From: Candidatus Electrothrix yaqonensis
Lineage (GTDB): Bacteria; Desulfobacterota; Desulfobulbia; Desulfobulbales; Desulfobulbaceae
NCBI GenBank assembly: GCA_047651235.1
Contig: CP178758.1
Location: 570,001-602,000, forward strand
Length of the DNA stretch: 32,000 bases
Reading direction: 5' to 3'
Part shown: piece by piece, positions 1 to 32,000 of the stretch
Layout of the letters: every line of letters begins with the position of its first letter
Numbering within the stretch: the stretch's first letter is position 1
Translations under genes and position numbers: made by a program
Notes under the pieces: generated by a model
Told to the model about the DNA's origin: nothing
The model's input: only the letters and a program-made list of their open reading frames with translations
Database searches by the model: none

Positions 1-1
1 C

Positions 2-388
2 GGGAAAATAAACCGCACCCTGCATCAGGAGGAACGGCCGTACCTGCTCATCGGCCCGGGCCGATGGGGAACCGCTGACCCCTGGTTAGGTATTCCGGTG
101 CAGTGGCGGGATATCTCCGGGGTCGGTGCCATTGTTGAGTTGCAGAATGATGGGGCTGTCCGGGCCGAAGCCTCCCAGGGATCGCATTTTTTTCAGAACA
201 TCACCTCCCTCGGCATCCCCTACCTCATGGCGGAAAATACTGCTGTGGACTGGGATTGGCTGCTGGAGCAGGAGGCGCAGACCGGCCGCTATATCAGCCA
301 TGTCCAGCTGGACAGTCCCTTCACCCTGAGGGTGGACGGAGAGCGGAATGAGGCGGTTGCTTTTGTCCGGAGGAATGGCAGTGCCTGA
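2..388 (+). CDS. 3' part of a gene whose 5' end lies outside the window; encodes the C-terminal part of a PEP/pyruvate-binding (PEP synthase / pyruvate phosphate dikinase-like) domain protein
   Basis: Frame 2 is open from the window edge to the TGA at 386-388. The translation ...ERPYLLIGPGRWGTADPWLGIPVQWRDISG...SQGSHFFQNITSLGIPY resembles the conserved C-terminal block of PEP-binding family proteins as I remember it. Confidence 0.55.
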   Translation, partial: GKINRTLHQEERPYLLIGPGRWGTADPWLGIPVQWRDISGVGAIVELQNDGAVRAEASQGSHFFQNITSLGIPYLMAENTAVDWDWLLEQEAQTGRYISHVQLDSPFTLRVDGERNEAVAFVRRNGSA

Positions 389-404
389 TGCACGGATTTA
401 TACT

Positions 405-425
405 GTCAAGATTTTTTTTCTTGAC
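405..425 (+). terminator. Stem-loop just downstream of the first CDS (weak intrinsic-terminator candidate)
   Basis: GTCAAGA (405-411) and TCTTGAC (419-425) form a perfect 7-bp inverted repeat around a T7 loop, 17 nt after the stop codon. There is no separate strong U-tract after the stem. Confidence 0.3.
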
Positions 426-655
426 CTTCTGTTTAAGATTTTATACCCTATTTGATAATAGGTGATCAGATTTTGAACTCTGTAAGAGTATTCGGTGTCT
501 GATACAGATAATGTTGCATTGATCAGCGTTCCCTGATTTTTGGACAGAGAAAATGAAATGCAGCATCTTTTTGAAAAATTTACTGATAGAATAAAAATAC
601 CCATCCTATCTTAACTCATAACTATGGCAACGCTTATTCAGTAAGCAGGTGCTGT

Positions 656-763
656 GCTTTCCGGTTGATGACGGAAAGCTGAAAAAGCCACAACCGCCGT
701 GAGGCGGTGTCGGAAAGTCACGGGTCTCCGCAGGGGAGACGGCCGGGCTGCCTGCTTTTTATT
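656..763 (+). promoter_or_regulatory. Structured 5' leader candidate: three consecutive hairpins followed by a T-run, upstream of CDS 788-1837
   Basis: Hairpin 1 is GCTTTCCG/CGGAAAGC (656-663/672-679). Hairpin 2 is ACCGCC-GTGA-GGCGGT (693-708) with a GNRA-type loop. Hairpin 3 is GTCTCC-GCAGG-GGAGAC (724-740). CTGCTTTTTATT follows at 752-763. Confidence 0.3.
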
Positions 764-787
764 CAATCATATACCGGGAGGTATGTT

Positions 788-1837
788 ATGAAATCTATTT
801 TAGCTCCAAAAATTATTTCAACACTCTTTATGATGAGTGTTGCAACCAGTGTTACGGCAGGCCCCGTTGAATATATAACAAATGGGGGTTTTGAAAGCGG
901 CGATTTTACCGGTTGGGACGTCATGCGATCTGATGGTTGTGACTTCGCTTGTGAGGGTGGTTGGACAATTAATGACGGCACCTTTGACCCTCCGGGGCCT
1001 GGAGATCCGTTGCCTCCCATATCGGGAAGCTATGATGCTGTATCTTGGCAGCAGGGCCCAGGTCTTAGTGTAATGACAAAACCGATTACTCTTCCATATG
1101 GAATCACCTCAGCTGTTTTGCGTTGGTCTGACCGTATACGGAACCATGCTTCAGTCTTTAGTGACCCTAATCAGGAATGGCGGGTTCTGATAAAAGATAC
1201 GGGCGGGACTGTGCTTGAGGAAGTGTTTTCGACGAACCCCGGTGATCCGCTGGAGCAACTTGGGCCTAATGTTGGGGTATACGATTTGACATCGTTGGCG
1301 CAGACCTATGAGGGTGAAGAAATCGTACTCAGTTTTGAGCAGCAGGATGATCTTTTGTTTTTTAATGCGACTCTTGATGATGTCAGCTTGGAAATTGATA
1401 CCTGTGACGTTGATGCATCCCTTCAATACGGTCAGATGACCATTGATACAACTCCGGGACATGGGGACCAAGATCATGCCAGGTTCAAAATGACCGGTCT
1501 GACCGACCTCGGCGATATTGCACTGCCGGGCGATGTTGACCTGACATTTACCGCCGAGACTCCTGACGGTATCGCCTACACCTTCAGCGGCACAGGCACT
1601 GTCGAGGGCAACAAGTTGAGCCTGCACCAGGAGGCCGGAGACGGAGAGGAAAAAATAACATGCCGGCTTTCAACGGAACTGTGCGTCATATTCATAGAGC
1701 GTGATGTCGATATTGACGAGACCGTGCTTGATGCTAATCCTGTGACTCTCAGTCTTGAGGTCAACGGAACCAAGTACTGTCACAGCGGTGACTGGACTGA
1801 AGAAGTCTTTCCGGAAAGGACTGTATACACCTACTGA
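788..1837 (+). CDS. Secreted hypothetical protein with an N-terminal jelly-roll (galactose-binding-like/CBM-type) motif
   Basis: ATG at 788 is preceded by GGGAGG (775-780). MKSILAPKIISTLFMMSVATSVTA-GP looks like a Sec signal peptide. The mature N-terminus NGGFESGDFTGW is the motif typical of CBM4_9-like jelly-roll domains. The longer ORF from 707 starts with GTG and has no RBS. Confidence 0.7.
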   Translation: MKSILAPKIISTLFMMSVATSVTAGPVEYITNGGFESGDFTGWDVMRSDGCDFACEGGWTINDGTFDPPGPGDPLPPISGSYDAVSWQQGPGLSVMTKPITLPYGITSAVLRWSDRIRNHASVFSDPNQEWRVLIKDTGGTVLEEVFSTNPGDPLEQLGPNVGVYDLTSLAQTYEGEEIVLSFEQQDDLLFFNATLDDVSLEIDTCDVDASLQYGQMTIDTTPGHGDQDHARFKMTGLTDLGDIALPGDVDLTFTAETPDGIAYTFSGTGTVEGNKLSLHQEAGDGEEKITCRLSTELCVIFIERDVDIDETVLDANPVTLSLEVNGTKYCHSGDWTEEVFPERTVYTY

Positions 1838-1857
1838 TATCACAGGTATATCGTGAA

Positions 1858-1888
1858 AGAAAACGGGAGCTGCGGCTCCCGTTTTTCA
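1858..1888. terminator. Bidirectional rho-independent terminator between convergent genes
   Basis: ACGGGAGC (1864-1871), loop TGCG, GCTCCCGT (1876-1883). The stem is flanked by an A-run upstream and TTTTT downstream. It sits between the stop at 1837 (+) and the stop at 1901 (-). Confidence 0.8.
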
Positions 1889-1900
1889 GTTCGAAGCAAC

Positions 1901-2908
1901 CTACCTTTCTGACGTATCGATAAAACCGAAATTCCCCTCCGCGCTCAGCAGATGGGCAAAGCGGTCCTGATTTTCTCTGATCTGACTGATAACTGACAGG
2001 GCCACGGCAAGAGCACGCCGGCCTTCCCGACCGGAGACCGTGGGTTTCCGGCGATTGCGGACGTTGCTGATGAACTCTCTGATTTCCATTTCCAGCACAT
2101 CCTGTTCGCTGAAACTGTGCCGGGAAACATCAGGCAGAGGCAGTCCTCCCTGCCCGTTCTGTTTCAGCTTGATGGCCATGACTTCCTTTTTGCCGAAATC
2201 CACAGCAAGATATTTACCGGGCTGAAAAATACGCATCCGCCGTATGTTTTCCATGGAGATTCTGCTGACCGTAATATTGGCGGTGCAGCCGTTCTTGAAG
2301 ACGATCCGGGCATTGGCGATATCCGTGAGCCGGGTGATCACCGGAGCACCTACCGTGTGGATATCTTTGATCGGTGAGTTGATAATAGAAAGAATGATAT
2401 CGATATCGTGGATCATCAGATCCAAAATGACATCCACATCCGTGCCCCGGTTCTTGAACGTGGACAGGCGGTGGGTTTCGATGAACAGGGGGTTGTTCAG
2501 CAGGGGCTGCATGGCCAGGACAGCCGGGTTGAACCGTTCCAGATGTCCGACCTGCAGAAGAAGCTTCTTTTTATCTGCCAGGGCGATCAGATCTTCTGCT
2601 TCCCGCAGGGTGGTGGTCATGGGCTTTTCCAGCAGGATATCAAGATCATGCTCCAGGCAGGCTACAGCAACAGCATGATGATGCACTGTAGGCACCACAA
2701 TGGAGACCGCATCCACCTGCTCAATGAGAGGCTGATAATCTGTAAAGGCTTTTGTACCGCATTCCTCCGCCACTGCCTGAGCACGGGCCTGATCAACATC
2801 CGCCACCCCGATCAGCCGGACATCCTCCATTGCCGCATATTTCATGGCATGAAAGCGGCCGAGATAACCGACCCCGATGACTCCGACCCGCAGTTTGCTG
2901 TTGTTCAT
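1901..2908 (-). CDS. Gfo/Idh/MocA family NAD(P)-dependent oxidoreductase
   Basis: 335-aa ORF. It has the N-terminal Rossmann motif VGVIGVGYLGRFH and the EKPM motif (LLEKPMTTTL) typical of the family. Confidence 0.85.
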   Translation of the reverse strand: MNNSKLRVGVIGVGYLGRFHAMKYAAMEDVRLIGVADVDQARAQAVAEECGTKAFTDYQPLIEQVDAVSIVVPTVHHHAVAVACLEHDLDILLEKPMTTTLREAEDLIALADKKKLLLQVGHLERFNPAVLAMQPLLNNPLFIETHRLSTFKNRGTDVDVILDLMIHDIDIILSIINSPIKDIHTVGAPVITRLTDIANARIVFKNGCTANITVSRISMENIRRMRIFQPGKYLAVDFGKKEVMAIKLKQNGQGGLPLPDVSRHSFSEQDVLEMEIREFISNVRNRRKPTVSGREGRRALAVALSVISQIRENQDRFAHLLSAEGNFGFIDTSER

Positions 2909-2950
2909 TATCTCTCCTGAGTTATGGGCATTTCGGTTTCTTCTGAGCGA

Positions 2951-3667
2951 TTAAATTCCAAGATATGCCTTTTGTATATCTCTGTTGCCCCGCAGCCTGT
3001 CTGCCTGATCGTGCATGATGATCCTGCCGTTCTCCAGGACATAGCCCCGGTCTGCTGCCTGCAGGGCCATATTGGCATTCTGTTCCACCAGAAAAATAGT
3101 CGTATTGTCTTCCTGATTAATTTTGCGGATAATCTCAAAAATTTGTCTGGTGACCAGCGGTGCCAGGCCCATAGAGGGTTCATCCAGGAGCAGAAGCTGC
3201 GGCCGGGCCATCAGGGCACGGGAAATGGCCAGCATCTGCTGTTCTCCGCCGGACAGATTGCCGCCGGGCTGGTTGCGGCGCTCAGCAAGTATGGGGAAGA
3301 GCGAGCAGACATAGTCCAGATCCTGCCGGATCTGCCGGGTATCCTTGCGCAGAAAAGCGCCAAGATCCAAGTTTTCCGCCACGGTCAGGTCCGGGAAAAT
3401 ATGCCGTCCTTCCGGCACCTGACTGATCCCCAACGCAACAATCTTATCCGGGGACAGGTGTTCAATGGGCTTGCCCTGAAATAAAATCTCACCGCTTTGG
3501 GGCGGAACAACCCCGCAGACCGACATCAGGGTCGTGGATTTTCCGGCCCCGTTGGCCCCGATCAGGGTAATAATCTCTCCCTGATCCACGGTCAGGCTGA
3601 TGTCGTGCAGAACCTGGATGTTGCCGTAAGAGGTATTGACATTGCGCAGCTCAAGCATGGACGGCAA
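2951..3667 (-). CDS. livF: Branched-chain amino acid ABC transporter ATP-binding protein, LivF type
   Basis: Walker A GANGAGKST, signature LSGGEQQML, Walker B LLLLDEPS. FLVEQNANMAL and the C-terminal AYLG closely parallel E. coli LivF. The start could alternatively be the downstream Met (MLELRN). Confidence 0.85.
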   Translation of the reverse strand: MPSMLELRNVNTSYGNIQVLHDISLTVDQGEIITLIGANGAGKSTTLMSVCGVVPPQSGEILFQGKPIEHLSPDKIVALGISQVPEGRHIFPDLTVAENLDLGAFLRKDTRQIRQDLDYVCSLFPILAERRNQPGGNLSGGEQQMLAISRALMARPQLLLLDEPSMGLAPLVTRQIFEIIRKINQEDNTTIFLVEQNANMALQAADRGYVLENGRIIMHDQADRLRGNRDIQKAYLGI

Positions 3668-3669
3668 CT

Positions 3670-4125
3670 CTATTTTCCTTCCGCAATAATGCGGATAATA
3701 TCCGACTTGCCGATCACACCCACCAATTTGTCCCGATCAAGCACCGGCAGGGTGTGAATCTTTTTTTCCGCCATCAGGGTGGCAAGTTCATCCAAGGGCG
3801 TGCCCTGCTGCACCGAGATGACCTTATCGGCGTAGATATCACCCACAGTCACCCCGGCCATCTTTTTCATTTCCTTTTCCATTTTTTCCGGGCTTTCCAG
3901 AAAGAAAAAAGCATCCAGGATGGCAACTGCTGTGGGAATATGCACTTTCTTGTTCTGAAAGATCAGGTCGCTTTCGGTCACCACGCCGATCAGTTTTCCT
4001 TCCCCGTCAAGCACGGGAGCGCCGCTGATTTTGTTTTCCGTCAGGATGCGCGCGAGCTCACGAACTTCCGTATCTCTGGTGACAGCAATGACGTTTTCCG
4101 TCATCAGGTCTTTGGCACATAACAT
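3670..4125 (-). CDS. CBS domain pair protein
   Basis: 151-aa ORF with two CBS-type repeats (MTENVIAV...ISGAPVLD and VISVQQGTPL...IHTLPVLD). Its stop lies 2 nt from the livF start. Confidence 0.85.
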   Translation of the reverse strand: MLCAKDLMTENVIAVTRDTEVRELARILTENKISGAPVLDGEGKLIGVVTESDLIFQNKKVHIPTAVAILDAFFFLESPEKMEKEMKKMAGVTVGDIYADKVISVQQGTPLDELATLMAEKKIHTLPVLDRDKLVGVIGKSDIIRIIAEGK

Positions 4126-4188
4126 ACGTCATTTTCACCTTGTTGGATTTTTTCTTCTGTCTCTTTCTTGTTGTTGCGTGCTGCTGTG

Positions 4189-5784
4189 TTATTTTCGGCT
4201 GCTAAGCTGCATCACCGCTTTCGGCAGGGCTGCTGCCACCTCTGAGGCGGTAAAGCCGTAGGCGCATTCTTCCGCCAGCAGGTCTGCGGCCAGCCCGTGC
4301 AGATAAACACCGAGTCCGGCAGCGTTCCACGGCGAGTAGTCTTGGGCAAGAAGCCCGCCGACCAGCCCGGCCAGCACATCGCCCATACCGCCGGTGGCCA
4401 TGCCGTGATTGCCGCTGCTGTTGATGGCCCAGTCTCCGCTTGTCGAGCTGACTACAGTCCCGGCCCCTTTCAGCACCGTGATGACCTCATGCTGCGGCGC
4501 GCGTTCAGCAAGTTCAGTCAGCCATGCTGCTGCCCGGAGACGGTCCGCTTGGATATCGGCTACGTCGTGTCCGCTCAGGCGGGACATTTCTCCCGGATGG
4601 GGCGTGAGAATACGCACTCCCTTGTTTTCCGTCAGGCAGGCCGATTCCTCTGCCAGCAGGTTGAGGGCGTCCGCATCAACTACCATCGGTAGAGAAAGTT
4701 CCCTGTACAGCCGCCGCACCAGCTGGCCGGTATCAGAAACCGTGCCCATGCCCGGCCCTATAACCAAGGCATCTTTCTCAGCAAGAAGCTCCATAAGCAA
4801 ATCGTAATCCGCTGCCGAAAACGCCTTGGCTGAATTGGGCAGAGGAACGGTCATTGCTTCAGGCAGGCTTATTTCAAAAATCGGATTCAGCTGCGCAGGG
4901 ACTGCCAGGGTCGCCAGACCGCAGCCGCTGTGCAAGGCTGCTTTGCCTGCCAGAATGGCAGCGCCGGTTTTTCCTTCCGAACCGGCCAGAATCAGCAGAT
5001 GGCCGTAGGTGCCCTTGTGAGTTGCTGTGCGGCGGGGCAGCAGGAGATCGGCAGCAGTCTGCCAGTCAAGTACGCTGCCGTGCAGACCGGCATCTTCCAC
5101 CACCTGCTGCGGGATGGAAATATCCTGGACAAAAAGTTTGCCCACTGTCTCGCCGCCGTGCAGATAATGCCCCGGTTTGGCAAGGCCGTAGGTCACGGTG
5201 AGATCAGCTTTGACCGTGCAGTCGAGCGGAACCCCGGTCCGGGCGGAAAGCCCGGAAGGAATATCAACGGCCACCACAGGCCATTGCCGGTCACGGGACA
5301 GGGTGTTCATCCAATGTACTGCAGCGGCAAACCGTCCTTCGAGATTCCTAGCCAGCCCGGTGCCGAACAGGGCATCCACCAGACTGTGGACAGGATGGAG
5401 GGCATGAAGCTGCCGGAGCTGCTCCGCGACCTGATCTAACTCATCTTCCTGCCGGACAACGCAATGGGCAAAGCCGAGTTTGCTGCAGATTGCCGCATTG
5501 ATGCCTGCATCACCGGAGAGCTTCTCCGGGCTGATCAGAAAAATAAGAAAAGGCCAGCCGCCCCGCTGCGCCGCATGGCGGGCAATAACCAGTCCGTCGC
5601 CCCCGTTATTTCCCGGGCCGATGAAAATACAGACGGTTTTCCCCTTAAACGCGCCGTATTCCTGTTCCATTGCATCCGCAGTTCCCTTCCCGGCATTCTC
5701 CATCAGCACGATGCCGGGAATACCGATTTCTTCAATAGCAGCCTTGTCCAAGGCCTGCATCTGGTTCGGAGTGGCAAGTTTCAT
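4189..5784 (-). CDS. nnr: Bifunctional NAD(P)H-hydrate repair enzyme (epimerase / ADP-dependent dehydratase)
   Basis: 531 aa. The N-terminal YjeF_N part carries GPGNNGGDG. The C-terminal carbohydrate-kinase part carries LKGAGTVV and GMATGGMGDVLAG. Confidence 0.9.
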   Translation of the reverse strand: MKLATPNQMQALDKAAIEEIGIPGIVLMENAGKGTADAMEQEYGAFKGKTVCIFIGPGNNGGDGLVIARHAAQRGGWPFLIFLISPEKLSGDAGINAAICSKLGFAHCVVRQEDELDQVAEQLRQLHALHPVHSLVDALFGTGLARNLEGRFAAAVHWMNTLSRDRQWPVVAVDIPSGLSARTGVPLDCTVKADLTVTYGLAKPGHYLHGGETVGKLFVQDISIPQQVVEDAGLHGSVLDWQTAADLLLPRRTATHKGTYGHLLILAGSEGKTGAAILAGKAALHSGCGLATLAVPAQLNPIFEISLPEAMTVPLPNSAKAFSAADYDLLMELLAEKDALVIGPGMGTVSDTGQLVRRLYRELSLPMVVDADALNLLAEESACLTENKGVRILTPHPGEMSRLSGHDVADIQADRLRAAAWLTELAERAPQHEVITVLKGAGTVVSSTSGDWAINSSGNHGMATGGMGDVLAGLVGGLLAQDYSPWNAAGLGVYLHGLAADLLAEECAYGFTASEVAAALPKAVMQLSSRK

Positions 5785-5942
5785 AGTGCCGATATGTTCT
5801 TCGCTGTGTTCTCAAGGGGATATTCGGTGCAGCAGGTGTGCAATCCTGCACAAAAAGTATCCTACTATAAACCTTTTTCAGGTGAACAGCAAAAAAAAGG
5901 TAAGCGGTCACAGGGGAGCCGCTCAGGCAGGCTGCCTGCCAC

Positions 5943-6009
5943 TTTTCAGGAATTTTCAGGAATTCCAGCCCGGTCAGTCATCCATTGATTATAACGGATT
6001 TTTCAGGTA
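5943..6009 (+). repeat. Three copies of the decamer TTTTCAGG(A/T)A in the divergent nnr / 6086 intergenic region
   Basis: TTTTCAGGAA occurs at 5943-5952 and in tandem at 5953-5962. TTTTCAGGTA occurs at 6000-6009. Confidence 0.6.
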
Positions 6010-6085
6010 TTCTGCCATATCATAATTTCCAAATTTTCATATGGTGGATGCGGTACGGAGCGCATACTTAAAAAGGAGAAAAAAT

Positions 6086-6586
6086 ATGAAACCATTTTTG
6101 ATAGCCACTGTCGCGCTGATGTTGCTGGGGGCAGCTTCGGTTGGCCGGGCGGAAGTGAAAGAAGTCTATTTTCTGCACAGAACGAAAACAAAGGGCGTAC
6201 TGAAATTAGACTGTGATAAAGAGCAGAAGGGCAATCGGCCACCAGTCTATACGTGCTATGACAACGACGGCAACGGGCAGTCGATAACGCCCGGCCCAGA
6301 ATGGCAACTGGCCGAGCTGAGCCGTGTCTGTCTGCACAACACGGTGACAGATACGGTCAGGGACTGTTTGGGTATTGCTGCCCCTGGAAAACAGCCGGAA
6401 TTTTTTGTCTGTCAGGATGACAAAGGCACCTTCTTCCGCCCCCCGACCGAATGGGAAAAGCTCAATGCCGATGATGGACGTTGCGCTCCTCCGCCGAAAA
6501 AACTCGTTGATCTGCTGATCAGAGGAGAAAGTTCCGCTGCTCTGCCTTCTCAAATCGAATGGAGCGAAGCCAATGGCGCACAATAA
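6086..6586 (+). CDS. Secreted Cys-containing hypothetical protein
   Basis: ATG at 6086 follows AAGGAG (6073-6078). MKPFLIATVALMLLGAASVGRA-EV is signal-peptide-like. The mature part contains several Cys residues. I recognise no family. Confidence 0.65.
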   Translation: MKPFLIATVALMLLGAASVGRAEVKEVYFLHRTKTKGVLKLDCDKEQKGNRPPVYTCYDNDGNGQSITPGPEWQLAELSRVCLHNTVTDTVRDCLGIAAPGKQPEFFVCQDDKGTFFRPPTEWEKLNADDGRCAPPPKKLVDLLIRGESSAALPSQIEWSEANGAQ

Positions 6587-7238
6587 TGAAGCCCTTCCCT
6601 GGTCCGGGCTGATCGATATCGGCCTGCTTACAGGTCTCGGCACGGCCCTGCTGTACACGGCGGGCTGGTCGTATGCCTATAATTATTTCGGTCATTTTCA
6701 GATCGGGCTGCTGGGGATTACCATTCAGCGGGAGTACTTTTTCCTGTACGGTTTTTGGGTGCTCAAGAAATATTGGTTCTGTTTTCTGCTCTGCCTGCTT
6801 CTCGGCACCGGCCTATATTTCCTTGTTCGCTACGGATGGCGAAGGGCACAGACTGGACCTGCCAATCAGGTGAACAAGCGCCTTGCTTTGGTGCGGGCTG
6901 CAATATATGTTGGCGGGCCATTCTGTCTGCTGCTCCTGTTCATCTGGTTTTCCTGTCTCGGAGCAGCAACCGCCAAAGCGGTCTTTAAGCTGGAACAGGC
7001 CGGAGATTTTACCGATTATCCAAGAATCAAGGTCTGGGTGACAGGGAAGCAGGATAAAAAGGCCGAAAAATGGGCCAGTGGGTGTTATCAGCTCCTAGTG
7101 CGGGATAAAGACAATCTGTATCTCTTTCTGGCTGAGGAGATGAAAGACCGGATACCTGCGGATATTATTCCGACCGGTCAGGTAACGGCAGTGCGGGTGA
7201 TGCAGTGGTATAAGATGACGGGTAAAGAGTGCCTGTAA
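6573..7238 (+). CDS. Hypothetical multi-pass membrane protein
   Basis: 221-aa ORF that overlaps the preceding gene by 14 nt. It has several long hydrophobic segments (LLTGLGTALLYTAGW, YFFLYGFWVL, FCFLLCLLLGTGLYFLV, GGPFCLLLLFIWFSCLGAA). Confidence 0.6.
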   Translation: MAHNNEALPWSGLIDIGLLTGLGTALLYTAGWSYAYNYFGHFQIGLLGITIQREYFFLYGFWVLKKYWFCFLLCLLLGTGLYFLVRYGWRRAQTGPANQVNKRLALVRAAIYVGGPFCLLLLFIWFSCLGAATAKAVFKLEQAGDFTDYPRIKVWVTGKQDKKAEKWASGCYQLLVRDKDNLYLFLAEEMKDRIPADIIPTGQVTAVRVMQWYKMTGKECL

Positions 7239-7284
7239 AAATGCTTTCTTGCAATCTCAAGATAGAACGGACAAATAGAAGGGC

Positions 7285-10200
7285 ATGAGACGGATTACAG
7301 AAATGGTGCTGCTTGTTGTTCTGCTGCTTGTCGGTATAACTCAGCCAGCCTTGTCAGAGGAGCTGCGATGGAAAGTATTGTACCGGAAGGCTGTGGAGCA
7401 TCTCAATCCGAAAAACAAACATGAATTTGAATGGGAACGGCTGAACCAAAAAATCACGGATGCTTCTGCCGGAAACGGTACGCCTGATCAGGTTATCTCC
7501 CTTGCTGAACAGACGTATAATTATGCAGCGAAGCATTTTGGATCAGGACACCCGTTCACAAATATTTCACGCAAGCGGTTAGTTTACGATATTTATTACA
7601 AGAATTCTGAAAAGTGTCTCAGGAGGTTTCAGGTCCTTTACTTGTTTGGACATCTCTATCCTCATTTGTTGAATGAGAACAGAGATGAGTTCGAACGTGA
7701 ATGGGAAGAAATTTATAAAGAGAGTTTACGCAGCGTTAAACTCAGTGAAAGCCAGAAACCCGCTAATGCTGCTGAACAGGCGTATAATTATGCCATGAAG
7801 TATCTCGGGCCGGAACATCCATCCACCCTGATTTCCATTGAACATCTTGCAGATTTTTATAGCAACCTCGGACGCTACCAAGAAGCTCAAGGGATCTATA
7901 AACAAGCCATTCAAATACAGGAAAAACGATTCGGGATAGAAAATCAGGATACGCTTCGCCTTATGAATTACGTGGCAAATTTGTATAACAAATTGGGACG
8001 AAGAAATCAGGCAGAGCTACTTTCCGACCGGGTTTTTCAGCTACGTAAAAAAGTATTAGGTGAGGACCATACTGATACTTTAATGTCTCTGCATAATCTG
8101 ACAATGTATTCCCTTTCACAAGGGCAAAAGCGGAAATCAGAGCCGCTTCTTCATAAATTCCTACAAGTTTATAACAGAATACATGGTGAGCATAATATGC
8201 TTACAATCAAAGTATCTATAGAACTTGCAAAATTGTTTAGATCACAAGGGAAGTATAATGAAGCAGAACAGCTGTTGCAAGAGCTGGCTGAAGCACTCCT
8301 GGGGGATACTAAATGGAAACCTGAATTGGTAGTTGTATACATAATGCAGAAAAAATACTCTGAGGCTGAAGCTGTGTTGAAAGAAGTCATCAATCAGCCT
8401 CAAGAACCTCACGGACCGAATATCGAGTACGATACTCTTCTGGATAGAGAAAGGTTAGCAGCATTGTATATGGATATGGAGCGGTACTCTGAAGCAGAGA
8501 CGCTTTTTAAGGAAGTGCTCGCACTGAAAGAAAAATATTATGGAAAAGAACAAGTCTATACTATAAGCACAATGCATAACCTTGCCGTATTATATAAAAA
8601 GGCAGGGAAACACAGCAAGGCGGAACCACTTTTTCAAAAGGCGCTCAAATTACGTGAAAAAGAACTGGGAAGGCATAATCATAAGACGATAGGCACGTTG
8701 GCTGCTTATATATTTTCACTTTTTGCTGCTGATCGATTCGATACCGCCTTTTCGCTGATGCAGGACTGGGAAAGCCGCCTGCTCTCCCGCTCCTTCCAGG
8801 AACTCTACACCAGTTCCAGCCATAATGTGCGGCGTCTGTATGAGCGGACGGTCAACTTCTTCCTGAATACAGTTTCTTCCCTTGCTGCCCAATACCCGAA
8901 AGAAAAGTATCAGCACTATGCTGCCGACGTTCTCCTGCGCTGGAAGCAGCTCTATGCTGAAGAAGAGGCTTTTCAGTATCAGCAGCTTGCCCGCAGCAGC
9001 GACCCGGAAATTATCGAGCTGAGAGCCAAGCTGGCAGAAGCACGGGTCAGGTTGAGTTTAGCCGAACGTCAGAACAAAAAAGAAGAGGAGATCGCCGAGC
9101 TGTTAGATGATTTTAATGAAGCTGAAACAGCCCTGCTGACACAGACTAAGCGTTTCAAATCGAATCTTGAGGTGGAAGGAGCGACTCTTGAGCAGGCGTT
9201 GTCCAGCCTTCCGCCGGGCAGCGGTTTAATCGAATACCGGCGTTTCCGTGCTGTGGATCTCCATGCCGACAAAACAAAAGAACCCCGCCTTGCTGCTCTG
9301 CTTCTTCTTGCCGATCCGAACAACGGACGGCGGTTTATCTTCCGTGACCTTGGACCGTTCGCGGAACTTGACAAGCTGTTGGATGATCTTGAAACGCTGA
9401 GAAGCAAAATTGCTGCATTGCGGGATAAAATTGCTGATCTGGACCGGAACGAGCAAAAAAGGGAGTTCTCCGCTCTGCTGGAACAGCTGGCGAATCTGCA
9501 GAAAGAAAAGGACAGAAAAAACACCGATGCTTGCAGAATACTGCTTGATCCTTTTGAACAGCAGATCAGAAATCTGAAACAGCTTTATATCGCCCCGGAC
9601 GGGAGAGTCAATTTTCTTTCTTTTGCTTCCACGCGCCTGCCTGACGGCCGTTTTCTCGCCGAACGTCAGCAGATCAACCGCCTGCAGACCGGCCGCGACC
9701 TGATCGAGAACGGCAAAGACTTTTCGAGGGGCAAAGGATTGATAGCTGTTGGTGGTGTAACCTATGGCCCCAAGCCCGCAAAGGATGACGAGGAACAGGA
9801 AAAACTCGAGCCGCAGCCTAAATTCGTCCTGCGCACTACCCGCCAGTTTGGGGACGGCTTTGTCTATCTGAAGGGGAGCAGAATAGAAGCAAAAAATATT
9901 TTTGCCAAATATGAAAATAATACCCAAGGCAAGCGATTTATCGGCGATGACGCCAGCGAATACAACCTCAAACACCTGAAGCAGCCGCCCCGCATCCTTC
10001 ACCTTTCCACCCACGGCTTTTACCTCACCGACGAGAAAAAAGAACTGGCAGACGAGGCCCCGCTCCTGCTTTCCGGCCTCGCCTTAGCCGGAGCCAACAA
10101 CGGCCTGCAAGGCAAGCTGGATAAACACGACGACGACGGTCTCCTCTACAGCCTGGAAGTCCTCGGCCTCAATCTTCAGGGTACAGAGCTGGTATCCCTA

Positions 10201-10485
10201 TCCGCCTGTGACACCGGCAAAGGCGTGGTGGATTACTCCGAAGGCGTGTACGGCTTGGTTCGCGCCTTCCGCACTGCCGGGGCCAAAAACGTCCTCATGA
10301 CCCTGACCCCGGTCGGCGACAGATCATCACGCGAGTTCATGGAAACCTTCTACGACCATTATCTTTCCGAAAACCTCACCCCATCCCAAGCCCTGCACAA
10401 AACCCGGATGGATTTCATCCACCATGAAAAACCGGCTTACCGCGACCCGGCGGTGTGGTCGCCGTATGTGCTGGTGGGTCGGTAA
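7285..10485 (+). CDS. Signal-peptide-bearing TPR repeat / coiled-coil / CHAT (caspase-fold peptidase) domain protein
   Basis: 1066 aa. The N-terminus MRRITEMVLLVVLLLVGITQPALS-EE is signal-like. Residues ~60-470 are TPR_10/12-like repeats (e.g. LHNLAVLYKKAGKHSKAEPLFQKALKLREKELG). A charged coiled-coil stretch is encoded at ~9000-9560. The C-terminal CHAT signature has His in LHLSTHGF (codon 10012-10014) and Cys in LSLSACDTGKG (codon 10207-10209). Confidence 0.85.
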   Translation: MRRITEMVLLVVLLLVGITQPALSEELRWKVLYRKAVEHLNPKNKHEFEWERLNQKITDASAGNGTPDQVISLAEQTYNYAAKHFGSGHPFTNISRKRLVYDIYYKNSEKCLRRFQVLYLFGHLYPHLLNENRDEFEREWEEIYKESLRSVKLSESQKPANAAEQAYNYAMKYLGPEHPSTLISIEHLADFYSNLGRYQEAQGIYKQAIQIQEKRFGIENQDTLRLMNYVANLYNKLGRRNQAELLSDRVFQLRKKVLGEDHTDTLMSLHNLTMYSLSQGQKRKSEPLLHKFLQVYNRIHGEHNMLTIKVSIELAKLFRSQGKYNEAEQLLQELAEALLGDTKWKPELVVVYIMQKKYSEAEAVLKEVINQPQEPHGPNIEYDTLLDRERLAALYMDMERYSEAETLFKEVLALKEKYYGKEQVYTISTMHNLAVLYKKAGKHSKAEPLFQKALKLREKELGRHNHKTIGTLAAYIFSLFAADRFDTAFSLMQDWESRLLSRSFQELYTSSSHNVRRLYERTVNFFLNTVSSLAAQYPKEKYQHYAADVLLRWKQLYAEEEAFQYQQLARSSDPEIIELRAKLAEARVRLSLAERQNKKEEEIAELLDDFNEAETALLTQTKRFKSNLEVEGATLEQALSSLPPGSGLIEYRRFRAVDLHADKTKEPRLAALLLLADPNNGRRFIFRDLGPFAELDKLLDDLETLRSKIAALRDKIADLDRNEQKREFSALLEQLANLQKEKDRKNTDACRILLDPFEQQIRNLKQLYIAPDGRVNFLSFASTRLPDGRFLAERQQINRLQTGRDLIENGKDFSRGKGLIAVGGVTYGPKPAKDDEEQEKLEPQPKFVLRTTRQFGDGFVYLKGSRIEAKNIFAKYENNTQGKRFIGDDASEYNLKHLKQPPRILHLSTHGFYLTDEKKELADEAPLLLSGLALAGANNGLQGKLDKHDDDGLLYSLEVLGLNLQGTELVSLSACDTGKGVVDYSEGVYGLVRAFRTAGAKNVLMTLTPVGDRSSREFMETFYDHYLSENLTPSQALHKTRMDFIHHEKPAYRDPAVWSPYVLVGR

Positions 10486-10541
10486 ATAATCCGGGACTGG
10501 CAAGATAACGAACCCAAAAACGATACCAGGAGGAAAACATA

Positions 10542-10784
10542 ATGCATACCTATCAGATTGAACTGCCGGAGACAGCCTTTTCTTCCTTGCGCAAAACCCC
10601 GGCAGAGTTTATCCGGGAAATGAAATATGCCGCTGTGGTCAACTGGTATGAAACCGGGAGGATTTCCCAAGATAAAGCTGCGGAGATCGCCGAACTGTCC
10701 CGCTATGAGGTTTCCACCATTCAACTGACCCCGGAAATATTAGCAGAGGAGCTGCACCATGCCCGTGGAAAAAATCATCATTAA
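10542..10784 (+). CDS. UPF0175-family antitoxin-like protein
   Basis: 80 aa, with AGGAGG 8 nt upstream. WYETGRISQDKAAEIAELSRYE matches the UPF0175 core (Y..g.lS.gkAAe.ag.s..ef) that normally pairs with DUF3368/PIN toxins. Confidence 0.65.
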   Translation: MHTYQIELPETAFSSLRKTPAEFIREMKYAAVVNWYETGRISQDKAAEIAELSRYEVSTIQLTPEILAEELHHARGKNHH

Positions 10785-10892
10785 CGGGCTTGTGGATTTC
10801 TGACAGCGTGATTGATCTCCTGAAAAACGGGCCGGAGAGTAGAATAACCCGACAGTTTAAGCCGGAAATCATACCGGAAGGAACCTTGCACC
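10759..10892 (+). pseudogene. Possible eroded remnant of the cognate PIN-like (DUF3368) toxin gene
   Basis: ATG at 10759 overlaps the antitoxin 3' end, as in TA operons, but it encodes only MPVEKIIINGLVDF-stop. A shifted frame reads ISDSVIDLLKNG...PEIIPEG, faintly recalling the DUF3368 N-terminus. The remnant is cut off by the next gene. Confidence 0.25.
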
Positions 10893-12428
10893 ATGCCAAA
10901 ATACTTCAACACCACCGGCCCCTGCTTTCCCCGCCTGCACTACATGCTGCCGCCCAAGGACCGCCTGGTCGGGGCCAGCTTAGACCGCTATATCCGGGAT
11001 GAGCTGTACTGGGTCCTGCATGCGCCTAGGCAGACCGGCAAGACCACCTTTCTCCAATCCTGGATGCATGAGATCAATGCCGGAACCGAAGCCGTAGCCT
11101 GCTATGTCAGTCTTGAGCGCTGCCAGGAAGTGACCGCCGTGGAACGCGCCATGCCCGCAATGGCCGAGTCTGTGCAGGAATATGCCCGAAGTTATAAACT
11201 GCCTGTTCCGGAGTTGTCCTCCGGGGTTTCGCCGGAAAGCATGCTTTCCGATCTGCTCACCGAATGGGCCGCTCTTGTCGCTCCGAAGAAGCTGATTGTT
11301 TTTTTCGACGAAGTCGATGTGGTCGCCGGCCCCGCTATGATCAGCTTTCTCCGCCAGCTGCGGGGCGGTTTCGCCAGACGGGGAGTCGGTGCATTCCCTG
11401 TCTCGGTGGCTCTGGTGGGTATGCGCGACCTGCGGGATTATCTGGTCACCAGCAAGGACGGCCAGCTGCTCAATCCGGGCAGCCCCTTTAACATCAAGCA
11501 CGATTCGGCCACCCTGACTAACTTCAGTCAGTCCGACATTGCTGCTCTGACCGCGCAGCATACCGAAGCAACCGGACAGGCATTCGCCCCGGAGGCACTG
11601 GAGCGCATATGGGTCTATTCCTCGGGGCAGCCCTGGCTGGTCAATGCCCTGTGCGAGCAGATCGTCTACCGGATTATTCCTGAAACCCGGACAGCTGTGC
11701 AGCCCGAACATGTGGATCAGGCAAAGGAGCAGCTCATAGCCTCCCGTGCAACGCACATTGATTCCCTGGGCGAACGTCTCCGGGAGGAGCGTGTACGCAG
11801 GGTGATCCAGCCGATGATGACCGGGAACAGTGATCCGACCCTGGGTCGTTCCGACCATGATGTGGAGTTCTGCCTTGACTTGGGCCTGATCGCCTGGGAA
11901 GGGTCGCTGGTTATCGCCAATGCGATCTACCGGGAAGTCATTGCCCGCTACCTCAGTCAGAACTATCAGGACAATATTCCTGCCCCGGAATTCCGTTGGC
12001 AGCAAAGCGGCGGCAGCTTGGACATGGATGCCATGATGGACGAGTTCCAGAAGTTCTGGGCCTGGAATTCGGAGATCTGGGAAGAAAAGGCTGATTACAC
12101 CGAAGCCTTTCCGCATCTGCTGCTCATGGCTTTTCTGCAGCGCGTGATCAACGGCGGCGGGACGGTAGACCGGGAATACGCGGCAGGACGCGGGCGCAGC
12201 AACCTGGTGGAGATCAAACTGGTCCATCCCCGAATGGGTGGGGAGGTGACCCGTGATCAGGGCCTGGAACAGATCGACCGCTACGCGGACTGCACCAGGC
12301 CGGATACCTGCCACTTGGTGATTTTTGACCGGCGTCCTGAGCAGCGCGCCAGGGCCTGGGAGAAACGCCTTTCCAGGGAGAGCGGCACAGCTCCTTCCGG
12401 GCGCTCCGTGGAGGTGGTCTGGTGCTGA
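10893..12428 (+). CDS. AAA-ATPase-like protein with a C-terminal PD-(D/E)XK-type (PDDEXK_9-like) region
   Basis: 511 aa. The N-terminus YFNTTGPCFPRLHYMLPP is followed by Walker A HAPRQTGKTT and Walker B LIVFFDEVD. The C-terminal block EYAAGRGRSNLVEIKL...HLVIFDRR resembles the nuclease module. Confidence 0.7.
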   Translation: MPKYFNTTGPCFPRLHYMLPPKDRLVGASLDRYIRDELYWVLHAPRQTGKTTFLQSWMHEINAGTEAVACYVSLERCQEVTAVERAMPAMAESVQEYARSYKLPVPELSSGVSPESMLSDLLTEWAALVAPKKLIVFFDEVDVVAGPAMISFLRQLRGGFARRGVGAFPVSVALVGMRDLRDYLVTSKDGQLLNPGSPFNIKHDSATLTNFSQSDIAALTAQHTEATGQAFAPEALERIWVYSSGQPWLVNALCEQIVYRIIPETRTAVQPEHVDQAKEQLIASRATHIDSLGERLREERVRRVIQPMMTGNSDPTLGRSDHDVEFCLDLGLIAWEGSLVIANAIYREVIARYLSQNYQDNIPAPEFRWQQSGGSLDMDAMMDEFQKFWAWNSEIWEEKADYTEAFPHLLLMAFLQRVINGGGTVDREYAAGRGRSNLVEIKLVHPRMGGEVTRDQGLEQIDRYADCTRPDTCHLVIFDRRPEQRARAWEKRLSRESGTAPSGRSVEVVWC

Positions 12429-12706
12429 GGCCAAAGTATGATCCGCTGTCCGATGCTGCCCGAAAACATGTGCTGGCGCGGAAGCAGCTGATTCGGAAAC
12501 ATCCCTGATGATAAAACTGGAAACAATAGCAGCAGGAAAAGCGGAAGGAAAACGCAACGCATACCGTATCTGATATTTATAATGGTGAAAAACAGACGAT
12601 TTTATGTTCTGTTCAATAAAGCCGTCTGTTGACGGACCTGAAGAAACCGGGACCGGTTTCCGCCGTATACTCTCCGGGATGCGGCAGATATCCGTTATTT
12701 TTGCTG

Positions 12707-15700
12707 ATGAGACAGATTATGGCTGGTGAACAGCAGAACAACAAGGTCACGTCACCTCCTGAGTTCGGCGAAATCCTGATTAATCCTCACGAGGAGACAG
12801 CAGACGGCGAACAGCAGGAATCCGCTTCTGAGCCGACAAAAAAGAAACCGGAAGAAAAATCACAGCAAAATCCTGCAGAAACAAAGCCGAAGCAGGCCCG
12901 GCCTGACCGCTCTTCAAAACGGGGCTTGTGCTGCGGCTGTCTTTTCCTATTTCTGCTTCCCCCTGCAGTTTTTCTGCTCTACTTTGCCGGAGCACGCTAC
13001 CTTCTTCCCTGGTATATTCAGGGGCCTTTTGCCGACCGGCTCAGTGAGCAGCTAAACCGGCCGGTCACGATCAAGACGGTGGAGTTTTCTCCGTTTTTGT
13101 TTGATCTCCATCTTGCCGGGATTGAAATCGGTGCAGAGCGTGGCAGCCGGGATGCAGATGACCTCAAGTTATGCTGGATCGAAACCATTGACACCAAGGT
13201 GCGGCCCAAAGAACTGCTGCGCAGACAGCTTGTTTTTGCGGATGTTCAGATCAGCCAGATGCAGGTGAACCTGCTTCGGCGGGCTGACGGCAGGTACAGT
13301 GATTTTGCCGGAAACGGAAGCGGGCTGGTCAAAAGGAGGGCTGCCGGTCTGCGACTTCTGCCGTCGTGGGTGCGGATTCACGGCCTCCGCCTGACCGAGG
13401 GTACGGTGTCTCTGTACGATGCGGTCAACGAGAAGGAATATCTTCTTGAGCAGATAGAGTGCATCCTGCCGACCGGCAGAGCGAAACCGACCCTGCATGC
13501 CGTTATCAACGGCAGTCCGGTTTCAGTGCAGGGGCAACGGCAGGCAGGGGAGGGCGGCATCCCGGAAACGCGGCTTAGCCTCCGGTTTGATGATATTGAT
13601 CCGCAGAACCTGCTTGCCTGGCTGCCGGGAGCGAATGACACGAAGAACACGCTGCGCATCAGCACGAAGCGGACGGATGCTGTTGCGGAAATCATCATTC
13701 CGGATATCCCCGGAGCTGCGGGCGGAGTGCGTCTGTCCGGCACTGCCGAGCTGTCCGGCCTGCAGATCCTTGCCGGAAACGGCACCGGAAAAGCTGAACA
13801 GAAGCCGGTCCAGCTCAGCGCCCCCCGGGCAAGGCTGGTTCTTCAGGCCAATCCGTTCCGCAGAGTGTACACGGTTGAAGAGCTGACCCTGGACCAGCCG
13901 GAGCTGGTTCTGGTTCTGTCCGGCAATAGCGGACAACCGTACACTGAACAACTGCTGACCGGACTTGCGCAGCTGCCTGATCCGGCTGCTTCTGAGGTCG
14001 GGCTTGTGGTCCGGCGCCTGACTGTCAACCAGGGAACCGTGACAACTGGGGAGCGGAACGGACAGCAGTGGGAGAACTTGGAACTGCAGCTGAGCGGCTT
14101 CCGCAATATGCGGGCACCGCTTGCCGGAAAAGTTTCCGAAGAAAGGGCTTCTGCTGCAGCCCTAGTGTTTTCTGCTGAACAGGGAGGCGCTCAGATCCAC
14201 TTTGAGGGGGCTGTAACGCCTGATCTGAACCTGAGCGGCAAAGTTGCTCTGCGCAATCTGGAGAGCAGCCTGCTGCAGTCCTATCTGAGCACAAGCGGGG
14301 AGGTTCGGCTGGCTGGCGGTAAAGCTGATCTGACCGGGATCCTGCGTACAGTGGAGGGGCAGGAGAGCAAGACGGTGCTTATGGAGCGCGCTACCATCAA
14401 GCTGCGTCATTTTTCCCTGCTGCCCAGGAAAAATGGGAAAAATAACCCAAAACTCCGACCGCTGCTCACTGCGGAAGACATGGAAGGCACGGACTGTGTT
14501 GTCAATCCTGTTGCCCGAACGGCTTCCTGTGACAGCCTGCTGCTGCAGCACGCTGAATTTTCTACTGCAGCGCCTGCTTTTTTTCTCCTGTCAGATCCGG
14601 CAGAAAACAAGGTAACATTTTCCGGCAAGGCGGTGAAGATAGCCGGCTCCCGTGCCCGTCTGGCACTGGGCGGCAAAGCTCAACAGAAAGATCAACAGGA
14701 AATAGAGCTGACCGACTTGAATATGAGCCTGACAAAAGAGCAGGGGAAGAAAAGCAATCTGAGCCTGCAGGCCAAGGTCGGGGAGAGCGGCACAGTGAGC
14801 GCGGACGGCATTCTCGGCAGCGGGGGCAGCCTGCTGCTGACTGCCGAGAATCTCGATATACGGCTTTTTCAGCAACCTTTTGCCACGCTGTTTGATGAAA
14901 ATCATGCCCTTGCGCTGGAGCAGGGCCATCTGAATCTGAAAGGTCGCGTTACCCTGCCTGCAGCCGAGTTTGTCGGCAGTATTCAGATGGATAAAGTTAT
15001 GGCGCGCAGCAGCAAAGGGACAAAAGGGACAACTGTGGGATGGCAGCAGGGCGTCGGAACCGGAATGACGGTCAGGCTGGTTCCCTTTGCCGCTGATATC
15101 AAAGAGCTTGCTGTGCAGGAGCCGGTTATTGAATTTTCTGCAGCCGACAGCAGCCTGCCTGCGGCCTTGGTTGCGCTGCTCCGCACCGAGGAAAACAAGG
15201 CGGTTTTTCCTCCGTTTACTGTGGAGCAATTGCTGATCAGCGACGGAAGTCTGATCCGTCCGGGGGAAGAACCGAAGGTTGCCGGTATAAAAGGTTATTT
15301 TTCACCCCTGAAGCCGGGAACTGAGACCGCTTTTGAACTGACTGGCAGAATGAACGGGGCTGAGTTCAGTGTTCAGGGAAAGACCGGTCGGGACCGCGCT
15401 GCAGTAGATGAATTCACAGTGGCTCGGATGCCGATGGACAGTGCGGCTGAAGAACTTGCCCGTGCACTCCGGCTGCACAGAGGTGAGCTCCTGTGGCAAG
15501 GCACCCCGGAAGAGGATGATACCGGCAGGGTGGACTGTCTCGGATTCACCCCTCTGCCTGACTCTGATTTTTCCCTGCTTCTGGCCCTGCTGACCAGACC
15601 GGACGGTTCCTTCAGCCTGCCGCTGCCTTCTCTGCCGCCCATGGCCTCTCCGGAAAAAGTCGGTGCGGCTGCCATAAAAGAACTGCAGCGTCTCCGTCTG

Positions 15701-16273
15701 CAGACCGTTGTTTCGCCGCAGACAGTGCTTGAAAAATTCCTGCCGGATTTCGGCCTGCCGGTGCGGGTTGATTGTACGGTCGGCAGCAGTATGCCGGATT
15801 TCGTGGACGGAATGGAAAACTATGCGCAGCTGTTTGCCCTGCGGCCTCATCTGAACCTGACCCTTCAGGGCCGGTATGATGATACGGCGGACCGGCAGTA
15901 TTTTCTGCAGGAGCGCCGGAAAGAGCTGGAGTATACAACAAAACTGGAAAATATCCGCAGGCAGGAGGAAATGGCGCGGCTGATCGCCGAGGAGGAGCTG
16001 CTGCAGGCTGAGCTGATCAGCGCGGGTACCCCTGCAGCAGAGGCTGAAAATAAAATTTCGGCAATTCAGCAGCGCGAAGACCTGCAGCAGCTACCCGTAC
16101 CTGAAGCGGAACTGCCAGAACAGGCATTACCTGATCTTGCCCGGCAGCGGGCCCAGGTTGTCTATGATTATCTGATTGATACCCTGAAACTGCCGGCAGA
16201 CAGAATCACACAGGCTGAGAAGGGCGCAGCAGGCAAAGCCGGTGTTGATTTTGTGCCGGTGCCGCACTGGTAA
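12707..16273 (+). CDS. Large DUF748 / AsmA-like envelope protein
   Basis: The ORF runs to 16273. ATG 12707 (or 12719) is preferred over the TTG at 12629. A charged N-terminus and a TM segment (CCGCLFLFLLPPAVFLLYFAG) are followed by LLPWYIQGPFADRLSEQLNRPVTIKTVEFSPFLFDLHLAGIEIG, typical of the DUF748 N-terminus. The body is long and beta-rich. Confidence 0.7.
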   Translation: MRQIMAGEQQNNKVTSPPEFGEILINPHEETADGEQQESASEPTKKKPEEKSQQNPAETKPKQARPDRSSKRGLCCGCLFLFLLPPAVFLLYFAGARYLLPWYIQGPFADRLSEQLNRPVTIKTVEFSPFLFDLHLAGIEIGAERGSRDADDLKLCWIETIDTKVRPKELLRRQLVFADVQISQMQVNLLRRADGRYSDFAGNGSGLVKRRAAGLRLLPSWVRIHGLRLTEGTVSLYDAVNEKEYLLEQIECILPTGRAKPTLHAVINGSPVSVQGQRQAGEGGIPETRLSLRFDDIDPQNLLAWLPGANDTKNTLRISTKRTDAVAEIIIPDIPGAAGGVRLSGTAELSGLQILAGNGTGKAEQKPVQLSAPRARLVLQANPFRRVYTVEELTLDQPELVLVLSGNSGQPYTEQLLTGLAQLPDPAASEVGLVVRRLTVNQGTVTTGERNGQQWENLELQLSGFRNMRAPLAGKVSEERASAAALVFSAEQGGAQIHFEGAVTPDLNLSGKVALRNLESSLLQSYLSTSGEVRLAGGKADLTGILRTVEGQESKTVLMERATIKLRHFSLLPRKNGKNNPKLRPLLTAEDMEGTDCVVNPVARTASCDSLLLQHAEFSTAAPAFFLLSDPAENKVTFSGKAVKIAGSRARLALGGKAQQKDQQEIELTDLNMSLTKEQGKKSNLSLQAKVGESGTVSADGILGSGGSLLLTAENLDIRLFQQPFATLFDENHALALEQGHLNLKGRVTLPAAEFVGSIQMDKVMARSSKGTKGTTVGWQQGVGTGMTVRLVPFAADIKELAVQEPVIEFSAADSSLPAALVALLRTEENKAVFPPFTVEQLLISDGSLIRPGEEPKVAGIKGYFSPLKPGTETAFELTGRMNGAEFSVQGKTGRDRAAVDEFTVARMPMDSAAEELARALRLHRGELLWQGTPEEDDTGRVDCLGFTPLPDSDFSLLLALLTRPDGSFSLPLPSLPPMASPEKVGAAAIKELQRLRLQTVVSPQTVLEKFLPDFGLPVRVDCTVGSSMPDFVDGMENYAQLFALRPHLNLTLQGRYDDTADRQYFLQERRKELEYTTKLENIRRQEEMARLIAEEELLQAELISAGTPAAEAENKISAIQQREDLQQLPVPEAELPEQALPDLARQRAQVVYDYLIDTLKLPADRITQAEKGAAGKAGVDFVPVPHW

Positions 16274-16512
16274 AAGAAAATTTATGACAGGAACGGGATA
16301 TTTTCTTGAAAAAAATCCCGTTATCTGTTTTGAAGAGAGCTGCATTGCAGTGCAGAAGGATTCGGGGCGCAGAGGATGTTTTTCTTCTGTGCCCTGTTGT
16401 TTTCAGGCGTTTTTAGACAACAAACAGTCCGGGAACAACAAAATATGGTAATAAAAAAAGCAACAAGCAAAGTTAAAATACGCGAGACACAATCCGGAGT
16501 GAGTAATCTGTC

Positions 16513-17973
16513 ATGGAACCTTTTATGGAACCTTTTTTCCCCGCCGGCAGGCAGCAGAATCAGAAAAACCAGAACCGGCCGACCCATGAATGCGGTATCT
16601 GCGGAATTTACGGCCACGAAGATGCGGCGAAACTGACCTATTTTGGCCTCTATGCCCTGCAGCACCGGGGCCAGGAGAGTGCAGGCATTGTTTCCGGAGA
16701 CGGGCACCGGATGCATCTGCACAAGGATATGGGGCTGGTGCCGGAGGTTTTTACTGAAGCCAATCTGCAGCGCCTCTCCGGCCATCTGGCAGTGGGGCAT
16801 GTGCGTTATTCCACGACCGGGGAATCCTGCATCATCAATACCCAGCCCTTCATGGTAACTCATCAGGGCACACCGCTGGCTGTGGCTCATAACGGCAATC
16901 TGGTCAATTCGGTTGATCTGCGCAATCATCTGGAACAGAAAGGCTCGATTTTTCAGACCACGATGGACAGCGAGATCGTGATTCAGCTGATGGCCCGGAC
17001 CATGCATATGGGCTTAGTCAGAGCGATTAAAGAGACGTTTGCCTGTATCCGGGGAGCCTACTCCCTGCTGCTCATGACCCCGGATACCATGATCGCGGTC
17101 CGCGATCCCAACGGGTTCCGGCCCCTCTGTCTCGGCCGTCTGGAGGGAGGGGCATATGTGGTTGCCTCCGAGACCTGCGCTCTTGATCTGATCACCGCAG
17201 AATACGTGCGGGATATCGAGCCGGGTGAAGTGCTGATCATCAACAGCGACGGGATTGAATCTGTTTTTCCTTGGTCACCAACACGCAGAAGTTACTGTAT
17301 CTTTGAGCAGGTGTATTTTGCCCGACCGGACAGCGATATCTTCGGAACCAATGTCTATGCGGTCCGCAAACGGATGGGCGAAATTCTGGCGCGGGAGGCG
17401 AAAATTGAGGCGGATTTTGTCATGCCCTTTCCTGATTCCGGCAACTATGCGGCTATCGGCTATTCCCAGGCATCAGGCATTCCCCTGGAAATGGGCATGA
17501 TCCGCAACCATTATGTGGGCCGTACCTTTATCCAGCCCTCTCAGGCCATGCGGGATTTTTCCGTCCGGGTCAAACTCAACCCGGTGCGCTCGCTGCTCAA
17601 AGGAAAGCGGGTGGTCATTGTTGAGGATTCCATTATCCGGGGCACCACCGGCAGGAGCCGGGTCCGTTCGCTGCGGGACGCCGGAGCAGAGGAGGTGCAT
17701 ATGCTGGTTTCCTGCCCGCCCACCCGACATGCCTGCTATTACGGCATTGATTTTCCTTCCTCCACCGAGCTGATTGCCTCGAAGAAATCGCTTGAAGGAA
17801 TTCGGGATCATCTGGGGCTGGACTCGCTGACCTACCTGAGCCTGGACGGTCTGGTGGAGGCCACCGGGCTGACCAGAGAGGATTTCTGTCTGGCCTGCTT
17901 TAACGGAAACTACCCGATCGCACCGGATATCTCGTTTACCAAAGAAATACTGAGCGGCTGCGGTTGCGGTTGA
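16513..17973 (+). CDS. purF: Amidophosphoribosyltransferase
   Basis: A propeptide is followed by CGICGIYGHEDAA...YALQHRGQESAGI (Ntn glutaminase). The PRPP-binding VVIVEDSIIRGTT and the C-terminal Fe-S Cys motifs are present. Confidence 0.93.
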   Translation: MEPFMEPFFPAGRQQNQKNQNRPTHECGICGIYGHEDAAKLTYFGLYALQHRGQESAGIVSGDGHRMHLHKDMGLVPEVFTEANLQRLSGHLAVGHVRYSTTGESCIINTQPFMVTHQGTPLAVAHNGNLVNSVDLRNHLEQKGSIFQTTMDSEIVIQLMARTMHMGLVRAIKETFACIRGAYSLLLMTPDTMIAVRDPNGFRPLCLGRLEGGAYVVASETCALDLITAEYVRDIEPGEVLIINSDGIESVFPWSPTRRSYCIFEQVYFARPDSDIFGTNVYAVRKRMGEILAREAKIEADFVMPFPDSGNYAAIGYSQASGIPLEMGMIRNHYVGRTFIQPSQAMRDFSVRVKLNPVRSLLKGKRVVIVEDSIIRGTTGRSRVRSLRDAGAEEVHMLVSCPPTRHACYYGIDFPSSTELIASKKSLEGIRDHLGLDSLTYLSLDGLVEATGLTREDFCLACFNGNYPIAPDISFTKEILSGCGCG

Positions 17974-17985
17974 GTGCAGAGCGGA

Positions 17986-19329
17986 ATGAAGCATACCGGC
18001 AGACAGGGAAAATCGGGAAAAGACAGACCTGATGCCGCATCAGAACCGGAACACGCCTCCTGTGCGGCAGGCCATTTTTCCTCCTATTTCCGTCTGCTGC
18101 GCAACAACAGCAACTACCGCCGCTATTGGATTGCCAGCTGTATCAGCCAGATCGGTGACTGGTTCAATTATATCGCCATCTTTGTTCTGCTGAATGAACT
18201 TACCGGTTCGGGCCGGGCAGTGAGCTGGTTTCTGATAGCCAAGCATCTACCGCCAGCAGTGCTCGGCCCGGTAGCTGGCGTGGTGGCGGACCGGTTCAGC
18301 CGGAAGACCATTCTGGTTGCCTGTGATCTGCTCCGGGCAGCACTGGTCCTTGCCTATCTGCTGGTCCGGGATGCGGAGCATGTCTGGCTGATCTATCTGC
18401 TCTCCTTTACTCAGGAATCGATCTGGAGTTTTTCCAGTCCTGCCCGTCAGGCATCACTCCCCAACCTTTGCTCCAAAGAGGAACTGAGCATTGTCAACGG
18501 TTTGTCCGGCGCCACCTGGTCGGTCATGCTGGCCTTTGGTGCTGCTCTGGGAGGATTTTTCACCGCAGCCTTGGGGTGGCAGGCTGCCATTCTGGCTGAT
18601 TCCTTCAGCTTTATCCTGTCCGCCCTGATCATGCTTTCCGTTGTTCTTCCTCATCGGAGAAAAAGACCGCAGGCGGATTTTTCCCTGAGCCGGGTCACGG
18701 GCTGGTATGATCTGCAGGAAGGCCTATCCTATATCCGGGAACGGCCCAAGGTCATTGCCCTGCTCATGGTCAAGAGCGGCTGGGCCCTGTCCGGCGGCGT
18801 TCTGGTCATGCTTGCCGTGTTCGGGGAACAGGTTTTTTCCCAGGGCGGGGCGCACGGAAGCGGCGGATCGAGCGGAATTCTTTTTTCCATGCGCGGTCTC
18901 GGCGCTGCTCTCGGCCCGATTGTTGCCTGGCGGCTTTTCGGGGACGGCGTGGTGGCCATGCGCAGGGCTATTGGCGGGGCATTTTTTTTCTCCTGTGCCG
19001 CCTACCTGCTGTTCAGTCAGGCGCCGAATATGTTTCTCGCCGCCTTATGGGTGTTCTGGGGCCATTTCGGCGGATCCGTGCAGTGGGTGTTCAGCACAAC
19101 CCTGCTGCATCGCCGGGTGGAAGACCGGTTCCGGGGCCGCCTGTTTTCCACCGAGATGACCCTGCTCACCTTGGTGCTGAGCCTGTCCACTTGGTGTACC
19201 GGGGCGGCGATGGATATGGGGAGCAATCCCCGCACCATCGTCATGGTGCTGGCCCTGCTTTTTCTCCTGCCCGGTATCAGCTGGTTCGCCTATCTCCGGT
19301 GGCTTGACCGGACAGGTCAGAACTGCTGA
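17986..19329 (+). CDS. MFS transporter (EntS/MFS_3-like)
   Basis: ORF 17974-19329. ATG 17986 is preferred over the GTG that abuts the purF stop. LLRNNSNYRRYWIASCISQIGDWF and ~12 hydrophobic segments are present. Confidence 0.8.
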   Translation: MKHTGRQGKSGKDRPDAASEPEHASCAAGHFSSYFRLLRNNSNYRRYWIASCISQIGDWFNYIAIFVLLNELTGSGRAVSWFLIAKHLPPAVLGPVAGVVADRFSRKTILVACDLLRAALVLAYLLVRDAEHVWLIYLLSFTQESIWSFSSPARQASLPNLCSKEELSIVNGLSGATWSVMLAFGAALGGFFTAALGWQAAILADSFSFILSALIMLSVVLPHRRKRPQADFSLSRVTGWYDLQEGLSYIRERPKVIALLMVKSGWALSGGVLVMLAVFGEQVFSQGGAHGSGGSSGILFSMRGLGAALGPIVAWRLFGDGVVAMRRAIGGAFFFSCAAYLLFSQAPNMFLAALWVFWGHFGGSVQWVFSTTLLHRRVEDRFRGRLFSTEMTLLTLVLSLSTWCTGAAMDMGSNPRTIVMVLALLFLLPGISWFAYLRWLDRTGQNC

Positions 19330-19619
19330 GAGCTGCTCAGCACATTATCTGCTTTTTTTATTCGAATTGTGCAATGTGCAATATATCCTCAAGTCCTGAC
19401 GGAGCACACAATACGCCCATAGCCAACCCATAGCACAACAGCAGGGATCTGTCCCGCATCCGGTGCTCAACCGATAAAAGTTGTTTTTTTTTTCAGGAAG
19501 AATACGGTAGTATAGGAATGTTGTTATGAATCGGCAGATGCTGCCCCGATGGCTATAATCTGATCGGAGCAATTCTGCCGTAATTGTTTTAATATTTTTA
19601 CCAAGAGAGAGGAGAAAGA

Positions 19620-20342
19620 ATGAAACTTGCAGTATACGCAGTATTCAGCCTGATGCTGGTTGCCGGTCCGGTTGCAGCTGAGGACCAGGTGACAGAACTG
19701 AAAACCGAGCAGCAGAAAATCAGTTACGCCCTCGGCCTTGATCTCGGCACATATTTTAAGGGGCTGGATGAGGATTTTGATCTTCCCGTCGTGTATCAGG
19801 GTCTGAAGGATTCCTATACCGGCGGGGAAACACTGCTTACCCCGGAGGAAGCAAAGGAAGTGCAGAAGCAGTTTGCGGCCAAGCAGCAGAAAAAGGAGAT
19901 GGACAAGGCACAGGCAAAGGCAAAGCCCAATAAAGAGGCGGCTGAAAAGTTTCTGGCGGAGAATAAAACAAAAGAAGGGGTGAAAACCACTGACTCCGGT
20001 CTTCAGTACAAGGTGATCAAAGAAGGGGAGGGCGACAAACCGAAAGCCACGGACGTTGTCAAAGTGCACTATAAAGGAACCCTGCTGGACGGAACCGTGT
20101 TTGACAGCTCATACAAGCGGAAACAGCCAGCCACCTTCCGGGCTGACCAGGTTATTCCCGGCTGGAGGGAAGCTCTGCAGCTGATGCCTGCGGGAAGCAA
20201 GTATGAGCTGTACCTGCATCCTGATCTGGCCTATGGTGACCATGGTGCTCCGCCTGCCATCGCTCCCGGTTCTCTGCTTAAGTTTGAGGTGGAGCTGCTT
20301 GATATTGTGAAAGGCGGCAACAAGGAAGAAAAGGAAGAATAA
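19620..20342 (+). CDS. Periplasmic FKBP-type peptidyl-prolyl cis-trans isomerase (Mip/FkpA-like)
   Basis: Signal peptide MKLAVYAVFSLMLVAGPVAA. The N-terminal dimerisation helix region is followed by VHYKGTLLDGTVFDSS...VIPGWREAL...LVFEVELL-type FKBP motifs. Confidence 0.9.
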   Translation: MKLAVYAVFSLMLVAGPVAAEDQVTELKTEQQKISYALGLDLGTYFKGLDEDFDLPVVYQGLKDSYTGGETLLTPEEAKEVQKQFAAKQQKKEMDKAQAKAKPNKEAAEKFLAENKTKEGVKTTDSGLQYKVIKEGEGDKPKATDVVKVHYKGTLLDGTVFDSSYKRKQPATFRADQVIPGWREALQLMPAGSKYELYLHPDLAYGDHGAPPAIAPGSLLKFEVELLDIVKGGNKEEKEE

Positions 20343-20394
20343 TCGTTGAGCTTCGGAAGATGGGGGCATGCACCTCCATCTTCTTCCAGTGCAG

Positions 20395-20435
20395 ACAGGG
20401 CGGAGCCGGAAGACGGCGCTGCCCTGTTATTTATG
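20395..20435 (+). terminator. Candidate intrinsic terminator downstream of the FKBP gene
   Basis: ACAGGGC (20395-20401) pairs with GCCCTGT (20421-20427). A T-rich TATTTATGT tail follows. Confidence 0.4.
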
Positions 20436-20565
20436 TACACAGGATCTGGAATTCCCGCGATCTGTCCGCTGTGTTTTTCAATACTTGACTGATGTTACGC
20501 AGGTCTCCTTTACCCTATTGGAGCCGCAAACAGCGTCCCGGAGGGACTGCAGGTAATAGATTTAT

Positions 20566-20630
20566 CGCGGGGCTATAGCTAATTGCGGCATAAAGGCCCA
20601 GGGTTAAACCCCTGGGTGTCGCGTCCCGTG
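20566..20630 (+). other. Compact multi-stem element (closing stem plus internal hairpins) at the point where the amidohydrolase reading frame begins
   Basis: CGCGGGG (20566-20572) can pair with TCCCGTG (20624-20630, 2 G-U pairs). Inside are the palindrome GCTATAGC (20572-20579) and the hairpin CCCAGGG-TTAAAC-CCCTGGG (20597-20616). Confidence 0.3.
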
Positions 20631-20636
20631 TGATAA

Positions 20637-21437
20637 AGCATCAGGCGGCCAGCAACCGTGGCCGATGCGGTTATCCTGGCCATGGATGGGTATGTGGAAG
20701 ACGACGGCACCCTGAACAGGGCAGAGGCAGATCTATGTTCCCAATGAATACGTGGCCCGTGAGACGGAAAAATTCGCCAATCTGCATTTCGGTGCCAGTA
20801 TCAACCCCAACCGCACCGACGCTGTGGAGCGATTACGACAGGCCCGGCGAGACGGGGCCCTGCTGGTAAAATGGATTCCGTCCATTATGAATATTGATCC
20901 TGCCGATCCCCGTCATATTCCTTTTTACAGGGCAATGGCCGAACTCGGTATTCCTCTGCTTTCCCATACAGGCATGGAGAAATCCTTTGCCGGATCCCGA
21001 AATGAACCTGCCGACCCCCGACGTCTGGAACTGCCCCTGCAGCAGGGCATCACGGTCATTGCCGCCCATATAGCCACTACCGGAAAAACCGAGGGCGAAA
21101 ATAATTTTCAACGCATTCTGCCTATGCTGCGGCAGTATCCCGGTCTGTACGTTGATATCTCCAGTCTCAGGCAGATCACAACTTGGGCTATCTGGCGCAG
21201 GCTGCCGGTAAATATTACGTGGTGGACCGCATGATCTATGGCACTGACTGGCCTATCCAGTTTTTTTCTTTTATTTCAACATGTTATCATGTCAGACATA
21301 TCTCCCTATCCGATGCCTGGCAGGTGAGCGGCATTCAGAATCAATGGGATAGGGATGTGGCCCTGAAAGCTGCTTACGGCCTGCCGGCTGCGGTGTTTTG
21401 TCGCTCCGGGGTGCTGCTGCGGAAGAACACCGATTGA
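20637..21437 (+). pseudogene. Amidohydrolase (Amidohydro_2 / TIM-barrel metal hydrolase-like) pseudogene, 5'-truncated with two frameshifts
   Basis: The coding signal is split over three frame segments. They are 20637-20747 (..AVILAMDGYVEDDGTLNRAEAD), 20716-21234 (YVPNEYVARETEKF...LLVKWIPS...IPLLSHTG...YVDISSL) and ~21183-21437 (YLAQAAGK..DRMIYGTDWPI). A stop at 20634-20636 sits immediately upstream, and no N-terminal metal-binding region is present. Confidence 0.65.
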
Positions 21438-21643
21438 CAAAGGGGATGTCGGCAGTGCGGCAGTGCCGGATGTGTTCTGTGATCCTCGGATGTCGTAAAA
21501 TAATTAATGATTCATGAAGATTACCTGCCATTGTTTCAACCTTTCTGAGCAGCCGAGACTTGTAGTCAGCTTATGCCACTTGGGGCGGGATTAACTCATT
21601 TTCCATTTGAAGCAACAGCATTCGATGCAGACGGGAGACAGAG

Positions 21644-22321
21644 ATGAAATACAGTACCCATACTATTCGTTTCGGAATTATTCTGTTCATTCTCAGCTTT
21701 TTCTTTTTTGTCGGAAACTATATTTTTTTTTCAAAATACGAATGTCTCCTCGCAGAAAACGAGAAATATTCTGGTAGAACAGAAGAACTGATTGAAAAAT
21801 TCAATAATACAATAGAGGAGATAGAAAAGCATAAATTAAAGGACAATATCCTGACTCGATTTGGTATTTCTGTTATAGGACACTTCAGCAATTCTGTCCG
21901 CGATATTGTCCGGGAAGAGAATAACATGATTGATCAGCGGATGATGTGGATGCTTACCCTGAACGGCCTTCTTTTTACCACTCTGGGTTTTGCCTGGGGA
22001 GGAAACAGGGTCTTAAATTGGCTTCCGTGGATATTGAGCGGACTGGGGGCATTGTCAACTTTTTCTTTCGGTCTTATTCTGCAGTGCGGTCTCAACGCAT
22101 TAGAACATATGAATGAACTTTGGTTCGAATTACAAGACTACTCAGAATACCCATTACCACCGATGACAGGTCTTAGTCGGGAAAGTATAATCTGCAGCCA
22201 TCTTCTTCCGTGGAACTGCCTGCCTCAGCTGTTGTATTCTGTATGGCTCATAGTTGCATTTGCTATAGCGTTTGAACAATGGGAGAGAGCAGGAAATACC
22301 AGTAACTGTGCCTGCAGCTAG
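21644..22321 (+). CDS. Hypothetical 4-TM membrane protein (AT-rich, islet-borne)
   Basis: 225-aa ORF. TM1 is IRFGIILFILSFFFFVGNYIFF, followed by a ~70-aa charged helical segment and three more hydrophobic helices (MMWMLTLNGLLFTTLGFAWGG, LPWILSGLGALSTFSFGLIL, LLYSVWLIVAFAIAF). Confidence 0.6.
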   Translation: MKYSTHTIRFGIILFILSFFFFVGNYIFFSKYECLLAENEKYSGRTEELIEKFNNTIEEIEKHKLKDNILTRFGISVIGHFSNSVRDIVREENNMIDQRMMWMLTLNGLLFTTLGFAWGGNRVLNWLPWILSGLGALSTFSFGLILQCGLNALEHMNELWFELQDYSEYPLPPMTGLSRESIICSHLLPWNCLPQLLYSVWLIVAFAIAFEQWERAGNTSNCACS

Positions 22322-22446
22322 CGTGTTCTCGATAAGGCGTGCTGTTCTGACCGTCCGATATGATCTATGCAGGTGAAACGACCCTGCTTCCGGTCTTCTT
22401 CAGTCAATGCGACGAGACGGCTGCTTTTACGTAAGGAAGGGCTATT

Positions 22447-22735
22447 ATGAAAGACATGATGCGTTATAAGGGATATCTGGACTCTGTGCATTACAGCGAC
22501 GATGATCAAGTTTTTTATGGAAAATTAGAGCAAAACCTGATTCCCTACGAGGAAACGGATGTTGCCGGGTTACGACAGGCGTTTGAGGAGGCGATTGATG
22601 ATTACTTGGCCCTCTGCACGGAAGAGCAGAGCTGCAATGTATGCACTGGAATACGGTTCAAACCTGAACAAGGTTGTAACAGAGGCGCTGGAACAGTATC
22701 TTTTCACACATTCTCCATACAGCGGCTCTGATTGA
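22447..22735 (+). pseudogene. hicB: hicB antitoxin pseudogene (internal out-of-frame deletion)
   Basis: The N-terminus MMRYKGYLDSVHYSDDDQVFYGKL...LRQAFEEAIDDYLALCTEE is a classic HicB N-domain. The expected C-terminal RHH segment (RAAMYALEYGSNLNKVVTEALEQYL, stop at 22733-22735) is present only in a different frame, and the linker is missing. Confidence 0.65.
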
Positions 22736-22877
22736 TCGACTGGTCACTTGGACACGGACTTTTGCGCATGAGCAGCTGCGCTCCTGCTCCTTGCTTTCGG
22801 CAAAACTACCCCTGTACGAACGATATATAGTTTTCTCTCATGCAACAGGTGAAAGCACTCCGGTACTTCAGTCGGGA

Positions 22878-22912
22878 TATAGCGTTATGAAGGGAAAGCT
22901 TATAACGCTATA
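22878..22912. repeat. Perfect 11-bp inverted repeat (hairpin/operator-like)
   Basis: TATAGCGTTAT (22878-22888) and ATAACGCTATA (22902-22912) are separated by 13 nt. Confidence 0.85.
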
Positions 22913-22979
22913 AAGGGAGCGTTCATAGAGAGTACTTTGATACGTTCATAGTGTTATAAAGGAGGAGTTTATAGAGAGT
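22909..22979 (+). repeat. Imperfect 25-bp direct repeat pair plus additional CGTTCATAG copies
   Basis: TATAAAGGGAGCGTTCATAGAGAGT (22909-22933) and TATAAAGGAGGAGTTTATAGAGAGT (22955-22979) are 21/25 identical. CGTTCATAG occurs at 22920-22928 and again at 22943-22951. Confidence 0.75.
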
Positions 22980-23182
22980 GCGACGGGATGTCCATAGGGC
23001 TGAGCCAGCCGGACTGCTGGAGTATGCGCGTGCCGCTGAGGCATTAATCTGCTTGCTGTGTAGCGAGAAGAGAATTATTTTCCTTTTAACCAATCAATAT
23101 CAGACTTGCTCTTGCCAATTATAGGCGGGATAGAGCTACCTGTTATTTTTCACAGATAAAATACCACAATTAATTAACAGCT

Positions 23183-24148
23183 ATGGACTCATTAATAAGG
23201 AATGCCACTCTTTCGCTCAAACTGGGGATTGAGGATTACCAATTAGATAACCCGGAACGAGCACTTTCTGCCGTCCGGAACATAACCGCAGGTGTCCTAT
23301 TGCTTTTCAAAGAGAAGCTTCGGATTTTATCACCAACTGATTCGGATGAAGTGCTTCTGAAGGAAAAAATTAAGCCAGTTATTGCTGATAGCGATACTGT
23401 CAGCTTCAAAGGTAGCGGCAAGAAAACAGTGAACGTATACCAAATAGAGGAGCGATTTAACGCTCTGGGGGTCTCGGTTGACTGGACACGGGTAAAGAAG
23501 ATCGTTAAACTTCGCAACAATATTGAACATTACTATGCAGGAGAATCTGATGCCCGGATGCGCGAATTAATTACCGATACTCTTTTGGTAATTCGAGATT
23601 TTTTAACAACACAATTGGATATGGAGCCAGCAGAGGTTCTTGATGAAATAACTTGGGATGCAATGCTAGCGGTTCAAGAAGTTTATCAAAAGGAACTGTC
23701 AGAATGCCATGCAGAGACTGCCAAGATAGTGTGGCCGAAAGATGCAATGCAATCTATCTCTAAGTGTCTACGCTGCGCTACTTGCCATTCCGAGTTACTC
23801 AAACCGCAAGACCCAGACGAACAGGATATAGACGCGCTTGTTTTTAAATGCACCTCGTGTGGTACCATAAATCCATTTCAAGATATAGTGGAAGCAGGCA
23901 TAGATGAATATCTTGGAGGTCATGCGTATATTGCAGCTAAGGAAGGCGGAGAACCACCCTATCAAACATGTCCAGACTGTGGTTTAGAGACGTATCTCAT
24001 TGAAAGTGATTTCTGCGCCGCATGTTTGTATGAACGCGAATATAAGGAGTGTCTGAGATGTGGCAATGGGATATCGATTGATGAACAGGACTTCAACGGA
24101 TTTTGCTCATATTGCGATTATATCTTTGACAAAGAACGAAACCGGTAA
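23183..24148 (+). CDS. Hypothetical protein: candidate HEPN-like helical domain (RNNIEH) plus three C-terminal CxxC...CxxC zinc ribbons
   Basis: 321-aa AT-rich ORF. The Rx4H motif LRNNIEH is encoded at 23513-23530. The C-terminal half has three zinc-ribbon Cys pairs: CLRCATC..CTSC, CPDC..CAAC and CLRC..CSYC. Confidence 0.6.
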   Translation: MDSLIRNATLSLKLGIEDYQLDNPERALSAVRNITAGVLLLFKEKLRILSPTDSDEVLLKEKIKPVIADSDTVSFKGSGKKTVNVYQIEERFNALGVSVDWTRVKKIVKLRNNIEHYYAGESDARMRELITDTLLVIRDFLTTQLDMEPAEVLDEITWDAMLAVQEVYQKELSECHAETAKIVWPKDAMQSISKCLRCATCHSELLKPQDPDEQDIDALVFKCTSCGTINPFQDIVEAGIDEYLGGHAYIAAKEGGEPPYQTCPDCGLETYLIESDFCAACLYEREYKECLRCGNGISIDEQDFNGFCSYCDYIFDKERNR

Positions 24149-24163
24149 AGGCAATATACCCCT

Positions 24164-24844
24164 ATGCTCAACCTCTCCCCCGACGACATCCAGGCCATCA
24201 AACTCTCCCTGCAGGTGGCAGTCACCGCGACCGTGATTGCCCTGCCGCCCGGCTTTGCCGTGGCCTACCTCCTTGCCCTGAGTAACATGCGGGGCAAGGC
24301 CCTGCTGGAGGGTCTGATCAATCTGCCTCTGGTTCTGCCCCCGGTGGTGACCGGTTACCTGCTCCTCCTGCTCTTCGGGCGTAAGGGCTGGCTCGGACAG
24401 CTGCTGAATCTGTTCGACTTTCGTATCATCTTTACCCTGCGCGGTGCCGTCATCGCCTCGGCCGTGGTTGGCTTTCCCTTGCTGGTCCGCTCCATCCGTA
24501 TCGGCATGGAGGGCATTGACCGCCAGTACATCCAGGCATCCAGAACTTTGGGCGCAAAATGGTGGGACACCCTGTTCACCATCACCGTGCCCCTGTGCAG
24601 CCGGGCCATCCTCGCAGGCATGACCCTGATGTTTGCCCGCAGCCTCGGTGAATTCGGCGCAACCATCGTGCTGGCCGGTAATATCCCCGGTATCACCCAG
24701 ACCATCCCGCTGGCCATTTACGAGTACACCAGCACGCCGGGCGGCGACAGCATGGCCTTGTCCCTCTGCCTGATCTCCATCCTGCTCTCCTTTGCTATTC
24801 TCCTGATCGGCGAGGCAGCCAACCGCACCCTGGCAAGGAGGTAG
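24164..24844 (+). CDS. modB: Molybdate ABC transporter permease
   Basis: 226 aa, collinear with E. coli ModB (GKALLEGLINLPLVLPPVVTGYLLLLLFGRKGWLG; EAA-loop region ASRTLGA..TITVPL). Confidence 0.9.
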   Translation: MLNLSPDDIQAIKLSLQVAVTATVIALPPGFAVAYLLALSNMRGKALLEGLINLPLVLPPVVTGYLLLLLFGRKGWLGQLLNLFDFRIIFTLRGAVIASAVVGFPLLVRSIRIGMEGIDRQYIQASRTLGAKWWDTLFTITVPLCSRAILAGMTLMFARSLGEFGATIVLAGNIPGITQTIPLAIYEYTSTPGGDSMALSLCLISILLSFAILLIGEAANRTLARR

Positions 24845-24847
24845 GCG

Positions 24848-25912
24848 ATGCTGCTGGAAGTCGATGTGACCAAGAACTTTCCCGGCATCACCTGTCATGC
24901 TGCCTTTTCCCTGAACAACAAACAATGCGGGGTCTTCGGGCCGTCAGGCAGCGGCAAATCCACCCTTATGCACATGCTGGCCGGGCTGCTGGAACCGGAC
25001 AGCGGCTTTATCCGCCTCAACGGGCGCACTCTGTTTGACGATAAGCAGAAGATCAGCCTGCCGCCGGACAGACGCCGGGTGGGGGTGGTCTTTCAGCATG
25101 CCCATCTTTTCCCACACATGAGTGTAAAGCGAAACCTATTCTACGGCATGAACCGGCTTTCCAAGGAGGAGCGCGCTATTGACCCAGATCATCTGATCAG
25201 GGTTCTGCAAATCGACAAGTTGCTGTCCCGCAACGTGACCAAGCTCTCCGGCGGTGAGCGGCAGCGGGTGGCCCTGGGCCGTACTATCCTGGCCAATCCC
25301 CAGCTCATCCTGCTGGACGAACCACTCTCTGGTCTGGACGGTACCCTGAAATATCAGATCATCCCCCAGCTCCAGCAGGTCTTTGCCGAGTTTTCCATTC
25401 CCATGCTCTTTATCAGCCATAGCCTCCAGGAGCTGCGTATGATGACCGAGGAAGTATTGGTGATGCGACAAGGCAAGCTGGAGCAGCAGCTGGCCACAGA
25501 GGAACTTGCCCGGACCAGCTTCGGCACTGGCGGGCAGGGATATACCAATCTCCTGCATTTGGAGGATATGGAAGATCTGGGGAAGCTGCTCAGCTGCCGC
25601 TGGGGTGAGCTGCCTATGATGCTGGTCAAGGTCCCGGATCAGCGTCCCGGCGAATTCTCTCTGAACGGGCGGGACATCATCCTGTTCAAGAAACACCCGG
25701 ATGCCTCCAGTGCCCGGAATATGCTCTCCTGCACTGTGCGTCGAACCTATGAGACAGACTGGCTGGTCGGGGTTGAGCTGGAATGCCGGGGCTGTCAGGG
25801 GCAGAGCCTGATTGCGGAGATTGTGCCGCAGTCGGTTGATGAGCTGGACATCCGACCAGGAAGCGAGGTGGTGGCGGTGTTTAAGGCTTCAGCCTTTCGG
25901 AGGCTGTACTGA
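24848..25912 (+). CDS. modC: Molybdate ABC transporter ATP-binding protein
   Basis: Walker A GPSGSGKST, RRVGVVFQHAHLFPHMSV, signature LSGGERQRVALGR, Walker B LILLDEPLS. A C-terminal TOBE/Mop-like domain is present. 354 aa, like E. coli ModC. Confidence 0.88.
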   Translation: MLLEVDVTKNFPGITCHAAFSLNNKQCGVFGPSGSGKSTLMHMLAGLLEPDSGFIRLNGRTLFDDKQKISLPPDRRRVGVVFQHAHLFPHMSVKRNLFYGMNRLSKEERAIDPDHLIRVLQIDKLLSRNVTKLSGGERQRVALGRTILANPQLILLDEPLSGLDGTLKYQIIPQLQQVFAEFSIPMLFISHSLQELRMMTEEVLVMRQGKLEQQLATEELARTSFGTGGQGYTNLLHLEDMEDLGKLLSCRWGELPMMLVKVPDQRPGEFSLNGRDIILFKKHPDASSARNMLSCTVRRTYETDWLVGVELECRGCQGQSLIAEIVPQSVDELDIRPGSEVVAVFKASAFRRLY

Positions 25913-26274
25913 TCGGCAAAGTTCTGTATCCGCCGCCTTATTTTGCTTCCTCCTGCTTCGTCTTTTTTCCCTGCCCATACTGTTGTGAATATATGGGGCG
26001 TGGTGAAAAGAAACCGGGCTCGCGCAGAGCACGTACCCGGTGGAAAATTGACTATAAAAAGTATGTTTTTCAGACAGCTTCTGAAGCGGCTGAATTCATC
26101 TGGAATCAACCGGTTGTAGGAGTGTCCACCGAGAGACACCCCGCAAGGGACCGCAGTTTCGCAGGGTTTTTAAAACAGCTTCTAACATCTTAACACCCCG
26201 GAATCCATTATGAACAAAAATGTATACATTGACCGACTGCTGCATCAGACGGAGAAATCTGCTCGATATAGCTC

Positions 26275-27561
26275 ATGATTCCTGTTTATAATTTTTTACT
26301 CACCGTTCTCGGTCTGCTCCTGCTGCCGTTGCTTCTTCCCGTCGTTCTGGGACGGGCAAAATATCGCGGCCGCATTCTGGAACGGCTGGGCCTGAAAACA
26401 GAGCGGATCAGAGAGCAGCTCGGTTCTTTCGGCAGCAGACCGGTTATCTGGATTCATGCCTTGTCTGTGGGAGAGGTCACCTCGGCCCTGCCGCTGGCCA
26501 GAACCCTGCGCCGGGACATGGATTCCGCCGTGCTTGTCTTTACCACCGCAACAAGCAGCGGCCGAAAGATCGCGGAATCCCTGATCGCCCCCTATGCCGA
26601 CCTTGTCTGCTCCGGTCCTCTGGACCTCCGCTTTGCTGTCCGGCGTTACCTTGCCGCCATCCGGCCGAATCTGTTCATTCTGGTGGAAACGGATTTCTGG
26701 CCCAACTGGCTCGATCTGCTGAACCGACGAAACATCCCGGCAATGCTGGTCAACGGCCGCATCTCGGAAAAGTCCTTTATCCGGTACACCAGATTTTCTT
26801 TCTTTTTCCGACCGCTGTTCCGCTGTTTTGCTCTGCTTTCCATGCAGACGGCAGAAGACCGTAGAAAAATGATTGCCCTTGGTGTTCCTGCCGACCGGGT
26901 CATGACGCTGGGCAATCTAAAATACGACATGGAACCCCCTGTCCCGGAACGCATGAACTTCACGCATTCCACTTTGCTTGAGGAAAAACGTATCTGGGTC
27001 TGCGGCTCGACCCATCCCGGCGAGGAGGAGCTGCTTTTTGCCGCTTTCAGAGATCGCCGAAATGCGACTTCTCCTTCGCGGGATAATTCTTTTCTGATCC
27101 TTGCTCCCCGCAATATAGATCGGGGCGATGAACTCGTTGCGCTGGCCCGCAGATTCGGTCTTGATGCCTCCACCCGCAGCAGCGGAGCAGAACACGGCAA
27201 TGTGCTGATCCTCAATACCCTCGGTGAGCTGGCTGCCTGCTACAGGCTCGCCGATTTTGCTTTTGTCGGGGGCAGCCTTGTCAGAGAGGGCGGACATAAT
27301 CCCATTGAACCGGCCATACATGGCGTGCCGGTGCTGTTCGGTCCGCACATGGAAGACTTTGCCGAAATTGCCTTGGAACTGGTTGCCTGCGGCGGAGCGC
27401 AGGCGGTGACTGCGGAATCACTGACTGAGGCTGCGTCCGCTCTGTTTGCTGATGAAAAAAAACGGGCTGTTATGGGAACAGCGGCAAGAAATCTGGTGGA
27501 GCAGCATCGCGGCGGTGTGCTGCGGCATGTGCAGGTGATCAGGGAGCTGATAGGAGATTAA
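26275..27561 (+). CDS. waaA: 3-deoxy-D-manno-octulosonic acid (Kdo) transferase
   Basis: 428 aa. An N-terminal membrane anchor is followed by WIHALSVGEV. The C-terminal GGSLV..GGHNPIEPA motif is typical of WaaA/KdtA. Confidence 0.9.
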   Translation: MIPVYNFLLTVLGLLLLPLLLPVVLGRAKYRGRILERLGLKTERIREQLGSFGSRPVIWIHALSVGEVTSALPLARTLRRDMDSAVLVFTTATSSGRKIAESLIAPYADLVCSGPLDLRFAVRRYLAAIRPNLFILVETDFWPNWLDLLNRRNIPAMLVNGRISEKSFIRYTRFSFFFRPLFRCFALLSMQTAEDRRKMIALGVPADRVMTLGNLKYDMEPPVPERMNFTHSTLLEEKRIWVCGSTHPGEEELLFAAFRDRRNATSPSRDNSFLILAPRNIDRGDELVALARRFGLDASTRSSGAEHGNVLILNTLGELAACYRLADFAFVGGSLVREGGHNPIEPAIHGVPVLFGPHMEDFAEIALELVACGGAQAVTAESLTEAASALFADEKKRAVMGTAARNLVEQHRGGVLRHVQVIRELIGD

Positions 27562-27625
27562 GTGTTGAGTGTTCTCACATCATTTAATTGACGGGCTATT
27601 CTGCAGCAGCAGGTTGCCGGGCATA

Positions 27626-27654
27626 TTGCAGATATTGCTCCTTTCCTGTAAGGT
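27626..27654 (+). promoter_or_regulatory. Candidate sigma70-type promoter for the 27703-29750 gene pair
   Basis: TTGCAG (27626-27631), a 17-nt spacer, then TAAGGT (27649-27654). GGAGG at 27690-27694 serves as the RBS for the ATG at 27703. Confidence 0.2.
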
Positions 27655-27702
27655 ATGAGGTGCTGTGCAATCTATGTGTAATCTCTGCTGGAGGAAAATA
27701 TT

Positions 27703-28098
27703 ATGGAACCCGTTATTGCAACGGCAATCATCAGCGGTATTCTCTGCGGCGCAACCACCGGTGCCGGTACTGTCGCGACAACAGAGCTGGTCGATGCCTA
27801 CAGGAGGCTCAGAGGTATGCTGCAGAAAAAATTTGGTGAGGACAGCATTCTGCTGCGCTCCATCGGCACCCTGGAGAAGCGGCCTGAATCAAAGGCGAAG
27901 CAGGACGGCGTCGTGGAAGATGTTGCCGAAGCCGAGGCGGACAAGGATGCCGAGCTTGTCAAGGCGGCTGAGGATTTGCTGGCAGAAGTGAAAAAGCAGG
28001 AGGGTGGCGAAGAAGCTGTTCGGCAGATCGTCAATCAGCAGGTAACCGGAGACAGTAATATTTTTTCCGGTACCGGTAATGTGACGGTCACAAAATGA
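27703..28098 (+). CDS. Small Bell-like protein: N-terminal hydrophobic Gly/Ala/Thr-rich helix, helical middle, C-terminal G/N/S-rich amyloid-type motif
   Basis: 131 aa with a good RBS. The N-terminus is MEPVIATAIISGILCGATTGAGTVATT. The C-terminus IVNQQVTGDSNIFSGTGNVTVTK (28027-28095) is echoed at the N-terminus of the next protein. Its stop overlaps the next start (ATGA at 28095-28098). Confidence 0.75.
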   Translation: MEPVIATAIISGILCGATTGAGTVATTELVDAYRRLRGMLQKKFGEDSILLRSIGTLEKRPESKAKQDGVVEDVAEAEADKDAELVKAAEDLLAEVKKQEGGEEAVRQIVNQQVTGDSNIFSGTGNVTVTK

Positions 28099-29750
28099 CG
28101 GGCGAAAAGATTGATCAGAACGTTGACGGCAAAGGGAATGCTTTTTCCGGCAGTGGGCCTGTGACCGTTAATAATATCACGAAGAATTATTACCCTCCTG
28201 AGAAGCCCTCCTCAACAACGAATGATCCTTCCGAATTAGCCCCTCTCTTCGGCGTACCCAATCTCCCACCGCGCTATCTGGAGCGACCCGAATACCTTGA
28301 TCCCTTCCGCGAGGCCCTGCTTTCCAGGGAAACAGAGGCGGTCGGGATTACCGGCAGGTCGCAGTATATCGGCGTGCAGGGAATGGGCGGGCTGGGCAAG
28401 TCGGTGCTTGCAGCGGCTTTGGCTTGGGATGAAGAGGTGCGCCGTACCTTCCCGGACGGTATCTTCTGGTTGCGTTTCGGGCAGGAGATGGATGAGGCCG
28501 GGGTGCTGGAGCTGCAAAAGGAAATCCTGCTGGTGCTTGCCCCGGACAGCCTGCCGGAGTCTCCGGCTCAAGGGCGAAACCTCCTCAATCTTGCCTTGCA
28601 GGGAAAACGCTGTCTGCTCATAGCCGATGATCTCTGGGAGAGCAGCCAGCTCAACCCGTTTGATCTTGCCGACTCCGGTTCTCGTTTTCTCCTCACTACC
28701 CGCAATAACGAGGTCATCCAGGAAACAGGCGCACACCGATGCGAACTGGAACTGCTCTCGGACAAGCAAGCACGGGAGCTGCTGGCAAAATGCTCCGGCT
28801 TTGCTGGGAAGGATCTGCCTGAAGAGGCGGAAGCAATCCTGCGGGAATGCGGTCGTCTCCCCTTGGCTGTGGCAGCCATCGGCAGCATGGTAAATGGCAA
28901 GGGGCGTAGTCGCTGGCAGTTGGCCTTGGACAAGCTGGAAAATGCCCGGCTGGATAAGATCCCGGCCAAATTTGATCGCTACAGCGGCTATGAAAACCTG
29001 TTCAAGGTCTTTCAGGTCAGTGTGGAAGACCTGCCGCCCGAGGTGCAGGACTATTTCAAAACGTTGATTGTCTTTGCAGAAGATACCGAGATACCCGAAT
29101 CTGTGCTTCAACTCTATTGGGAGCATATTGGTCAGGGGGAGTATGAGCCGCTGGAGGCGGTTGATTTGCTGGTGCAGCGGTCTTTGCTTAGTCCTGCCAA
29201 GAATGAGTCGTTTACCCTCCATGATTTGCTGCGTGATTACCTTGTCTTTCAGGCTGACGGTGAGGTTGCCGAGCTGCATAAACAACTACTGGAGGCATAT
29301 AAAGCTGCTTATCCTGACGGCTGGCATACGATCACAGATACCGATTCTTTCTACTTTGAAAAAAACTGGATGTATCATGCAGAAAAAGCTCAAGCAAAAG
29401 TTGATCTTGTTAAAGAGATAACAGCTGACTTTATTGATAATAATCCTCTTGAACATCTTCCTGGATTATCTGCACCATTGAATGGTATTGATGGATTATT
29501 TCGAGAGGATCACCCGGAAGCTATAGCTCGCATGTTGAATTTGAATAAAAAGAGTGATAAAGAAACTGTGAGCAACATTCTCGCTGAAGATCCAGCTACA
29601 AAGGAAATACAGCAATTGAGGAAAGAGTATGACAGTAACGTATTAGCATTGCGTGATGTGTTTAAGCAGTTGCCTACTGAGAAGCAAGAGCTACTAAGAA
29701 ATCTTGATCCAACTATACCTTTTTTTAAAGAAAAAAAATCAGATGAATAA
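28095..29750 (+). CDS. NB-ARC (STAND/NLR-like) NTPase with an N-terminal short motif matching the upstream protein; no repeat-type sensor domain
   Basis: 551 aa. The N-terminus is KIDQNVDGKGNAFSGSGPVTV (28107-28169). The NB-ARC motifs are Walker A GMGGLGKS (28380-28403), Walker B CLLIADDLW, RNBS-B-like RFLLTTRN and GLPL-like CGRLPLAV. A winged-helix-like FTLHDLLRDY follows. The C-terminal ~150 aa have no TPR/WD/LRR pattern. Confidence 0.85.
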   Translation: MTGEKIDQNVDGKGNAFSGSGPVTVNNITKNYYPPEKPSSTTNDPSELAPLFGVPNLPPRYLERPEYLDPFREALLSRETEAVGITGRSQYIGVQGMGGLGKSVLAAALAWDEEVRRTFPDGIFWLRFGQEMDEAGVLELQKEILLVLAPDSLPESPAQGRNLLNLALQGKRCLLIADDLWESSQLNPFDLADSGSRFLLTTRNNEVIQETGAHRCELELLSDKQARELLAKCSGFAGKDLPEEAEAILRECGRLPLAVAAIGSMVNGKGRSRWQLALDKLENARLDKIPAKFDRYSGYENLFKVFQVSVEDLPPEVQDYFKTLIVFAEDTEIPESVLQLYWEHIGQGEYEPLEAVDLLVQRSLLSPAKNESFTLHDLLRDYLVFQADGEVAELHKQLLEAYKAAYPDGWHTITDTDSFYFEKNWMYHAEKAQAKVDLVKEITADFIDNNPLEHLPGLSAPLNGIDGLFREDHPEAIARMLNLNKKSDKETVSNILAEDPATKEIQQLRKEYDSNVLALRDVFKQLPTEKQELLRNLDPTIPFFKEKKSDE

Positions 29751-29795
29751 CAAGCAGAGGCGGATCGTTTTCTGCCTATTACGAGATAGAAAAAA

Positions 29796-29945
29796 CCAGA
29801 TTTTTTTCTGCCTCAAAATAGACTTGATCCGCCTTTACCCAGCCACACCCTAGAAAAACCCAGAAACCGCCTGGATTCAACCCAGAAAAAATAAGGAAAA
29901 AGCCAGAACAACTCTAGCTCAACCCAGGCCTTTGCTGCTTTAAAA
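29796..29945 (+). repeat. Phased array of degenerate ~21-bp units, each beginning A(C/G)CCAG
   Basis: CCAG occurs at 29796, 29839, 29860, 29882, 29903 and 29924, giving spacings of 43, 21, 22, 21 and 21 nt. Most copies sit in an A-rich context (ACCCAGAAA). TTTTCTGCCT is also duplicated, at 29768-29777 and 29804-29813. Confidence 0.6.
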
Positions 29946-30022
29946 TACAAAAAATCTATACCCAACGATCATAATCTTCATCAAGAATCTCAAAAGAGTT
30001 CGAGAAAAATAAGGAGATCCCC

Positions 30023-30622
30023 ATGCCAATTCCTCAGCAAGAACCGCAACAGCAGATCAGCGAACAGGAATACCTGAACGGTGAACTCCTCAGTGAGGTG
30101 AAACACGAATTCATTGACGTTGCTGTTTACGCAATGGCAGGGGCCAGCGCTGACCACGGCAGAATAGCGGGCAACCTTTTTGCCGCCTTCCTGCGCCATC
30201 TTCAGGAACGGAAGTCACCGTGCGAGCCTTTCCTGGCTGATATGAAAGTGAAGACCGGCAACAAGTTCTTTTACCCGGATGTGCTTATCTCCTGTGAACA
30301 GGAAGAAAATGACTACTACCGCAATGCCCCTCTGCTCATTGTCGAGGTAGTCTCCCGATCGACCCGTAAAAAGGACAACACGCTCAAACGGCTATCTTAT
30401 CAGACGCTTCCCAGCCTGGAAGAATACGTTTTGATTGAGCAGGATTTTGTCGATATTGAGGTCTGTCGAAGGAGTAAGCACTGGTGGCCTGAACATTATT
30501 ATCTCGGTGACACAGTGCATTTCTCTTCCATTGACCTGACCCTGTCTGTCGAGGAAATTTATGCACGAGTCATGAATGATGATATGCAGGCGTACAGGAA
30601 AAATACAACACCCCATAAGTAA
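30023..30622 (+). CDS. Uma2 family (DUF820) PD-(D/E)XK-like endonuclease
   Basis: AAGGAG lies 8 nt upstream of the ATG. KHEFIDVAVYAMAGASADHGRIAGNL...YPDVLISC...PLLIVEVVSRST...D...K...Y...LEEYVLIEQD matches the Uma2 pattern. Confidence 0.8.
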   Translation: MPIPQQEPQQQISEQEYLNGELLSEVKHEFIDVAVYAMAGASADHGRIAGNLFAAFLRHLQERKSPCEPFLADMKVKTGNKFFYPDVLISCEQEENDYYRNAPLLIVEVVSRSTRKKDNTLKRLSYQTLPSLEEYVLIEQDFVDIEVCRRSKHWWPEHYYLGDTVHFSSIDLTLSVEEIYARVMNDDMQAYRKNTTPHK

Positions 30623-30641
30623 TAACCCAACAGGAGGTACA

Positions 30642-31268
30642 ATGCACTATGCCCGGATAATCCTCACCCTAACCCTTGCCTTCCTTGTCCTGGCAGGCCC
30701 TAGGCCCTCCACAGCCGAGGAGGAATTTGTCACCGCCCTGACCGGCAAGTTTCCACCCTTCAGCTATTACGATAAGCAAGGGAACCTTGCCGGTTTTGAC
30801 GTGGACGTGAGCCGGGAAATCGCTCGGCGGATCAACCGCAAATCCCGCATCATCGCCACGGAATGGGACGGCATTCTGGCAGGCCTGCTGGCCGAGAAAT
30901 ACGACGCCATCATCGGCTCAATGGCCATCACCCCTGCCCGGCAGGAGAGCGTAGATTTTTCCACGCCCTATTACCATTCCGGGGCACAGCTCTTCATCCA
31001 CCGCGATAACCCGGACAAGGTCTACTCCATTGAGGAGTGCAAGGGATTAGCCATTGCCGTGGTCCTGGGAGAGACCTACCAGCATTTTCTCGAAGAAAGG
31101 TTCCCGGATATCCAGGTGGTCACCCTCAAGTCAGCAGCCGAGATCTTTGCCATGCTGGAGCAGAAGCGGATCACCGGTTTTGTCACGGATCGGCTGGTCG
31201 GGGCCTGGCAAGTCAAGGGCAACGGGCTGCTCTACCGGATGCCAGTCTTTCAGCAGGATTATTCCTGA
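30642..31268 (+). CDS. Amino-acid ABC transporter substrate-binding protein (SBP_bac_3), probably 3'-truncated
   Basis: ATG at 30642 follows AGGAGG (30632-30637). A signal peptide MHYARIILTLTLAFLVLAGP is present. FPPFSY...GFDVDVSREIARR...EWDGILAGLLAEKYDAIIGSMAITPARQESVDFSTPYY are family motifs. The ORF ends at ~209 aa, before the usual C-terminal ~40-50 aa. Confidence 0.7.
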   Translation: MHYARIILTLTLAFLVLAGPRPSTAEEEFVTALTGKFPPFSYYDKQGNLAGFDVDVSREIARRINRKSRIIATEWDGILAGLLAEKYDAIIGSMAITPARQESVDFSTPYYHSGAQLFIHRDNPDKVYSIEECKGLAIAVVLGETYQHFLEERFPDIQVVTLKSAAEIFAMLEQKRITGFVTDRLVGAWQVKGNGLLYRMPVFQQDYS

Positions 31269-31343
31269 TTACTCGACGAGCGGGATGACCTCCGGCACGT
31301 AAACTCGCAAACAATCTGTTCCTCAAACGCGCAACAGAAACAT

Positions 31344-32000
31344 ATGCTTCAGGAACTGCATGTCAATAATCTGGCCCTGATCAACCAGCTGGATCTGGAT
31401 TTTTCCGGGACAGGTACCGGCCTGATCGCCTTTACCGGCGAAACCGGGGCCGGGAAATCCATTATCCTGCAGGCCGTGCATCTGCTGACCGGCGGTCGGG
31501 CCTCGGCCTCATGGGTGCGCAATGACTGCAGTCAGGCGGTGATCCAGGCCCGGTTTGAGATCAGCGGCCAGGAGGAAATCATCGGGCTGCTCCGGGAACA
31601 CGGTCTTGAGCACGAAGAGGACTGCATTCTGCGCCGGATTGTCAGCAGCAAAGGCCGGAGCCGCATTTATATCAATGACCGTCCGGCCACCACCAGAACA
31701 GCAGGAGAGCTGGCAGAATATCTGGTCAATATCGCCAGCCAGCACGATCAGCAGCTTCTGCTCAGGAGCAGCAGCCATATTGATTTTCTGGACAGTTATG
31801 GCGAACTGCTGAGCCAGCGGGATCAGTACCGGCAGGTGTACAGCCGCTGGCGGGCTCTGTGCCGCCGTCTGCGGGAGCTGCATACCCGGGAGCAGGACCG
31901 GGAGCAGCGGCATGATTTCCTCGGGTTTCAGCTGAAGGAAATCCGGGAGGCTGCTCCGCTGCCGGGCGAAGACGAAGAGCTGGTCAAAGAGCGCGACCTG
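31344..32000 (+). CDS. recN: DNA repair protein RecN (N-terminal part; continues beyond the window)
   Basis: ATG at 31344, with the frame open to the window end. MLQELHVNNLALINQLDLDF...GLIAFTGETGAGKSIILQAVHLLTGGRA is the canonical RecN N-terminus. Confidence 0.92.
   Translation, partial: MLQELHVNNLALINQLDLDFSGTGTGLIAFTGETGAGKSIILQAVHLLTGGRASASWVRNDCSQAVIQARFEISGQEEIIGLLREHGLEHEEDCILRRIVSSKGRSRIYINDRPATTRTAGELAEYLVNIASQHDQQLLLRSSSHIDFLDSYGELLSQRDQYRQVYSRWRALCRRLRELHTREQDREQRHDFLGFQLKEIREAAPLPGEDEELVKERDL

Follow-up and report, generated by a model that had tools for sequence, protein, structure and literature searches.

Two adjacent genes of Candidatus Electrothrix yaqonensis probably constitute a two-gene NLR/Bell module of the bacterial amyloid-signalling (BASS) type, in which a small Bell-domain effector and an NB-ARC NTPase carry related versions of one short motif, the former at its C-terminal end and the latter at its N-terminal end. 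Judged by sequence, this is a known kind of system with a new motif variant, in a phylum from which it had not been reported. The pair lies in a stretch of 32,000 nucleotides that was analysed as a whole (the window) and its features are collected in Table 1. An earlier note on this DNA had described the two ORFs, their ATGA overlap, the shared motif, the NB-ARC motifs and the hydrophobic N-terminus of the small protein, all of which were re-derived from the sequence. Its reading of the pair as an NLR/amyloid-type module is supported by the matched termini, by covariation of the motifs at the level of motif classes and by the Bell and NB-ARC homologies.

Table 1. Features of the gene pair and its surroundings (positions are those of the window)
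Feature	Position	Strand	Description	Source
Shine-Dalgarno-like GGAGGA	27690-27695	+	7 nt 5' of the ORF1 ATG	read from sequence
ORF1	27703-28098	+	131-aa Bell-domain effector, protein P0001, ACL93V_02745	ORF list
N-terminal hydrophobic Gly/Ala/Thr-rich segment, residues 1-27	27703-27783	+	starts MEPV, acidic residue at position 2; presumed membrane-inserting helix	
Effector-side conserved block	28015-28095	+	ORF1 residues 105-131	
Motif cassette	28015-28169	+	contiguous 155-bp stretch across the gene junction, encodes both motif copies	
Effector-side class A motif IVNQQVTGDSNIFSGTGNVTV	28027-28089	+	ORF1 residues 109-129	
ORF2	28095-29750	+	551-aa NB-ARC STAND NTPase, protein P0041	Pfam, AF2, Foldseek
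Receptor-side class A motif KIDQNVDGKGNAFSGSGPVTV	28107-28169	+	ORF2 residues 5-25; then disordered linker to ~residue 45	
NB-ARC nucleotide-binding domain, residues 88-312	28356-29030	+		Pfam NB-ARC E=6e-31
P-loop GMGGLGKS, residues 96-103	28380-28403	+		
Walker B LLIADDLW, residues 174-181	28614-28637	+		
Winged-helix domain (residues 316-383) and Apaf-1-type helical domain (392-441)	29040-29417	+		weak Pfam APAF-1-like_WHD, APAF1_C; Apaf-1 structural match
C-terminal helical tail, 110 residues (442-551), no repeats	29418-29747	+	low-confidence helices; short-form putative sensor region	AF2
Uma2-family gene	30023-30622	+	conserved downstream neighbour, module membership putative	Pfam Uma2 E=1.6e-24

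The two copies of the motif, which is referred to below as class A, are identical at 11 of 21 residues, and this is not a chance resemblance. When both 40-residue termini were shuffled (n=5000), the best 21-mer match had on average 5.0 identical residues and at most 9 (0/5000 reached 11), and no other 21-mer among the 17,790 in the window's ORF segments scored above 7/21. A motif HMM derived from effectors finds the ORF2 copy at E=2.9e-4 in a search of all ORF segments from 30 sources. N (13.4%), G (15.8%), V (13.4%), I (11.4%), T and Q (7.8%) are abundant in the motif and K, P and L scarce (1.2%, 0.3% and 0.6%, respectively), which is the composition that marks BASS motifs. At the DNA level, the cores TTTTTCCGG and TGTGAC are present in both motif-coding stretches, 38 of whose 63 nucleotides are identical, with the same codon at 5 of the 11 identical residues; a recent DNA duplication is therefore excluded as the origin of the two copies. 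That they might nevertheless have no function, having been left behind by gene fission or by a local duplication spanning the junction, is suggested by the mere 17 bp that separate them and by a single chain (P0164) that strings together Bell, motif, linker, motif and NACHT. It is a very unlikely proposition, verging on the negligible: besides the paucity of shared codons, different genera and different effector and receptor families retain the matched termini, no part of the ORF1 family is better conserved than the effector-side motif, and both copies have been replaced together by another matched pair (see below).

The 29 homologues of ORF1 come mostly from cable bacteria. Most of them keep the block VRQIVNQQVTGxxNIFSGTGNVTVT[RK], with globular domains going down to ~47% identity. 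Bell proteins are of ~120-140 aa with a helical bundle of ~100 residues; ORF1 corresponds in size, and its AF2 model (pLDDT 70.8) shows six helices bundled between residues 4 and 115, and a disordered tail. Another Bell trait is that the N-terminal helix is hydrophobic and residue 2 or 3 acidic, as seen here in MEPVIATAIISGIL. The ORF1 N-terminus, MEPVIATAIISGILCGATTGAGTVATT, reaches a maximum Kyte-Doolittle value of 1.64 in a 19-residue window, nearly all 29 homologues start with M[ED] (an M[ED]P/I start being conserved), and the segment corresponds to a 'MEPIS' region that is described for Bab, Bell and Hell. The suggestion that the small protein is Bell-like has been borne out: a profile of residues 1-103 finds the published Bell proteins PLS85526.1 (67 bits), AFR28659.1 (46), CCI22909.1 (40) and KZB79293.1 (39), at E 2e-21 to 1e-12, and the globular part of ORF1 is, by this sequence measure, homologous to published Bell domains. 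The comparison set consists of 18 sequences, these hits being C-terminal fragments only, and the comparison is limited to that part of the proteins.

General-purpose libraries are less eloquent about ORF1. It falls below every Pfam threshold, its homologues P0006, P0027 and P0023 score 24.6, 23.8 and 22.4 bits to PF20701 (HetE-N; gathering cut-off 25), and precomputed tags assign PF20701 to all 29 homologues. The published Bell C-terminal fragments gave no PF20701 match in a Pfam scan; the profile needs the N-terminal half. NCBIfam yielded nothing useful, and the PDB neither a sequence match nor a Foldseek fold match. (P0027 is a second paralogue, in the same genome as ORF1.)

The partner had been called an NB-ARC NTPase, and so it proves. 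The AF2 model of ORF2 (pLDDT 77) has Apaf-1 (1z6t) as its best Foldseek match (E=1e-20, 508 columns), the motifs LLTTRN and GRLPLAV accompany the Pfam match, and G99, G101, K102, S103, D178 and W181 are invariant in 36 homologues. By sequence and predicted structure, then, ORF2 is an Apaf-1-like NB-ARC NTPase. Its description as 'sensor-less' holds in part: Pfam finds no TPR, WD40 or LRR repeat in ORF2, but it still has the C-terminal helical tail, and a 28-residue repeat occurs in its orthologues, the number of copies ranging from 0 to ~16. These repeats are variable in number, with up to 100% internal identity; P0044 and P0061 have 11-16 of them in place of the short tail, P0046, P0047 and P0058 are likewise repeat-less, so that the repeat-less form recurs in nature, and E. 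gigas carries TPR. The receptor-side motif is conserved as KIDQxVDGxGNAFSGSGPVTVNN in the orthologues P0042-P0045. Other, closely related cable-bacterial NB-ARC proteins have, where ORF2 has the motif, an N-terminal TIR domain (the 'all-in-one' alternative).

That homologous pairs keep their matched termini, as the earlier note required, is documented by ~18 further adjacent pairs in which the effector has the class A motif at its C-terminus and the partner has it at its N-terminus (consensus [IV]xQxVxGxxNIF[ST]GxG[ND][IV]x[IV]). Some are from Electrothrix, others from an uncultured deltaproteobacterium or from metagenome contigs that are unassigned; the effectors are Bell or CHAT proteins, and the partners NB-ARC, NACHT or AAA_16 proteins. 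A BASS-type motif is recognized by the presence of the same 20-25 residues on both termini in at least five non-redundant pairs, and the class A pairs, together with matched pairs of other classes, provide these. All matched pairs are collinear with the exception of L023/L024, which is divergent. The motif family is linked, beyond this, to CHAT, TIR, EAD5, nSTAND and NACHT domains, and in Electronema to TPR proteins that have the motif at the N-terminus; in one protein, P0052, the class A motif lies between TIR and NB-ARC domains. A motif-only profile search of a 5.8-billion-protein index returned only 11 short fragments. Our literature search found no publication that prints the class A motif and none that links cable bacteria to NLRs or amyloid.

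The orthologous locus in cable bacteria exists in several states. In E. communis, as in the window, both genes have the class A motif. In E. aarhusensis, at the same syntenic site, both have an altogether different one, GSGAIAQxGSxAAGAGGVAxGGN (class B). The DNA of the E. communis and E. aarhusensis loci is ~70-96% identical on the flanks of the junction block, whereas the block itself is unalignable (16-57% identity): both motif copies have been replaced together, as one contiguous stretch across the gene junction. A third state is motif-less and Bell-less: a syntenic NB-ARC orthologue with a coiled-coil N-terminus instead of the motif has no Bell gene. Elsewhere, a Bell protein close to ORF1 has a class B tail, and its NACHT partner is also of class B; L016 and L039 present two more matched motif variants. 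Swaps at the syntenic locus have affected each of three parts: motif cassette, Bell domain and NLR N-terminus. Since the Bell globular domain is swapped independently, all four combinations of Bell type and motif class occur. Some orthologous pairs are alike except in the motif cassette, others except in the Bell domain, and both constitute natural chimeras for analysing the specificity of pairing.

The expected covariation of the two terminal motifs is thus found between classes, where none of 20,000 permutations reaches the observed sum of partner scores, but not within class A, where 6648 of 20,000 do (p ~0.33). Because partners within class A are no closer to each other than to non-partners, covariation holds at the level of the motif class only. 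Two candidate classifications did not survive. L038, with NVVAG and NIVAG on its two sides, was considered as a separate class C; its partner ranks just 10th by alignment score, and L038 is therefore placed within class A, as a sub-variant, rather than counted as a swap of its own. Class B was compared with BASS6, but the similarity is only weak (10-13.5 bits, against a self median of 41) and class B is not placed in that family.

Because effector tail and receptor head are encoded side by side at the junction, the 'wire' of this putative signalling device may be one replaceable cassette. A proposition that we put forward tentatively is that a single DNA cassette of ~150-300 bp would suffice for one recombination event to re-address receptor and effector together, and that class A may serve as common currency, in one genome, for unlinked TPR-only sensors and for Bell, CHAT, TIR and EAD5 effectors.

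Bell/NLR pairs with the motifs BASS1-10 have been described in Actinobacteria, Cyanobacteria, Chloroflexi and Methanosarcinales (Dyrka et al. 2020, bioRxiv 10.1101/2020.01.06.895854). They share with the window's pair a Bell protein of ~130 aa whose N-terminal helix is hydrophobic and whose C-terminus carries a motif of 20-25 residues, a collinear adjacent NB-ARC/NACHT gene with the same motif at its N-terminus, a gene overlap or tiny gap, a motif rich in N, Q, G, V and I and poor in K, P and L that is also found on CHAT and TIR effectors, and a multicellular filamentous host. Unlike theirs, the NLR of the window has no TPR/WD repeats and its orthologues have the 28-residue repeat. By HMM comparison the cable motif lies outside all ten families. 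The comparison with BASS1-10 profiles for which the earlier note had called gave no match: the cable-motif HMM scores 43-55 bits to its own sequences and at most 8.1 bits to 175 BASS1-10 sequences. In the reverse direction, BASS HMMs, built from one cross-validation fold, give the cable motif at most 10.1 bits, which is cross-family noise. The literal motif cores occur in no BASS file of that data set; only the first half of the motif, IxQxVxG[DN]xN, recurs in a few unclassified cyanobacterial pairs. The conjecture that the motif variant is undescribed therefore stands with regard to BASS1-10; with regard to BASS11, where the evidence is indirect and points both ways, it is no more than a possibility.

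BASS11 belongs to Bab/Agp, an abortive-infection system of E. coli (Ibarlosa et al. 2024, bioRxiv 10.1101/2024.11.07.622273). Bab, like ORF1, is a small Bell-related effector with an MEP-type N-terminus and a C-terminal motif in common with the N-terminus of the adjacent sensor, and the proteins on which BASS11 is reported (TIR, CHAT, NACHT and NB-ARC) resemble those that carry class A. Going by the description of Bab and not its sequence, V90, Q92, D99, N100 and four glycines could be matched to class A if Bab has a QQ doublet. There are also differences: ORF1 has a full-size Bell domain (~104 residues) and Bab a Babybell of ~80; the locus of the window lies outside any prophage or defence island, unlike Bab/Agp; and the position before the invariant N is variable in class A, whereas D99 is described as a key conserved residue of Bab. 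Among the 45 hits of an exhaustive motif search there is no 109-aa enterobacterial protein.

In HET-S/NWD2 of Podospora anserina, an N-terminal motif of an NLR templates the tail of the adjacently encoded pore-forming helical-bundle protein. The logic is that proposed for the window's pair, extending to receptor- and effector-side motifs that are related yet have side-specific signatures. The fungal system belongs to another kingdom, however, its HRAM motif and HeLo domain are unrelated in sequence, and HET-S has two pseudo-repeats in contrast to the single effector copy found here. All-in-one NLRs (TIR-NB-ARC proteins and the Avs/bNACHT antiphage STAND NTPases) have the NB-ARC/STAND core in common with ORF2; their effector is fused to the NTPase, whereas the effector of the window is a separate gene product coupled via a shared peptide.

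The proposed mechanism, then, is that the Apaf-1-like switch of ORF2 would oligomerise on a trigger and gather the disordered motifs at its N-terminus (residues 5-25), which would stack as beta-arches and in that form template the Bell protein's homologous motif at the C-terminus (residues 109-129). The converted tail would free the hydrophobic N-terminal helix of the Bell protein for insertion into the membrane, and the cell would die. The outcome might be abortive infection or, in a cable filament, self-sacrifice by a cell that has been damaged. That amyloid forms, that templating occurs and that the membrane is harmed are inferred here, as are the trigger and the biological role. It is conceivable, if rather unlikely, that the motif is instead an amyloid-free recruitment tag that works, adaptor-like, by stoichiometric beta-strand pairing or as a hetero-oligomer contact rather than through a cross-beta fold that propagates itself. 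Specific motif-motif recognition would be enough to account for matched termini and class-level covariation, and P0052, with its motif between TIR and NB-ARC domains, has no obvious need for the templating of a separate effector. The AF2 monomer models, likewise, give the motif no stable fold: it is disordered in both ORF1 and ORF2 (pLDDT ~30 in the latter), apart from two three-residue strands in the NLR. Against such a tag speak the composition and the Gly/Asn/Gln pattern, which match those of BASS1, BASS3 and BASS11, motifs whose prion-like amyloids have been demonstrated experimentally, the resemblance of the second half of the motif to the per-rung repeat of beta-helix proteins (the DUF4097 protein P0175), and the use of the Bell family, to which ORF1 belongs, in amyloid-controlled systems. 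For peptide and solid-state NMR work on an amyloid signal of the kind that we favour, class A is a further, compact motif class in which Q, G, N, G and G are invariant.

Bell/NLR pairs were previously known mainly from Actinobacteria and Cyanobacteria and had been tied to multicellularity. In the original survey, none of 34 Desulfobulbia genomes had a Bell or an NB-ARC gene (bioRxiv 10.1101/2020.01.06.895854). Placement of the module in a different lineage, as claimed earlier, is correct as to phylum and class (Desulfobacterota, Desulfobulbia), but since cable bacteria are multicellular and filamentous, the module fits the existing association of Bell and BASS with multicellularity. Obligately multicellular Desulfobacterota, absent from the original survey, thus provide an independent test of that link, and it holds.

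The gene pair occupies a conserved chromosomal site rather than a defence island: the locus is syntenic in five or more genomes or contigs of Electrothrix, where the Uma2 gene and an amino-acid ABC transporter flank it. No PADLOC-DB 2.0 family matches ORF1 or ORF2 at E<=1, and the phage records and viral contigs that were searched contain no copy of the pair and no contig with the motif core. A setting of this kind would also suit a developmental or housekeeping pair (serving cell fate or filament fragmentation, for example) with a non-lethal Bell protein and no part in immunity or suicide. We consider this quite improbable: CHAT, TIR, EAD5, nSTAND and NACHT, to which the motif family is tied, are typical domains of conflict systems, the NLR repeats, variable in number and up to 100% identical internally, are as expected of fast-evolving receptors, and the swaps of cassette, Bell domain and NLR N-terminus at this very site also speak against it. 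As for expression of the proposed signalling module, translational coupling of the two genes, which the earlier note had asserted, is consistent with the ATGA overlap in the window, but the arrangement is not kept, the gap between the two genes in orthologues ranging from -4 to +87 nt. A scan for promoters and terminators around the pair gave counts within ~1 shuffle standard deviation. The Uma2 gene lies directly 3' of the NB-ARC gene in E. communis, GW3-4, E. aarhusensis and L038 as well.

ORF1 and ORF2, homologues of Bell-type effectors and NB-ARC NTPases respectively, are adjacent genes with matched termini, and in related loci the two terminal motifs are replaced in concert. The genes overlap by ATGA, GGAGGA lies 7 nt upstream of ORF1, and both products are identical to database entries of the cable bacterium Candidatus Electrothrix sp. 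YB6. The earlier note's shared motif is confirmed: aligned in register, IVNQQVTGDSNIFSGTGNVTV (ORF1 residues 109-129) and KIDQNVDGKGNAFSGSGPVTV (ORF2 residues 5-25) have 11 of their 21 residues in common. The best 21-mer identity of shuffled termini (n=5000) averages 5.0 and never exceeds 9, and no other 21-mers in the window's ORF segments agree at more than 7 positions. The motif-coding DNA is identical at 38 of 63 nucleotides, and of the 11 shared residues only 5 have the same codon; what is conserved is therefore the protein sequence, and a recent duplication does not account for the likeness. The best-supported reading of the pair is a switch of the BASS (bacterial amyloid signalling sequence) type, in which oligomerisation of the ORF2 NTPase would nucleate a cross-beta fold of its N-terminal motif, which would convert the Bell tail of ORF1 and thereby release that protein's hydrophobic N-terminal helix to attack the membrane. 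Amyloid formation and toxicity, like the trigger and biological role of the pair, are what we infer.

Features of the window, with strand and supporting detail
Feature	Position	Strand	Detail
c-di-GMP-I-GGC riboswitch aptamer	678-756	+	Rfam RF03167, 59.2 bits (gathering score 59), E=1e-11
ORF	707-1837		no Pfam match
TPR-CHAT protein	7285-10485	+	1066 aa; CHAT E=9e-54
ORF1	27703-28098	+	131 aa
ORF2	28095-29750	+	551 aa
Antisense ORF inside NB-ARC gene	28236-29285	-	349 aa; read as shadow ORF of the conserved + strand gene
Uma2-family gene (putative restriction endonuclease-like)	30023-30622	+
SBP_bac_3 gene	30576-31268	+	only 230 aa

ORF1 itself has no Pfam match, and three of its homologues score 22-25 bits against PF20701 (HetE-N), slightly below the cut-off. 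Its proposed Bell homology is borne out by a profile of residues 1-103, which scores 67, 46, 40 and 39 bits against proteins classed as Bell by Dyrka and co-workers (sequences from the PMC8086366 supplement). The predicted model is a helical bundle with a tail disordered from residue 114, and the N-terminus, which starts MEPV (E is residue 2) and has a hydrophobic glycine-rich stretch, is of the kind described in Bell, Hell and Babybell domains. A second Bell paralogue of strain YB6, P0027 (ACL93V_03320), lies outside the window; its tail, IDQKVSGDHNKVIAIGKGDKVNITA, differs from that of ORF1 and resembles the variant at locus L016.

All of the NB-ARC motifs previously listed for ORF2 are present. 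The protein matches Pfam NB-ARC (E=6e-31) and, weakly, the Apaf-1 winged-helix and helical domains; its AF2 model (pLDDT 77 overall, core >90) has residues 1-45 disordered and low-confidence helices at residues 455-551, and superposes best on Apaf-1 (E=1e-20), the next matches being plant NRC/ZAR1-type NLRs and CED-4. The description of ORF2 as sensor-less stands in part: Pfam finds no TPR or WD repeats in it, but close orthologues (core identity 70-86%, length 467 to 953 aa) include long forms ending in 28-residue repeats, LLKESxxxxVLxACLxILGxEAKEDARR. P0044 has 11 such units (internal identity 64% on average, up to 100%) and P0061 has 16. Across P0044, P0061, P0042 and P0045 copy number varies, internal identity is very high and variation is concentrated at repeat positions 5-12; in this they resemble the repeats of fungal NLRs, which are likewise highly conserved internally. 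They are absent from ORF2 and equally from P0046, P0047 and P0058, and the short form is therefore recurrent rather than a local truncation.

Conservation of the matched termini, which the earlier note had made a test of its proposal, extends to about 18 further pairs, in which [IV]xQxVxGxxNIF[ST]GxG[ND][IV]x[IV] ends the upstream gene and starts the downstream one (in one pair the partner is a divergent upstream gene). The motif HMM scan took in 29 related loci. Most of 29 ORF1 homologues keep VRQIVNQQVTGxxNIFSGTGNVTVT[RK], with globular domains down to ~47% identity. In this motif class (class A) Q, G, N and G never vary, and one further G hardly does. The effectors comprise Bell-like proteins and CHAT proteases, and they are paired with NB-ARC+TPR proteins, with NACHT proteins that have or lack TPR, or with AAA_16 STAND NTPases. 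Assignable hosts are Electrothrix and an uncultured deltaproteobacterium, most other pairs being on unassigned metagenome contigs; an Anaerolineae MAG has a Bell gene with the motif on a stretch that ends before the partner. One contig of the deltaproteobacterium (MFD02979.bin.2.87; L004, L007) carries four class A effector/NACHT pairs in tandem within ~19 kb, their effectors being two Bell-like and two CHAT; one effector is cut down to a remnant of 50 aa, and one or more of the NACHT genes are interrupted.

The locus, Bell - NB-ARC - Uma2 - SBP/ABC transporter, is syntenic in the window, E. communis, GW3-4, E. aarhusensis and contig L038. Class A is on both genes in E. communis and the window. 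The E. aarhusensis Bell domain is nearly identical to that of E. communis, yet the effector ends in HGSGAIAQNGSTAAGAGGVAVGGN and the NB-ARC protein starts with KGSGAIAQDGSIAAGAGGVAIGGN (class B). The DNA of these two loci is ~70-96% identical (mostly >80%) over effector nucleotides 1-270 and again from ~120 nt into the NLR gene; between lies one contiguous unalignable block (16-57%) that runs from the 3' end of the effector gene through the spacer into the 5' end of the NLR gene. One cassette with both motifs has evidently been exchanged, a natural swap that is unusually clean. The window and E. communis show the reverse pattern, with motif and NLR mostly 80-98% identical and Bell-gene nucleotides 1-250 only 31-64%. 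P0021 joins the window's Bell type to a class B tail beside a NACHT-FGE-sulfatase protein carrying GSGAVAQGGSVAAGEKGVAVGG. Thus, each of the two Bell types occurs with each of the two motif classes, and in all four combinations the receptor motif goes with the effector's class; L016 and L039 supply two more matched variants. One syntenic NB-ARC orthologue starts with a coiled coil rather than a motif, and there the Bell gene is absent altogether. Adjoining this motif-less orthologue, L040 (1588-2559, -) encodes a 323-aa secreted protein of cysteine-rich ~40-residue repeats (C.P.RGYS.Y.WDFE.CKPCE.G.RNRDG.G.CEG), with no Pfam family on record.

The suggested covariation of the two copies holds between classes, where partner alignment scores exceed 20,000 of 20,000 permutations; within class A they are not above permutations (p about 0.33), and class A behaves as one interchangeable specificity. 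The main rival reading is that the motifs recognise each other just as in a BASS-type switch, without forming amyloid. For the BASS-type reading there is also composition to consider: the motif is rich in N, G, V, I, T and Q and poor in K, P and L, the same N/Q/G/V/I-type bias that is reported for BASS.

The cable motif HMM scores at most 8 bits on BASS1-10 sequences (one cross-validation fold, 175 sequences), against 43-55 bits for itself, and BASS1-10 profiles score at most 10 bits on the cable motif, which is cross-family noise. The first motif half, IxQxVxG[DN]xN, also occurs in unclassified cyanobacterial pairs (EKU96908.1 and BAY13571/2). For BASS11, the motif of E. coli Bab/Agp, the partners named in its description (TIR, CHAT, NACHT, NB-ARC, TPR sensor) resemble class A carriers, and the residues named there can be fitted onto class A, a fit to the description rather than to the BASS11 sequence. 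Counting against such kinship, no Bab-like protein is among the 45 motif matches (E<=1e-3), the only ones in an exhaustive HMMER search of 1.84 billion representative proteins, and no viral contigs with the motif core were found. Most matches are small proteins (100-150 aa) with the motif at the C-terminus or larger proteins with it at the N-terminus; the carrier domains include TIR, EAD5, CHAT, NACHT, nSTAND1, nSTAND6 and TPR.

The 2020 survey (bioRxiv 10.1101/2020.01.06.895854) recorded 0 Bell and 0 NB-ARC genomes among 34 of class Desulfobulbia, and Desulfobacterota without BASS pairs; our literature search found no paper linking cable bacteria to NLRs or printing the class A motif. The pair belongs to a known kind of system; the variant is probably new, and so is the lineage. 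A defence role is plausible from the associated domains and fast-evolving repeats. The pair occupies a conserved chromosomal site, has no match in PADLOC, a defence-system search, and no viral copies were found.

TPR-only proteins (~370-615 aa; L006, L008-L011, L025-L027; Electronema and Electrothrix laxa) lack an NTPase domain but bear the class A motif VTQEVRGDGNIFSGTGNVTVNG at residues ~30-60. At the five loci with flanks inspected (L006, L008-L011) no effector gene adjoins the TPR gene, and the genes alongside resemble toxin-antitoxin genes. In E. laxa one chromosome carries such an orphan (L009) together with a Bell/NLR pair (L001), an arrangement suggestive of signalling in trans. P0164 (533 aa) strings Bell, motif, linker, motif and NACHT in a single chain, which could reflect a genuine fusion or an overlooked stop codon; other fused architectures are TIR-motif-NB-ARC (P0052, 663 aa), TIR-Bell-motif (P0174) and TIR-CHAT-motif (P0192). 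The second motif half, FSGSGDVxV, matches the signature found once per repeat in the multi-repeat proteins P0175 (DUF4097), P0162, P0167 and P0194 (phage BppL_N / VP5-type repeats), with 4-11 matched stretches per protein; this likeness is most likely convergent and is compatible with a stacking, beta-solenoid-like propensity of the motif.

Elsewhere in the window, the TPR-CHAT gene, which lies upstream of the pair by ~17 kb, encodes a further protein of caspase-like, conflict-type architecture; that protein has no match to the motif HMM. In all the syntenic Electrothrix loci examined (window, L033, L035, L037, L038), the Uma2-family gene lies immediately 3' of the NB-ARC gene. Only residues 1-195 of the 473-aa E. 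communis SBP-permease fusion align with the SBP_bac_3 gene (30642-31226, 88% identity), the permease half being missing or displaced after ~31226. The riboswitch aptamer lies just upstream of, or overlaps the start of, its neighbouring ORF.
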